Shown piece by piece: positions 1 to 64,000 of a DNA stretch of 64,000 bases. The position numbers and the translations under genes were made by a program. The notes beneath the pieces were generated by a model. The model saw nothing but the letters and a program-made list of their open reading frames with translations, searched no databases and was not told the DNA's origin. Positions within the stretch are counted from its first letter, which is position 1, and each line of letters begins with the position of its first letter. This DNA is from Promethearchaeota archaeon (GTDB lineage: Archaea; Asgardarchaeota; Lokiarchaeia; Sigyniarchaeales; SOKP01), in assembly GCA_016839585.1 (NCBI GenBank), contig JAEOTZ010000056.1:11016-75015 (forward strand), read 5' to 3'.

Positions 1-243
1 ATTTGGTTTTTATTTCTAAACTTTTATTTATTTAGACTTATAAATTTTTAGATTTCTATTGTAAAATATAAAGTATTACATGGGTTATTTTATATTGATT
101 TTGAAATATCTCTTTAATTCTTATTTGATATAGTTTATTAAAGATATTTATATGTTATCTTAAAGATATTTATAATTATTTAAAAGTAAATAATAATTTT
201 TAAATGAAAAATCATAACTTTTTAATTATTATAAGGAATAGTA

Positions 244-1623
244 TTATTCCTCTTTTTTTAATTTGTGAATAGTTTCTTTTGCCTTTTCTGCAATCACATG
301 AGTTTCTTTCTTAACAAATTCTTCTGTTTTTTGTCCTACTCTTCCAAGTTGACCCATAATCCATTCAGGAGAACCCACTCCATTAAAATACTCCATCCAT
401 ATATACATCATTAAACCAAGAAATCCACAATAAGCAACAAACACAATAGGGAAAAATATTATCGAAAATTGTCCAATATACAAGGGAAGAAATAGATATT
501 GAATTAAAAATAATGATAAACTAACTTTCCCATAATAGATAATCATTTTTATGAATTGATTAGATTTTTTCTTTATATCAATGAAATAAAAACTCACTGC
601 AATGATGAGAAGTGCAGCACCAAGATTATAAAACATATTTGACGTTGTATTTCTTATCATGAAATCTGGCATTCCAATAAAATGATAATAATCTTGTTGA
701 TTGGCAATTCTTAATAAATCAACATGTAAATACTCTGATTTAAAATCTAAAAATTCTTTGGATTCATAATCCGAAAACGTATGTAACCAAAAGCCTAATG
801 TAAGGCCTAGCACGACTAGGAAGACACCCCATCTTAAAAAAGTTTTAAATAGTTTTCTATATGATTCATCAGTTCCAATTATCATAGCATCATAAAGATA
901 TTCTCCGAATATTGTGGAGATAAAACATATTGCAAGCCAAGGTAGTAAAGGTACCTGGGGGAGTGGAGATGTTATTAGGAAATGTAATATCAATATACCT
1001 ACATTATCATCCTTATAAGTAAATAGGAAATCTCTGATATAAGGTGAAATGAAAATAATTATAGTGCCTATCACAGCTCTTACAATTTTACCAAATTTTA
1101 ACACATAATAAGAAAATATTTGTGAGAAACCTATGAATACAAGAAAATTCCAACCCCATAGATTCATAGGAAATGCAATATCTTCACCAGAAGTATATAA
1201 CGACATTGGGTTAAAAAGTATACCTATTACAATAATTATGATTCCTCGAGTTAAAATACGATTACGGATAATTTTAGATGATGTTTTGCCCTTCTTTCGC
1301 TTAATACTGAAGATAACACTAAGGGCTGAAAGAAAAACGAATAAGGAGGGACCCAATATATCTAAAAAAGCAAAAACAAGACCATATATATACCTCCAAT
1401 CATCATCGACCCATGCAAGTGCGGAATGTGCTAAAATTATAAAACACATAGCAAAACCCTTAACAAAATCTATTGAAGCAATTCGCTTAGGTGATGACAC
1501 ATCCTTAATATCTTCGATAGGAATCTCTTCTTTTAAATATTCCACTAGTGGTGGCGTTTCTACGCGTTGAACTTTTTCATTTGTAGATGACATTATGATT
1601 ATCCTATTATAATTAAAACTCAA
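244..1623 (-). CDS. Membrane acyltransferase, HGSNAT/DUF1624-like (heparan-alpha-glucosaminide N-acetyltransferase domain)
   Basis: N-terminal RIASIDFVKGFAM..ILAH motif, FVFLSALS segment and multiple TM helices. Paralog of 2962-4341. True start is probably the ATG of MSSTNEK. Confidence 0.7.
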   Translation of the reverse strand: MSFNYNRIIIMSSTNEKVQRVETPPLVEYLKEEIPIEDIKDVSSPKRIASIDFVKGFAMCFIILAHSALAWVDDDWRYIYGLVFAFLDILGPSLFVFLSALSVIFSIKRKKGKTSSKIIRNRILTRGIIIIVIGILFNPMSLYTSGEDIAFPMNLWGWNFLVFIGFSQIFSYYVLKFGKIVRAVIGTIIIFISPYIRDFLFTYKDDNVGILILHFLITSPLPQVPLLPWLAICFISTIFGEYLYDAMIIGTDESYRKLFKTFLRWGVFLVVLGLTLGFWLHTFSDYESKEFLDFKSEYLHVDLLRIANQQDYYHFIGMPDFMIRNTTSNMFYNLGAALLIIAVSFYFIDIKKKSNQFIKMIIYYGKVSLSLFLIQYLFLPLYIGQFSIIFFPIVFVAYCGFLGLMMYIWMEYFNGVGSPEWIMGQLGRVGQKTEEFVKKETHVIAEKAKETIHKLKKEE

Positions 1624-1671
1624 TTAAATAAAGATTAAAAAGAATTAAGAAGATATTATTTTAATTCTTTA

Positions 1672-2937
1672 TTATTGTTGCTTATAAAAAATAATTAGTG
1701 AAAAATAAAGTAGAAGTAATAAAATTAAACCACATAAATTGAATGGAAAGAATTCATAGGTAAGGTAAAAGATACCCCATGATATTACAACTAATATAGC
1801 CAACAAATGATGAACAAATCTAATTATATTATAATATTTAAAATTCTTATTAATTAAGGTAAAAAGAATTATGAATGGGGTTAATATAACTAGATAATGT
1901 GGCCAAGAATCATAATAGGTGATTAATATGACACTAATTCCAATTAAATATCCATCAATTAATCCATTTGTCTTATTCGATGAAAGTATAAAATATGTTA
2001 ATATTGGAATCATAAATAATAAAATTGTTATTAGGAAAAGAATAAAATTGCTAACATTGAATTCAATCAATTGAAAAAGAGTTATAAGGTTTCGACTAAG
2101 ACTAAAAGAAGCATTTATATCTAAGTTTCCAATAATTGTTGTGTAGTTTCCTGTAAAATTAACCTCAATAAAACCTTCTAGCAATCCAGGGGAAACTATA
2201 AAATAAATACTAGAGATTAGCATTAAAATTAATATACCAGAAAGCCTAATAAATGTAGTTTTAAATTGAAAGTCAATTTTCTTGGTGGTTTTTGAGTAAT
2301 ATACGGGTAAAATAAACGGTATTAAAAGGATAAGTGTGGGTTTAATTAGGATAGCAAATCCTAACATTAAACCTCCAATAAAGTTGCTTTTATCATCTCC
2401 TTTTAAAAAATAAAAGACTGAAGTAAGAATAAAAATAGAAACTAAAGTATTGATTTGCCCTAAAAAATAATTCATAAATTGAGGGAGCATTATTATCAAT
2501 ATAGCGTATTGATAAAGAATACTGTTATTCTCGGGTTTATTAAAGAGATCTTTAAAATTTTCTAATTCATAATTGAGATTGTTTAAATTTGAATATAATT
2601 GGATAATCTTATAAATGAGATAAATGATAATAATATTCAAAAGAAAATTGAAAATTTGAAAAACAAAATATCCTAATTCAAATCCTAATATTGAGAAAGG
2701 AGTAAAAAAATAAGCGGATATAGGGAAATATCTGAATGGAAAAAGATATTTTGAAGGATTGTATAAATTGGGTAAATCTTTTATTACTATTAAACCCGCG
2801 TTATAAAAAGTAAGGAAATCATTATTATCTTTATTCATTATAGGACTATTTAAAAAATAGAAGAAAAAAAAGGTTAAAATTAAGTAACCAAGATTTGTTA
2901 CGCAAGCAGAAATAAAAAAAAATTGTGTAGGTTTCAT
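1672..2937 (-). CDS. GT87/DUF2029-family (GT-C fold) membrane glycosyltransferase
   Basis: DF..FY, FRYFP, GQIN, IKP and WPHY motifs in a polytopic membrane protein. Confidence 0.7.
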   Translation of the reverse strand: MKPTQFFFISACVTNLGYLILTFFFFYFLNSPIMNKDNNDFLTFYNAGLIVIKDLPNLYNPSKYLFPFRYFPISAYFFTPFSILGFELGYFVFQIFNFLLNIIIIYLIYKIIQLYSNLNNLNYELENFKDLFNKPENNSILYQYAILIIMLPQFMNYFLGQINTLVSIFILTSVFYFLKGDDKSNFIGGLMLGFAILIKPTLILLIPFILPVYYSKTTKKIDFQFKTTFIRLSGILILMLISSIYFIVSPGLLEGFIEVNFTGNYTTIIGNLDINASFSLSRNLITLFQLIEFNVSNFILFLITILLFMIPILTYFILSSNKTNGLIDGYLIGISVILITYYDSWPHYLVILTPFIILFTLINKNFKYYNIIRFVHHLLAILVVISWGIFYLTYEFFPFNLCGLILLLLLYFSLIIFYKQQ

Positions 2938-2961
2938 TTAAGATATCATTTGAGTTAATTT

Positions 2962-4341
2962 TTAATTCTCTTTGTCTTTACTTAACTTTTTCATAAAATC
3001 TTCCATCTTTTTGACTCTTTCGCGCTTTTTGATTCTAGCATATACTTTTTTAGTAGTTTTCTTAACTGCTTCTCCTGATTTCTGTCCAATTCTCCCAAGC
3101 TGCACCATAAGATATTCGGGTGAACCCACTCCATTGGCATATTCCATCCAAATATACATTAAAATTCCTAAAAATCCTACATATGAAAGACCAATAACAA
3201 GATATAGCGCTACTCCAAATCGATCAATAAAAAGGGGTATAAATAAAAAATGTAATAGAAATAGGCTTAAGGAGACTTTACCATAATATATTAATACATT
3301 AGTGAAATCGTTTGATTTCTTCTTAATATCAAGAAAATAAAAAAATATAGCAATTATAGTCAATGCAGCACCTTGGTTATAAAACATATTAGCACTGGTT
3401 CCTCTTATCAGAAATAATGGCATTCCGAGAATTTCAAAAAAATCTTGGTTATTAGCGACTTCTAATAAATGTAAATGAGGATATTCAGCGATCCCTCCTA
3501 TAATAGTATCAGCAGTCATTAATTCAAAACCAAAATTGGGAAGTGGTGCAAAAATTCCTATTATGATGAAGGCAATACCCCAAACTAAAAATATTCGGAA
3601 TAGTCCTATATAAGCATCATCTGTTCCTTTATTCATTGCTTCAAAAATATATTCGCCAAAAATGGTAGAAATAAAACATATTGAAATCCATGGGACAAGT
3701 GTTAAATGAGGAGTGGGTGAAGTTATAATATAATGAAAGAAACTTATTAATAAATTTCCTGCTTCTTTACCTTCATAAAGAAATGCTCGAATATAAGGTG
3801 AACTAATAATAATTATTAAACCAATTACGATACGCCACTTCTTTTTAAGTTTTAATATATAGAAGGAAAATATTTGAGTGAATCCTATAAATGTAATAAT
3901 ATTCCAACCAAATATAATTACCACAACTTCTCCTGTTTCTGGATCAAGACCTACTAAATTAGTAATCATTCCAATAATTATCATTACTATTCCTCGTGTA
4001 AAAATACGATTTCGGATTATCTTATTCGGTAAGACACCTTCTTTTCTTTTAATACTAAATATTACACTAAGTGCAGAGAGAAACACAAACAATGAGGGTC
4101 CAAGAATATCTAATAAAGCAAATAAGAGTCCATAAATGTATCTAGATTCAGAATCAAGCCATCCTTGAGAAGTGTGTGCTAAAATTACAAAAATTATCGC
4201 AAATCCTTTAAGAAAATCTATAGAAGTTATACGTCTTGGAGAGGCATAATCTCTTATATCCTCAAGGGGAATCGCTTGCTGTAAATAATTAAAAAGAGGT
4301 GGAGATTCAGTTTTTACTTCTACTTCCATTTGTGATGACAT
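2962..4341 (-). CDS. Membrane acyltransferase, HGSNAT/DUF1624-like, paralog
   Basis: RRITSIDFLKGFAIIFVILAH. Shares long blocks with 244-1623 (LDILGPSLFVFLSALSVIFSIKRK, YYGKVSLSLFL, NGVGSPE). Confidence 0.7.
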   Translation of the reverse strand: MSSQMEVEVKTESPPLFNYLQQAIPLEDIRDYASPRRITSIDFLKGFAIIFVILAHTSQGWLDSESRYIYGLLFALLDILGPSLFVFLSALSVIFSIKRKEGVLPNKIIRNRIFTRGIVMIIIGMITNLVGLDPETGEVVVIIFGWNIITFIGFTQIFSFYILKLKKKWRIVIGLIIIISSPYIRAFLYEGKEAGNLLISFFHYIITSPTPHLTLVPWISICFISTIFGEYIFEAMNKGTDDAYIGLFRIFLVWGIAFIIIGIFAPLPNFGFELMTADTIIGGIAEYPHLHLLEVANNQDFFEILGMPLFLIRGTSANMFYNQGAALTIIAIFFYFLDIKKKSNDFTNVLIYYGKVSLSLFLLHFLFIPLFIDRFGVALYLVIGLSYVGFLGILMYIWMEYANGVGSPEYLMVQLGRIGQKSGEAVKKTTKKVYARIKKRERVKKMEDFMKKLSKDKEN

Positions 4342-4449
4342 TTTTACTCAAATTATTATTAGTCTTTTTTACTTAAAAATTTAAAAAAAAATAAATTTGT
4401 TAAATTTTATCTTTATAATATTCCTTTTGAATTTTTATAGTTTTTCAAT

Positions 4450-4887
4450 ATGGATAAAGTAAAATTTCAAATCAAGCTTAAAAAAAATCTGGATTTCATA
4501 ATTTTCGGATTCACTGGCTCAATATTACTTATATTATCTGAATTTTTTTCTTGGTTTTCTAATTATACATTATTAGACAGGTATGTGATTGCTACAAGTG
4601 TTGCAATTGAAGATTCTTTTCTTTATTTGTTCCCGTTTTTAAGTGGCATCATTTGTTTTGCTGCAAGTATTATTGTTGTCTACGATTTTAAACTTAGAAT
4701 TAAATCAGTAATATTATCATCTGTTGGTATAGGTTTCCTATTAATTTTTTTCATCGATTTTCTCTCTCAAGAAAGTGATTACATCTTGAGTTTAGGAGTT
4801 GGTTTTTATTTGTTTTTAACCGGTTTTCTTTTAATTGTAATTAATGTAATAAATATATTATTAACAAAAGAGAAAGGATCAGGATAA
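4450..4887 (+). CDS. Hypothetical membrane protein (about 4 TM)
   Basis: 145-aa hydrophobic ORF, co-oriented with the next gene. Confidence 0.6.
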   Translation: MDKVKFQIKLKKNLDFIIFGFTGSILLILSEFFSWFSNYTLLDRYVIATSVAIEDSFLYLFPFLSGIICFAASIIVVYDFKLRIKSVILSSVGIGFLLIFFIDFLSQESDYILSLGVGFYLFLTGFLLIVINVINILLTKEKGSG

Positions 4888-4902
4888 AATTTAACGATTA
4901 AT

Positions 4903-5787
4903 ATGGATAGTAATGAAAAGTCAAATCAAAATGATAGTCAGGATGTAGAAGGAAGTTTTTACTACGCATTAGGTCATGAATTACGTAGAAAAATTATAAA
5001 GATAATTGGAGATAATGAGTTTTCTTCATTTACCCTGCTTAAAAAAGAACTAGGAGTAAGTACAGGCACAATTTATCATCATTTGGATACTTTATCTGAA
5101 TTAATCGCACAAAAAGAGGATAAAAAATATTATCTAAAAGAATTAGGTGTTCATGCTTATAATTCTTTAAAAGATGATATTGAATTAATTAGAGAGAAGG
5201 GTTTTGCAATTAGAGAGTTTAAATCGCCTTTTTTAAGAAGATTAATGGTGATAACATCTAAAAGATTTATTCAATTTAAAAAAGAAGATAGAATATATGC
5301 AATTTTAATCTCAATCGGAATATTAATAATTGGGACAATATTAAGCCGATTAAACCAATTTTACCCCCTATTACTATTTTTTATAGAGACTAATGAAAAT
5401 AATTTAGAACTTAACTTTCAAATTTTATTAATTCTTAGTTTTCTGTTAAATTTTATAATATATTTTATCATTATTGAAGGAATTTCTCGTCTATTTTATA
5501 ACAAAAATGAAAATACGTTAAATTTTTTTATATCTTTTGCGATTGTATTTTTCCCTATGATATTATACCTATTATCACACTATATTTTTGTATATTTTGG
5601 AATTATTCATATTGCTTTTATTAATTTTTTAGATAAAGTCTTAATGATCGTGCTTCAAGTATGGTCGTTATGGCTATTATCCTATAGTATGAGTATAAAG
5701 AAAGGGTTAAAAATCGAAACAACCTTGATTGTTTCTCTATTATTACACTATGGTGGTTTTACGATTATTTTACTAACCTTGATTTAA
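4903..5787 (+). CDS. ArsR-type winged-helix regulator fused to a C-terminal membrane domain
   Basis: ALGHELRRKIIKII...SFTLLKKELGVSTGTIYHHLDTL, followed by about 5 TM helices. Confidence 0.75.
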   Translation: MDSNEKSNQNDSQDVEGSFYYALGHELRRKIIKIIGDNEFSSFTLLKKELGVSTGTIYHHLDTLSELIAQKEDKKYYLKELGVHAYNSLKDDIELIREKGFAIREFKSPFLRRLMVITSKRFIQFKKEDRIYAILISIGILIIGTILSRLNQFYPLLLFFIETNENNLELNFQILLILSFLLNFIIYFIIIEGISRLFYNKNENTLNFFISFAIVFFPMILYLLSHYIFVYFGIIHIAFINFLDKVLMIVLQVWSLWLLSYSMSIKKGLKIETTLIVSLLLHYGGFTIILLTLI

Positions 5788-7084
5788 GAACTTTGAAATC
5801 AAATTGTTCTAAAGTACTTAATATAGCATTCAACCTATTTTTTGACGAACTTAAATCTTTTGTTTTTGTTGCGAGAAAACAAGAAAAGAATTTTGATTTA
5901 TTAAATGAAATTGGAGGAGTAACAAGTTCAGAGATCATATTCAGTAATTTTGGAAATAAGGACTCTTTGATTTCATTAATTGATTTAGATCCAGTATAAA
6001 TTAGCTCTATTCTAGAGAAATTTGAATGGCTATGGTATTTTAATTTTACAGGTTTCATTGAATTTAATTTTGAATTTATTATTAACTCAACTGGATTAAT
6101 ATCAATTACATTTCTAAGTCCTATATATGATGTTGTTAATCTTGGATTGATTTCTAAAAAATGAACGGTTTTATTTTTTTTTTGTATGAAATCAATACCA
6201 TAATACCCGCTAAATTTTGATAGATTAATTTTATTTAATATTTTAGATAAATAATTTAGTATTTCCTTTTGATCTTCTACTGGTGTATATCCTCCAAAAT
6301 ATTCAGATTTAATTTTAAGGTTTGTTATTTCTACATCTTGTGAATTAATACTTAAAAAAATAGGTGTAGCGATTTGAGAATTTAAATTGGATGAACTACC
6401 AATTAAAGAAATACTTAAATCTCTTCCGTCAATAAATTCTTGAAGTATATAGGTTCTATTATATTCAAAACTATTATCCAAACTATGAAAGAACTCTCTT
6501 ATTTGATTTTCACTTCCAAAATAATAAATTGATTCTGCACCAACCCCATCTTCAGGTTTAATAATAATAGGACGTTTTAATTCCTTAAATTTTTGGATAA
6601 TGAATTCTAAATCAAATTTTTTATTCCTTAAAGGTATTAGATATGTTTTTGGAGTATTTATTTTATTTCTTTTGAAAAAACTATAAGTCATTATTTTTGA
6701 AGTACCTAATTTAATACCTTCTAAATCCACGCTTAATATTATCCTTTTATAATTTTTAGCAATTTCAGTTAACTCATATAAGATATTCGAAGATTCTGGA
6801 GCAATTATAAAAATATATTTACAATTTCTAACTTGATTCTTAAAAATATTAATGTAGTTATCTTTAGCATCAACTTTATGAATTATATCCGCTTCCAATA
6901 AATTTGATAAGAAGTAAATTCGGTAATCTAATATTGTACTAATAATAAAATCCATCGCCTTAAAATCTGCGATAATAGATCTTAACATACCAAATCCTTC
7001 ACAAAATAAGGAAGAGGGTATATCAACTTGATTAAAACCACCACCGGATACAAATTCGAAAATAAAAACATAATTTTCATTCAT
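5765..7084 (-). CDS. ATP-grasp protein (MfnD/tyramine-glutamate ligase-like)
   Basis: FEFVSGGG, EGFGML, IIAPES, IIKPEDGVGA, LQEFIDG, GYYGIDF, EINPRLTTSY. Confidence 0.8.
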   Translation of the reverse strand: MNENYVFIFEFVSGGGFNQVDIPSSLFCEGFGMLRSIIADFKAMDFIISTILDYRIYFLSNLLEADIIHKVDAKDNYINIFKNQVRNCKYIFIIAPESSNILYELTEIAKNYKRIILSVDLEGIKLGTSKIMTYSFFKRNKINTPKTYLIPLRNKKFDLEFIIQKFKELKRPIIIKPEDGVGAESIYYFGSENQIREFFHSLDNSFEYNRTYILQEFIDGRDLSISLIGSSSNLNSQIATPIFLSINSQDVEITNLKIKSEYFGGYTPVEDQKEILNYLSKILNKINLSKFSGYYGIDFIQKKNKTVHFLEINPRLTTSYIGLRNVIDINPVELIINSKLNSMKPVKLKYHSHSNFSRIELIYTGSKSINEIKESLFPKLLNMISELVTPPISFNKSKFFSCFLATKTKDLSSSKNRLNAILSTLEQFDFKVLKSRLVK

Positions 7085-7242
7085 TTTTTATGTACATTAA
7101 TAATTTTTAGAGTTCTCTACATCATGTTTTCAATTATTCTAAAATTTTTCTTATTTATACACTTTCTACTTAGTTTTTTCTTTTAAATATATTCACTATT
7201 ATTTTTTTATTTAAATAGACTGAGAAGAAAAAAGTTATAATT

Positions 7243-7564
7243 ATGATAAATATAAAATTAAAGGTTAAAGATGCTTTTAAAGCCGATTTAAAATGGCAAA
7301 AATATTTCAATCATATCGAAAAAAATATTTGAAAAAATCAAAACCATAACGCCCATTTTTTTTAATTTTGGGGAGGCTGGCTTTTATTATAAAATATCAG
7401 TGGATTTAGAACTTATTTTTCATTTACGATTTGATGATAAAATATTTGAGTATGTTTTATTTTATCAAGGAGAACCAGAAGAATTTGGTGAGTCTTCCTA
7501 TAATCAAACTGTTCAAGCAGATATCGAATATATTAAAGGAATTATAAATCTTTTTAGTCAATAA
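7243..7564 (+). pseudogene. Frame-shifted ORF missed by the ORF track (about 100 aa if repaired)
   Basis: The ATG 7243 frame (MINIKLKVKDAFKADLKWQKYFNHIEKNI*) stops at TGA just after an A7 run. The +1 frame continues IFEKIKTITPIFFNFGEAGFYYK...NLFSQ* to 7564. Confidence 0.5.
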
Positions 7565-7672
7565 TTTTTAAAAGATATTTTTAATCAGTAATAAATTTAA
7601 AGAAATCTTAAATTTAATAAAATCGATAAAGCAAACTCATTCATCAAAAAATATTAAAGGAAATAATAAATA

Positions 7673-8953
7673 TTGTTATTTAACATAATTTTTAAAAAAA
7701 AAATTTTTCTTGGCGTTTTTTATATGATGTTTGATGAAGAAACCTTACGACGCATCAGATATCTTCACTTCTCAATTAAGAAAATAGAAGGGGCATTAGA
7801 AAAAGAAGATGAACACTTTAACTTAGATGATCTAAATTTCATTCTAGAATATACTAAAATATTGAATATTAATTATGAAAGTGAAAGTCATAGAAGAATT
7901 TTAAAGGAGCTAGATATAACCCCTATTTTTTATGATCCGATTGAGAATCGGGAAATTCAAATCCAAGATATAATGTTTGAGTGTGGAAGGGTATTATGGG
8001 TTATGGCAAGAGCTTATTCCCAACTTTCCGAAATTTTTGAAGAAGATGAAGAATGGGAAAATTCTATTGTTGCTATGACCGAATGTAGCAAAATTTATAA
8101 AACTGCGGCATATTTTACCGCAGCAGCTATTTATCAAAATGATAAAAGCATAACCTTATCTTCTGATAATCTTGAATTAAATTCTGAGGAAGCTAGAATT
8201 TTAGCTCAAAGTATCTCAGCCTTACAGGAAGAAAATAATAATAATATATATTTTGCTTCGAAATTGTATTCAGGACTTTCTGCTTTATCAAAACGTTTAT
8301 TCTATTTAAAGAAGCATGAAGAAGAAAAAAAACAACAAATAAGAGCACAATTTCATTATGATATGGGGAAATCATGCTCTCTTAAAGCTAAAGCATCATT
8401 AGAATCCTCACTCACAGATATAAATCAAGAAAAAGTCAGAAAACTACAGCAAAAAGCACTATGGTATTTTATAAAAGCAAGAGATATTTGGGAAAATATG
8501 CTTCAAAATCTTCCACCTTCAAGTGAAGAAAAAGAAAATATAGATTTAAATTTATCAATAGTAAAGGAGAATCTTAAAGAGAGTAATGTGGAACAATTAG
8601 AGTATGAAGATATTAAAAAAATCCAAGATCCAGAACCTATAGTTATAATTCCAGAGAATTTAGCCCCGTTTGTGCCAAAATCAACAATTTATTTAACAAA
8701 ATTCGTGCCAAAAGATTTGAATATAAAGAGGTTCAAATCTTTTCAAAGGAAAAAATTAGAACAAAAAATTCCATACAGTAAACGTGAAAAATTAGCAGAT
8801 AAGAGAGCAGCAATAGTTAGAACAATAAACGAGTTAAAATTATTAAAAGAAAATAAAGAAATTGATGTTGATAAGTTCGCTGAACTTATGGAAAAATACT
8901 CAATTAAACTAAACATGATTGAATCTGCTATAGAAAAATTAACAAAAAAGTAG
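7673..8953 (+). CDS. Hypothetical alpha-helical protein
   Basis: Long ORF, helical and charged. Likely start is MMFDEE. Confidence 0.65.
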   Translation: MLFNIIFKKKIFLGVFYMMFDEETLRRIRYLHFSIKKIEGALEKEDEHFNLDDLNFILEYTKILNINYESESHRRILKELDITPIFYDPIENREIQIQDIMFECGRVLWVMARAYSQLSEIFEEDEEWENSIVAMTECSKIYKTAAYFTAAAIYQNDKSITLSSDNLELNSEEARILAQSISALQEENNNNIYFASKLYSGLSALSKRLFYLKKHEEEKKQQIRAQFHYDMGKSCSLKAKASLESSLTDINQEKVRKLQQKALWYFIKARDIWENMLQNLPPSSEEKENIDLNLSIVKENLKESNVEQLEYEDIKKIQDPEPIVIIPENLAPFVPKSTIYLTKFVPKDLNIKRFKSFQRKKLEQKIPYSKREKLADKRAAIVRTINELKLLKENKEIDVDKFAELMEKYSIKLNMIESAIEKLTKK

Positions 8954-8973
8954 AACAATCTTATTATAAGTAA

Positions 8974-9453
8974 TTAAAAATTATCTATTTCTCCGAGTAT
9001 TGGTTTTTTTTCTTTTTCTATATATTTTTTCCGATTTTCTTCTATTTTAAAATCTCTCTGTGATTCTTCTAAGAATACAAGATCGAAAACTTCCTTTAAC
9101 GCTACACAGATTAGCATTGCTTCTATAAGAGAAATCAGAAATGCCATCATTATTTCTAAATTATGTAAGTTTTTAAAGAAAATTGAAATAAAGAAAAAGA
9201 AATGAGGAGTATAAAGAATGGTAACTATTCCTAATCTTTTTCCAAATCTAATAATATTTTTATTCTCTAATTTAAAGACTTTTTCTAATCGAATAACTTC
9301 CATTAAGTAATATATACAAAACACTATATTTATAAAACATAGAATTACAATAAAATCTCTATCATGAGGATCCAATGCAATATAGGGTTTTAGAATAATT
9401 GATCCTATCATAAAAGTTAGTGAAAATAAAATTAAAACCAATCCTAAGGACAA
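8974..9453 (-). CDS. Hypothetical membrane protein
   Basis: Four hydrophobic segments. The frame stays open a few codons upstream (LDYKDFHDGL) behind an AGGTGA SD-like site. Confidence 0.6.
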   Translation of the reverse strand: MSLGLVLILFSLTFMIGSIILKPYIALDPHDRDFIVILCFINIVFCIYYLMEVIRLEKVFKLENKNIIRFGKRLGIVTILYTPHFFFFISIFFKNLHNLEIMMAFLISLIEAMLICVALKEVFDLVFLEESQRDFKIEENRKKYIEKEKKPILGEIDNF

Positions 9454-9621
9454 TAACCCATCATGAAAATCTTTATAATCTAAAGTATTATCACCTTAAA
9501 TTAGAATGTAATCTTTCTCCAAATTGCTTAATACAATTAAAACTTTAATTTTGATTTATATTTAGATCAAACCTTAAATCAAATAAAACTGCTTCTAATT
9601 AATATCATTTAATGATTAATT

Positions 9622-9939
9622 ATGGTAATTTTTATTTTAGGGAAACTTTATCTAATTATGTCTATCACAAAGGAGCAAATTGCACTATTGCTTTATATTA
9701 AAAATATGCTTGCAGATTTAATCTATATTAATGGTGTAATTGCAACAGAATTAATTAAAGTAACAGAAAATACAGCTGTAATTCGTCGTGGAGAAGAATT
9801 TTTAAGTACAACTAATTGTCTTGCAGAGCATAAAGAACTAAACGAAAAAATAATTGAGATAGTTAAGAAATATAAGAATCCTGAGGATTTCATAAGCCTA
9901 GAAAAACATGTATTAACGCATTTAGACAATTCTGAATAA
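9622..9939 (+). CDS. Hypothetical protein
   Basis: ORF heading a co-oriented run. Likely start is MSITKEQ. Confidence 0.6.
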   Translation: MVIFILGKLYLIMSITKEQIALLLYIKNMLADLIYINGVIATELIKVTENTAVIRRGEEFLSTTNCLAEHKELNEKIIEIVKKYKNPEDFISLEKHVLTHLDNSE

Positions 9940-9997
9940 ATTAAAATAGATTTTTATCCAAAAATTCAAATATTAACAATAGAGGTATAATTAATTT

Positions 9998-10438
9998 ATG
10001 TCTAAGGATGATTTTGATGAATTTGTTAATAAACTTCAAAAAGAGATTATTGACAAAGAGCTTAAGGAATTTAATGAGAGAATTATAGAATTGTTCCATA
10101 ATCCGAGAAATTGGGGTAAACCACCCAATGATGAAATAACTGAAAGCCATATTTATGAGGGTTCTTGTGGAGATACTATGCAATTTTTTTTAAAAATCAA
10201 AAATAATAAAATTGAAAAAGCTAATTTTATTACTGATGGATGTGGTGCTACTGTTGCATGTGGAAGTCAAATAACTATGCTAATCGAGGGGAGATCGTTG
10301 GAATTTGCTGAAAATCTAAAATCAAAAGATATAGAAATGGCTCTAAATGGTCTTCCAGAAGATCATAAACATTGTGCTGAACTAGCTATAAGAACTTTAA
10401 GAAGGTTAATTGAAAAATATAAATATAAAAAAAATTAA
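9998..10438 (+). CDS. iscU: IscU/NifU-like Fe-S scaffold protein
   Basis: FHNPRNWG, GSCGDTM, TDGCGATVACGS and HKHCAELA supply the three conserved Cys. Confidence 0.9.
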   Translation: MSKDDFDEFVNKLQKEIIDKELKEFNERIIELFHNPRNWGKPPNDEITESHIYEGSCGDTMQFFLKIKNNKIEKANFITDGCGATVACGSQITMLIEGRSLEFAENLKSKDIEMALNGLPEDHKHCAELAIRTLRRLIEKYKYKKN

Positions 10439-10447
10439 TCTTGTTTC

Positions 10448-11170
10448 ATGATGGAAGATATTATAATTGAAAATATTGATATTCCTGTAAATTCAGGTAA
10501 TATCAATCTTAAAGGTTCAATATATTATACCTTAGATACTCCATCAAAAGCTCCTTTTATTGTGATTTTAGGGGGTCTAAGGGATCATAGAGAAACTCCT
10601 TTTGTAAAATCTTATACTGAAAAATTTGCTAAAGCAGGATGTTATGTTCTATCCTATGATTATCGGGCTCATGGAGAAACTAAAAAACAGACAGGTTCAA
10701 TATGGTATAAAATGGTTTTACAAATATTTTCAGATATTCACTTAGTAATTGACTGGATTATAGAGAAGCAATTCAATAGGCTTTTGGAAGAAAAAATATT
10801 TTTATTTGGCAGAAGCATGGGAGGCGCAATAATATTAACCCATGGGTATACTGATCATAGAGTGAAGAGGAACATAGCCCTCTGCACAAGATATGATTAT
10901 AGCACGACTACAATAAAGTTTCAAGAAGATATTATCAAAAAAATAAGTCCTAAATATTTTTTAAAAAAAGATCCTTTAAATAAAAGAATATTGATCGCGC
11001 ATTGCAAGGATGATCAAAGAATCCCATTTGAAAATTTTTTTCAAATAAAAAAACAACTTGGATTAAATGATGAAAATGCAATTGAGTTTGATACTGGAGG
11101 ACATTCTTTTAAAGGTCATCGAGAAGAAATTTTTAAATATTCTATTGAATTTCTAAAAGAGTTAGAATAA
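10448..11170 (+). CDS. Alpha/beta hydrolase
   Basis: YDYRAHGET, nucleophile elbow GRSMGG, HCKDD, GGHSF. Confidence 0.85.
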   Translation: MMEDIIIENIDIPVNSGNINLKGSIYYTLDTPSKAPFIVILGGLRDHRETPFVKSYTEKFAKAGCYVLSYDYRAHGETKKQTGSIWYKMVLQIFSDIHLVIDWIIEKQFNRLLEEKIFLFGRSMGGAIILTHGYTDHRVKRNIALCTRYDYSTTTIKFQEDIIKKISPKYFLKKDPLNKRILIAHCKDDQRIPFENFFQIKKQLGLNDENAIEFDTGGHSFKGHREEIFKYSIEFLKELE

Positions 11171-11221
11171 AGAAAATTATAAATTAAAAAATGATAATAT
11201 AATATTAAAAGGTGAAATTAG

Positions 11222-12124
11222 ATGGAAAAGATCTTAATCGTAGGACCCGCATCTCAAATCCTTGGAGTAAAAATCGCAAAAGAGTTAGGAATTGAAGCAA
11301 TAAATACTGAAGTTAAGAAATTTCCAGATGGGGAAAACTACCTAAGAATTAATATTGAGGATGAAACTATAATAGCTGGAAAAGAAGTTATTATTATTCA
11401 ATCAACAGGACCTAGTTCGAATAATAATCAAAATGCCAGATTAATGGAACTTTTTATGATGATTAATTCTGTTAAGCGTATGGGCGCATCAAAAATCATT
11501 GTTGTTGTACCCTATCTTGCATATGCTCGCCAAGATAAAATATTTAGGCCAGGAGAAACTCAATTTGGTCATGTTATTATACATATTATTAATTCCTTAG
11601 GTATAGATGAATTTTATACTGTAGATGTTCACGCTCCAGTGATTTTAGAGAAATGTTCATGTAAAGCAATTAATATTGACTCAATGAAACTTCTAGCAGA
11701 TAATATAAAAACTCTTGGAGCAGAAGATATCGTTGTAGTATCACCTGATAAGGGAGGAATTGAGAGATCAAAAGCTTTTGCAAAATATTTTGGAGAAAGT
11801 GTTCCTGTTGACGTGTTCGAGAAAAGTAGAGATGTAAAAACAGGTGAAATTAAGATGTCAGGAAAGTTGAGCCTTAAAGGTAAAGATGTTGTTATTGCAG
11901 ATGATATTATTGCAACAGGAGGTACTATGGCGACAGCAATTAAATTAGCTAGAGAAAGCGGAGCAAAAAGAATTTATGCTGTAGCTACGCACGCATTATT
12001 GTTAGATCAAGCTAAATATCGAATATTGAAAGCAGGCGCAGATAAAATAATTGGTACTGACTCAATTGATAATGAAGTAAGTACAGTTTCTTTAGCAAAA
12101 ATAATTGTTGATTATTTAAAATAG
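11222..12124 (+). CDS. prs: Ribose-phosphate pyrophosphokinase
   Basis: KFPDGE, PYLAYARQDK, VSPDKGG, DDIIATGGT. Confidence 0.95.
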   Translation: MEKILIVGPASQILGVKIAKELGIEAINTEVKKFPDGENYLRINIEDETIIAGKEVIIIQSTGPSSNNNQNARLMELFMMINSVKRMGASKIIVVVPYLAYARQDKIFRPGETQFGHVIIHIINSLGIDEFYTVDVHAPVILEKCSCKAINIDSMKLLADNIKTLGAEDIVVVSPDKGGIERSKAFAKYFGESVPVDVFEKSRDVKTGEIKMSGKLSLKGKDVVIADDIIATGGTMATAIKLARESGAKRIYAVATHALLLDQAKYRILKAGADKIIGTDSIDNEVSTVSLAKIIVDYLK

Positions 12125-12136
12125 AGTATTTTTACC

Positions 12137-12679
12137 TTAATAGTTATGAATTAAATCTAAAACTAATTTTCTAATTCTTTCTTTAAGATCTTCCTTAGTT
12201 GAATCATTTTTAATTGTGTAATCTGCATTATTTAAAACCTCTTCAAGACCAAATTCGATTTCTCTCTTATCTCTATCTTTTAAATCATCAATACTTTTTG
12301 GATCATCACTTCGAGCTCTTTCAAAAAGTCTTTTAAACCTTCTTTTCTCTTCTAGAACTATAGCAATTATAGGAAATTTCCAGTGTTTTCGAAAAACCTT
12401 TACTTCAGCCATAGATCTCAATCCGTCAATAAAAATAATGTTATTATATTGCTTATTTATTAAGTCTACACATTTTTCAGCAATTATATTAGGACCGTTA
12501 TTTAACCTCAATTCCTTAGCAATTTTGCCTAAATTTTCACTAGTAGGTTCAAGCTTTCTTTTCTTTGCCTCATTTCTAATAATATCACCCATTATAATGA
12601 CAGATCCTAAATTTCTTATTGCATCTATCGCTGTACTTTTACCAGCACCGGGAAGACCGCAAATAGCTAGTACTTTCAT
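12137..12679 (-). CDS. Archaeal P-loop nucleotide kinase (UPF0200 / dephospho-CoA kinase-like)
   Basis: GLPGAGKST, MGDIIR, IDGLRS, RARSDD, RDKRE. Confidence 0.8.
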   Translation of the reverse strand: MKVLAICGLPGAGKSTAIDAIRNLGSVIIMGDIIRNEAKKRKLEPTSENLGKIAKELRLNNGPNIIAEKCVDLINKQYNNIIFIDGLRSMAEVKVFRKHWKFPIIAIVLEEKRRFKRLFERARSDDPKSIDDLKDRDKREIEFGLEEVLNNADYTIKNDSTKEDLKERIRKLVLDLIHNY

Positions 12680-12777
12680 TTTTAAAGAAATTGGACATTA
12701 AAACAATTTATATATTAAATCTTTATTTAAATTCTATATAGAATAAGAAATAAAGTTTTAAAAAAAAAAAGGAAATA

Positions 12778-13899
12778 ATGAAAAAGAAAAAGATAGATCC
12801 TTATTATTCACCTGCTCATTTGACATATAAAGCATATAGAAAAATTTGTGGTTATGCTATAAGATATGCAAATGATCATTTAGATGAGAGTAAATGGCGT
12901 GAAGTATATGGTATCTTAATAGGATCAGTAGAAAATGAAGCTGAAGTTAAAATAAAAGATGCAATTCCAATGGTAGTTGGAGATAGAGCAGGTGTAAAAT
13001 ATGAAAATAAACAATACGTTGATATGGCACAAATTGATGCCTCAGTCTTTGAAAGATCTATCCAAGATAAAAGAAATGATTTTATAATTGGTTGGTGGCA
13101 TACACATCCAGGTTTTGGTTTTTTTTATTCTCCAATTGATTGTATGACTCAATTAGGTTACCAAATCCCTAATCCTTACGCTCTTGGATTAGTCTTTGAT
13201 CATTGTGAAAGAAAATCAGATTCACATTTTTTAGGAGTAGCTGGGTTAAGATTAAAAGATCCAAATAGAGGCATTTCTTCTACTTATAATCTTATCGAAT
13301 TGAAATACGAGTTAAAGAAGGAAATAATGCTTAAAAATTCTGAAAAAGAAATAGATAAAATCAATAAAAATATGAAGAAAGTAATAGAAGAAGTTAATTA
13401 TATTGATCAGACACTCCGTAAGAAAGCACTGGCTCAATTACAAAGAAATTTTGGATTAATTTTAGTACCTAAGGAAGATATTGTAGTGACTGATAATGAA
13501 CAAGAAGCTGGGGAGGATGAACGATATCTATATGAGTGGGATCCTGCGTTTTTCAAAAAATCATATCGAATTCCTAAATTTAGGGAAAAGATAGAGAAGG
13601 TAATATCAGATATTTACGACGAGTTGGATGAATTAATCGAAAAGAATGAGCATGAAAAATATAAGTTAAGAAAAGAAAAACTGCAAAAAAAAGTCCAAAA
13701 TATGTTAAAAAAACCTAATGAATGGTATGAACGATTAATGGAGGATTTTTCTAAAAGAATAGAAGTGATATTTCCCTATTACGATTACTTAGATACTAAT
13801 GAGAGAAAAGTAATTGAATATTTTGAAGAAAGAAGTTCTGAGTATAATAAAATATTGGAAGAGCTAAATTCTCGAGTAGAACTAAATTTTCTCGCCTAA
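12778..13899 (+). CDS. JAB1/MPN+ (JAMM) metalloprotease, Rpn11/CSN5-like, with long helical C-terminal extension
   Basis: EVYGILIG...IIGWWHTHPGFGFFYSPID matches the JAMM E-x(n)-HxH-x7-S-x2-D motif. Confidence 0.85.
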   Translation: MKKKKIDPYYSPAHLTYKAYRKICGYAIRYANDHLDESKWREVYGILIGSVENEAEVKIKDAIPMVVGDRAGVKYENKQYVDMAQIDASVFERSIQDKRNDFIIGWWHTHPGFGFFYSPIDCMTQLGYQIPNPYALGLVFDHCERKSDSHFLGVAGLRLKDPNRGISSTYNLIELKYELKKEIMLKNSEKEIDKINKNMKKVIEEVNYIDQTLRKKALAQLQRNFGLILVPKEDIVVTDNEQEAGEDERYLYEWDPAFFKKSYRIPKFREKIEKVISDIYDELDELIEKNEHEKYKLRKEKLQKKVQNMLKKPNEWYERLMEDFSKRIEVIFPYYDYLDTNERKVIEYFEERSSEYNKILEELNSRVELNFLA

Positions 13900-14114
13900 T
13901 TTATTTAAATTAATTTCTTAAAATATCTTAATTAGATATTAAGAACATTCGACAGATTTAGAAATTTTTCAAATCTTATTTTAAAACTTAAATATTTCGA
14001 GATCATATATCAGTTTAAGAATTTAACAAAATTTTATATTAATTGGAGTATTAATTGATATATCATACTTCTTTTAAATTAATTAGAAAATATTTTTACC
14101 AATGATATTCTATC

Positions 14115-14441
14115 ATGGCAAATGAGACAACACTCATCATAAAGAATAGAGCTGAAAAAGAAAAAACAATAAAAAATGCGATTTTTGCATTATCGGGTGG
14201 GAAAAAAGCCCTTTTGATAAAAGGAGAAGGAGAAGAAATCAGTACAGCTGTAGAAATTGCAGAAATTCTTAAGCATAGAATGTATCCTAGTGTAGAAATC
14301 GCCAATGTGTCTTTAGGGAGCCGTCCATTTTTTAACAAAGGACAAGGAGGAAACTACAATAGAAAAAATAGAAATAATAAAAACAAAAAAGATCTTATTT
14401 CTAAAATTGAAATTACGCTTAAAATGAAATCATATATTTAA
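14115..14441 (+). CDS. alba: Alba-family DNA/RNA-binding protein
   Basis: LIKGEGEEISTAVEIAEILK and ISKIEITL match Alba (KARGRAISRAVDVAE...VSTIEIVL). Confidence 0.75.
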   Translation: MANETTLIIKNRAEKEKTIKNAIFALSGGKKALLIKGEGEEISTAVEIAEILKHRMYPSVEIANVSLGSRPFFNKGQGGNYNRKNRNNKNKKDLISKIEITLKMKSYI

Positions 14442-14445
14442 TTCC

Positions 14446-14616
14446 ATGACTTCTAATTTTAAACACTTAGGTCCATTATTAGAAGAAACACGTACTCAAG
14501 CAGTTTGTGAGATATGTAAGAATTTTATTTATAAACGTGTTTATTTCGATGAAAATTCTAAGGAAAAAAGAAAAATTGTCTTTGTTTGCAAAAATTGCTT
14601 AAATAATAATGAGTAA
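14446..14616 (+). CDS. Small 56-aa CxxC...CxxC zinc-finger protein (below the ORF-track cutoff)
   Basis: MTSNFKHLGPLLEETRTQAVCEICKNFIYKRVYFDENSKEKRKIVFVCKNCLNNNE. Starts 4 nt after the alba stop. Confidence 0.7.
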   Translation: MTSNFKHLGPLLEETRTQAVCEICKNFIYKRVYFDENSKEKRKIVFVCKNCLNNNE

Positions 14617-14635
14617 TAACTTAAAATCTTCTGTT

Positions 14636-15421
14636 TTAACGTTCTTTAGCTTTTATTTTACTTCTTTTATCAATAAACTTATTCCAATCAAATGCCAGAA
14701 TGAAAAACATGATGGTAAGTGTAGCTATAAGCATTAAAGCTTCAGTTATCACGCTTGAAACATCATTAAGTTCGACTTCAGAAGCAGAAATTCCTAAATT
14801 AATCAAAATAGGAAGAAAAACATAAAATAAGGTTGTAAAATTTTTACCAATCCATCCAAAAAGAAGACACTTAAAAAAATTTATTTTTTCCTTTGACATT
14901 CCTAAAGCTATCCATAGCGGATCATCTGGAATTGGAAGAGCTGCTGCTATGAATATATATAGATACATACTTTTTGGATGTTCTAAAACTAATCTACCAA
15001 ACCCTTGAACATTTTCTAAAGTTTTTGATTCTGATATTGAAGCCATTTTCTGAGCTCCTCTTCCCAATAAAAAACTTGTAAGTTCACCTAAAGCAGCACC
15101 TAGCCCACCAGCGATCCCAAGACCAAAGATTAGTATTAAACCACTATGCCCAAATTCTGTGATGATTGAATTTGAAAAGAAAAAGAGTATAAAGGGAAAT
15201 GGCACAGGAAATCCGATACTAGCACTTCCAAGAAGACAAATAATAAGGGAGATAAATAGTGCCCAAAAATAATTTGTACCTTCTGTTATATACGCTAATT
15301 TTTGTCTTGAATTATTAATAGCATCTTGAAAATCAGGGACAAATAAATATAATAATAAGTAAATTATAACGCAAACATAAAATAGTAGAAATACAATTGA
15401 AAGTCTTCTCGAAACAGCCAT
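14636..15421 (-). CDS. DedA/VTT-domain membrane protein
   Basis: GFPVPF, GAALGELTSFLLGRG, AALPIPDD, GWIGK. Confidence 0.75.
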   Translation of the reverse strand: MAVSRRLSIVFLLFYVCVIIYLLLYLFVPDFQDAINNSRQKLAYITEGTNYFWALFISLIICLLGSASIGFPVPFPFILFFFSNSIITEFGHSGLILIFGLGIAGGLGAALGELTSFLLGRGAQKMASISESKTLENVQGFGRLVLEHPKSMYLYIFIAAALPIPDDPLWIALGMSKEKINFFKCLLFGWIGKNFTTLFYVFLPILINLGISASEVELNDVSSVITEALMLIATLTIMFFILAFDWNKFIDKRSKIKAKER

Positions 15422-15447
15422 GTTTAAAACTAAATTTTTTGTTTAAT

Positions 15448-15834
15448 CTATACTCTAAGAATTTTAGTATTTAATCCATTCCTTGCTTTTAATAATAATT
15501 CGAGATTACTCATAACTTTTCCTACTATATTTACCTTATTTGACATTTCAAGAGCTTCTATAATTATTATTAATTCATCGGTTTTAGGATTATATACAAT
15601 ATCCCCCTCTTTCACTTCTGAAACTGATTTATTATTTAGTCCTTTATAAATTTTTATACCTGGTAGTGTCCAGTATTTTTTAGAACCAAAGCTAAATCGT
15701 CCACGAAGAATAATTGGCATTTTATTAATTATAGCGTCTGCAGAAAAAGGCGATAGGTGTCTTTTAATTTGTCCTTTTAGCGTTCCAATGCCGTATAATT
15801 CAATTTTAATAGGTATTTGTCCTTGATCTGTCAT
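15448..15834 (-). CDS. Cyclophilin-like fold protein
   Basis: RHLSPFSADAIINKMPI, VKEGDIVY, VNIVGKV pattern. Confidence 0.6.
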   Translation of the reverse strand: MTDQGQIPIKIELYGIGTLKGQIKRHLSPFSADAIINKMPIILRGRFSFGSKKYWTLPGIKIYKGLNNKSVSEVKEGDIVYNPKTDELIIIIEALEMSNKVNIVGKVMSNLELLLKARNGLNTKILRV

Positions 15835-16400
15835 ATTTTATAAATAAAGTAAATACAGATTTATATATTGTTTCAAAATGAAAATTATTTTAAACTTCAA
15901 AAATTGTGCTTTAAAGGTATGAATATGCTTTAAATTTTAATAAAAACATTTAAATAGTCAAATTGTTATATATTTAATTGGATGGATAATAGGTCTAATA
16001 ATGCATTGGAGTAGTTACATAAAATCAAATCAAATAACAACAAATTTGTAACAATATTTCTAATGTAATCGTTATTTCCGACAATATTTTTTTATTTGAT
16101 ATCTCAAGGAGTAAATAAATACTCTGTATCTTTTCTAAAGTTATTTCATGATGTTCCTGTAGTATCTTATACAGTAGAACTAAATATAAACATCTAAGCG
16201 AGCAGTTTTAATGGATTTACGCTTATATTACTGATGAAAATAGAGATTCACACACTTTGTTACTCAAATTCTTGTCGAGCGTGTATTTTTTTTTTGAAAC
16301 ACGAGACATTAAAACAGAGTCTAACATTAAAAAATGTGTGCTAAAGAATAGGAGCTTTGATTACAGATTTGTTTCATATGGGTATAATATCGTTAATTCC

Positions 16401-17327
16401 TTACTTACTACAAATCTGAGTAATATCTGAGTTCCTATTGTCCATCTTTTTTTTTTTAATATTATAATTAGACAAATCCAATTTAGAATCAATATCATAA
16501 AATTCAAATCTATTATCAATTTCAACGGCAATTATTTTTTCTCCATTATTAATCATATAATTAATAATTTCCCATATTGTGTTTACTGAGACTTTTCCTT
16601 TTAATTTTAAAAACTCACTCACTATTTTGAAATTAAATAAGAATACTGGTATTGCTTGCCTTATAAACTCTATATCTTGAAAAACTCTCAAATCTTCTTG
16701 TTGAATTGCTCTTAAAAAGGTTTTCGAATTTTTTCTTTCAATTTGGATAATTGATATGAACTTGGGGGATTTTTGAATAATCTTGTTATGTTTTTCTTTT
16801 AAAATATTAACTTTTATTTTTCTGTAAAAAATTATTGGATATTCTTGAATGAGATTAGAATTATTCATTAGTGTAATAATAAGTTCATTTAGAAGACTAA
16901 ACTCAAATATTGTGTCTCCAGGAATTACGAGAAATAGATTACTTTTCTTAAAAATCATATTATTCTTAGTTATAGATAAGAATGAATATAAAGGACCTAA
17001 CTTATAATCAATACCTGAATCAATAATTAATAATCTAGCTGTTAGGTATTTTTTTGTTTTTTTAAGTGAAGAAATAAATTCATCAATTTGATATCCTAAA
17101 TGTCCTTTAATTACTGCTATTTGGTTTATTCCTAGCTTTATAAAATTATTTATGGTATGATGTAAAATCGTACTATTATTTAAAGATTTAATTTTCAATA
17201 ATGGTTTTGGTATATTTTGAGTGATTTCCTTGAAGCGTGTTCCCTCTCCTGCGCATAAAATAATAATTGAGATTTTACTTCGAATTTCATTCTTCAGTGG
17301 TAACAATTGTATTCCCTTCCTTATCAA
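16401..17327 (-). CDS. Nucleotidyltransferase (NTP_transferase family)
   Basis: IIILCAGEGTRF...IPKPLL, PGD, DID. The real start is probably downstream of the overlap with map. Confidence 0.85.
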   Translation of the reverse strand: MIRKGIQLLPLKNEIRSKISIIILCAGEGTRFKEITQNIPKPLLKIKSLNNSTILHHTINNFIKLGINQIAVIKGHLGYQIDEFISSLKKTKKYLTARLLIIDSGIDYKLGPLYSFLSITKNNMIFKKSNLFLVIPGDTIFEFSLLNELIITLMNNSNLIQEYPIIFYRKIKVNILKEKHNKIIQKSPKFISIIQIERKNSKTFLRAIQQEDLRVFQDIEFIRQAIPVFLFNFKIVSEFLKLKGKVSVNTIWEIINYMINNGEKIIAVEIDNRFEFYDIDSKLDLSNYNIKKKKMDNRNSDITQICSK

Positions 17328-18204
17328 TTACTATTGTGTGCTCTTGTTGAGCTACGGGTTCACGAGTTCTTTCTATTAAAATAGGATATTTATCAAGGAT
17401 TTGTTTTCTTAGAAAATCATTAACAATTCTCATTATTCTATTCTTAGGTATTAAATTGTTATTTTCAATCCATCTTGGTGAAAATGGAAGTCGTCTAAAG
17501 TTTTTTTCAATTTTATTCATATAGTTTTGTAGCTCATAGGGCATATTTTTCTTTACTTTTTTAACAAATCGATATATATAGGCATGATCTCCATTTTCAA
17601 CTAATCCTTCTCCTGAAGTTGCAAATGGTTCACATGCAAATGCATCTCCAGATTTTAATATATTGTTATGCCTTTTTTCCAAATAATTTGGTATAAATGG
17701 GCCTGCATGGAGATTATATTGCTTCAATTCATGACCGCCAAGATTTCTAATTGGTTTTAAGCCATAGCTTTTAATTTTATCTTCAATTGCACCTCCTAAC
17801 TCATATAATTTAGTACCAGGCTTAAATAGAGCAATTGCAGCTTCAAGACCTTCTTCTGCCGCATCTATATAATTTTGTAGCTTTGGATCTCCATCAATAT
17901 TTATTGTAAAAGCAGAATCTGCTATATAACCGTTAAAGTGAGACCCCAAATCAATTTTTAACAAACCTCTTTCTGGAACAATAGTATCATCATCAATTGG
18001 CGGACTATAGTGGGCAGCTATCTCATTTAAAGACATATTAATAGGAAAAGACAAATTTGCACCGTTTTTTATAATTTCAGCTTCACATTTATTAGCAATT
18101 TCTAAAAACAATGCACCAGGATGAATAATTTTTCTTGCTAACTTCTTGGCAGCTATTACTGCTTTTCCAGCCTTAATATAATCTTGAATATAATCTTCAC
18201 TCAT
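17287..18204 (-). CDS. map: Methionine aminopeptidase type II
   Basis: AAHYSP, KIDLGSHFNGYIADSAFT, NLGGH, LHAG, EPFATSG, QQEHT. Confidence 0.95.
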   Translation of the reverse strand: MSEDYIQDYIKAGKAVIAAKKLARKIIHPGALFLEIANKCEAEIIKNGANLSFPINMSLNEIAAHYSPPIDDDTIVPERGLLKIDLGSHFNGYIADSAFTINIDGDPKLQNYIDAAEEGLEAAIALFKPGTKLYELGGAIEDKIKSYGLKPIRNLGGHELKQYNLHAGPFIPNYLEKRHNNILKSGDAFACEPFATSGEGLVENGDHAYIYRFVKKVKKNMPYELQNYMNKIEKNFRRLPFSPRWIENNNLIPKNRIMRIVNDFLRKQILDKYPILIERTREPVAQQEHTIVIDKEGNTIVTTEE

Positions 18205-18244
18205 AATTTAAATATTAATAAGGTTATTTTTAGATTTTAAAAAA

Positions 18245-19564
18245 CTAAGGAGTTAAGCGATCTGGAGTACGTGGATAAAATATTGATTCCCGAATATCAT
18301 CTAATCCACATAAAAAAGTGATCCAACGGTCTATCCCTAAGCCAAATCCAGCATGAGGTGGCATTCCAAAATCAAATACTTTAAGGTGGGACTTAAAAGA
18401 TATAGGATTTAAGCCTTTAGATTCAAGCGCAGCAATTAGGTGATCTTTATTATGGACTCGCGATCCACCTGAAGTTAATTCAAGCCATCCCATTTGTAAG
18501 TCGAAAGATTCACTATATTTTGGATTTTTGGAATGCATAATATAAAATGGTTTTATTATCATTGGCCAGTGAGTAATATAATAATATTCTGTTAATTCAT
18601 TCCCTAATTTACGATAAGCTTCTGTTGATATATCTTCACCCCATTCTATATTTAGACTAAATTTGTTTTCTATTAGTTCAAGGATCTCATCATATTTATA
18701 TCTGGGAAAAGGAATTTCAGGAATAATGGTTTTATTCTCCATATTTAGAAATCTTAAAGCAGTAATTTGATTTTCTCTGATATCCTTAATAACTTTATGA
18801 ACTAGTTCTTCTAATACCGTAAGAACATCATACATATTTGAAAACGCCATCTCAACATCTAAAGTAAAAATTTCACATACATGTCGCCTGGTACGACTTT
18901 TCTCTGCCCTGAAAGCTGGGCTAATTTCATAAACCCGTTCGTAAACACCACTAAGTTGTTCTTTGTAAAGTTGAGCAGATTGTGTTAAAAAAGCTTCTTT
19001 ATCAAAATACATTATCGGAAATAATTCTGTACCTCCTTCTGTGGCTGAACCAATTATTTTTGGAGTTGTTATTTCTGTGAAGTCTCTCTCAGTTAGAAAT
19101 TTTCTAATAGAATTTAACACCTGACCTCTAATATCAAAAATTGCTTGATTTCTCTGTGATCTTAAATCTAAAGGTCGATTATTTAATCTCAAATCTAATT
19201 CAGATATAGTTTCCCCCGTCATATCAATAGGAAGTTTTTCAGGGGTTTTATTTAGGATTTTAATATCTGAGGGGATTATTTCGATTCCTCCTGGAGCTTT
19301 TTTGAACGTTTTGACTTTACCCTTAACCATAATGCAATATTGATATCCAAGCTTAGCTTTTTCAAACAGCTCATCGGAAATATCACCTTTTTTTAAAGTA
19401 ATTTGACGTTCTCCGTACTTGTCCTGAAGATTTATAAACTTTAAACCACCCAAATCTCTATAATTTCTAACCCATCCACCTAATATAACTTCTTGGCCAA
19501 CTAATTCAGGAGAGACATCTTTAGTATAATGTGTTTTTCTCCAATCACCCAACTCATCTAGCAT
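18245..19564 (-). CDS. aspS: Aspartyl-tRNA synthetase (archaeal type)
   Basis: OB-fold [54 protein letters not shown]. Confidence 0.93.
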
Positions 19565-19652
19565 TATTCTGTAGCCATTTGTATTTTTTTATAATTAATT
19601 TTGCAAAAAGTTGAATAAAAATTAAATTTTTGCCATCTTATTAAGTGGTAAT

Positions 19653-21218
19653 ATGATAAAATTTAATTGGGAAGGTAAAAGAAAAGCTATTGAATTTCTG
19701 AATTCACTGGAACATGAAAAAAAATACGAGTTTAAAGTAATTGAATCAATATTGGCTCCTAAAAATGAAAATATTGAGCGTGACTCTAATTTAATTTATC
19801 AAAATGGTAAAAAAGAATTAAGAAATCTTAAAAAAGAGCAAAGTTGGGAAAACCAGCTTTATTGGGGAGATAATTATGTAGTAATGAAATTTTTAATACA
19901 AAAATTTAGAGAAAAAATTAACCTAATTTATTTTGATCCACCTTTTGCTACTGGTGGAGATTTCAATTACATAATACAAATAGGTGAAAGTGAAGCTTCT
20001 AAAAGTTCGAGTAAATGGTTAAGAAAAACTGCTTATAGTGATACTTGGAAAGAAGGTTTTGAATCATATCTTAATTTTATGTATGAAAGGTTATTGCTAA
20101 TGAAAGAACTCCTAAGCCAAGAAGGAAGCATCTACGTACATCTTGATTGGCATATGGGGCATTATATAAAGATACTTATGGATGAAATTTTTGGAGTTGA
20201 TAATTTTGGAAATGAAATAATATGGGCATATCCAGCCGCTTCTGTCCAGACTAGACGATTCTTTATACGTTCCTTTGATATTCTATTATTTTATACTAAA
20301 TCAAATAATTACACTTTTAATGACGATCCTAATATTTATATGGAATATTCAGATCGAGTCAAGAAAGCATTAAAGAAAGATGATAAAGGGACTTACTATT
20401 ATCGGGGTGGAAGCCATAATGGTAAGAAATTATCACAGAAAGTGTATATCAAAGAAAAAGGAATATTTCCACGAGATGTATGGAATGATATTCCCTATGT
20501 AAGAGCAAATACTATAGAATACCAAGGATTTTCTACTCAAAAGCCAGAACGCCTATTAAAAAGGATTATATTAGCATCTACAAATAAGAATGACCTTATT
20601 GCAGATTTTTTTTGCGGTTCAGGTACGACTTTAACAGTTGCAGAAAAACTTGATAGACGTTGGATTGGGTGCGATATTGCCAAGCACGCCATTCATATAT
20701 CAAAGAAAAGACTGCTCGATATTTATAATAGTAATGATATGTTCAATTGGAAAAATATTTATGGAAAAGATATTGGTCCATTTAAGATTCTACAAATTAA
20801 TGAACCCAAAAAAGTACAATTAATCCCTACAGAATTCTTGGCGAAAGGGATTAACCATGAAATTAAGTTAAATACTTTCGAAAAGCCTAGTTTTAATGTA
20901 AAAATTGAAAAAAAAGATAATAAAGCATTTTGTGAATTGACTGATTATTCTTTTCCATATGAAAATTTAATTTCTGATAATCTTAAAAAAAATATCAAAA
21001 AATGGACGGATTGGATCGATTATTGGGCAATAGATTTTGATAATAAGAGTGATATTTTCATTGTCATGTGGGTTTCTTATAGAACTCGTAAAAATCGAGG
21101 TTTAAAATTAATCTCAACACCTTATAATTTTTCTAAAAAAAAATCCTATAAGGTTTTAATAAAAGTTATTGATATTTTTGGTATAGAAACTGTCCAAAAA
21201 TACAATATCGCACTTTAA
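19653..21218 (+). CDS. Site-specific DNA amino-methyltransferase (beta class, Mod-like)
   Basis: IYFDPPF (motif IV) precedes TQKPERLL and DFFCGSGTT (motif I). C-terminal WIDYWAIDF...VIDIFG domain. Confidence 0.9.
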   Translation: MIKFNWEGKRKAIEFLNSLEHEKKYEFKVIESILAPKNENIERDSNLIYQNGKKELRNLKKEQSWENQLYWGDNYVVMKFLIQKFREKINLIYFDPPFATGGDFNYIIQIGESEASKSSSKWLRKTAYSDTWKEGFESYLNFMYERLLLMKELLSQEGSIYVHLDWHMGHYIKILMDEIFGVDNFGNEIIWAYPAASVQTRRFFIRSFDILLFYTKSNNYTFNDDPNIYMEYSDRVKKALKKDDKGTYYYRGGSHNGKKLSQKVYIKEKGIFPRDVWNDIPYVRANTIEYQGFSTQKPERLLKRIILASTNKNDLIADFFCGSGTTLTVAEKLDRRWIGCDIAKHAIHISKKRLLDIYNSNDMFNWKNIYGKDIGPFKILQINEPKKVQLIPTEFLAKGINHEIKLNTFEKPSFNVKIEKKDNKAFCELTDYSFPYENLISDNLKKNIKKWTDWIDYWAIDFDNKSDIFIVMWVSYRTRKNRGLKLISTPYNFSKKKSYKVLIKVIDIFGIETVQKYNIAL

Positions 21219-21238
21219 TTTTCTCTTAATCGATGGAA

Positions 21239-22624
21239 TTATTTAATAATTTCCCTAAGAAGCATAGTAGCATAAGATCCTTTTTGAATAGAAAATTCAA
21301 TTTTTACTTTTCTCTTGTTCTGATAGAAATCATCCTCTGTAAATTCTATTAACTTTAGATCAATTGGTTTTATCATCATCGCTCTAGTAGATCCTTTAAA
21401 TTCGAATGTATCTAAGAGTTTTTGTTTAAAAATTTTTTGATTTATGTTTTCTTGTTCTATAATTACATCATAAATGGTTTTCATTAGTGGGAATTTGTTC
21501 ATATCAGTATCATAACCAATAATTGGAGCTATTATAGACGCTCGATTGAGATTCAGTGCCTGTTTTAGATATTCATCATAATCTCCACCATATATATAAT
21601 TAACTTGAGTTATGTTACCATTATCATCATCAAGTATGCTAATAACATCACCTTTTAAAGGTTCAAATAAAGAGAAACCTTTATGATATCTTAAAGAAAT
21701 CATCTTATTAAATAGATAAGATTGGAAAGAACTTATTAACAATCTCTTTAAACTAAAAGATAAAGATGATATACACCCTTCATAATCTCCAGGGTTCTCT
21801 ATTAAATACTTTATCATTTTTCTTTCATAGAATAGACTATGTGGAAAATTCACATATGCATTTTGATAATTTTTGTTTTTCTCCAGGTCTTTTCTTACTT
21901 TTATTGATTCCTGAGATTCTGTAGAATAAGTTGATGTTACAAATTCATTAAAAGCGTTTTTATAATCATTTTCTAATAGATATCGACCAATTAAGTGAGA
22001 ATTCGGTCTAAAGGTACCAAATCTCTGGAGACCAAAATAATTAGGAAATCCATATTTAATTAAGAAATTTAATATTTCTTTAATCTTGTTTTCTAAATTT
22101 TCCTTGCTTTCTATATTTCTAATTATTATAGTAAAATAATTACCCCAATGACTTCCTAATTTAACAGATTTTTTAGAAGAAGTTATATCTCTGAAATATA
22201 AATCATTAAATTTTAAATTTCTTAGTTTTTCTATATAATCTCCTTTTATGGAAACTTTTTGAGCACTAATAGAACATTTATCTTTTAATCCAGAATATTG
22301 GATTAATTCTGAAGGGATTTTTAAGGTATTACTAATTTCTCTTATGGCTTCAAATGTATCCTTATTAAATTTAATTAAATTGAATGTAGTATATTTATTA
22401 TTCGATTCTTCTGAAAAAGAGAAATTCTTCTTACCCTTATTTATTTTAAGAATTTTTCCCTTATTGGTTATTTCTTGTACAATAAAATCCTTGTAAGTTT
22501 TTTTATATTCTCCACCAATACCATCTATTCTAGATGTAGCATAAGCTTCAATTCCTACAAATTTTTCTAATTCTTTATTATCATTTTCAGCAAATAAGTA
22601 AGTTACATCCTCTTTTTCTAACAA
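21239..22624 (-). CDS. truD: tRNA pseudouridine(13) synthase TruD/Pus7
   Basis: DFIVQE, YSGLKDK, GNYFTI, FPNYFGLQRFG, GSYATMLLRE. Confidence 0.95.
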   Translation of the reverse strand: MLEKEDVTYLFAENDNKELEKFVGIEAYATSRIDGIGGEYKKTYKDFIVQEITNKGKILKINKGKKNFSFSEESNNKYTTFNLIKFNKDTFEAIREISNTLKIPSELIQYSGLKDKCSISAQKVSIKGDYIEKLRNLKFNDLYFRDITSSKKSVKLGSHWGNYFTIIIRNIESKENLENKIKEILNFLIKYGFPNYFGLQRFGTFRPNSHLIGRYLLENDYKNAFNEFVTSTYSTESQESIKVRKDLEKNKNYQNAYVNFPHSLFYERKMIKYLIENPGDYEGCISSLSFSLKRLLISSFQSYLFNKMISLRYHKGFSLFEPLKGDVISILDDDNGNITQVNYIYGGDYDEYLKQALNLNRASIIAPIIGYDTDMNKFPLMKTIYDVIIEQENINQKIFKQKLLDTFEFKGSTRAMMIKPIDLKLIEFTEDDFYQNKRKVKIEFSIQKGSYATMLLREIIK

Positions 22625-22645
22625 TTTTATAGCCTATTAATCTGA

Positions 22646-23002
22646 TTATAATAATTTTAAATCTCCTGTAATCTTATCAATTTCTGTAGATAATACAGGT
22701 CCAATACCTACTGCTGTTGTTGTTCCTGGAGGTAATTGAGTAAGACCAGCATCTTTTACGATAAAATATGGTAATTTATGTTTCTCAAGTTTAATAATCA
22801 TATTATTCAATTCTTCCTTACTCTTTATTTTGAGAACTATCTTTTTCTGTCCAGAATTTTTCCAATTTTTCCAAACACTTTTATTTTGAAATCGAACTAA
22901 ATCTGAAGCTGAAACACTAGCATGGCACGACTGGGCACACTTTTTACCAGTTCCCATTTCAAGATCTGTTCTTATTAAAATAACTTGCTTATATTCTTCC
23001 AC
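22646..23002 (-). CDS. pth2: Peptidyl-tRNA hydrolase Pth2
   Basis: [47 protein letters not shown]. Confidence 0.95.
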
Positions 23003-23051
23003 GATATCTTAAACCTATTATATTTTAAGAAATTAGTAAATTAAATTCTAA

Positions 23052-23561
23052 CTATTGAAACTCAATCCTAGTAATATTTCCTGTTAGTTCTAAAATCAAT
23101 TCTTCTAGTTCTTCTTTAGTAAATAGAATTTTATCTTTATCTTCCTCTCGAAGAACTGCCCTAAATTGAACATCACCAGTAGCTAAGAAGATTTCATTTA
23201 ACGAGACCAATTTGCTAGGTGCAATTAATGCTTCTACTACTGGTCTAGGATTACTTGTTTTTTCAATTAATATAGTTTCATCTATTTGATATGTTTCTTT
23301 TACCCAAGCTATTAATTCTGATGATATTTTAAGTTTATCTTTATTTCCAATCACCAATATTACAACATCTTCGTAATCAATTGCTTTATGAAAAGAAACA
23401 TTTTTTAGAAATTCAAATTTCTCAGAATCTTCCAATTCATTCAAATTTTTGGCTAAATCTAGCTCAAATTCCGTAATTTCTCCAGTATCTAATTTTTCCT
23501 GACAACTAGTGCATAAAAATCCCGAGTTTACACATGTCTTACAAGCTGGAAGAACTTTCAT
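23052..23561 (-). CDS. Archaeal NusA-like/KH protein with N-terminal Cys cluster
   Basis: LPACKTCVNSGFLCTSCQEKLDTGEITEFE pattern. Lies between eL38 and pth2. Confidence 0.65.
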   Translation of the reverse strand: MKVLPACKTCVNSGFLCTSCQEKLDTGEITEFELDLAKNLNELEDSEKFEFLKNVSFHKAIDYEDVVILVIGNKDKLKISSELIAWVKETYQIDETILIEKTSNPRPVVEALIAPSKLVSLNEIFLATGDVQFRAVLREEDKDKILFTKEELEELILELTGNITRIEFQ

Positions 23562-23578
23562 TCAATTTTGACCTAAAA

Positions 23579-23773
23579 TTAAATTTCTATAATCTCACAA
23601 CCAATATTCCTTAATATACGTTCTGCTGATGTTGGATCTGTTTTATATGTATAAAGATGTCTCTTGGTCCTAAGTTTGAGCTTAACTATATCTTTAATCC
23701 TCTTTACCCTACAATGAAATGCATACTCAGATAATTCTAAAAACTTATTCTCATCAAATATTTCTTTTGGCAA
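23579..23773 (-). CDS. rpl38e: 50S ribosomal protein L38e
   Basis: MPKEI...VKLKLRTKRHLYTY matches eL38. TTG start. Confidence 0.85.
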   Translation of the reverse strand: MPKEIFDENKFLELSEYAFHCRVKRIKDIVKLKLRTKRHLYTYKTDPTSAERILRNIGCEIIEI

Positions 23774-23963
23774 ATTTCCTCAGCTAAGTTTCAGTATTGT
23801 AATGATGTGTAGATCTATAATCTATAGAATTTTAATTTTATCATATTATTCAATAATTTTAAACAAAAATTTTATTTTGAATCATATTTTTTAAAAATTA
23901 TTCCTATCTTAGTAATTTCTAAGTTAAATTTAAAATCAAAATAAAAAAGAAGAACTGAGTAAA

Positions 23964-24125
23964 TTGCCAATTGATGACCCAGTTAAGAGGAAAATTGCCA
24001 GGTATCATTTACTGGAAAAATCAGTATGTAGACGTTGCGGTGCTTTGAATCCTATCAGAGCCAAAAAATGTCGAAGATGTCACGGTAAAGACTTACGTTT
24101 AAAAAAAAGAGACCTTACAAAGTAG
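23964..24125 (+). CDS. rpl40e: 50S ribosomal protein L40e (53 aa, not in the ORF track)
   Basis: TTG start; MPIDDPVKRKIARYHLLEKSVCRRCGALNPIRAKKCRRCHGKDLRLKKRDLTK. Not fused to ubiquitin. Confidence 0.92.
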   Translation: MPIDDPVKRKIARYHLLEKSVCRRCGALNPIRAKKCRRCHGKDLRLKKRDLTK

Positions 24126-24258
24126 TTTTGTTTGATTTTTTCTACTTATTTTAAGAATTTTAATCTTGACCTAAGATTATTGAATAACTTTTCAAAAATT
24201 TTTTAATGAAAACCTTAATACTCTTTTTCTTTAAATAGGTAGAAAATGAAAAGGTAAT

Positions 24259-24540
24259 ATGACAGAGAATCGTAAATTGTTATGTGAGGTTGTTTTTTCT
24301 GATCATAATTTAGGGTTATTAACAAGCTTAATAGGACATATAGATGAGAGTCAGTTAGATCAATTTTCAAACGGAGGAGGCAAGTTTATTACTTTAAAAG
24401 AAAAGCATCACCCACCCATTTATAAACCTGACATAAAAGAGATAATTATTTATCGGGTAGATAAACATTCCACTATTGGTAAGGAAAAAATAGACTTGAA
24501 TAATTATATCAAAAGCAACTTTAAAGTAAAAATTAGTTAA
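24259..24540 (+). CDS. Hypothetical protein
   Basis: 93-aa ORF preceded by an AAGGT SD-like site. Confidence 0.55.
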   Translation: MTENRKLLCEVVFSDHNLGLLTSLIGHIDESQLDQFSNGGGKFITLKEKHHPPIYKPDIKEIIIYRVDKHSTIGKEKIDLNNYIKSNFKVKIS

Positions 24541-24753
24541 AGATTTTTTTATACTCCCTCAACTATTTATATTCTTCTTAGATTGTACCTTCTAATATTG
24601 AACTAATTTCAATATTTTATACTCTCAGCTTTATATTTAAAAAAAACAAAAAATTCGTAAACTTTTTTAATTTTATGACTTAGAGATCATTATATATATA
24701 ATCATTAAAAATCAAAATTAAATCAAAATAAAATTTACAGAACGTGAAAAATA

Positions 24754-26442
24754 ATGGCACAATTAGGTGGAACTCCTGTATTAATAATGAGGGAAGGCAC
24801 AGAGAGAACACGCGGTAGGGATGCATTGGAAAACAATATTGCTGCCGCCATAGTAATTGCAGAAGCAGTTAGAACATCATTAGGACCACGGGGAATGGAC
24901 AAAATGCTTGTAGATCAATTCGGAGATGTAGTCATTACGAATGATGGTGCAACAATTCTTAAAGAAATAGATGTTCAACATCCAGCAGCTAAAATGATGG
25001 TCGAGGTTGCAAAAACTCAGGATTCTGAAGTTGGAGATGGGACAACAACATCTGTAATTCTTGCTGGAGAGCTTCTAAAGCGCGCTAAGAAACTTTTAGA
25101 ACAAAAAATACATCCTACAGTGATTACAGAAGGTTTTAGGAAGGCATCAGAAAAAGCTATAGAAATTTTAGATAAGATGTCAATCAAAAGTGGCATTGAC
25201 GATAAAATAGGGCTAAAAAACGCGGCTATGACATGTATGTCATCAAAACTTGTTTCAGAAAGTAAAGAACAATTAGCCCAAATCTGTATGAATGCTATTG
25301 AGGCTATTGCTGAAAAAGATGATAATGGTAATTGGGTTGCTGATATTGAAAAGGTTCAAATTCAAAAGAAAGCAGGAGAAAGCATAGATGATACTAGTTT
25401 AATTAAGGGTATCATTCTTGATAAAGAAGTCGTAAGTCCAGGCATGCCAAAAATCATTAAAGATGCAAAAATCTTACTCTTACAAAGTGCAATAGAAATT
25501 GAAAAGACAGAATTTGACACTAAACTCCAAATTACCAGCCCTGAACAAATTCAACAATTCCTTGATGAAGAAGAGAAAATGTTAAGGACTATGGTTGAGA
25601 AGGTCGTTAATTCCGGAGCTAATGTAGTTATCTGTCAGAAAGGAATAGATGATATGGCTCAACATTTCTTATCTAAAGCTGGAATTATGGCTGTTAGAAG
25701 AGTAAAAAAATCAGACCTTGAAAAACTATCAAAAGCTACTGGTGGTATGATCTTCACCAATCTTGATGATATAACTGAAAATACACTAGGTTGGGCAGGA
25801 CTAGTAGAAGAACGTAAGATTATGAACGATAGCTGGATTTTTATTGAAGAATGTAAAGATCCTAAATCTGTTGTAATTTTGATCAGAGGTGGTACTGAAC
25901 TTGTTGTCGATGAGGCTGAAAGAGCCATTCATGATGCCCTTTGCGTAGTGAGAGATGTCGTAGAAGATCAAAAACTCGTTGGTGGTGGAGGCGCTCCAGA
26001 ATTAGAAACTGCTATTCAATTGAGACAATATGCCTCTACCTTAGGAGGTCGTGAGCAATTAGCAGTAGAAATTTTTGCTGATAGCCTTGATATAATCCCA
26101 AAAACCTTAGCTGAAAATGCTGGCCTAGATCAAATTGATTCCTTAATGAAATTGAGAGCATCACATCAAAAAGGCAATAAATTTGCGGGTCTTGATCTAG
26201 ATACTGGCAATGTAATTGATGACATGGCTAAAGTGGGTGTCGTTGAACCAACCGTAGTTAAAGTTCAAGCTATTAAAAGCTCGACCGAAGCAACTTCCAT
26301 GATCCTTCGCATTGACGATGTAATTGCTGGTGCAAAAAGCGCGATGCCACCTGGAATGCCTCCTGGAGGTCCTGGCGGTATGCCGCCTGGGATGGGGGGT
26401 ATGGGAGGTATGGGTGGAGGATATCCTCCAGATATGTATTAG
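24754..26442 (+). CDS. ths: Thermosome (group II chaperonin) subunit
   Basis: [30 protein letters not shown] and a Gly/Met/Pro-rich tail. Confidence 0.97.
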
Positions 26443-26449
26443 ATCTAAT

Positions 26450-26500
26450 CATTTTTTTTAATTTATTTTTTCTTTCTATTTTTCTTATAGCTTTTAAACT
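26450..26500 (+). terminator. Oligo-T tract terminator after the thermosome gene
   Basis: TTTTTTTTAATTTATTTTTTCTTTCTATTTTTC immediately follows the stop codon. Confidence 0.5.
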
Positions 26501-26609
26501 ATTTTTTGAGCAACTTTATATTCGATTAGATCTATTCCATCAATTTAATGAATAATCTCGATAAGTAATAACCAGAAGTATATAATAATTTCCCAGAGAC
26601 CTCTCGTTT

Positions 26610-27050
26610 TTATTCACTTTTTTTAAGGTTAAAACTATGTCTAAACTGTGCCATCATTTCCTCGAAAGTCTCCATCCATTTCTTAATGGCGCTTATTGTA
26701 TTATCATATTCTATAATTTCAATACCATCAGGTAAATTAAATACGTCAATCGAGTCAGAATCGACTACCGCTTGGTTATACAGTATAGGAGATATATCCC
26801 TATATATTACTCGATTATTATAGCTCTCTGCCTTCTTGATTATATCCTGTGCCAAGTCATGAAGAGGTTCCCACATGTAATCTTCACAGGGGACTACCAC
26901 CTGTCTAAAAAGAGTAGCTGCCTGTACCCAGTTTGGATCTTGATATTCATTCATCTCTTCTTCCAAAAGCTTTCTTATTTCATGCTCAATATACCCTTGG
27001 ATATCAACACGAGTATCATACATCCTGTCTAATCCTGCCAATTTCCTCAC
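26610..27050 (-). CDS. Hypothetical protein
   Basis: 146-aa ORF at the start of the accessory block. Confidence 0.6.
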   Translation of the reverse strand: MRKLAGLDRMYDTRVDIQGYIEHEIRKLLEEEMNEYQDPNWVQAATLFRQVVVPCEDYMWEPLHDLAQDIIKKAESYNNRVIYRDISPILYNQAVVDSDSIDVFNLPDGIEIIEYDNTISAIKKWMETFEEMMAQFRHSFNLKKSE

Positions 27051-27165
27051 CTTTTAGATTTATAGTTTCTACTTCTCTGAATATTAATTAAATTTATAAT
27101 TAGAATCATTTTCTTTTCATTATATTTAAAGAAAAATCTAATCACTCTTGACGAAAATCAAAACA

Positions 27166-27520
27166 AATTCAAAGCTTAATCTAATAGTGGAGAAAGGTAT
27201 ATTTTTATAATACTTAGTGATTATTTATTCTAACAATCCATAAAATTATAAATTAAGGTGATTAAAAATTACATTAAAATTTCCAAGTTCTATAATTTGT
27301 CCTAGTTGCAAAAAGGAAATTAGGATCGAACGCGATGAAAAGGGTATGCTAATTACTGATGAACTTCTCACAATGCGAATAAGGACTCCACTTTATACAG
27401 TTCCCGGAAAAATAACAGATGCCCGTGTAGATATAAGTATATGCTCTCAATGTCGCACGATAGTTGGAATCGGTAGAAAAATGTAAGTTCTTTTATTCAT
27501 CCATAATCTAATTTATTCTT
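27166..27520 (+). repeat. Direct repeat copy 1 (about 350 bp; upstream region plus small gene)
   Basis: Aligns by eye with 35409-35770 (AATTCAAAGCTTAAT.../AATTCAATGCTTAAT... through ...GGTAGAAAAAT(G/A)TAAGTTCT). Confidence 0.9.
27268..27486 (+). CDS. 72-aa zinc-ribbon protein, copy 1, probable ATT start
   Basis: ITLKFPSSIICPSCKKEIRIERDEKGMLITDELLTMRIRTPLYTVPGKITDARVDISICSQCRTIVGIGRKM*. AGGTGA lies 6 nt upstream of the ATT, and there is an in-frame TGA just upstream. Confidence 0.7.
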   Translation: MTLKFPSSIICPSCKKEIRIERDEKGMLITDELLTMRIRTPLYTVPGKITDARVDISICSQCRTIVGIGRKM

Positions 27521-27931
27521 TTTGTAGTTCTCTCATAATGGCTATAATGCTTGTAGGTAAAGTGATTCCAGCAATGACTAAAGCAATAATAAGTCCATAT
27601 TTTTGTAAATTTTCGCGACTCATAAGTAGTATTGTGTATGGTTTGTTTATAAATTCATTTTTATTTTTATTCAATCCATTATAAAAAAACAGCTGTTATT
27701 ATTGCGACAGCAATCCCCGCAAGTGTTACTATTATTGTTGGAACTTTTACCTTTTTCTCCCATTTTTTCTTAAATGCAACAATAGTAAGAACACATGCTA
27801 TTGCTGATATTGAGATTGAAGTCCTATATCAAAATTAAATTTTTTATTTAATAAAAAAAAAGTTGTTTTATTATTTTTTTGCTGATAATTTAGGTTAGGT
27901 ATCACAAATTACAAGGAAAGATTTAAATAAA

Positions 27932-29422
27932 TCAGCTACTGCTAATTCCCTTCAAATAATTACGCTTCTGGAGTAAAATTTGAATTTGCTCATCTACACG
28001 AGCTAAATCCATTCGTTCAGATATTTTTCCTCCAGATGTTCTTAATTTTTCCCATTTGAGAAAATTTTTTGATAATTCAGTTTGCTCCTCTTCGATTCGT
28101 TTAGTTAATAAATTTAAACCATGTAAATGAGCAATATCTAAAGCTTGTGTTAATAACTCTTGAGCTTCCTTAAATTCAAAAGTCACTAACCTTAATTTAG
28201 CTTGGATTAAGTGCATTTCGGCAAGGAGCGAAAAAAGTTCTTCATTTTCGGCGATAAACCGAATTTTTTCAATGTAAGGTTGGACATTATCTAATTCTTT
28301 TAAATTGCTAGATTTCTTTAGGCGTATTAAATAAAGATCGCATAAATTTATTAAAGCATATAATTGAAACTCTAGAAATTTAGTATCCTTATTAGCAACT
28401 TCCTTAAAGATTTTTTCTGCTTTTGATTGAGAAATCTCGCGAGAATCTTTTTTTAACAATGCAGCTTCTTGAAGTCGATAAATTAACTCATTAAATTTGA
28501 AAGTCCCTTGTTTAACAAGTTCTCCCATTCGATCGTGACATTGTTGAGCTTTTTCAAGAGAATTTGATTTTAAATAAGTATCAAAAAGAGAGGAAATTAA
28601 AAGAAAAGTTTTCCAACTATTAATTTTGTAACACAACGATAGTCCTCTTTCTAAATGTTCTATTGCTTGCTTAATTTCTCCCTTTTCAGTAAGTTCCATT
28701 CCTAAAGAGTTATAAGCCCCAATAATTTCTTGTTTATCGTTAAGTTCGATGGCTAGTGCTAAGTATCGTCTTTTATATTCTAAAGCACGATCACTTTCAC
28801 CCTTAATACTATATATGATAGATAACCATTTAGTTGTTTGCAGAATTAGCTTTTTATCATTTATCTCTTTAGCAAGTTGAGAAGCTTCACAAAAAAACAT
28901 TAAACAATGGGAAATATCACCCCAACTAAAATAACAACAGCCCTTACGTAATAAAACATATCCCTTCATCATTTTGAATTCATGCGAGGATTTTTGATTG
29001 TTCCTTGCAAGCAATTCTTCTGCTTCATTAATCACTTCTAAAGAGTTACTTGGTTCAAGCATACTTCCAAAAATTCGACTCTTCAACATAAGAGAACTAA
29101 TGATTTCGTAATCTGATTTCAATTCTTTACTTTCTTTGTAGGCGAGTTCAGCGTAATTCAAAGCTTCTTTAGTAGATAAAAGATCAAAAAGAATAGAACT
29201 CTTCAAAAAAGAATAATGAAATCTTTCATGAGTAGTTAGATTTCTATTAACATCAAAATTATTTAAAATTTTGAGAGCTTCTTTGAGTTTCCAATTATTT
29301 TTCAGATTTTCTGCCTGTTCTAATTCTTGATTATTAATAATCGGCATCATGGTCAACTCTAACCTCAATTTTGGAGTAAAATTCTTATTAAGCTTCTCTA
29401 AATAAAGACACCTCTTAATCAT
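27932..29422 (-). CDS. Tetratricopeptide-repeat protein
   Basis: Repeated TPR helices (AYNSLGMELTEKGEIKQAIEHLERGL). The start may be internal (MMPII). Confidence 0.8.
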   Translation of the reverse strand: MIKRCLYLEKLNKNFTPKLRLELTMMPIINNQELEQAENLKNNWKLKEALKILNNFDVNRNLTTHERFHYSFLKSSILFDLLSTKEALNYAELAYKESKELKSDYEIISSLMLKSRIFGSMLEPSNSLEVINEAEELLARNNQKSSHEFKMMKGYVLLRKGCCYFSWGDISHCLMFFCEASQLAKEINDKKLILQTTKWLSIIYSIKGESDRALEYKRRYLALAIELNDKQEIIGAYNSLGMELTEKGEIKQAIEHLERGLSLCYKINSWKTFLLISSLFDTYLKSNSLEKAQQCHDRMGELVKQGTFKFNELIYRLQEAALLKKDSREISQSKAEKIFKEVANKDTKFLEFQLYALINLCDLYLIRLKKSSNLKELDNVQPYIEKIRFIAENEELFSLLAEMHLIQAKLRLVTFEFKEAQELLTQALDIAHLHGLNLLTKRIEEEQTELSKNFLKWEKLRTSGGKISERMDLARVDEQIQILLQKRNYLKGISSS

Positions 29423-30075
29423 TTCTTCATTATTATCTTTTTTTTTAGTTCAAAGAGAGCAGCGAGAGGTAAAGAGATGTCAAAATAAACAAAAGCCTCC
29501 TCTGTATTTAAATCTTCTTCCATTGCCAACTTTTGCAACTTCAAAATGTATTCGGCATGGATATCCATTAGAGCTTCAGCGCGCTTTTTATCAAAATAGA
29601 ACACAACAGGTGCAGGGATAAAGGATAAATATTCATCGTAGATATCTTTAACTTTTTCAGGATCATCCAACTTGCTTTCAAGAAGATTCAGCAGTGGATC
29701 TAAATAACTCAACAATTTACTGATGTTATAACCTGTTTTTCGATAATGATTAATTACTTTTTTGTAAAAATTCTCCTCTTCTTCCTCTGCTTTTTTAAAT
29801 TTTGGGTTAATTCTATAAATTTTTGGAGGAATTCTTCCTTTTATGACATTTTCAGGTGTTCTGCAGAGAAGAAGCCCCTCATTCTTCATTAGTTTTAGGT
29901 GCCTAGCGACCGTTGTTTTCCCTTGTTCTACATAATGAGTAATTTGAGTGACATTCAATTCATTATGTAGTTCAAGGAGAGCCCATATATCAGATCTTAT
30001 TCTGTGTTTAGCTATTAATTGGTCCCATTCTTCTTCAATTACATAAGTATTTTCTACATCTGACGAAATTTTCAT
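29419..30075 (-). CDS. ArsR-like winged-helix transcription regulator
   Basis: RIRSDIWALL..HNELNVTQI....QGKTTVARHLKLM. Confidence 0.8.
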   Translation of the reverse strand: MKISSDVENTYVIEEEWDQLIAKHRIRSDIWALLELHNELNVTQITHYVEQGKTTVARHLKLMKNEGLLLCRTPENVIKGRIPPKIYRINPKFKKAEEEEENFYKKVINHYRKTGYNISKLLSYLDPLLNLLESKLDDPEKVKDIYDEYLSFIPAPVVFYFDKKRAEALMDIHAEYILKLQKLAMEEDLNTEEAFVYFDISLPLAALFELKKKIIMKK

Positions 30076-30435
30076 ACCCTCTTTATAAATTTATTTTGGA
30101 TATTAATATTACTCTTATTTTATTTTAATGTATAGAATTTTTCACATTTTTCATGATAATTTTACAATATATATACTATGGAATGTTATTAATTTTTACT
30201 TTTATATAATATATATTGATCTTAAATATAAAAATCTGATCGAAATATTTATATGCAATACGTTCTGTTTAATATAATAATGGCACGATATTAGGATCAA
30301 GTCACAAAAATTTGTATAATCGAACGAAATTAATATAAATTAGTTTCTAAAAAAAAGGCAATTATAATGATTTTAGGAAAAGGATTCAAAAAAAAATAAA
30401 GAGTTAAATACAGAAAATAAGTAAATGGTGTTTTA

Positions 30436-32226
30436 ATGAATAAAAAAAAAATACTGATTACTACTATAGTAATCCTGACTTTAAGCACTTTTGTGGATGT
30501 TATATTTTGTTCCTCGAATAGTAAAATTGATTTTCACAACAGACAATTGAAAATAGACAAAGATGATATCACAAATCTAAAATCCTCAACTGTTACTGTT
30601 AATACGACCGAAACTGACTTCTGGTATGATGGAGGAACAGCTTTTGGTGTTGATGTATCAGGGGGAAAAGCATATATAGCAGATGGGTTTGATGGATTAG
30701 AGATTATTGCTGTCTCAGATCCATCAGATATTTATGAAGTGAACCAATATCATGATGGGGAGGGAGAAGCTAGGAAGGTCTTAGTTAGCGGGGATATGGC
30801 ATACGTCGTAGAAAGATATTATGGAGTTCCGTTTGTTTGGCAAGCTATAGAGTATGTTGATCTTACATATGGAATTTTAGACTACCACCTCCAGGCTACT
30901 GAAACACGAAATATAGCACTCTCTGGTGACCTCTATGTGGCGAGTTGGCTTTATGGTGTAGAGGTATTTAGGCCCCCTCATCCAATATCTTTACCATACC
31001 CCCCGTACACGGAGTACCCAAGTATAATTGGTGCTTACTATAACGGTAATAATGCGTCGAGAGATGTAACAATTTCAGATCAATACGTCTATGTTGCAGA
31101 TGGTTTTTATGGTTTAGAAATCTATAATAGAACTGATCAGTCTCTAGTTGGATATTATAATGATGGTGGTGATGCACTTGATATTTTTATTGTAGGAGAT
31201 TATGCGTATGTTGGAGAAGGTTCTGATGGATTTGAGATAATTGATATTTCAGATCCTGCCCATCCAGAGGAACTAGGAAATTACAGTGATGGTGGTTATA
31301 CATATGATATTTTTGTTGTAGGAGATTATGCGTATGTAGCTGATGGATCTGATGGTTTGGAGATTATTGATATCTCAGTTCCTGCCCATCCAGTGGAAGT
31401 GGGAGGATATTATGACGGCAGTGGAACTGCCTATGAAGTTTTTGTTGTAGGAAATTATGCTTATGTAGCTGATGGGGATGATGGATTAGAGGTCATATAT
31501 ATTGATATTGTTGAACATTTTTTAGATGTCACTTCACCTACTGATTCATCATATTGGCAGACAGGTGATAAATATCATATAAATTGGTATTGGGAAGGTG
31601 AAATCAATAATGTAAGGATTACATTACTTAAGGATGGTGCCTATGACCAAACTATCAATGCAAACACTTCTAACGATGGAGATTACGAGTGGTCTGTACC
31701 TGGGGGGTTAGCTTATTCAAAACAGTATCAAATAAAAATAGAAGACGTTTTAGATCCGAGTGTGTTTGATTTAAGTAGTACCTTTGAAATATATACCAAT
31801 ACCATTACTGTATTAACACCAGATAGTACCACGTCCTGGGAAGCAGGAAAATCCCAATACATTTACTGGGATTATACCGGCCGTATATCTACTGTTGATA
31901 TCGTTCTGTATGAAGAAGGTAATTATGTGGATACAATTGAAACTTATATTCCGAATGAGGGTTCTTATTATTGGACAATCGATTCAAGTTTGGATGGTTC
32001 TACACGATACCAAATCAAAATCATGGAATCTGGAGATCCTAATATTTATAGCCTAAGCGATTATTTTACTATTGTAGAACCTCCCATTCAGAAGACGCCA
32101 ATCTGGAAAGAAGGGTGGTTTTGGGCTATGATAGGGGCACTAGGCGGGTTAGTTCCCATTACTGCGATTATAGGGTATATAAGAAAGCGATTAAGGAGAA
32201 AAAAAAAGATTAAAAAAGAAATGTGA
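30436..32226 (+). CDS. Membrane-anchored surface protein: LVIVD beta-propeller repeats, two Ser/Thr-rich Ig-like (Kre9/Knh1-like) domains and a C-terminal TM
   Basis: Signal peptide; repeats of VVGDYAYVADGSDGLEIIDIS.P..P; two VTSP...W..G..Y.I.W domains; TM helix with basic tail. Confidence 0.85.
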   Translation: MNKKKILITTIVILTLSTFVDVIFCSSNSKIDFHNRQLKIDKDDITNLKSSTVTVNTTETDFWYDGGTAFGVDVSGGKAYIADGFDGLEIIAVSDPSDIYEVNQYHDGEGEARKVLVSGDMAYVVERYYGVPFVWQAIEYVDLTYGILDYHLQATETRNIALSGDLYVASWLYGVEVFRPPHPISLPYPPYTEYPSIIGAYYNGNNASRDVTISDQYVYVADGFYGLEIYNRTDQSLVGYYNDGGDALDIFIVGDYAYVGEGSDGFEIIDISDPAHPEELGNYSDGGYTYDIFVVGDYAYVADGSDGLEIIDISVPAHPVEVGGYYDGSGTAYEVFVVGNYAYVADGDDGLEVIYIDIVEHFLDVTSPTDSSYWQTGDKYHINWYWEGEINNVRITLLKDGAYDQTINANTSNDGDYEWSVPGGLAYSKQYQIKIEDVLDPSVFDLSSTFEIYTNTITVLTPDSTTSWEAGKSQYIYWDYTGRISTVDIVLYEEGNYVDTIETYIPNEGSYYWTIDSSLDGSTRYQIKIMESGDPNIYSLSDYFTIVEPPIQKTPIWKEGWFWAMIGALGGLVPITAIIGYIRKRLRRKKKIKKEM

Positions 32227-32563
32227 ATTATTTTTTTTACTTTTATTTTATTTATTTTTTTCTTTCTATTTTTCTTGCAGTTTTTTAGCTATGTTTTGGG
32301 CAAGTTCACATCCAACTATCTCTATTCCGTTAATTTCCCACTTAAGCTGTTTTAATTATGAATACTATGAATATTGTTCTGCTAATTTAGAAGAAGAAGA
32401 AAGTTTTGAGAGGTTACGAGCCTACAATAAAAGACTATATGAAGAAGAACAAAAACAGAAAAGTTAAATAATGAACTTATTTTTAATTTCATTTTTGTTA
32501 TTATTTCTGCTAAAGATCCTTTAAGAGATTGGAATTTATTCCCATTAAGGATCCAAAAACGTT

Positions 32564-33100
32564 TCACATTTTAGAGTCGCTCGTAGGAGGATCTATTTCT
32601 ACCTTGTTCCGGTTGTATATCTCTGATATGATTTTAAAGAATGATGCTTTTCTTTCTCTAAAATGATCTTTTGTCTCACCCTTATGTTTATTTATAGTGA
32701 ATTTACACTTTTTTGTCTTGTAGTTACCTTTTTTATCCAAAACGAGAGCACGCTTTTTTCTTGCTTTTAGTACTACTTGTACTTGACCCGGTTTTTTCGG
32801 GATAATATTAGCTACGTCGTGCCATCTTACCCATTTATCTTTTATGCCACTAGCTTCACGAATTTTATCTAAAGCAATGGTGTGAAGAACCCCAGGAGCT
32901 ACCGTGAACATACTCCAGGCAAAACCGTTTTCACTTACTATTAAGAAGCCAGTAACTGGGCTGCGGGCAGCACCGCTTTTAGCACGCTGGCATGCTGAGG
33001 TGATGATTGGATCGCCTATGGGGACATTATTCATTAAGCCTTCATACCTTTTAACTTTATTAGGAGGAACTTCCCAACCTTTTATTATTGGAGGAGTCAT
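32564..33100 (-). CDS. Hypothetical basic protein (possible PH-like fold)
   Basis: GFLIVSENGFAW...WVRWHDV pattern. Paralog-like C-terminus PPTSDSKM. Confidence 0.55.
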   Translation of the reverse strand: MTPPIIKGWEVPPNKVKRYEGLMNNVPIGDPIITSACQRAKSGAARSPVTGFLIVSENGFAWSMFTVAPGVLHTIALDKIREASGIKDKWVRWHDVANIIPKKPGQVQVVLKARKKRALVLDKKGNYKTKKCKFTINKHKGETKDHFRERKASFFKIISEIYNRNKVEIDPPTSDSKM

Positions 33101-33281
33101 CTTTTTTATGTTCTTTTCGCCAAGAAAGTATATATTATAATATAAAAAGATTTTTACTAATTATTTAAGATTTTATGTTTTCTGTTCTTCTCTTTTAAAC
33201 AAAGAAGTAAAATATATTATACTCTTTATTTTTTTCAATATAAATTCAAAATTAAATTAAAAAAAAAAAGAGAAAATTTTA

Positions 33282-35111
33282 TTATTTTTTTATTTTCCTG
33301 TAAAAGATTATTGATGCAAAACCGATAACCAGGAACGCTGTACTTATTAATACATATAAATCATATCCTGGTATAACTTCATCCTTATCTGCTTTAGCAG
33401 ATATTAGATTATATTCAAAGATTACGGTATTTTCATCATTAAGTAGCTGAACGGTCTTATAAATACCGAGAATTTCATCATATGTGCATTTTATTTGAAA
33501 ATCTTCAATAGCTGTGCCATTTTGAGTAACAGTTAACCCAGATAATTCAGTTCCGGCGGGATATGAACGTCCTACTAAATAATAATAAGCGGGAACTGGT
33601 ACAAACCACATCCAACTTCCCCAACTTCCATCTTCAGGATCGCAATATAATCCCGTGCCTGTGGTATAACTTGGTTCTGCACTAAAACTAATAGTAGTCC
33701 AATCCCATACATCATAATACACATACCATAAGTTACCATCTAAGGTGATGTCATTGATTTTTCTTTTCATTTTAGCATCAAGCTGATTACAATCTGTTCC
33801 AAAAAGGGATTGTATATCAATTTCCCAAGAACCTCCAAATACATTTTCCAATTCACCAGTATTCAATTTTGTCACTTTCCATTCGAATTCACTTCCAACA
33901 GGAATTTTAAACTCGAGGAGAATCACTTCAAAGATAGTGTCACCTGCTGAATTTTTAATTTGGAAGAGGTCTGTAACACCAAGATTTTCATCATAAGTCC
34001 ATATAGCTTCATAAGCTTCAACATCAGCATTGGTTTCGGTTACTATATTTCCTGAAGCACTAGTTCCAGCAGAATATGAAAGTTCCTCTAAAAATGTTAC
34101 CACAGGGGTAGCAATTAGCCAAACAGATGGATTCCAAAAAAGTCCAGTTGGATCCATAGGCAAACCATAAGTTACATCATCTCTATCTGGTAATAGTCCG
34201 TGCAATAATTCTTTATCCTTCCAATTCCATCCATCCACAATAATTTGATACCAATCATCGAGACTAGGATAATTTAAAACAGAAACTATTTCAAATTTTG
34301 ATTTATTACCCACTTCAGACGGAGCATTTAACGCCCACCAGCAATAATAGTCTAAAGCTAAATCCCAATCCGATCCAAAAACATCTTCTAATTCTGCTGT
34401 ATTTAATTCAGTAACAATCCAGTTATAAGTTTCAATGGGTTGAATTTTTAGCTCAAATCCCCATAATTCGAAAATAACAGTATCAACATCGTTTTTAATC
34501 ACAAAATTCTTGACTATACCAGTATTTTCATCATAAATCCAATTCACTTCGAAATTTCCTATATCAGTTCCAGTGTAATAAACAATATTATCATAAATGG
34601 AGTATCCCGTGTCATATGATACATTTGCAAGATATATACTTACTGGTCTTCCTATTATCCACACACTGGGATTCCAGAGCTCTCCCGAGGGATTCATAGG
34701 CAGGCTATAACCTTGATCATCTCTTACTGGAGTAGCTCCGAAAGTATTAATTTTGTCTATCCATCCCCATCCATCATAAGTAATTCGCCACCAATCAGGA
34801 TAAGAAGGATGATCCGTAATATTAACAATTGCAAATTTGGATTTCTGACCAAGAGCACTCGGTGCTACATCCCCACACCACCACATATAATCTCCTACAT
34901 CAGTTGCCCAATCTCCACCAAACACACTATTTAATTCAGTAGTATCTAATTCTGTACACACGAATTCAAAATAATCATCAATTTCAAATCCAAGACTGTA
35001 ATCACCTACAGCATTGGTTTTAGGTGTAGGTGATGCTACTCCTTGGAAGATCACACTAGAAACAAGAAGGTTTAAGAGTACTACATAAATTATCCATTTT
35101 TTTGATTTCAT
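33282..35111 (-). CDS. Secreted protein with three internal repeats and a Loki-CTERM-like anchor
   Basis: Signal peptide; three units starting F/Y.W/F.VTEL.T.EL..VFG..W; ends IPGYDL + TM + RKIKK. Confidence 0.8.
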   Translation of the reverse strand: MKSKKWIIYVVLLNLLVSSVIFQGVASPTPKTNAVGDYSLGFEIDDYFEFVCTELDTTELNSVFGGDWATDVGDYMWWCGDVAPSALGQKSKFAIVNITDHPSYPDWWRITYDGWGWIDKINTFGATPVRDDQGYSLPMNPSGELWNPSVWIIGRPVSIYLANVSYDTGYSIYDNIVYYTGTDIGNFEVNWIYDENTGIVKNFVIKNDVDTVIFELWGFELKIQPIETYNWIVTELNTAELEDVFGSDWDLALDYYCWWALNAPSEVGNKSKFEIVSVLNYPSLDDWYQIIVDGWNWKDKELLHGLLPDRDDVTYGLPMDPTGLFWNPSVWLIATPVVTFLEELSYSAGTSASGNIVTETNADVEAYEAIWTYDENLGVTDLFQIKNSAGDTIFEVILLEFKIPVGSEFEWKVTKLNTGELENVFGGSWEIDIQSLFGTDCNQLDAKMKRKINDITLDGNLWYVYYDVWDWTTISFSAEPSYTTGTGLYCDPEDGSWGSWMWFVPVPAYYYLVGRSYPAGTELSGLTVTQNGTAIEDFQIKCTYDEILGIYKTVQLLNDENTVIFEYNLISAKADKDEVIPGYDLYVLISTAFLVIGFASIIFYRKIKK

Positions 35112-35408
35112 AAAAATCGCTTTTTTATTTTATATTATTTAATTTCTTTCAAAAAGTAATTAAATATATATTAGATCTTCAAACGTATATATTAATATTA
35201 ATGTTTTTTTTTTTTCTTGAAATAGGTTATTTTTAACTAATGATCGATAACTACACTACTTCAATTTATAAGCTTCGAGTAACTCCCCGATGATAAGGAG
35301 TAATTTGAAATATTGTGAATCTTGTTCTGCTAACTTGGTAGAATAAAATGGTTTTGAGAGCTTGCGAGCCTATATTAATAAAACTCTTGATATTTTGAAA
35401 TTAGGCTA

Positions 35409-35770
35409 ATTCAATGCTTAATTTATTAGTGGAGAATTGTATATTTTTATAATATTTAGTGATTATTTATTCTAGCAATCCATAAAATTATAAATGAAGG
35501 TGATTAAAAATTACATTAAAATTTCCAAGTTCTATAATTTGTCCTAGCTGCAACAAGGAAATTAGGTTCGAAAGCGATGAAAAGGGTTTGCTAAAGACTG
35601 CTGATCTTCTTACAATGAGAATAAGGACTCCACTTTATACAGTTCCTGGAAAAATAACAGATGCCCGTGTAGATATAACTATATGCACTCAATGTAGCAC
35701 GATAGTTGGACTTGGTAGAAAAATATAAGTTCTGCTTAAATTTTATTCAGCTATAATCTAATTTTTTCTT
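35409..35770 (+). repeat. Direct repeat copy 2
   Basis: Diverged copy of 27166-27520. Confidence 0.9.
35510..35728 (+). CDS. 72-aa zinc-ribbon protein, copy 2, probable ATT start
   Basis: ITLKFPSSIICPSCNKEIRFESDEKGLLKTADLLTMRIRTPLYTVPGKITDARVDITICTQCSTIVGLGRKI*. Same length, frame and four Cys as copy 1. Confidence 0.7.
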   Translation: MTLKFPSSIICPSCNKEIRFESDEKGLLKTADLLTMRIRTPLYTVPGKITDARVDITICTQCSTIVGLGRKI

Positions 35771-35987
35771 TTTTAATTTCTATTTCTTCTCCTTCCATTA
35801 TGGAAAATGGAAATACGCAACTGTAAAATAAAAATTATAAATATAATGTTATTTAGGAGGGTTTAAAAAGCTTTTATTATTTAATAGGTATATCTATTAT
35901 ATGAAAAAGAAAAGAATGGTTTTTTTCTAGTTTTATAGGGTTTCTAGAGAAAAAAGAATAACACTAAGATTTCTAGAGAAGGTTGAG

Positions 35988-36707
35988 ATGAAGAATTTAC
36001 TTGAATTAAAAAAAATTTATCATTATTATGGGAGTGCAAGGGTGCTTGAAGAACTCAATTTAAAAATTGAAGAGAAATCTCTAAATGCTGTTATTGGCCC
36101 AAACGGTGTTGGAAAATCAACACTCCTTAAATTAATAATTGGTTTAGAAAAACCTAACAGAGGAAAAATAGAATTTATAGGTAAAAGAATAGATGGCTTA
36201 AAAGCTCATGAAATCACTAAAAAAGGAATCTCACTTTGTCCAGAACGTCGCAGATTATTCTATGATATGACTGTTTTTGAAAATCTTAAAGTAGGAGGGA
36301 AACTAGTAAAAAAAGAAAGCAGGAAAATCTTTAAAGATCAATTAAACTTTGTTTATGAGATATTCCCTCGTCTTAAAGAAAGAAAAAAACAACGAGCAGG
36401 AACCTTAAGCGGGGGTGAACAACAAATGCTTGCGATAAGCCGTACATTAATGTCAAATCCAAAACTACTCTTGTTGGATGAACCTTCAGTAGGGTTAGCT
36501 CCAATTGTAAAAAAAAAGATATATGGTGCAGTTAAAAAAATAAAACAAGAAGGAACAACCACTTTATTGGTTACACAGGATATAATTTTTGCAATGCATG
36601 TTGCAGATATGATTCATGTACTAGAAGACGGCAAAATTGGAATAAGAGGAACAAAAGAACAATTGGAAAAAGAACCTCGAATAAGAAAAGTATATCTAGG
36701 AATTTAA
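35988..36707 (+). CDS. livF: ABC ATPase, LivF-like (orphan)
   Basis: GPNGVGKST, CPERRRLF, AGTLSGGEQQMLAI, LLLDEPSVGLAP. Confidence 0.85.
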   Translation: MKNLLELKKIYHYYGSARVLEELNLKIEEKSLNAVIGPNGVGKSTLLKLIIGLEKPNRGKIEFIGKRIDGLKAHEITKKGISLCPERRRLFYDMTVFENLKVGGKLVKKESRKIFKDQLNFVYEIFPRLKERKKQRAGTLSGGEQQMLAISRTLMSNPKLLLLDEPSVGLAPIVKKKIYGAVKKIKQEGTTTLLVTQDIIFAMHVADMIHVLEDGKIGIRGTKEQLEKEPRIRKVYLGI

Positions 36708-36844
36708 GTGATTTAAAATTTTAAAAATTCTACTATGAAGCTATTAAGCTTCAAAAACAGCGTTATATCTAGGAAGACAATTCCCTTTAAGAAAATATTT
36801 AGGGTAAAAATGTCAAACTCAAAATCATTTGATGTTTTAAGCTA

Positions 36845-37405
36845 TCAATAAGGGAAACGGAATATACTCCATGGACCAAAAAGAGACAAGAAGAGTCCTA
36901 TAAAATTTATAATAATCCCAAGAACTCCAAGAATGCTTCCAGTTTTCTCAACGTCATTATAAGGTTCGAAAAGCTCTGCTTTTGAACTATTAACTTTAGC
37001 AAAAATGCCCATGATTAGACCCCCCACACGAAATAACAAGATCACGATTGCAATCACTACCATTCTTAAAGTATTATAAGAAGACCAATATAAGACCCTA
37101 TAATAATTATAGCCAATAATCAAGGTTATTATTCCGATGAGGAGTGAGAATATACCCAATCCAAGGCACCATTTTGAATAAGTCCCTGGGATTCCTATTT
37201 GTCTTTGTTGTTTAACTGGTACATAAACTATTTTAGGTACAGTTACATTTGGAATTCTTTCAGTTTTGTAATCAGTTGCTTTAGAAGTGGTTCGAACTTC
37301 AGTTCCACAATTATGACAAAACTTTTGATCTGCTGCTATTTTTTCACCACAATAAGAACAAAACATATTTTTTTTTCTATTTGAGATTTCTAATGTATAA
37401 CGCAC
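36845..37405 (-). CDS. Zinc-ribbon membrane protein
   Basis: MFCSYCG...FCHNCG followed by 3 TM helices. Likely start is MFCSYCG. Confidence 0.75.
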   Translation of the reverse strand: MRYTLEISNRKKNMFCSYCGEKIAADQKFCHNCGTEVRTTSKATDYKTERIPNVTVPKIVYVPVKQQRQIGIPGTYSKWCLGLGIFSLLIGIITLIIGYNYYRVLYWSSYNTLRMVVIAIVILLFRVGGLIMGIFAKVNSSKAELFEPYNDVEKTGSILGVLGIIINFIGLFLSLFGPWSIFRFPY

Positions 37406-37531
37406 TTAGTATTAGTTAATAATATTGAACAGCTAGCCTTTTAAACTTTCTCTATCTGTTCATTATATATTTAGAAAACCAATTCTTTCTACTTGACATC
37501 AATAAAAAAATAAAGAAAAAAGAAACTCATT

Positions 37532-37741
37532 CTAAGAATCTTTATTTAAAGTAAAAGTATAGCCTTCGTCTCTTAATATAATCAAAATTCCCTCTTTTCT
37601 AAATTTATGCATTAGCGGTTTAACTTCTTTTAGAGGGATGCCATAATTTTCAGCCATGACTTCAATCATGAATTTAGGAAATTTTTTATAAGTAAGTTGA
37701 AGAAACTGGAGCATTTCTAAAAAGGATTCTGAATAATCCAT
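37532..37741 (-). CDS. Small winged-helix-like hypothetical protein
   Basis: 69 aa; EVMAENYGIPLKEVKPLMHKFRKEGIL; GAGGTGA SD upstream. Confidence 0.55.
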   Translation of the reverse strand: MDYSESFLEMLQFLQLTYKKFPKFMIEVMAENYGIPLKEVKPLMHKFRKEGILIILRDEGYTFTLNKDS

Positions 37742-37893
37742 TCGAGTACCTTCACCTCATAGATTCTTGAGTTATCATTGAAATTTATGTACTATTAAAA
37801 GTATATAAAGAAAAAACATTGAATCTGGATATAGGTCATATGTCAAATAAAGATGTTAAAATGATTACCCAAGAATAATAAGTAAATAATTAA

Positions 37894-38385
37894 CTAAGGC
37901 ATTTCTAGAACAGATTTCCAAGCAGATATTTCCTTTTCCTTATCAATGTGAAAGGTTTTATCAATTTTTTCCCAGTTGATTTGGTTTAAAACCCCGCCCA
38001 CAAAATTATCATTTATGGCATGAGCGATTCCTTTAATATATTCATCATTATCACTATAAATGTTAATTCTAAGGACATGATTAGTTCCTTTCCTTGCATT
38101 AAATGCTGACACTCTAGCATCGACTTCTACAAATACCCATATTTCAGGTGCTAAATAATATATTTGCTTTTTGCGGGATGGTTTTGATTTGCCCATTTTT
38201 GTGGAATCATCTACGGAACTAAGATAGTCCCATATTTCATCAACAGTATCGGGAATAAAAGTATCGGTCATAAGATCCATTGAATGCCGAGCTTTATTAG
38301 CACCGGCATATAACACAGTTTTAGGAAAATTAAGAAGATTATTTTTTTCTGCAATTTTACGTAGTTTTTTTCCTATGTTCAACAC
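37894..38385 (-). CDS. Hypothetical protein
   Basis: 163-aa ORF with a GAGGTG SD-like site. Confidence 0.6.
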   Translation of the reverse strand: MLNIGKKLRKIAEKNNLLNFPKTVLYAGANKARHSMDLMTDTFIPDTVDEIWDYLSSVDDSTKMGKSKPSRKKQIYYLAPEIWVFVEVDARVSAFNARKGTNHVLRINIYSDNDEYIKGIAHAINDNFVGGVLNQINWEKIDKTFHIDKEKEISAWKSVLEMP

Positions 38386-38545
38386 CTCTAATATTTATTT
38401 ATTTTAAGTTGATATAATTTTAATTTCTCATATATTTAAGCATTTTATCTATTCATATTTCATATCCATAATTTTTAATAGATTAACATTTAATAATAAT
38501 CTCAACTTAATTTAGCATATACCTAGAAAGCTAGAGGGTTTTAAA

Positions 38546-39343
38546 ATGAAATTTATTGATTTGTCTATACCCATCTACAATGAAACTTTAGGCGAAATGC
38601 CTATAATGGCACCTCACATAGAATATAGCGATCATGATACTGGCGCTGAACAGATGTCTTTTATATATCCAAAAATAAAACCAGATCAGCATTTACCTCT
38701 CGGGAAAGGTTGGGCAACAGAAACAGTTACATTAGGTACACATAGTGGAACGCATATGGATGCGCCGTGGCATTATGCCCCAATTCAAGATAGAGAAATT
38801 GGAGAAAAAAAAGTAATGACAATTGATGAGATTCCCCTAGAATGGTGCATTGGTCCGCTCATTGTGTTAGATTTAAAAGACAAAGAAGACGGATATGTTA
38901 TGACACCTGAAGATATAGACCAAAAGTTAGATGATATAGGGCATAAATTACAGGAGGGAGATATTTTGTGCCTTAATACTAATGCCGCTAAATATTTTGG
39001 AACTCCAAAATACATGTATTATGGAGCGGGAGTAGGAAAAGAGGGAACTTTGCATATAGTAAGGCATGGAGTTCATGTCGTAGGAACAGACGCGTGGTCG
39101 TGGGATCCACCACTACCATTAACAGCAAAAAAATGGAAGACAACAGTAAAAGCTAAAAATCCTGATCCTTCTATAATTTGGGAAGGTCACTTTGCCGGGA
39201 TTGAATTAGGATATTTTCAAATGGAAAAATTGACCAATTTAGATAAAGTGCCTCCCGTTGGGGCAATAATTTATTGTTTTCCCATTAAAATTGCGAAAGC
39301 TAGTGCTGGTTGGGTTAGGGCTGTTGCTACAATTCCCGAATAA
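38546..39343 (+). CDS. Cyclase-family metal-dependent hydrolase (kynurenine formamidase-like)
   Basis: IDLSIP, HSGTHMDAPWHY, GTDAWSWD, MEKLTNL. Confidence 0.9.
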   Translation: MKFIDLSIPIYNETLGEMPIMAPHIEYSDHDTGAEQMSFIYPKIKPDQHLPLGKGWATETVTLGTHSGTHMDAPWHYAPIQDREIGEKKVMTIDEIPLEWCIGPLIVLDLKDKEDGYVMTPEDIDQKLDDIGHKLQEGDILCLNTNAAKYFGTPKYMYYGAGVGKEGTLHIVRHGVHVVGTDAWSWDPPLPLTAKKWKTTVKAKNPDPSIIWEGHFAGIELGYFQMEKLTNLDKVPPVGAIIYCFPIKIAKASAGWVRAVATIPE

Positions 39344-39372
39344 ATATTGAATTAAATTAGAAAAAAAAAATT

Positions 39373-41595
39373 TTATTCTTCTTCTTTAAATATATCTTCT
39401 ACTAATTTGGCATCATCTTTAAAGTAAATGAGGGCACCACTCCATTCTTTCAGCACTTCTGAGTATTTTTCTTCAAAGGTTTTGACAAATTCTTTTAAGT
39501 GTCCTCTTACTTCCGCACTTTCATTTCCTTTTATAAAGAGAGCGCCAAAAATACGTTGACCATACTCTAAAAGAATTGTAATGTCGCCATGGTCAATTTT
39601 TTTCAATACTTCGGTAGATTTAGTCATTTCTTTAATAAACGAAGTAATTGCTGAAAACATTCCTGATACTAGTCCCGGATCTTGGGTAGATTCTCTAACA
39701 AAAGGATAATTAAATATTCCCCGACCATCATCATAAATTATATATAATCCTTGTTTTTCTACTCTTTCATAAGTGAAAGAAAATTCAGGTTTCCAGATAC
39801 TTATTAGATTATTAAAAAAGAGATATTTAAGAGTAAAGAACAGTCTCTTTTTTTCATTTTCATCTATTGGTTTAAGCTGCTCTAATAATGTATCCTTTTC
39901 CAAAATACTCAATAAAACCTTAATTTCTTCTCGTTCTTGTTCAATATCCTTTAAATCTATATCTGGTTTTTTCGCAATTAGGTATTGAATTTCTCCTTCA
40001 GAATAATCTTTGTATGTGATATAATCGCCAACTGAGGCAAATATTGTACTTTCTATTCGGCTTTCATCAATTGGGAATTTAATACTTCTAAAATCCTTTT
40101 TAAGATAAAAAATTATCAAACCCCAAATGATTATATTGAACACATACCTTGTAAATAGATAAGGAACTGCCAAAAAACCTAATAAGCCAGAGAGATTAGC
40201 ATCTAAGGCAGCGGTTCTAAAGGTATAAAAGTTGAATCCAAATATAGTAAAAAAACTTGTTTGACCTGTTATCCAGTATTCTTCTGGAGCAAAGTTAATC
40301 AGAGCTGGTGCTTGTAGAAACCCAAATAATATGGAAACTAGGATTATTACTGGCAAAAATGATGTAAAGCTTAAGAATAGACTTTTTAAATATTTTAAGG
40401 TATAAACCAAAAATATAATTATTATAATTAAAGGCACAACTTGTAAAGCAAAAAAATTGAAAATTACCATCGAATCAAATAGAATTGAGTAGTTAAGAGT
40501 TGGATCCACAATATCAGGAATGAATTTTCCTGAATCAATAATAGAATCAGGATCTTCGAATGAAATAAGGTACATGGGATTAAATGCGATCATATTTAAA
40601 AGTAGAAATATGAATACTGCCAAAAAACTAAATACTATTCCATAATAAAAGTTTGTAAAATTTGTTTTTCTAATTTTTTCTTTTTTATGTTTCCACCAAT
40701 CTAATATTTTAATAAAGATGAGAAGAGCTATTGGTTCAAAGATATTAAGGAACAAAACGAAAATTATTGAAGCCATTATAAAATATGCGAAGAAATAAAG
40801 CATTATTGGAATTGAATCTGTATATTGGACAATAAATAATAAGATAGATAAAATCGATATCGGTGCTCCTACTGAATAAAGACTTTTGTATGTATCTCTT
40901 CTCATATCCTCTCCAATATATCGACCCTTTAATGTAATTTGTGAGATATAAATTAACTCTATGCTTAAGATGAAGATTGCAAGATATACAAACAGAATTT
41001 CAAGAAACCACCCTAATGGTGTTTCACTGGTAAGCACTGGATCACTTTCTTTTCCTGTCACAGTTAAAATCACTTGTAAGAGATAAAGTGATATAGGCAA
41101 AAGTACAATCATTAGCTTTAGTATCTCTTTTTCCCTAGCCCAATTATTTTTTATTAATTCTTCTCGAATAAGTTTATAAGGACTGTCACTTAACTGGTAA
41201 GTTAATAGTGTTAAATTGAATTTAATAGGTCCTTCTTCTTTTCTTAACCGATTCCAAACATAAAAAATTGATAAAAAAGGGGCAACAAAAAAAATGAACG
41301 GTAATGTAACTAAGGGGTAATAGGCAAATAAAGAAACTAACGACCCTAAATGAGAAAACATATATCCTAATCCAACTACATCATTTTGGCTTTCTAATTC
41401 TTCAGGATCTAGTTTTACTTGATAAATTATTGGAAGAACCCAGTATATCAAATAAAAAACTAAAATTCCAACATAAATTCTAAGATATAGGTTTCTTATA
41501 GCTTTTTTTCGAATAAAGAAGTAGGGTATTAATAAAATTAAAATTGGAATTGCATTTACATATGTAGTAAATAAAATTTCAGGAGCATTCATCAT
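39373..41595 (-). CDS. Polytopic membrane protein with C-terminal longin-like domain
   Basis: More than 10 hydrophobic segments, then GLYIIYDDGRGIF...DPGLVSGMFSAITSFIKEM...FEEKY....WSG, the typical Asgard longin-like signature. Confidence 0.7.
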   Translation of the reverse strand: MMNAPEILFTTYVNAIPILILLIPYFFIRKKAIRNLYLRIYVGILVFYLIYWVLPIIYQVKLDPEELESQNDVVGLGYMFSHLGSLVSLFAYYPLVTLPFIFFVAPFLSIFYVWNRLRKEEGPIKFNLTLLTYQLSDSPYKLIREELIKNNWAREKEILKLMIVLLPISLYLLQVILTVTGKESDPVLTSETPLGWFLEILFVYLAIFILSIELIYISQITLKGRYIGEDMRRDTYKSLYSVGAPISILSILLFIVQYTDSIPIMLYFFAYFIMASIIFVLFLNIFEPIALLIFIKILDWWKHKKEKIRKTNFTNFYYGIVFSFLAVFIFLLLNMIAFNPMYLISFEDPDSIIDSGKFIPDIVDPTLNYSILFDSMVIFNFFALQVVPLIIIIIFLVYTLKYLKSLFLSFTSFLPVIILVSILFGFLQAPALINFAPEEYWITGQTSFFTIFGFNFYTFRTAALDANLSGLLGFLAVPYLFTRYVFNIIIWGLIIFYLKKDFRSIKFPIDESRIESTIFASVGDYITYKDYSEGEIQYLIAKKPDIDLKDIEQEREEIKVLLSILEKDTLLEQLKPIDENEKKRLFFTLKYLFFNNLISIWKPEFSFTYERVEKQGLYIIYDDGRGIFNYPFVRESTQDPGLVSGMFSAITSFIKEMTKSTEVLKKIDHGDITILLEYGQRIFGALFIKGNESAEVRGHLKEFVKTFEEKYSEVLKEWSGALIYFKDDAKLVEDIFKEEE

Positions 41596-41674
41596 TATTC
41601 ACATGTATTTTTTTATTAAATAAAATGTATTTAAAATAAAGTATGCAAATTTTAATATAATAATTTAGTTATTT

Positions 41675-42793
41675 TTGAATATTTTTAATTTTAATATGCC
41701 AAAGAATAATAAAATTGGAATTGTTGTTGATGATGACTTTGCTTCGAAGAATATTCCCCCATATCCACATCCAATCTTTCTTTCTTACGAAACTCCTCTT
41801 AGGATTAAATCTATTTTGACTCACTTTGAAAATAGAAAAATTTTCGATAATGAAAATATAATTAAACTAAAACCTAAACTAATAGATGAATCAATAATTA
41901 ACTTGGCTCATACAAAATATCATATTGATTCTATTAAAAATCTCTCAAATTTAGGTAGTGGCTTTCTTGGCGAAGAAATCTACATCACAAAAGACACCTT
42001 TTTACTAGCAAAAAAAGCAATTGGAGGTACTATACAAGCAATTGAGAGTGTAATAAATCAAGATGTAAATCAATCGTTTGCTCTTATAAGACCACCAGGA
42101 CACCATGCTTTGAGAGAAAAGGCTTCTGGATTTTGTATATTTAATAATATAGCAAATTCAATTATATTTTTACGGGAAAAACTCAATTATAAAAAAAAAA
42201 TTGCAATTATTGATATTGATAGTCATTTTGGTGATGGATTAGTACAATATTTTTATGATGATCCAAATGTGCTTTATTTTTCTATTCATGAATTTGATTT
42301 TGTAGAGGGAGAAATAGGTTTTATAAATGAATTAGGTGAGGGTGATGGTCTAGGCAAAAGTATTAACTTTCCAATACCAATGCACTGTACAGATGATATA
42401 TTTTTAGAATTTATGGACATACTTGAACCATTATTAAATGAATTTTGCCCTGATCTAATAATTATTGCTGCTGGATTTGATATGCATTTCTCAGATCCAA
42501 TAGGAAACTGTAGTTTAACATCTAATTCTTATTTCAAATTCACTAAGAGAATTTTAAAAATATCAAATGATATATGCATGGGCAAATTAGTATTTGTTTT
42601 AGAAGGTGGCTATAATTTAATAGCATTACCATTCTGTGTCCATGCTGTCATAAATGCACTTTTAAATGAAGAATATGAACCACCCACTTTTGAGAATATT
42701 GAATTCTTAGAAAAGTGTAAAATTGAAGATATAACTAAAATAAAAAATTCTTTAAAAAACTTATTAGCTAATTACTGGATTTCAATACAATAA
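41675..42793 (+). CDS. Histone deacetylase-family (class II-like) amidohydrolase
   Basis: ETPLRI, RPPGHHA, GFCIFNN, DIDSHFGDG, AGFDMH..DP, LEGGY. Likely ATG start at 41696. Confidence 0.92.
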   Translation: MNIFNFNMPKNNKIGIVVDDDFASKNIPPYPHPIFLSYETPLRIKSILTHFENRKIFDNENIIKLKPKLIDESIINLAHTKYHIDSIKNLSNLGSGFLGEEIYITKDTFLLAKKAIGGTIQAIESVINQDVNQSFALIRPPGHHALREKASGFCIFNNIANSIIFLREKLNYKKKIAIIDIDSHFGDGLVQYFYDDPNVLYFSIHEFDFVEGEIGFINELGEGDGLGKSINFPIPMHCTDDIFLEFMDILEPLLNEFCPDLIIIAAGFDMHFSDPIGNCSLTSNSYFKFTKRILKISNDICMGKLVFVLEGGYNLIALPFCVHAVINALLNEEYEPPTFENIEFLEKCKIEDITKIKNSLKNLLANYWISIQ

Positions 42794-42808
42794 GAAAAAA
42801 TTAAGAAA

Positions 42809-43210
42809 TTAAACAAATCTAGTTAGTTTTTGGGCGTACTCTTGCGAAATAAAAAGTGTATCCCTAGGTCCCACTTTTGGATTTATATAGCAAATTAATG
42901 CTCCTGTTCCCCCGATAGGGATGGGACAAATAATAATATGCCCTTTTCCTGTTATATTCGTTCCTATTTTTCTTTCTTCTGTGTTTTCTACGATCATATA
43001 TTTTATAGCCTGAATAGTAATATTTGTCATTCCTTTTTGACCAAGCTCTAGTTTAGTATTAAGCAACTCGTTAATCTGATCTAGATCGTTAGAAACATCC
43101 CAGTTTTCAGTTTGAGTGAGTAGAATACCATCTTTATTTAAAATTGCTATCCCAAAAATATTTTGCTCTTCATTTAATAACTCATCAATAATTACTTCTA
43201 TTTCAGACAT
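42809..43210 (-). CDS. Profilin (Loki profilin type)
   Basis: TQTENW, IQAIKYMIVENTEERKIGTNITGKGHIIICPIPIGG.GALI.Y.NP..GPRD. Closely matches my recollection of Lokiarchaeum profilins. Confidence 0.88.
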   Translation of the reverse strand: MSEIEVIIDELLNEEQNIFGIAILNKDGILLTQTENWDVSNDLDQINELLNTKLELGQKGMTNITIQAIKYMIVENTEERKIGTNITGKGHIIICPIPIGGTGALICYINPKVGPRDTLFISQEYAQKLTRFV

Positions 43211-43314
43211 TATAATTACCAAAATATTATATTATCAAATTATTATTTAATAAATAAATTATAAATTTAAATATACGTTTAAAAATAATTTCAAATTTAT
43301 GACGGTGAAATTGA

Positions 43315-43857
43315 TTGGCATTCAGAATGTGGAAAAAGGCAATACTTCTCTCTTTACGTGAAAAAAAGATATTCACAGTTTTTGCATTGATATATACTAT
43401 TTTAATATTTTTATCAAGTTTATTCATAGAATTGGGAATTGGGGGTCAATTAGGAGAATCTGCTCTATTTTTTATCTTGATCTTTTTTACTACTAGTTTA
43501 ATTCTTTCTCTACTCTATGCTTGGATTTTGGTGTCTAGAAGAAGACGAGTTTGGGCTACATTCAAATGTATTGGTTATACAAATAAAAATATAATTATAT
43601 TGGTATCAGGAATTATATTATTTACTACATTGATGGGATTTTTTATTGTAATTGAAGTTCTATTTCATTATGCTGCTATTGTCGCTTATCTAAATTCAGC
43701 AGAAATTAATTTAGATATTAAAATTTTAATAGGATTAGTCCCAGTTATTGTAACTAGTGGAATGTTCATATTTGTTCAACTAATTGCCCTTATTGTTGTT
43801 TATAGAAAAGTGTTAAAAGTAAGACCAATAATTGCATTAAAAAGAGTAGGAGGGTAA
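43315..43857 (+). CDS. FtsX-like ABC permease
   Basis: SRRRRVWATFKCIGYT (FtsX R..E.G.LKALG analog) and KVRPIIALK; 4 TM. Confidence 0.75.
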   Translation: MAFRMWKKAILLSLREKKIFTVFALIYTILIFLSSLFIELGIGGQLGESALFFILIFFTTSLILSLLYAWILVSRRRRVWATFKCIGYTNKNIIILVSGIILFTTLMGFFIVIEVLFHYAAIVAYLNSAEINLDIKILIGLVPVIVTSGMFIFVQLIALIVVYRKVLKVRPIIALKRVGG

Positions 43858-43870
43858 GGAGGAAAAAGAA

Positions 43871-44563
43871 ATGGTATTTGCAAAAGATATTATGATTGAG
43901 GCAATTGATATAAATAAGGAATATAGACGGGCAGGAGCCATTATCAGAGCATTAGTAGATATAAATTTAAGAGTAAAGTCTGGGGAGTTTGTAATAGTAC
44001 AAGGACCAACCGGGTGTGGAAAAAGTACTCTCCTTAATGTATTATCAGGTTTAGATTTGCCAGATTCGGGTAGAGTTATTTTTGATGGGGAAAATATAGC
44101 ACGAGCAACAGAAGATAGATTAAGTAAAATTCGGCGTCAAAAAATTGGTTTTGTATTCCAAGATTATAACCTTGTTAATTCATTAACAGCAATCGAAAAT
44201 ATAGAAGCATTATTATGGCCGACAGTCTTAAGTAATAAAGAAATAGAAAATAGATCAATTGCAGCATTAAGAGATGTTAATCTTCTTGAACGTAAAGACC
44301 ACCATCCTGTTCAACTAAGTGGTGGTGAAAAACAAAGGGTTGGATTAGCGAGGGCAATTATTCATAGACCTAGGGTTATCTTAGCAGATGAACCAACTGG
44401 AAATTTAGATCCTGAATCAGAAACACATGTAATGGAGTTATTAAAGAAAATTAATAAGGACACAGAAACAACAGTTATAGTAGTTACTCATCGTACGCAC
44501 TTGAATAAATATGCTGATAAAATTATTAAAATGGATAAGGGAAGAATTATTAAAATTGAATAA
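43871..44563 (+). CDS. ABC ATPase, LolD/MacB-like
   Basis: GPTGCGKSTLL, IGFVFQDYNL, LSGGEKQRV, ADEPTGNLD, VTH. Confidence 0.92.
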   Translation: MVFAKDIMIEAIDINKEYRRAGAIIRALVDINLRVKSGEFVIVQGPTGCGKSTLLNVLSGLDLPDSGRVIFDGENIARATEDRLSKIRRQKIGFVFQDYNLVNSLTAIENIEALLWPTVLSNKEIENRSIAALRDVNLLERKDHHPVQLSGGEKQRVGLARAIIHRPRVILADEPTGNLDPESETHVMELLKKINKDTETTVIVVTHRTHLNKYADKIIKMDKGRIIKIE

Positions 44564-44787
44564 TATCTAATTCTGTTTTATTATCATTTTTTTTGCTTGA
44601 ATTTCTCAATCTATATATTTATCTATCAAATTTTTATAATCTGAAAATAGATAAAGATTTTTTTCTTAAATTATTGTATGTTCAATAAGATAGATGGATT
44701 TTCAAAACAAAAATATAAATATATTAAGAGTTTTTGAAATACTATTAACTAAACTAAAATCAAAGTTTAAATTAAAAATTAGGTAGG

Positions 44788-45555
44788 GTGTTAAAAATCG
44801 GAAAAAAGCGTGTGATTCTATCAGGTTGTGCTGGAATGTGTTGTCTATTACCAATGGCATATATAAGTTTTCGGTTTCTAAATTTGACAGAAGGAGTTAC
44901 TGGTGGATTATTGGAGAATTTTGAGGATGCTTTGGGTACATTGACGGGACTTATAGGTTTTGGTGGACCTTTTTTAGAAATTGTAGCTGGAGGTTTTATT
45001 GGAATGGCTATGATTTTTTTATTTCCTATTCATTGGTGTATATATTACCGCCCTGAAGATGTAGGGTTAATTATTGCGGTTACTGTTCCTTGGATTTTAT
45101 CTTGTGCCATCACGAGTGGCTTATTTGCCCATTCTCCTCGAGGTGGTATTAACACTAGTCTTGCTATTGGTTTTGGATATATGATTCCACTATCGATTAT
45201 TTATCTAGTATTAGCTGTTGCATTTCCAATAGGTTCAGCAGTTTTAGATGGGTTATTATTGGGATTGGCAGACTTACCATTTTTACTTGCTATACTTACG
45301 TCAATCTTTGAGGGCTGTTTGGTGGGGGCTGTTTTTGGAGCATTTATTGGTAGTTTGAAATATAAACCCGGGAAAGCAAAACCAAAGGTTAAAAAAGTTA
45401 GAGACAAAGAAGCCGAAATTTCAGAACCTACTTTTGAAAAATTAGGAAAAGTAGAAGAGGCAGAAACTATTTCACCTTTTTGTACGAACTGCGGAGCTAA
45501 ACTTGCTCCAGACGATGATTTTTGCACTAATTGTGGAAAAAAATCTAAAAAATAA
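44788..45555 (+). CDS. Membrane protein with C-terminal zinc ribbon
   Basis: TM helices followed by FCTNCG...FCTNCG. Confidence 0.75.
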   Translation: MLKIGKKRVILSGCAGMCCLLPMAYISFRFLNLTEGVTGGLLENFEDALGTLTGLIGFGGPFLEIVAGGFIGMAMIFLFPIHWCIYYRPEDVGLIIAVTVPWILSCAITSGLFAHSPRGGINTSLAIGFGYMIPLSIIYLVLAVAFPIGSAVLDGLLLGLADLPFLLAILTSIFEGCLVGAVFGAFIGSLKYKPGKAKPKVKKVRDKEAEISEPTFEKLGKVEEAETISPFCTNCGAKLAPDDDFCTNCGKKSKK

Positions 45556-45714
45556 TTTTTTTTAAATTACTTAATCTATTTTTATCCACCTATTTTATTT
45601 ATTATTAGATTTGATTTCCATAAATTAGATACTTATATTTTAATTCCAAGAAAAATATTATATTAAGTTATACCATTATATTAATAATGAAAATTCAAAC
45701 AATAAGATGATATT

Positions 45715-46746
45715 ATGCCGAAAGAGGTAAAAGGGGTATTATTTAGCCGTTTGGTTGTTTTAATTTCTATTGTTCTTATCCCTATAATCACATTTTTAAT
45801 CTATAATTTTGCTGGTTTTGAATTATGGTTTTCAAATGATCCAGATTTGGAGTTTTTGATTATTAACCTTTTATGTCCCTTAGTTTTTAGTATTTCATGG
45901 TTATTTTTCATAATTTTATTTGCTAACCGTTTTGCTGAAACTATCGATTCTACAGATAGAGTGGTGGGGGTAATTCCCTTAAGATTGAAATTGTTTTATG
46001 GTATAAATGCCGTTTATATACTTCTTATTTTTGTATTTCCGTTAATCACACCTGTTGTTTCAGTTTTAACCTTTGCTTCCTTTGGGTGGCAATTAACAAC
46101 CTTTAGAAAAGAACGATGGGAGGAGGACACGAAAGTTTCTTTATTAACTAAAATTATTATGATTATAGCTTCAATCATCCCTGTCTTCTGTGGAATCGTT
46201 ATTATTCCAGAATATATTAAGTTATCAATATTTTTATTATGGGATATTTGGATTCCATTACTTGATCCGATTTACATAATCTCATATTGTTTATGTACAG
46301 CTCTAGCAATTGGATCATTATTTATCTTATTTGCTAATTCAGGCATAAGTGAATATGAGCAAATATTTGTAGATACTTCAAAAACAAAAAAAATGATACA
46401 GATTAAAATTTTGGAAGTAGCTTTATTCGTTTTCTTCTTATTTTTGGCTTTTTATGAATTTGCTGTGATAGATCTATTCTATAATGCTGGATTTATAATT
46501 GTTCTTATAGTCTCAATAGTCAACTATTTTAGTGGGAAACAGAAAACAAGTAAATTTCGAGGTCATGTGATGGGATATATTCTAGCTGCAATTTTTATGG
46601 GCTCCAATTTAATATTCATTTCGGATACAGCATTCTCAGATTTTATGAAAGTCTCGAGTCTTATCATCTCTGGAATATTGTTTATTTTAGTATTTTTATA
46701 TACATTCATTCACCTAGAGGAACCTGAACTAAAATATAATCACTAA
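45715..46746 (+). CDS. Hypothetical polytopic membrane protein
   Basis: 343 aa with about 9-10 hydrophobic segments. Confidence 0.7.
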   Translation: MPKEVKGVLFSRLVVLISIVLIPIITFLIYNFAGFELWFSNDPDLEFLIINLLCPLVFSISWLFFIILFANRFAETIDSTDRVVGVIPLRLKLFYGINAVYILLIFVFPLITPVVSVLTFASFGWQLTTFRKERWEEDTKVSLLTKIIMIIASIIPVFCGIVIIPEYIKLSIFLLWDIWIPLLDPIYIISYCLCTALAIGSLFILFANSGISEYEQIFVDTSKTKKMIQIKILEVALFVFFLFLAFYEFAVIDLFYNAGFIIVLIVSIVNYFSGKQKTSKFRGHVMGYILAAIFMGSNLIFISDTAFSDFMKVSSLIISGILFILVFLYTFIHLEEPELKYNH

Positions 46747-47058
46747 TTTTTTTTTATTTTTAATTTTAAGTTAATCCTGATATATTCATGTTAAAAATTA
46801 AGCTGATTTCCTGAATATATTAAATTAGATTAAAAAAATATCATTTTAAAATAAGCGAGATTAATAAAAATATTTATTCTATTAAATTTCGCCTCAATCG
46901 ATAAGAATTTGTTGATTAAATATTTTACTTTAATATGAGTTAAATTATCCTAAAATTTTCTACTATATTAGAATATAAATTATTAAAAAGCTAAATTTTA
47001 TTTATAATTTTAAGATTAAAATTAAAATTTATTTAAAAAAAATAAGGGTTAGAAAAAA

Positions 47059-49116
47059 ATGAAAATAATAAATGCTAAATCCTTAATGGTTCTTTCTTTG
47101 TTTCTTACCTCGATGATAGCAATGCCAGTTATGGTATCTGCTGACGATGATAACAAGTTTGATTTTGATCAGTGGGGAGGTAATGAGGATTTTTTTAATA
47201 GTTTTCAGGGAGGTTTTGGAAGTATGTTAGGAGGATTAGGTTATGCTGGAAATCTATTAGGACATGTGTTCCTGATGTTGTTTCATCAAGCATATGAGAA
47301 TTTTTCTGCCAGTGAGATGATGTCAGGGGTCTATGTATTAAGTGCATTTAATGAAACTTCAACCCCAGTAAGAATTAATGATTTTGGACCTGTTGGCGAA
47401 ACGGAGATCCATCTTTTACCAGAACATTATGCTAATCATTCAGGCATTTCTGGAACAGCTTACTGCGTAGTAAATAAGAGTGGTTCATATGAATATAGTA
47501 TGACTGTGGGAGCAGGAGTCACACTAATAATTTGGGATAACGACCATTCATTCATAAATGCTGTCAAAAAATTATTTAATTTCTTTAAAACATTAGAAGA
47601 GAGCGATTTAGATGGAGAAGAAATTCCTGAGGATCTTATTAGAGAAGGAGTAGAACTAATTGTTTGGTTTTTAATCCATATAAATGACATTTTCACTGGT
47701 GATGAACTTTTTATATTGAATCCCATTACCTGGCAGAAATTAGAAATTACTCCAATAAATTTTCAAATAACAAAAACATGGTACCATTCAGGTAATACAA
47801 TAATTGGAGACGGTGATGATGTTGAGCTTGAAGTAGCCTATCCATCAATACTAAGTCCTTTGAATATGGAAGCCGATGCCAGAAAAGATATTTATATGCA
47901 ATGGTTATTGAGAGATACAGAAATTATAAATTCCGGTAAAAAATTATACTGGACAGCATTTACCTTCGATTTAATTGAATTTTGGATGAAAAATTTTGAA
48001 ATTCATATTGATATAGCAGAACTTATTGACATTGGAAGTGGAGAGGGGGGAGATCCTGCGAAAGCGTTTCAGGGATGTGATATTGAATTTTACCTATTTT
48101 CCCATCATTTAGCTGGTGCTTTCCTCTATAATGATTTAAATTTTGATCGTGAACTTACTGTGAACTATACAGATACAACAGTAACAATTGACGGTGAGGA
48201 TAAAGATATATCATATCCAGTGAGTTCTGAACTTACTCATAGAATAGTTTTAAGAAGTGTAGACAAGTACAATTTTACACTTCCAACTAAGAATGATGAT
48301 AATACTATTTCATGGGGATTACGATTACAAGATGTTAATATCTCTGCTGTTCCTGTTGGGATTGATTTAGATTCCTATCTAGCCGCACCTCAAGAAAATC
48401 TAGATTATATGCAATTTGGATTTACTTTTGATCCAGAAAAGAATGTAGAAGGGGCAGATGCCGTAGGGAAAATAAAACTAGACCAAAACTTTACTCCATG
48501 GAATAATAATACTGATCCCTACGCAAATGCTGATATTATAGATTTGGATATGGCAATAATTTATGTGTCAACTATATTACATTTCCACTTAAATGTAGCA
48601 ACTTCTGGCGACGTTACGCCTCCTGATGCAAACTTAGATGATTTTTATGATGATGATCCTAATGATGACGATTATGTTAAAGAGACTCATGAATTAAAGG
48701 TTGGAAATTACCTTGGCGGCTCAGAGCCACTAGATTTCGTTGATATTGCAGGACCCTATTATGATTATGGTAATGTAACCCTCCCTAGACGTGATAATGC
48801 AAGTACTTCTATCATCCCTCTTGCTGTATGGACTGGTGAAATGGAAAGACATGATACATTTGTACCACCAAGTGAAACAGATGTAAAACCTTTTGCCACT
48901 GATATTAGGGTTAATATAAGTTTCACTGTAGTAGCTTACGCCGTTTGTTATCCTGAATTTGAGGATGGTACTGGCATCTGGCATGATCCAACCTTCAGTG
49001 TTTTTATGACTTTTCAAACCCCAGAGTTCTGGGCATTAATAGTATTGATTGCTGGCATTGGATTAGTCGGTGTTGCTACTATCCTAATAAAAAGAAGAAA
49101 GGACATGAGAGTCTAA
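47059..49116 (+). CDS. Large acidic secreted, C-terminally anchored surface protein
   Basis: Signal peptide, many N-x-S/T sequons, IWHDPTF before a C-terminal TM and KRRK tail. Confidence 0.75.
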   Translation: MKIINAKSLMVLSLFLTSMIAMPVMVSADDDNKFDFDQWGGNEDFFNSFQGGFGSMLGGLGYAGNLLGHVFLMLFHQAYENFSASEMMSGVYVLSAFNETSTPVRINDFGPVGETEIHLLPEHYANHSGISGTAYCVVNKSGSYEYSMTVGAGVTLIIWDNDHSFINAVKKLFNFFKTLEESDLDGEEIPEDLIREGVELIVWFLIHINDIFTGDELFILNPITWQKLEITPINFQITKTWYHSGNTIIGDGDDVELEVAYPSILSPLNMEADARKDIYMQWLLRDTEIINSGKKLYWTAFTFDLIEFWMKNFEIHIDIAELIDIGSGEGGDPAKAFQGCDIEFYLFSHHLAGAFLYNDLNFDRELTVNYTDTTVTIDGEDKDISYPVSSELTHRIVLRSVDKYNFTLPTKNDDNTISWGLRLQDVNISAVPVGIDLDSYLAAPQENLDYMQFGFTFDPEKNVEGADAVGKIKLDQNFTPWNNNTDPYANADIIDLDMAIIYVSTILHFHLNVATSGDVTPPDANLDDFYDDDPNDDDYVKETHELKVGNYLGGSEPLDFVDIAGPYYDYGNVTLPRRDNASTSIIPLAVWTGEMERHDTFVPPSETDVKPFATDIRVNISFTVVAYAVCYPEFEDGTGIWHDPTFSVFMTFQTPEFWALIVLIAGIGLVGVATILIKRRKDMRV

Positions 49117-49252
49117 AAAATATTTTTTTAATATATTTTATTTTTTTTTTATTTTTATTTTCTTGAAACTTTATCCTACAAAGTTTTAAATTTTGATATA
49201 TCTAAATGATATAAAGAGAAAAAAATTTTACAAGTATCAGTGAGAAGAAGAA

Positions 49253-51043
49253 ATGCCAATTAAGTTAGATGATACTTATCAAGTAGATGAAAATAAACAA
49301 TGGTTTAAGAAATGGTGGCCTGAGGGAGTCCCTTTTAATACTACATTTGAAGAAAAAACTACAAATGAATTTTTAGACAAACAAGTGGTGAAGCATTCTA
49401 ATGAAAATTTAATTTGGTTTTTAGATACATGGATTTCTTATAAACAATTTCAAGAGTATGTAAAATCATTCGCTACCGCATTAGCTAATTTGGGTATTAA
49501 AAAAGGGGATGTTGTAGCAATACACTTACCTAACTGTCCTCAATACATAGTAGGGTATTATGCTATTACTAGAATAGGAGCTATTGCTAGTGGAATTAAT
49601 CCCACTTACCAACCTATGGAAATATTACATCAGCTTGACATTATTAAGCCTAAACTTTTAATTGTATTAGATGCTTTATATAAAACTTACATAAAACCTA
49701 TAGTTGAGGAATCAAGTTTGGAAATAATTGTTTATACTAATCTAGCAGATCTTACGGATATAATTAGTGTAAAAAAGATAGTTGGCAAATTTGTAAAGAA
49801 GATTCCTACAGGGAAAGTTGATTATCCTAATGCATATAGATTTAAAGATCTTTTAAAAACTAAGTCAAATGTTCCAGAAATTAAGATTAATGTTAAGACC
49901 CATCCTGCAACTTATATAATGACCGGTGGAACCACAGGTTTGCCAAAAGCAGCAGTTTTAACGCATTTTAATGTAGTATCAAATGCTAATCAATGTAAAT
50001 TATGGTTAGGTGGAGAAAGACCATGTATAGGAAATATTGGAATACTTCCATTATTTCACAGTTTTGCTCATACAGTAGTTATGAATACAACTATAGCAGT
50101 TGGAGGTTGGATCATGCTCTTTCCAAGTCCTCCTTCACAAACAGAATTATGTGAAGAAATCGAAAAATTACCATGTACAGAAGGTTTAATTTATGCGGGT
50201 ACTGAAATGTTATTTAAAAGGCTAGCCGAACTTAAAAGGTTAAAAAAAAGATACCCGGGAGTTATGGGAAAATTAATATTATGTGTTTCAAGTGCCGGTC
50301 CATTGCATAAAGCGGTACATGATGCTTTTATTGAAAACACAGGTGGTAGAATTGTTGAAGGTTATGGACTATCAGAGGCTAGTCCTGCAGTAAGCGCTGG
50401 TAATTTATTTGGTGAAAGTCCAATTGGCAGCATAGGTATGCCATTCCCAGGAACAGAATGGGGTATCTGGCCTACGGAAGATTTCAATTCAGGTCCTATA
50501 TGTGTAGGAAATACAGATGAAAAAAATTTTGGTATTGAACATTCAGGAGAAATTTGTGTCGCAGGTCCTCAAGTTATGTTAGAGTATTTAAACGAACCAG
50601 ATGAGACTGCTGAAGCAATTTTAGAATACAAAGGTAAATTATGGTTATTAACAGGAGATATTGGTTTTATGAATGAAGATGGTACAATAGTAATTAGAGA
50701 TCGAAAGAAACAGCTTATTAAACATAAGGGTTATTCTGTATTTCCTAAAGAAGTAGAAGAACTCCTAATGAAACATCCAGATATTACAGAAGCTGCTGTA
50801 GCAGGACTGCCCCATGAAGAATATGGAGAAGTTATAAAAGCATGGGTTTCAATAAAAGAAGATTGTCATTTATCACCTCAGATAATAAAAGAATGGGCTA
50901 CTGAAAATATGACACTTTATAAAGTCCCTTATTCTATTGCTATTGTTGGAGAATTACCAAAAAACGTCATAGGAAAGGTTCAGCGTAGAGCACTACAAAT
51001 TAAAGATCCGTTATACATTGAAAAATATGGAAATTCTCAATGA
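49253..51043 (+). CDS. Long-chain acyl-CoA synthetase (AMP-binding)
   Basis: MTGGTTGLPKAA, EGYGLSE, TGDIG, DRKKQLI, LPKNVIGKV. Confidence 0.92.
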   Translation: MPIKLDDTYQVDENKQWFKKWWPEGVPFNTTFEEKTTNEFLDKQVVKHSNENLIWFLDTWISYKQFQEYVKSFATALANLGIKKGDVVAIHLPNCPQYIVGYYAITRIGAIASGINPTYQPMEILHQLDIIKPKLLIVLDALYKTYIKPIVEESSLEIIVYTNLADLTDIISVKKIVGKFVKKIPTGKVDYPNAYRFKDLLKTKSNVPEIKINVKTHPATYIMTGGTTGLPKAAVLTHFNVVSNANQCKLWLGGERPCIGNIGILPLFHSFAHTVVMNTTIAVGGWIMLFPSPPSQTELCEEIEKLPCTEGLIYAGTEMLFKRLAELKRLKKRYPGVMGKLILCVSSAGPLHKAVHDAFIENTGGRIVEGYGLSEASPAVSAGNLFGESPIGSIGMPFPGTEWGIWPTEDFNSGPICVGNTDEKNFGIEHSGEICVAGPQVMLEYLNEPDETAEAILEYKGKLWLLTGDIGFMNEDGTIVIRDRKKQLIKHKGYSVFPKEVEELLMKHPDITEAAVAGLPHEEYGEVIKAWVSIKEDCHLSPQIIKEWATENMTLYKVPYSIAIVGELPKNVIGKVQRRALQIKDPLYIEKYGNSQ

Positions 51044-51177
51044 GGTTTTATTAAAAACAAGCATTATAATGAACAACCCCAAAAACATTATTTTTTTTTT
51101 TATTTTTCAAGATATCTTAAAATATCAAAAAATAATAAATAATTTTAAAAATAATATAAAGATAAAGAAGTGCATAG

Positions 51178-51209
51178 ATTCTAGTGTATAATTTCTAGTA
51201 CACTAGAAT
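51178..51209. promoter_or_regulatory. Perfect 11-bp inverted repeat (putative operator)
   Basis: ATTCTAGTGTA-N10-TACACTAGAAT, about 70 bp upstream of a wHTH gene. Confidence 0.55.
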
Positions 51210-51278
51210 AGTAATTAATAAAAATATAAGTTTTTTTTAATAAAATAAGAAATAAATAAAACTTAGAGAGACAATATT

Positions 51279-52205
51279 TTGTCAGAAAAACCAGAAATAG
51301 AAAAACTTGAAATAGAGGCTGCGAAACTAGAAGGAGTAAAAGTAAAAGATAACGAGCTTTTATTAGTTGATGAATTTGTTCAAGATTATGCTCCAGAAAT
51401 TGCTCACATTTATGATTTTAGAGAGGATGAATCAGAAGAACAACAAATTAAAACAGGACGACTTCATGAAAACCGTATCTTAGGTATTATCTTAAAATTT
51501 TACCTAGCAGGTAAAAAGAAAATTACTACAACTGAAGTTGAGCAAGAGTATAAAAGATATTATAAAGAAATTGCTCGTTCTACAATTTCGACTTACTTAA
51601 ATATGCTAAAAAAAGAATCCACATTATATAAAGAAAGAGATGGTAGAGTAGTTTATTACATTTTTTATGAAGATCCTCCAAAAAATATTAAGCCATTTTG
51701 GTTTACTAGAATTTTTTGTATTGTTCCAGCTTACTTTGATAGAGCAATATATTTTTCGAAATTTTATCTAGAGTCTGAATTATATACTCAAGAATACATT
51801 AAACGAACCAGCAATGGAAATAAACAACTATTAAACAAGAATTTCAAATTTCTGACTGGTTTAATTGTTTTAAATATTTTAAAAAATAGAAGTTCAAAAT
51901 GTGTACTTTGTCAATTTAGTAAACGAGAAATTTATAATACTTTACAGGAGGTAATATCGGTTGCAATTAAAGACCGATCTGATGTTTTACCTGAAGAATT
52001 GTTAGATATTCTAATCCATGAGTATTCAGAAATCCCTATATTTAATGGGATCAATATTGAATGTCAAGAAACAGAAAAACTAATACTTGAAAAGATCTTT
52101 AAATTTGCTGACAATTATAAAAAAGATTTAGAATTTCAGATAATGGTTTCAAGTAGAAGACAAGATATAAGATTACAACAAAAAGAAATTATGGAACAAG
52201 AATAA
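51279..52205 (+). CDS. Winged-helix DNA-binding protein
   Basis: ITTTEVEQEY....EIARSTISTYLNMLKKE...KERDGRVVYY; also a CVLC motif. Confidence 0.7.
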   Translation: MSEKPEIEKLEIEAAKLEGVKVKDNELLLVDEFVQDYAPEIAHIYDFREDESEEQQIKTGRLHENRILGIILKFYLAGKKKITTTEVEQEYKRYYKEIARSTISTYLNMLKKESTLYKERDGRVVYYIFYEDPPKNIKPFWFTRIFCIVPAYFDRAIYFSKFYLESELYTQEYIKRTSNGNKQLLNKNFKFLTGLIVLNILKNRSSKCVLCQFSKREIYNTLQEVISVAIKDRSDVLPEELLDILIHEYSEIPIFNGINIECQETEKLILEKIFKFADNYKKDLEFQIMVSSRRQDIRLQQKEIMEQE

Positions 52206-52279
52206 ATACAATCCATAAGATAAATTATAATTTATTTCCTTACTTATAAAATAAGATTTTAAGTGTTCTTTGATAAACA

Positions 52280-52810
52280 CTAAAGCAGATTAGATTTTTG
52301 CATCATTAAACTTGTTAGTGCTTGAAATGTTTCTTCAACATTTTCTCCTGTTTTAGAACTACACTCTATAAAACCGTCTACTCCTCTTGATTTTGAAATA
52401 TTAATTCCTTCCTCTCCAGAGATTTCACGATCATCAATTAAATCTGCCTTCCCGCCAACTACAATAACAGGAAATTGATCTTCTGATCTAATTTCTTTTT
52501 TAACAACTAATAACCAATCATCTATGTGAGCCAAACTCGAGTAATTTGTGACATCGTACATGAAGAGCGCCCCATTTGCACCCCTAACATATGTTGGCAA
52601 CAGGAATCTAAACCTTTCTTCTCCTCCAAAATCCCAGATCTGAAGTTTCACTTTCTTTTCATTAATTTCCAAACTTTTTACTTCAAAATCCACTCCTATT
52701 GTCATCTTAGAATCTGATTTAAACAAATTAGTAAGGAACCTTTGGGTTAAAGTAGTTTTTCCGGTTCCAGCATCACCGAATATGACAACTTTATATGTTG
52801 CGTCGTACAT
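52280..52810 (-). CDS. Rab-like small GTPase
   Basis: G1 GDAGTGKT, G2 TIGVDF, G3 WDFGGEERF, G4 GKAD, G5 SSKTG. No C-terminal prenylation Cys. Confidence 0.92.
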   Translation of the reverse strand: MYDATYKVVIFGDAGTGKTTLTQRFLTNLFKSDSKMTIGVDFEVKSLEINEKKVKLQIWDFGGEERFRFLLPTYVRGANGALFMYDVTNYSSLAHIDDWLLVVKKEIRSEDQFPVIVVGGKADLIDDREISGEEGINISKSRGVDGFIECSSKTGENVEETFQALTSLMMQKSNLL

Positions 52811-53283
52811 TAACTTTCTCTTCCGAATCTTTATTTTGGTTAAATTTTTATAATTGAGGGAGGTATTTTTTATCTTTTTTAATTATATAGATATTTTACA
52901 TTTAAATTTTATTTTTAAGGATTAATGTTTTAATAGATGGTTATTCTTTTAAGATTTCTATGTTTAATATGTAATTCATATATATAAATGTTTTAAAGCA
53001 TTATAAATAAAATATCGAATTATAATTTATAATTTTAATGTAATAATTTTAAAACTTATGTCGTAAGTAATACTTATTTCCTATTTTCAATTTATTATAT
53101 AAGTTAATAATTCTGTTTTTTCTATAATTTGTATAAATTTTGGTCATGAAAATATGGTAAGAAAAGTAGATTGGATAAAATATTTCAAAATCGATCTGGA
53201 AGAAAACAAAAAATTCATTAATTTACTTGGAGCTAAAAAGGTATATGCTATGGGCCTGATGCCAATCCGAGGTCCAATGAGTT

Positions 53284-53679
53284 TCAGGAAGTTAGAGTTT
53301 TAGTTTTCATTGAAACTGTAACTGCAGCATTACATACAATAATATTATCTGATGTATCACCTAATTCCTTAATCATGATTCCTTGAGCAATTAAACCACC
53401 TTTCACAACTTCAATTGATTTTTCACCAAATGGAATGGCCTTTAAAACTTTCTTTTTATCGATATTATCCGGATATGGAGCACCAATCTTTACATGAACC
53501 TTCATTTTCAATAAATCTTTTGGCTCTTTTAATCCGCAAATTTCACTTAATCCTGTTAGACAATTATTAGAAATTGCATTCTTGACTGCTTTTACAGCAG
53601 CATTAGTGCAATCATCATTATGTCCGTGCTGGTCTACACCACTACCAAGCTGCAAAATAAACCTATTCTCACTGGGCAA
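53284..53679 (-). CDS. Lin0512-family protein
   Basis: RFILQLGSGVDQHG..DCTNAAVKAV.NAI, PFG, GGL, AAVTV. Confidence 0.8.
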   Translation of the reverse strand: MPSENRFILQLGSGVDQHGHNDDCTNAAVKAVKNAISNNCLTGLSEICGLKEPKDLLKMKVHVKIGAPYPDNIDKKKVLKAIPFGEKSIEVVKGGLIAQGIMIKELGDTSDNIIVCNAAVTVSMKTKTLTS

Positions 53680-53786
53680 ATTTGCATCACTCCTAACAGA
53701 TAATCTATAATTAAATAATTATATAATAAGAAAGATCAAATAATATTATTAATAAAATATAATGAAAAATCAAAAGAAATTGGTAG

Positions 53787-54902
53787 GTGATTATGAATTC
53801 TAAAAGTTCTTATGAAATTGATGAGACAATTTACCAGCGATTTGAAGAGAAAAACAATATGATTTATCGCCGTTTATGGGATAAATCTTTACCAACCTAT
53901 GGTCAAATGTTTTTTACTAATATTCAAAAGCATATTGATTCTAAAAAAGAAGGATATTCCCGAATTGATTTTAATCTTGTTAAATCAGGGTGGACTGTTT
54001 ATGAAAAATTTCCATTTGCATTTGCATGGAGAAGAAAAGATCATTATACTGGAGATTATGGGCGCAAATGGACAAAATCACAATTTAAAGTTGAAAATCT
54101 TGATGATTTTACCAAATTAGTAAAAAAAACTGTATCTTTTTATGGTGCATCGTTGGTAGGATTTGCTGATATTGATGAGAGATGGATTTACAAAACAGGA
54201 TTTATCAGACCAGAAAATAAAAGTGAAGAGGATTCTAAAGGGAAAGTAAGAGATGGTGTACAAAGTGTTTCTATTCTTGAGCAGTCAATTAATTTGCCAA
54301 AAGGTATAAATAAAGCTATTGTAATGGCAATTGAAATGGATAAAGACGCTATCTCAACGGCACCTGCTCAACCTGCAGCCGCAGCCTCAGCTCTAGCCTA
54401 CTCCAAGATGGCTTTTACAATAGCATGTGTAGGTGAATTTATAAGGAACTTAGGATATAGAGCTGTACAATGTGGAAATGATACTGCGTTAAGTATACCC
54501 CTAGCTATTGATGCAGGATTAGGTGCATTAGGGAGATTAGGTTTGTTAATAACCCCTGAGTTTGGTCCAAGAGTAAGAATTTGCAAAGTATTTACGGATT
54601 TACCATTAAGATCTGACAGCCCTAATCTTGAATTTATAAGAAAAGTTGAAGACTTTTGTAAGGATTGTTATAAATGTGCTGAAGCATGCGAAACTGAAGC
54701 AATCACTAAAGATAAAGAACCTAAATTTAAAAGTGAATCAATAAGTAACAATTCTGGTGTAAAGAAATATTATGTTAATGCTGAAAAATGCTTTGAGTTT
54801 TGGATTGAAAATAGTAGTGACTGTGGGGCATGTATTGCAGTTTGCCCATTTTCAAAGATTATTAATTATCTAACCCCTAATGAGTTCTGGAAATTAGATT
54901 AA
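53787..54902 (+). CDS. Reductive dehalogenase-domain (cobalamin, 2x Fe-S) protein without TAT signal
   Basis: GASLVG, FIRNLGYRA, SIPLAIDAGLG.LGRLGLLITPEFGPRVR, FCKDCYKCAEAC, CGACIAVCPF. Confidence 0.85.
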   Translation: MIMNSKSSYEIDETIYQRFEEKNNMIYRRLWDKSLPTYGQMFFTNIQKHIDSKKEGYSRIDFNLVKSGWTVYEKFPFAFAWRRKDHYTGDYGRKWTKSQFKVENLDDFTKLVKKTVSFYGASLVGFADIDERWIYKTGFIRPENKSEEDSKGKVRDGVQSVSILEQSINLPKGINKAIVMAIEMDKDAISTAPAQPAAAASALAYSKMAFTIACVGEFIRNLGYRAVQCGNDTALSIPLAIDAGLGALGRLGLLITPEFGPRVRICKVFTDLPLRSDSPNLEFIRKVEDFCKDCYKCAEACETEAITKDKEPKFKSESISNNSGVKKYYVNAEKCFEFWIENSSDCGACIAVCPFSKIINYLTPNEFWKLD

Positions 54903-55007
54903 ATAGAATAATCAAAAATTTTATGAGCTATTTTTGATATATTTAACAAAACAGATAAAGTTTCAATCCTTTATTATTAGATAATTTGATTATTTTATTT
55001 TTGAAAA

Positions 55008-56723
55008 ATGAATATTGTTGATAAAAAAACAATCGCAGAATTTTTAGGTGAATATGTAACCTATATCTCAGTAGAAGAACTTGAGAGTATAATTGAAATT
55101 CCTCCTCCTGAAATTAGTTATACATATGCATTTCCATGCTTCCAATTAGCTAAGTGGGAAAAAAAAGCTCCAAATATTATTGCAGAAAACTTACAGAAGA
55201 AATTATCTTTAACAGATTACTTAGAAAGTATTGAAGCAATAGGTCCTTATCTCAACTTTAAAATTAAATCTTCAATAATTTTGCAGAGTATTTATGATCT
55301 TGAGGGAGATTATGGTAGAATTTATGAAGAAGCAAAGAAAGAGAAATCTAAACCGTCAAAAATTGTAATAGAATATCCTGCTCCTAATACAAATAAACCT
55401 CTTCATTTTGGTCATATTCGAAATATACTTTTAGGTCGTTCTATTTCAAATCTTTTGAGATATAAAGGGGATAACGTGTTTGAAGTTAATTTATATAATA
55501 ATAGAGGGATTCATATCTGCAAATCTATGCTTGCATATAAGAAATGGGGTAAAAAAGAAGAACCAAATGTAAAAAGTGATCACTTTGTAGGAGACTATTA
55601 CGTTAAATATGTTCAAACGGAAAAGAAAGATAAACATTTAATAGATGAAGTTTATGATTTGCTAAAATTATGGGAGAGTGGAGATAAGGAGACCAGAGAG
55701 TTATGGACAAAAATGAATAAATGGGCGATTGATGGCTTTAAAGAAACCTTCAAAAAATTCAATATAAATTTCGATAAAGAGTATTTTGAATCGGAAATAT
55801 ATGAAAAAGGTAAAGAAATTGTTCTTTCGAACCTTGAGAAAGGTATCTTTGAAAAAACCGAAGACGGAGCTGTTTTTGCTAATTTAAAGGAAAAATATAA
55901 TTTACCTAATAAAATTTTACTTAGAAGAGATGGAACTTCAGTCTATATTACACAAGATATTTATCTAGCATTCCTTAAAAAACAAGATTTTGATTATGAT
56001 AAGTCAATTTATGTTGTTGGAAATGAGCAGGATCTATATTTTAAACAACTTTTTGCTGTTTTAGATTTGATTGGATTTAAAGAAGATAAATATCATCTTT
56101 CTTATGGAATGGTTTCTTTACCAGAAGGAAAAATGAAAAGTAGAGAAGGTATTGTTGTAGATGCAGACGAGATAGTAGAAAAAATGGAAATGCTTGCTTA
56201 TGAAGAAGTCAATGAAAGATATCCTGAACTATCAGAAGAAGAAAAAATAAAAAGAGCTAATGTTATAGGTATGGCAGCTTTAGCATTTTTCATTTTGAAA
56301 TTTAATCCAAAATCAGAATTCATATTTAATCCAAAAGAAAGTATATCATTTGAAGGAGAAACAGGACCATATATTCAATATTGCTATGCAAGAATAGAAT
56401 CCATAATCTCTAAATCAAAAGAGAGGATTAGCTCTGAGATTAATTGGGCTTTATTAAACCATAATTTAGAGCAAAATTTAATTAAACAGTTAAGTTACTT
56501 CCCCGAGATTGTGGATACTACAGCTAAAAATTATAGTATACATTTAATACCTCAATATCTTCTAAACTTATGCCAAATTTTTAATTCTTTTTACAGTGTT
56601 TGTCCTGTTATCTCAGATAATAAAGAATTAGAGAAAGCAAGATTATTATTAATAAAATGTGTACAGATTGTAATAAAGATTGGATTAGATATTATGGGAA
56701 TAGAAATACTCAATAAAATGTAA
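55008..56723 (+). CDS. argS: Arginyl-tRNA synthetase
   Basis: PNTNKPLHFGHIRN (HIGH), GKMKSREG, FEGETGPYIQY. Confidence 0.95.
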   Translation: MNIVDKKTIAEFLGEYVTYISVEELESIIEIPPPEISYTYAFPCFQLAKWEKKAPNIIAENLQKKLSLTDYLESIEAIGPYLNFKIKSSIILQSIYDLEGDYGRIYEEAKKEKSKPSKIVIEYPAPNTNKPLHFGHIRNILLGRSISNLLRYKGDNVFEVNLYNNRGIHICKSMLAYKKWGKKEEPNVKSDHFVGDYYVKYVQTEKKDKHLIDEVYDLLKLWESGDKETRELWTKMNKWAIDGFKETFKKFNINFDKEYFESEIYEKGKEIVLSNLEKGIFEKTEDGAVFANLKEKYNLPNKILLRRDGTSVYITQDIYLAFLKKQDFDYDKSIYVVGNEQDLYFKQLFAVLDLIGFKEDKYHLSYGMVSLPEGKMKSREGIVVDADEIVEKMEMLAYEEVNERYPELSEEEKIKRANVIGMAALAFFILKFNPKSEFIFNPKESISFEGETGPYIQYCYARIESIISKSKERISSEINWALLNHNLEQNLIKQLSYFPEIVDTTAKNYSIHLIPQYLLNLCQIFNSFYSVCPVISDNKELEKARLLLIKCVQIVIKIGLDIMGIEILNKM

Positions 56724-56750
56724 GACTTAAATTAATAAAAAAGATTTATT

Positions 56751-57662
56751 ATGAATTTTTTTGATTTCGGAGAATTGATAGATAAAGACACTGAATTTGT
56801 CATTTTTGGAATACCTTGGGATTACCTAACTTCAATAAAGGGGCCAAACTCTGCCATTGCGCCTCAAAAAATACGAAATGTGACTGAGAATTTAGCTCTT
56901 ACATCTGAAATGGGCTATAAGATTCCTAATTTAAAAGTTATTGATATTGGAGATGTTAATATCGAACCCAAAAACGTAGAGAGGAATCTCAAAGAAATTG
57001 AAAATTTTGTCAGAAAGATATTTGAAGAGAAAAAAGACATAGTCTCTGTAATGATTGGAGGAGATCATTTCTGTACTTACCCTGTAATTAAAGTAATCGG
57101 GAACAATTTTGATAATAAAGATAAATTTGGAGTTTTAGTTTTTGATTCTCACTTAGATCTTTACGAAGAATGGGATAAAGGCATTTACTCACATGCAACA
57201 ATCTCCCATCGAATTTATGATATGAAATTTATTAATAATAAAAATCTTTTAATCGTAGGAACGAGAGATATTGATATTCCTGAGTTAGATATAGCAAATG
57301 AAGAGAAAATTGCATATTTAGATGCCTATAAGTTAACTGAAATTGGTTTAAGTGAATATATTAAACAAATAATTGATTTTTTTAATGATTCAGATATTAA
57401 AAACCTCTACGTCTCTATCGATATTGATGCTTTAGACCCTTCTATTGCCCCTGGTACGGGTTTTGCTATCCCTGGAGGATTTTCTTACCGTGAGATATGG
57501 ATTATTTTAAGAGAATTAACTAAAAATTTTAATATTAGAGCATTCGACTTGGTTGAGGTTGCTCCAAATTTGGATAATGCTAATAATATGACTTGTAATT
57601 TAGCAGCTAAGTTAATTATAGAATTTATATCATTTATAGCTGAAAAAAATGGTAAGATTTGA
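56751..57662 (+). CDS. speB: Agmatinase (ureohydrolase family)
   Basis: GGDH, DSHLD, SIDIDALDP..APGTG, DLVEVAP. Confidence 0.85.
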   Translation: MNFFDFGELIDKDTEFVIFGIPWDYLTSIKGPNSAIAPQKIRNVTENLALTSEMGYKIPNLKVIDIGDVNIEPKNVERNLKEIENFVRKIFEEKKDIVSVMIGGDHFCTYPVIKVIGNNFDNKDKFGVLVFDSHLDLYEEWDKGIYSHATISHRIYDMKFINNKNLLIVGTRDIDIPELDIANEEKIAYLDAYKLTEIGLSEYIKQIIDFFNDSDIKNLYVSIDIDALDPSIAPGTGFAIPGGFSYREIWIILRELTKNFNIRAFDLVEVAPNLDNANNMTCNLAAKLIIEFISFIAEKNGKI

Positions 57663-57665
57663 ATA

Positions 57666-58613
57666 ATGGATAAAAATTTTAAAGATAAATTGAAGAAAGT
57701 AAACCAATTTAAAGTAACAGACGAAATAGATATAATCAGCCTTATTAATTCTTTAAAAGAGACCGGTTTTAATGCTAAAAGATTAGCTTTAGCTTGTCAC
57801 ATCTATAAAGAGATGATTAACGATAAAGAATGTACGAAATTTTTTGGCTTGGCTGGTGCTATGGTTCCTGCTGGAATGCAAGGAATTATTCATGATTTTG
57901 TTAAAGAGGGATTTATTGATGTGTTAGTTTCTACTGGAGCAAATTTAACGCATGATCTTGCTGAGTGTTTAGGTTTTCATCATTTACAAGGTGATATTAA
58001 TCCTAATAATATTGACGATGCTAACTTACTTAGCGAAGAGATGAATAGAATTTATGATGTTTTTTTGCCAAATAAAGTCTATGAGGGAATAGAGGATTTT
58101 ATATCTCAGCTGAAAATCCCAGACAATACCATGTCAGTAAGCTCATTTTTAAAATTTTTAGGAGAGCATTTACCTAAAAGTTCAAATTCAATTTTAAGAA
58201 CCTGCGCAGATAAGGATGTCAAGATCTTTTGCCCTGCTTTTACTGACTCTGGATTAGCGATGCAGTTAGGCTTTCATCATAAAAATTTAAATTTAAACCA
58301 CTTCAAAGATATGCTAGAAATGGTTGATATTGCGTGGGATGCTAAAAAAGCCGGAGTTTGCATAGTTGGAGGGGGAGTTCCTAAAAATTTTATAATGCAA
58401 TCATTACAAATTTGCCCAAATTCGGCTAGCTATGCAATTCAAATAACTATGGATAGACCAGAACCAGGTGGATTAAGTGGTGCTACATTAAGAGAAGCAA
58501 TATCTTGGGGGAAAGTTAATAAAAATGCAAAATATACAACACTTATATCAGATGCCACAATTGCTTTACCACTAATATTTTGGTTTTTGAAAAAATCAAA
58601 AAATAACAAGTAA
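57666..58613 (+). CDS. dys: Deoxyhypusine synthase
   Basis: TGFNA, STGANLTHD, CPAFTDS, GGGVPKNF, GGLSGATLREAISWGK, DATIALP. Confidence 0.92.
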   Translation: MDKNFKDKLKKVNQFKVTDEIDIISLINSLKETGFNAKRLALACHIYKEMINDKECTKFFGLAGAMVPAGMQGIIHDFVKEGFIDVLVSTGANLTHDLAECLGFHHLQGDINPNNIDDANLLSEEMNRIYDVFLPNKVYEGIEDFISQLKIPDNTMSVSSFLKFLGEHLPKSSNSILRTCADKDVKIFCPAFTDSGLAMQLGFHHKNLNLNHFKDMLEMVDIAWDAKKAGVCIVGGGVPKNFIMQSLQICPNSASYAIQITMDRPEPGGLSGATLREAISWGKVNKNAKYTTLISDATIALPLIFWFLKKSKNNK

Positions 58614-58646
58614 TTATTTAAATTGTCTTAATTATAGAAATCTTTA

Positions 58647-59108
58647 TTATAATATCCCTTTTAGTTTTTGATCAATAGTTTTTGTATCAGTTCCAAAAAC
58701 TTTATCAAGATTTTGCTTAAAATTCCTAAATTGAGAAACTTGTGATAAATTCTTACCAGTATTAAGCGATTTAAATTCTTTTAAGATTTTATGTAATGAT
58801 GGTTGAACTATTTTCTGAATATACTTGTCAATCTTCTTCTCTTTATCTAATATGGCGTAAGAAATCAGAAGTTCAGGTTCATTACTATTATCAGATAATA
58901 TTTTATCCCCAATAAAAGCTATAGTAAATTTTTTTCCTTCAAAATATTCAACTAAACCCTGTGAAAAGGCACTTTCTGCAAAATTTAGGAAAGCAGTTAA
59001 CAATCCACTTCTTAAATCTACATCGATTTTTCCAAGACTAGTTTTATGATAACTTTTCTTTACTACAGTAAATCCTCTAAACAATAATCCAGCTTCTCGG
59101 ACGACCAT
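58647..59108 (-). CDS. Stand-alone longin-like protein
   Basis: DVDLRSGLLTAFLNFAESAF, similar to the Asgard longin-like D..L.SG.L.AI..F motif. Confidence 0.55.
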   Translation of the reverse strand: MVVREAGLLFRGFTVVKKSYHKTSLGKIDVDLRSGLLTAFLNFAESAFSQGLVEYFEGKKFTIAFIGDKILSDNSNEPELLISYAILDKEKKIDKYIQKIVQPSLHKILKEFKSLNTGKNLSQVSQFRNFKQNLDKVFGTDTKTIDQKLKGIL

Positions 59109-59352
59109 ATTGAGATTTAAATCTATTGATTTTTTTAACTAATTGAAGAATTTCCAAAAAGTAATTTATTTAATAATTTAAATATAACAATCCAATTTAA
59201 TAAAATCTTTCCTCATTAAAAAGAATTAGAGATTCATTATGTTTACCTACTAAAAAATACATAATCGTATAAATTAATCTATTTCCAGTCAATTCCAATT
59301 TTTAAGAGGTTAAACAACAAGAATTTTTATATTTTATATATTTCTTAAAACT

Positions 59353-60540
59353 ATGATTACCAAAGATAAAGTTAAGTTATGTGCTGAAAATATTGCCAGA
59401 AGCATAAATATAAAAAAAGATGGCGAATTCATTCTTATAAGAGGAGGTGCTTATTCCCAAGAATTATTAGAAGAGATAGGATTAACCGTTTTAAGAAAAG
59501 GAGGGATTCCTCATATCTCATATACATCAGATTACTATACAGAAACTATTTTTCAAGATGATCAAATCAAAGTTGAGACACTAGAAAAAACTCCCTTACA
59601 TTATCTAAAAATGATTGAAAATATAGATGCTTATATCGTTATCGAGCCTTTAGGGGATCCTTCAATTACTACTAAAGCACCAAGAGAAAAAGTAGATGCT
59701 GCTGCTAAATCTAGAGCTCCTATTCGAGAGATTCTTTATGGTTTTAAGGAAGAATATGCCCCTGGTAAAAAATGGTGCTATGCTGCCTGGCCCTCAAAAA
59801 AAGCCGCAGAATTCTATAATATAGATTATGATTTATATGAAAAGTTTATTGTCGGAGGAATGAGTGTTCCTTATGATGAAATGAATAAACTTACAAAAAA
59901 TTTAGGAAGATTTTTCGATAGAGCTAAGAAAGTGTATGTAAAGGATGAATTTGGAACTGATTTTTGGGTTTCAATAGAAAACAGAAAAAAAATTCTTGAT
60001 GATGGAATCATTTCAGATGAACAAATTGAATTAGGAGATTTAGGGGGTAATTTACCGGCTGGAGAAGTATTTTTCCCACCTAATGAAAAACAAGGTGAGG
60101 GTAAACTCTTTTGTCCTTTAACTAAAGATAGATTCACAGATAAAATCATAAGAAATGTTGAATTAAGTTTTAAAGAGGGAAAATTGTTAATAGATAAAAC
60201 AACTGCCGATACTAACTTAGAAGATTTAATTGCTTCTTTTAAAAAATGTGAAGAAATGGATAAAGAGAATAAAGTACCTGAACTTAGAACTTATAATGTT
60301 GCTGAACTTGGAATAGGGTGTAATCCGGAAATTACACGAGCAATTGGATATATCCTTACTGATGAAAAGATAATTGGGAGTGTACATTTAGCATTTGGAT
60401 TTAATAAAAGTTTTGGGGGAACCTCCGCATCCCAAATGCACTGGGACTTTGTAACTGCTCCTAAAGCTAATATTACTGTTGAATATCAGGATGGGTCCAA
60501 AAAATTAATAATGGAAAATGGCAAATTAACTGAAAAATAA
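59353..60540 (+). CDS. Aminopeptidase, M29 (thermophilic metalloprotease) family
   Basis: NLPAGEVF, AELGIGCN, DEKIIGSVHLAFG, HWDFV. Confidence 0.9.
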   Translation: MITKDKVKLCAENIARSINIKKDGEFILIRGGAYSQELLEEIGLTVLRKGGIPHISYTSDYYTETIFQDDQIKVETLEKTPLHYLKMIENIDAYIVIEPLGDPSITTKAPREKVDAAAKSRAPIREILYGFKEEYAPGKKWCYAAWPSKKAAEFYNIDYDLYEKFIVGGMSVPYDEMNKLTKNLGRFFDRAKKVYVKDEFGTDFWVSIENRKKILDDGIISDEQIELGDLGGNLPAGEVFFPPNEKQGEGKLFCPLTKDRFTDKIIRNVELSFKEGKLLIDKTTADTNLEDLIASFKKCEEMDKENKVPELRTYNVAELGIGCNPEITRAIGYILTDEKIIGSVHLAFGFNKSFGGTSASQMHWDFVTAPKANITVEYQDGSKKLIMENGKLTEK

Positions 60541-60556
60541 GGGTATTAGTGAAAAA

Positions 60557-61030
60557 CTAAGTTAATTTTTCAATATATTGGAGTACTTTTTCTAATACTT
60601 TTTTTTTAAATGTTATTCGGTCTGTCTTGAAATTGTATTTCTCCACAATACATTCTTTTTCATTTGAAAAACCAATAAAAACCAGCCCTATTGGCTTTTC
60701 TGGTGTCCCACCAGTTGGACCTGCAATACCACTAATACCAATACCAATATCTACATTTGATTGTATTCTAATATTTTCTGCTAACTCTCTTACAATTTCT
60801 TCGGATACTGCACCATTTTCTTCAAGAGTATTTGGATCTACATTTAATAGGTCTATTTTTGCTTGATTATTATAGCATACAATACCCCTTTCAAATACAT
60901 TCGAAGCACCTGAAACATTGGTAAACATATTCGAAATATAACCTCCTGTACATGATTCTGCTACAGCAATTCGAATATTTTTTTCTGAAAAATTTTTAAT
61001 TATCTTCTCGATTCTTCTTAAAATAGCCAA
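60557..61030 (-). CDS. pncC: CinA C-terminal / PncC NMN deamidase
   Basis: AVAESCTGG, GAS, GAVSEE, SGIAGPTGG..EKPIGLVFIG. Confidence 0.9.
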   Translation of the reverse strand: MAILRRIEKIIKNFSEKNIRIAVAESCTGGYISNMFTNVSGASNVFERGIVCYNNQAKIDLLNVDPNTLEENGAVSEEIVRELAENIRIQSNVDIGIGISGIAGPTGGTPEKPIGLVFIGFSNEKECIVEKYNFKTDRITFKKKVLEKVLQYIEKLT

Positions 61031-61039
61031 TTTACATCA

Positions 61040-61486
61040 TTACCTTTTTATCTCAAATTTTTTACCACATGAATTGCAATATTGCCCCTTTTTGCTCATA
61101 GGATTTCCACAGTAAGGACAAAACAATTTTGGAGAATTTTTTTTAATAGGGGCAAGTGATTTATAGATATCTGGTTCTTTTTCTCCAAAAGGTTGGTATA
61201 ACAAATTTTTTTCAACAACTTTCTGAAAACATCTAGGACAATACTGCTTTTTCTTAATAGCATAATAGAAGACATAGGGATTGATTACCATAAAAAACCA
61301 CATAAAATATAAAAAGAGAATAATCCCAGAAAAAATAAAAGAAGTTATAACGGTAATAGTGGTTAAAATAATTAATATCATAACAGAAAAAATACCAAAT
61401 ATTTTGATATTAAATTTTGGTCTTGTTGGAAAGACGTTCATTTTACAACTTTCACAGAACTTCATTTCGTTTATATCTTGACTCAT
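61040..61486 (-). CDS. Membrane protein with a split CxxC pair around a hydrophobic hairpin (LITAF-like) and a C-terminal zinc ribbon
   Basis: FCESC - 2 TM - YCPRC ... FCPYCG...YCNSCG. Confidence 0.65.
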   Translation of the reverse strand: MSQDINEMKFCESCKMNVFPTRPKFNIKIFGIFSVMILIILTTITVITSFIFSGIILFLYFMWFFMVINPYVFYYAIKKKQYCPRCFQKVVEKNLLYQPFGEKEPDIYKSLAPIKKNSPKLFCPYCGNPMSKKGQYCNSCGKKFEIKR

Positions 61487-61653
61487 ATTTCTCTATGGAA
61501 ACATTTAAAACAATTTGCTATTATTATAAAAAATACCATAAATATAAATTAATAACAAATAAAAATAAATAATTAAATAATATCTTATACTTTTGAAATT
61601 TTAAAGCAATAGTATAGATTTATTCGGAAAAAAAATTTTACAGAGTGATTTAA

Positions 61654-62222
61654 ATGAGAAATAATGAAGATAAAAAAGGCTTCGTCTTCAAAATCACAGA
61701 TCTATTGAAAAAATTCAGTAGAGTGAACTTATTGGCGACGGAGCAGTAGGGAAAACCTCATTAATCAAAAAATACACTCAAGGGAGTTTTCAAAGGGACT
61801 ACATTAAAACATTAGGAGCACAATTTTCAAAATATGATGAGGAGATTGAAGGAGATAATTGTAAATTATTTTTCTGGGATATTGCTGGTCAGGATGAATT
61901 CAATTTCATGCGTCCTACCTTTTATAAAGGCTCAAAAGCTGCTATAATAGTTTTTTCATACACTGATGATGATAGTTTTGACCATATCCCCCAATGGCAT
62001 GATGATATTATAAAATATTGTGGTGATCTCCCAATAGTTTTATTTGGAAACAAAATTGATTTAATCAAAAAAGAGGATTTAGATGATGCGAAGGCTAAAG
62101 AAATTGTAAAAGAAAGAAGTTTTCTTGGATATTATAGAACAAGTGCTAAAACAGGAAGTGGAGTATATAAAGCATTTCAGGCAATAATTAAAGAATTATA
62201 TTATAGATATAAAGAAGATTAA
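61654..62222 (+). CDS. Rab-like small GTPase, intron-split: join(61654..61699,61729..62222), 179 aa
   Basis: Spliced product is MRNNEDKKGFVFKITVIGDGAVGKTSLIKKYTQGSFQRDYIKTLGAQF...WDIAGQDEF...GNKID...TSAKTG. The track ORF (61908) lacks G1-G3. Length check: 569-29=540 nt. Confidence 0.88.
61700..61728 (+). other. Candidate 29-nt bulge-helix-bulge (BHB) mRNA intron
   Basis: Central helix TCAC(61694-97)/GTGA(61723-26); bulges AG^A(61698-700) and AC^T(61727-29); intron hairpin TCTATTGAA-AAAA-TTCAGTAGA; exon helix GCTTCGTC(61679-86)/GACGGAGC(61737-44). Confidence 0.85.
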
Positions 62223-62226
62223 TAAA

Positions 62227-62526
62227 ATGCATGAAGATTTTGGGCAAGATTATCCTAAGATATTATTTTTTTCATCGAATCATTGCGCTCCTTGTAGACC
62301 AGTTGAAGAAATGCTGAAAAAAATAAACATTTCATTGTTTGGAAAAAAATTAAGAATAGAAAAAATATTGATTGATCTTGAAGAAAACCGAGGATTTACA
62401 CAAGAATATCGAATCACCTCTGTGCCAACATTAGTTATAGCAGAAAAAAAATTAGCAGTAAACATTCAAGAAGAAGATATAATTGACGCAATTTTATATG
62501 CGTTTATAGCATCTGTAAAAATATAA
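62227..62526 (+). CDS. Thioredoxin-fold protein
   Basis: HCAPC redox motif and ITSVPTL cis-Pro loop. Confidence 0.85.
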   Translation: MHEDFGQDYPKILFFSSNHCAPCRPVEEMLKKINISLFGKKLRIEKILIDLEENRGFTQEYRITSVPTLVIAEKKLAVNIQEEDIIDAILYAFIASVKI

Positions 62527-62590
62527 TTTTAAATAAAAAATATTAAAAAGATTTGAATAAAGTAAGGAATAAAATTTTAAGTGAATTTGT

Positions 62591-63070
62591 ATGGATCGAC
62601 CACTATTATCTAAAATTTTGGCTCAAATGAAAAAGAATTTAAAAGAAGGAAAATCAATAGGAGATATGAAGGTTGGGGCTTTATTAGCTTTAGGACACCA
62701 ACTAGAAGCGATTTTCTATTATTTAGGACACGAATTAGGGACAATTCTAAAAGTCAAACAAATTACTGATGTAAACAAAATACCTGATGAATTAAAAAAG
62801 ACGATCTCTGAATATAATCTAGGAGATGTTGAAATTACAGATAGTTCAGATGAAATAGTACAATTAAAGTTGAAAGGGCATTCATCCATCAAGGATTTAA
62901 TTAATAAAGGAATCAAAACAACTGGTAGTTTTTGTTCATTCGAAGCGGGATTGCTAGCTGGAGTTGTAGAAAAAATAAGCGATCATCATTGCTTTGCCCA
63001 GGAATTAGAATGTAGTTTGCAATCAGATAAGGGATACTGTGAATTTATGATAGTTTTTCAAAAAGAATAA
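62591..63070 (+). CDS. V4R (4-vinyl reductase) ligand-binding domain protein
   Basis: FYYLGHELG, GSFCSFEAGLLAGVV, ELECSLQSDKGYCEF. Confidence 0.85.
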   Translation: MDRPLLSKILAQMKKNLKEGKSIGDMKVGALLALGHQLEAIFYYLGHELGTILKVKQITDVNKIPDELKKTISEYNLGDVEITDSSDEIVQLKLKGHSSIKDLINKGIKTTGSFCSFEAGLLAGVVEKISDHHCFAQELECSLQSDKGYCEFMIVFQKE

Positions 63071-63173
63071 GTTCAATTTATTCGAATATTTAACAAGAAA
63101 CTTGAGTCGAAAATTATTAATAAGTATAAACTATATTGTGAATATAAAATAAAACTGTAAGTTTTGATCAACA

Positions 63174-63701
63174 ATGAGCGAACCAGCATATATATTAAAA
63201 ATAGTTCTTCTTGGAGAGGCTAATGTAGGTAAAACTTCGTTACTTTACAGGTGGATCGAAAATAAATTTAGAGAAAATTACAAATCAACCTTAGGAGTTA
63301 ATCTTCTAAAAAAAGATATGAATATAACTGGATATGGTGAGGTTTCTGCTCAAATTTGGGATTTAGGAGGTCAAGAATCTTTTAAATCTCTCAGAAGATT
63401 ATACCTAGAGGGAGCTAATGGAGCATTATTGTTATATGATGTGACAAATAAAGAATCATATGAAAAACTTGATGAATGGATACAAAGCTTTAAAGAAGAT
63501 AGAGAAAATGAACCTATCATTTTAATTGGGAATAAATCAGATTTAAAAGATAAAATTAAAATTACTGATAAAGACGCTAATGAATTCGCAAAAAGAAATA
63601 AAGTGGATATAATTATTACATCAGCTAAAACAGGGAAAAATGTGGAAAAATCATTTATTGAATTGACTACAAAAATCTTAAAGAAGATTTCAAAAGAATA
63701 A
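63174..63701 (+). CDS. Rab-like small GTPase
   Basis: KIVLLGEANVGKTS, STLGVN, WDLGGQE, GNKSD, SAKTG. Confidence 0.93.
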   Translation: MSEPAYILKIVLLGEANVGKTSLLYRWIENKFRENYKSTLGVNLLKKDMNITGYGEVSAQIWDLGGQESFKSLRRLYLEGANGALLLYDVTNKESYEKLDEWIQSFKEDRENEPIILIGNKSDLKDKIKITDKDANEFAKRNKVDIIITSAKTGKNVEKSFIELTTKILKKISKE

Positions 63702-63943
63702 AAGTCTAAGAATATAACCAAACTAAATTATTTACATCTTTAATTTTTACAAGGATATTTCAAAGTGAAAATGTAAATATCAAAATTTGGTGATTTTAGC
63801 ACATATCTTTTTTAAATCAACTATGTCTTTTTAAATAAATTTAAATAAAAACCTTTATTTAAATAAAATTATAAAAAATACCATGAAAGAAAGAATATAT
63901 TTTTTTATTAAATTTCAAATCACAATTATCTTACCTAATTATT

Positions 63944-64000
63944 ATGTCAGAAGAAAATAATGAATTTAATGAGGATTCTGAAGAAAAATTCGAAGAAAAA
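63944..64000 (+). CDS. Partial CDS running off the window end
   Basis: MSEENNEFNEDSEEKFEEK..., open to the edge. Confidence 0.5.
   Translation, partial: MSEENNEFNEDSEEKFEEK

What the first reader, a model, noticed from the sequence alone, without database searches (positions are those of the whole stretch)
61654..62222. Candidate BHB (tRNA-endonuclease-type) intron in the mRNA of an Asgard Rab-like GTPase
Seen in the sequence: ATG 61654 reads MRNNEDKKGFVFKIT, then runs through a 29-nt insert and stops at TAG 61747-49. The P-loop (IGDGAVGKT) and the rest of an intact GTPase are in another frame, which has an in-frame TAG at 61719 and no usable start. The insert folds as a strict hBHBh' motif: a 4-bp central helix UCAC/GUGA, two 3-nt bulges on opposite strands (AGA, ACU), a 9-bp intron hairpin UCUAUUGAA/UUCAGUAGA, and an outer exon-exon helix. 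Cutting after the 2nd nt of each bulge removes exactly 61700-61728 and joins G+TT into GTT (Val). This gives KITVIGDGAVGKT, a consensus G1 strand, and a 179-aa protein. Established: archaeal EndA cleaves BHB motifs at those positions and RtcB ligates. Such introns are known in archaeal tRNA and rRNA and, among mRNAs, chiefly in crenarchaeal cbf5. Inference: this Lokiarchaeon splices a protein-coding eukaryotic-signature gene with its tRNA-splicing machinery. That would be an mRNA intron system that I do not know to have been described in Asgard archaea, and it is invisible to standard gene callers.
Basis: partly seen in the sequence, partly recalled or inferred. Interest (0 to 1): 0.95.

Follow-up and report, generated by a model that had tools for sequence, protein, structure and literature searches.

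The report
Short tRNA-type intron inside a GTPase gene
A 29-base insert that breaks a small GTPase gene of an Asgard (Loki-type) archaeon folds into the shape that the tRNA-splicing enzyme cuts, and related genomes show it behaves as a true intron, although no RNA data could be obtained to show the splicing itself.

Summary
ATG 61654 opens a 15-codon exon. A 29-nt insert (61700-61728) follows. The rest of a Ras-family GTPase lies in another frame with no start. The insert folds as a strict hBHBh' motif. Cutting after the second base of each bulge gives a 179-aa protein.

Comparison supports the intron reading.
- All 54 genomes of the genus have the gene. 45 are uninterrupted. The 30 of these that I read carry exactly the predicted junction (KITVIGDG).
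- 9 are interrupted, at two sites 2 nt apart (29 nt and 30 nt).
- Every insert forms a 4/4 central helix in the register that restores the protein.
- The hairpin keeps pairing through compensatory changes.
- Intron-bearing genes are under purifying selection (dN/dS mostly 0.05-0.11).
- DNA contigs from three independent studies contain the insert.

Two more genes of the same genome carry the same kind of 31-32-nt insert: a second GTPase and an E2 ubiquitin-conjugating enzyme. In all I found 18 instances at 5 sites in 3 genes.

The genome encodes two EndA-type subunits and RtcB.

No RNA evidence was obtainable, so splicing is inferred. I found no prior report for Asgard mRNAs in the literature I could search.

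The parts
61654..61699 (+). Exon 1: ATG plus 15 codons (MRNNEDKKGFVFKIT) and the first base (G) of the split Val codon
   Evidence: the same N-terminus stands uninterrupted in orthologues
61700..61728 (+). 29-nt intron (class A). It holds a TAG (61719-21) in the exon 2 frame.
   Evidence: absent at exactly this place in 45 of 54 orthologues
61729..62222 (+). Exon 2: TT of the Val codon, then IGDGAVGKT... to the stop at 62220-22. Ras-family GTPase with G1 GDGAVGKT, G3 DIAGQ, G4 NKID and G5 SAK.
   Evidence: Pfam Ras 8e-44, profile 5-160 of 162
61694..61697 (+). Central helix H, exon strand (UCAC)
   Evidence: 4 of 4 pairs in all class A sequences
61698..61700 (+). Bulge 1 (AG|A); predicted 5' cut after 61699
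   Evidence: cut position inferred from the canonical EndA rule and from the orthologue junction
61701..61722 (+). Intron hairpin h': 61701-09 pairs with 61714-22 (9 bp), loop AAAA 61710-13
   Evidence: U-A to A-U and U-G to C-G changes among class A sequences
61723..61726 (+). Central helix H, intron strand (GUGA)
61727..61729 (+). Bulge 2 (AC|U); predicted 3' cut after 61728
   Evidence: inferred as for bulge 1
61680..61693 (+). Outer exon-exon helix h, 5' strand (in exon 1 codons)
   Evidence: synonymous sites here are identical between alleles whose gene-wide dS is 1.3
61730..61743 (+). Outer exon-exon helix h, 3' strand (in the P-loop codons)
61747..61749 (+). TAG that ends the unspliced exon 1 frame (31-aa product)
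62227..62526 (+). Thioredoxin-like gene downstream, used as a synteny anchor
   Evidence: present downstream in 37 of 39 orthologous loci
61040..61486 (-). Zinc-ribbon gene upstream on the other strand, used as a synteny anchor
   Evidence: present in 32 of 39 loci

Best explanation
The 29 nt at 61700-61728 are an archaeal bulge-helix-bulge (BHB) intron inside the coding region of a Ras-family GTPase mRNA.

Proposed steps:
1. The transcript folds so that exon bases UCAC pair with intron bases GUGA, flanked by two 3-nt bulges, an intron hairpin and an exon-exon helix (shown by folding).
2. The heteromeric splicing endonuclease EndA cuts after the second base of each bulge (inferred).
3. RtcB joins the exons (inferred), creating a GUU Val codon and a 179-aa GTPase.
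4. Without splicing only a 31-aa peptide can be made.

The intron belongs to a small population of 29-32-nt BHB introns. In this genus of Promethearchaeota (Loki-type Asgard archaea) they sit in at least three protein-coding genes at five sites, and they are present or precisely absent from species to species.
For: 1. Motif and register: the strict hBHBh' is the minimum-energy fold. The canonical cuts give a 179-aa ORF.

2. Exact restoration:
- All 54 genomes of the genus hold the positional orthologue.
- 45 have an open frame of 179 aa or more.
- The 30 of these read at sequence level all carry ...FVFKITVIGDG (or ...IGNG) uninterrupted.
- The closest one (95% aa identity) has ACAGTTATTGG at the junction, identical to the predicted join.

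3. Recurrent introns: 9 of 54 are interrupted.
- 3 have a 29-nt insert at this site. A fourth is in another collection.
- 6 have a 30-nt insert with an in-frame stop, 2 nt upstream.
- In all of them H is 4/4 paired in the register that restores KITVIGDG, and the spliced ORF is 178-180 aa.

4. Covariation:
- Class B: 85.9% of cells paired against 15-68% for slid partners; 5 of 13 pairs changed on both sides; 5 of 500 shuffles reach that.
- Class A: 98.4% paired, one compensatory pair.

5. Not pseudogenes: dN/dS between intron-bearing genes is 0.05-0.11 in seven of eight pairs. The eighth, 0.225, is affected by an indel.

6. Same kind of insert in other genes:
- A second GTPase (G000:C27) has 31 nt. 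27 of 30 loci read TIGVDFHVK uninterrupted. Four genomes are interrupted (three of those 30 plus G015 fetched apart). H covaries C-G to U-A.
- An E2 enzyme (G000:C5) has 32 nt. Exon 1 matches UQ_con profile 15-56 and exon 2 matches 55-139. 31 of 33 loci are uninterrupted at that site. One other genome has a homologous 31-nt insert.
- Two genomes have a 30-nt insert at a second E2 site, with perfect 9-bp hairpins of different sequence.
- Every one of the 18 interruptions seen is a BHB in register: H 72 of 72 pairs, h' 134 of 162 (tallied by hand).

7. Enzymes: two EndA-domain genes and one RtcB gene in the genome. Asgard EndA is described as the broad-specificity (alpha-beta)2 type (PMC5829648, passages).

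8. The insert is in DNA contigs from three independent studies.
Against: - No transcript, junction read or circular intron was seen, so splicing is inferred.
- BHB-like, ORF-joining motifs are not enriched genome-wide over a mirror-pairing control (1283629 vs 1312338 with no helix filter; 110 vs 136 with the architecture-specific filter). The motif by itself is cheap in a 29% G+C genome.
- Some instances are relaxed. Class B has a weak outer helix (4-5 of 10 pairs). The second GTPase's intron in G000 and G043 has only 5 of 9 hairpin pairs.
- Class A has only three or four sequences and little variation.
- The gene tree needs at least 6 changes of intron state among 39 rows. That means many precise losses or gains by an unknown route.
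Confidence: 0.85

Rival explanations
1. The insert is a neutral or harmful DNA insertion (a small hairpin element) and the interrupted genes are pseudogenes. The BHB likeness is chance.
For: BHB-like motifs are frequent in this AT-rich genome and are not enriched at ORF joins. Most orthologues lack the insert.
Against: - All 9 interrupted orthologues keep both exons open and give 178-180 aa after removal.
- dN/dS is 0.05-0.11 in seven of eight intron-bearing pairs, and the pairs have diverged to dS of 1.3 or more.
- H is 4/4 in the exact restoring register in 18 of 18 instances.
- Hairpin and H pairs covary.
Confidence: 0.04
2. The insert stays in the mRNA and the ribosome skips it (translational bypass, as in phage T4 gene 60, recalled from memory) or shifts frame.
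For: The 30-nt class B inserts begin and end beside the same or a synonymous Val codon (GTC...GTC or GTT...GTA) and hold a stop and a hairpin. These are features that recall a take-off and landing pair.
Against: - In class A the Val codon does not exist in the DNA. It is made only by joining G to TT.
- The 29-, 31- and 32-nt inserts offer no matched codon pair that gives the orthologue sequence.
- Bypass does not explain the pairing between exon and intron bases in H, or its covariation.
Confidence: 0.04
3. The insert is removed from the RNA, but by an enzyme other than EndA/RtcB.
For: No cleavage assay exists for this organism. Several instances have relaxed flanking helices.
Against: The two features that define an EndA substrate (two 3-nt bulges 4 bp apart, and cuts after the second bulge base) predict the boundaries at all 5 sites. 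EndA and RtcB genes are present.
Confidence: 0.05
4. Assembly or sequencing artefact.
For: The genome is a draft of 91 contigs.
Against: The same 29 nt stand in contigs of three DNA runs from three studies. Related inserts stand in eight other genomes of the genus and in one more in another collection.
Confidence: 0.01

Closest known systems
BHB intron in the cbf5 pre-mRNA of Crenarchaeota (Watanabe et al. 2002, seen only as cited; Yokobori et al. 2009, PMC2738675, abstract read)
   Same: A protein-coding gene is interrupted by a short BHB intron thought to be removed by the tRNA-splicing endonuclease. Lineage-specific loss of the intron is reported. Gene callers miss it.
   Different: Different phylum (Asgard). 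Different genes (two small GTPases and an E2 enzyme). At least five sites instead of one. Very uniform 29-32-nt size. Presence or absence varies between species of one genus. cbf5 splicing was shown by experiment; here it is inferred.
[quoted passage not shown]
   Same: Same motif and same predicted cut positions. Repeated gains with an unknown route of arrival. ARAGORN finds introns in 13 of the 18 tRNA genes it detects in this genome.
   Different: The host RNA is an mRNA, so the exon parts of the helices are built from codons and the cut must keep the reading frame. That preprint does not contain the word mRNA (0 occurrences).
BHB intron in the 5' UTR of the HVO_1309 mRNA of Haloferax volcanii (PMC7714728, passages read)
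   Same: An mRNA is a substrate of the splicing endonuclease.
   Different: That intron lies in the untranslated leader. Here the intron splits a codon inside the coding region.
Unconventional splicing of HAC1/XBP1 mRNA in eukaryotes (IRE1 cut, tRNA ligase or RtcB join; abstracts in the listing, otherwise recalled)
   Same: A short intron (26 nt in XBP1, recalled) is removed from a coding region without a spliceosome. Ligation is by the tRNA ligase. Removal changes the reading frame.
   Different: The cutting enzyme is IRE1 acting on two stem-loops, not EndA on a BHB. That splicing is a regulated stress switch; no regulation is shown here.

Membership tests
Archaeal BHB intron (substrate of EndA, joined by RtcB) | Two 3-nt bulges on opposite strands separated by a 4-bp helix | tested here: met
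   It is the minimum-energy fold. H is 4/4 paired in 18 of 18 instances at 5 sites.
Archaeal BHB intron (substrate of EndA, joined by RtcB) | Flanking helices h (exon-exon) and h' (intron) for the strict form | tested here: met
   Window intron: h' 9 of 9 and h 8 of 10 pairs. Class B and the second GTPase's intron in G000 meet only the relaxed form.
Archaeal BHB intron (substrate of EndA, joined by RtcB) | Cuts after the second base of each bulge give a functional product | tested here: met
   The predicted join equals the sequence of the uninterrupted orthologues in all three genes. The cuts themselves were not observed.
Archaeal BHB intron (substrate of EndA, joined by RtcB) | Pairing kept in evolution (compensatory changes) | tested here: met
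   Class B: 5 of 13 pairs changed on both sides, with 5 of 500 shuffles as high. H covaries in the second GTPase and at E2 site 2. Class A is thin, with 1 pair.
Archaeal BHB intron (substrate of EndA, joined by RtcB) | Splicing endonuclease and RNA ligase encoded by the genome | tested here: met
   PF01974 matches twice (103 and 69 bits) and PF01139 once (561 bits).
Archaeal BHB intron (substrate of EndA, joined by RtcB) | Spliced RNA and excised (circular) intron in the cell | not testable with these tools
See Tried and rejected.
Ras-superfamily small GTPase | Pfam Ras domain with G1 GxxxxGK[ST], G3 DxxGQ, G4 NKxD and G5 SAK | tested here: met
   Pfam Ras E 8e-44. GDGAVGKT, DIAGQ, NKID and SAK were read in P0001. 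The motif names are recalled. The Rab subfamily was not tested.
Pseudogene | Relaxed selection and further disabling mutations | tested here: not met
   dN/dS is 0.05-0.11 in seven of eight intron-bearing pairs. 9 of 9 interrupted orthologues have intact exons.

The most novel reading that the evidence does not exclude
This genus of Loki-type Asgard archaea carries a turning-over population of uniform 29-32-nt BHB mini-introns. They enter and leave protein-coding genes, here two small GTPases and an E2 ubiquitin-conjugating enzyme, all eukaryote-signature families. They are removed from mRNA by the tRNA-splicing enzymes. The closest archaeal relatives of eukaryotes would then have ongoing gain and loss of mRNA introns with protein-only splicing. 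Exon codons would be constrained by intron pairing, and gene callers would mis-annotate such genes as broken.
Probability: 0.75. Interest if true: 0.92.

Novelty: new member of a known kind. Interest (0 to 1): 0.88.

Why it matters
Coding-region BHB introns in Archaea were known essentially from one gene, cbf5, in Crenarchaeota. A 2020 paper says so (PMC7714728, passage).

Several such introns turn up here in Asgard archaea, inside families tied to eukaryotic cell biology, and they vary between sister species. Three consequences follow.
- mRNA splicing by the tRNA machinery would not be a one-gene oddity.
- It gives a natural system for studying how introns are gained and precisely lost in a prokaryote close to the eukaryotic stem.
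- Asgard gene catalogues, on which inventories of eukaryote-signature proteins rest, count such genes as fragments or pseudogenes.

The claim is directly testable with one RT-PCR or one metatranscriptome.

Tried and rejected
RNA evidence. One RNA run (X20) shared 6% of the sampled words. Nothing from it could be laid on 61400-62400. This says nothing either way.

Genome-wide ab initio census. No version showed more hits than a mirror-pairing control, so none can count introns.
- H of 4 bp plus an ORF-join test.
- Tighter closure and start-less filters.
- An architecture-specific scan: L 26-40, h' at least 8 of 9 (110 real against 136 control).
- Ranking by a hexamer coding score (44 real against 44 control at the cut used).

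Follow-up of that scan. From the 44 ranked hits I fetched 16 and ran Pfam on both exons of 10.
- 4 are plain gene junctions: Lactamase_B|Lactamase_B, eRF1|Radical_SAM, Rpr2|EMG1, L4|L23.
- C29:12775 has its own ATG inside the supposed intron.
- C87:29175 is a HATPase_c gene with a frameshift and no extra bases.
- 4 gave no usable family.
- 5 of the other 6 were not tested further.
- The sixth is C29:39574 (L 40, 13-bp hairpin before a start-less GTPase). The exon 1 start codon that reading needs is not conserved in 12 orthologues, so I do not count it.

Other screens.
- A screen for long start-less open frames gave 775 hits, mostly shadow frames, and was useless.
- blastn-short of four intron sequences (three kinds) against the genome: only the first 40 rows, all for the window's intron, were read. 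They show its own locus and matches of 16 nt or less, so no repeated family was seen.
- A self-paralogue split-gene screen gave 34 pairs. It re-found the C27 gene and found the C5 E2 gene. I read the HdrA/MvhD-like pairs as neighbouring genes, judged by eye from a recalled motif, with no family search.

Closed or empty tools. Supplementary files of papers were not consulted. Those of the Asgard tRNA-intron preprint and of PMC5829648 might list non-tRNA BHB hits.

Full report
**The observation**

- ATG 61654 opens MRNNEDKKGFVFKIT. This frame runs into a 29-nt stretch (61700-61728) and ends at TAG 61747-49.
- The frame that encodes IGDGAVGKT and the rest of the protein is open only from the TAG at 61719-21. 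It has no ATG, GTG or TTG before 61908.
- Pfam matches this second part to the Ras family (E 8e-44), beginning at profile position 5 of 162. The first beta strand is therefore missing from it.
- G1 (GDGAVGKT), G3 (DIAGQ), G4 (NKID) and G5 (SAK) are all present. The motif names are recalled.

The minimum-energy fold of 61680-61750 is the strict hBHBh' motif.
- H: UCAC with GUGA.
- Bulges: AGA and ACU.
- A 9-bp hairpin with loop AAAA.
- An 11-bp interrupted exon-exon helix.
- Energy -21.4 kcal/mol, z -4.25; 1 of 200 shuffles folds as well.

Cutting after the second base of each bulge removes 61700-61728. It joins G to TT and gives a 179-aa ORF.

**Is the insert real DNA?**

Contigs of three DNA runs from three studies span the insert without a difference in it. 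No contig joins 61699 to 61729.

**The organism**

The window lies in a 3.45-Mb draft genome of 91 contigs with 29% G+C. Relatives found with the protein carry record titles of Promethearchaeota MAGs, among them Loki_b31 and Loki_b32. That phylum sits in the kingdom Promethearchaeati, which I take, from memory, to be the Asgard group.

The genome has two genes with the EndA catalytic domain and one RtcB gene. This fits the (alpha-beta)2 enzyme with broad BHB specificity reported for Asgard archaea (PMC5829648, passages).

**Orthologues of the window gene**

All 54 genomes of the genus hold an orthologue of 74-95% amino-acid identity. Synteny is kept: a thioredoxin-like gene lies downstream in 37 of 39 loci, and a zinc-ribbon gene lies upstream in 32 of 39.

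Uninterrupted genes:
- 45 have an open frame of 179 aa or more.
- I read 30 of these at sequence level. All carry ...FVFKITVIGDG (or ...IGNG) without interruption, which is the predicted spliced sequence.
- The other 15 were judged by open-frame length only.
- The closest relative (95% identity) lacks the insert. It reads ACAGTTATTGG at the junction, letter for letter the predicted join.

Interrupted genes:
- 9 genomes are interrupted.
- Three, including the window, have a 29-nt insert at this site (class A).
- Six have a 30-nt insert with an in-frame stop whose 5' boundary lies 2 nt upstream (class B). There H is GAUC or GAUU in the exon, paired with GAUC or GAUU in the intron.
- A fourth class A sequence turned up in another collection.
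- In every case H is 4/4 paired in the register whose canonical cuts restore KITVIGDG. The spliced ORF is 178-180 aa.

**Structure conservation**

- Class B: 85.9% of cells are paired, against 15-68% when the partner is slid. H is 100% paired. 5 of 13 pairs changed on both sides; 5 of 500 shuffles reach that.
- Class A: 98.4% paired, one U-A to A-U swap and one U-G to C-G change. With three sequences the shuffles are not informative.
- Class A alleles with a gene-wide dS of 1.3 are identical at the synonymous sites of the six full codons (TTC GTC TTC AAA ATC ACA) before the cut, which form H and the outer helix. Their intron-free neighbours differ there. I read this as selection on exon bases for pairing; that is an inference.

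**Selection and history**

dN/dS between intron-bearing genes is 0.05-0.11 in seven of eight pairs. The eighth (0.225) and one intron-free pair are distorted by an indel that I did not realign.

A maximum-likelihood tree of 39 rows needs at least 6 changes of intron state.
- The window gene and G057 are sisters (98/91).
- The intron-free G043 is next to them.
- Three intron-free genes nest inside the main class B clade.

This is a gene tree, so recombination between strains could also move alleles.

**The same kind of insert in other genes of this genome**

Second GTPase. A tblastn of GTPases against the genome showed a second split gene at G000:C27.
- A BHB with H GCGU/GCGC predicts removal of 31 nt and the junction TIGV-D-FHVK.
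- 27 of 30 orthologous loci read exactly that without interruption.
- G000, G043 and G013 and G015 are interrupted.
- In G013 and G015 the motif is nearly strict, and H has changed C-G to U-A.
- In G000 and G043 the hairpin is weak, 5 of 9 pairs.

E2 enzyme. A self-paralogue screen for split genes found an E2 ubiquitin-conjugating enzyme at G000:C5.
- Exon 1 matches UQ_con profile 15-56 and exon 2 matches 55-139.
- The insert is 32 nt: H CCAG/CUGG, bulges AA|A, and a 9-bp hairpin with one mismatch.
- 31 of 33 loci read FEIKFPENYPF (or ...PDNYPF) uninterrupted at that site.
- G041 has a homologous 31-nt insert there.
- G042 and G017 have a 30-nt insert with an in-frame TAA at a second site. Their hairpins are perfect 9-bp stems of different sequence, and H changes G-C to A-U. 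Removal restores MMH(V/I)EPPFF.

Overall count. I saw 18 interruptions at 5 sites in 3 genes.
- Each has the plan H4-B3-hairpin-H4-B3, and total length is 29-32 nt.
- H is paired in 72 of 72 cells. The first nine hairpin pairs are paired in 134 of 162 (tallied by hand).
- I saw no interruption of these genes that is not a BHB in register.

**What speaks against, and the limits**

- There is no RNA evidence.
- In this AT-rich genome, BHB-like motifs that join open frames are no commoner than a mirror-pairing control. A motif search alone cannot find or count such introns.
- The three verified cases came from comparison with paralogues and orthologues. That approach favours large families, so I do not claim a preference for eukaryote-signature genes.
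- Ten further candidates were tested with Pfam. None was confirmed; six were shown to be false and four gave no family.
- Some instances meet only the relaxed motif.

**Rival explanations**

- Pseudogene: fits poorly with intact exons, low dN/dS and covariation.
- Ribosomal bypass: could be imagined for the 30-nt inserts, which sit between like Val codons. It cannot make the Val codon of class A, which exists only after joining. It does not explain exon-intron pairing.
- Artefact: excluded by independent assemblies.
- Another nuclease: cannot be excluded without an assay.

**Comparison with what is known**

- The closest known case is the cbf5 pre-mRNA intron of Crenarchaeota, with lineage-specific loss (PMC2738675, abstract).
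- A 2020 study of Haloferax states that cbf5 was then the only further BHB intron reported. It adds one in a 5' UTR (PMC7714728, passages).
- A 2026 preprint reports heavy, repeatedly gained tRNA introns in Asgard archaea. It does not mention mRNA.
- Six full-text searches found no report of BHB introns in Asgard protein-coding genes. The library lacks most subscription journals, and supplements were closed.

**Verdict**

It is a new member of a known kind (archaeal BHB mRNA introns). It occurs in a new phylum and in new genes, and it shows a multi-site, species-level presence or absence pattern not described before in the literature I could search. Splicing itself remains to be shown.

Noticed in passing
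G000:C29:39053-39526 (-), outside the window; loci L203-L214: A Ras-like GTPase whose 159-aa open frame starts right after an in-frame TGA and has no ATG, GTG or TTG before the P-loop. The same holds in 11 of 12 orthologues read (in L209 the TGA is replaced and the frame stays open 15 codons further up, still with no ATG/GTG/TTG seen in the printed stretch), and the open frame is 158-160 aa in most of 51 genomes. A conserved TATA-like AATATTATTTT and a conserved 9-13-bp hairpin lie just upstream. A BHB reading was tried and is not supported.
   Followed up: partly
G000:C61:24480-24720 (+), outside the window: A GTPase (…PIYIFKICILGQERVGKT) with no start codon in frame. An ATG lies just upstream, 2 nt out of frame. 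Possible explanations: a frameshift, an odd start, or a very short exon.
   Followed up: no
G000:C59:35916, C79:49302, C45:34078, C47:148692, C90:31186 (outside the window): Five paralogous loci, each cut into pieces of about 183, 450, 50 and 80 aa. Most breaks are single in-frame stops at the same alignment positions (extra_nt -3). This could be stop-codon recoding or a decaying repeated element.
   Followed up: no
G000:C87:28890-29452 (+), outside the window: A histidine-kinase ATPase domain (HATPase_c) split between two frames with no extra bases relative to a paralogue. This is a plain frameshift or an assembly error, not an intron.
   Followed up: partly
whole genome G000: ARAGORN finds only 18 tRNA genes in a genome rated 99% complete, and 13 of them have introns, one of 1376 nt. 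Many tRNA genes are probably hidden by unusual introns, as the 2026 preprint on Asgard tRNA genes describes.
   Followed up: no
window 60532-60610 (+): An 11-bp hairpin with BHB-like flanks (L 71) at the very end of the gene 59353-60540. It is probably a terminator-like structure and joins no plausible frames.
   Followed up: no
window 62227-63701 (+): Downstream of the interrupted GTPase lie a thioredoxin-like gene, a V4R/DUF2507-like gene and a second, uninterrupted Ras-family GTPase at 63174-63701.
   Followed up: partly
L152:919-940 (-) = G000:C5, start of the E2 gene: Exon 1 of the E2 gene has no ATG. A TTG preceded by GGTGA seven bases upstream is the likely start.
   Followed up: no
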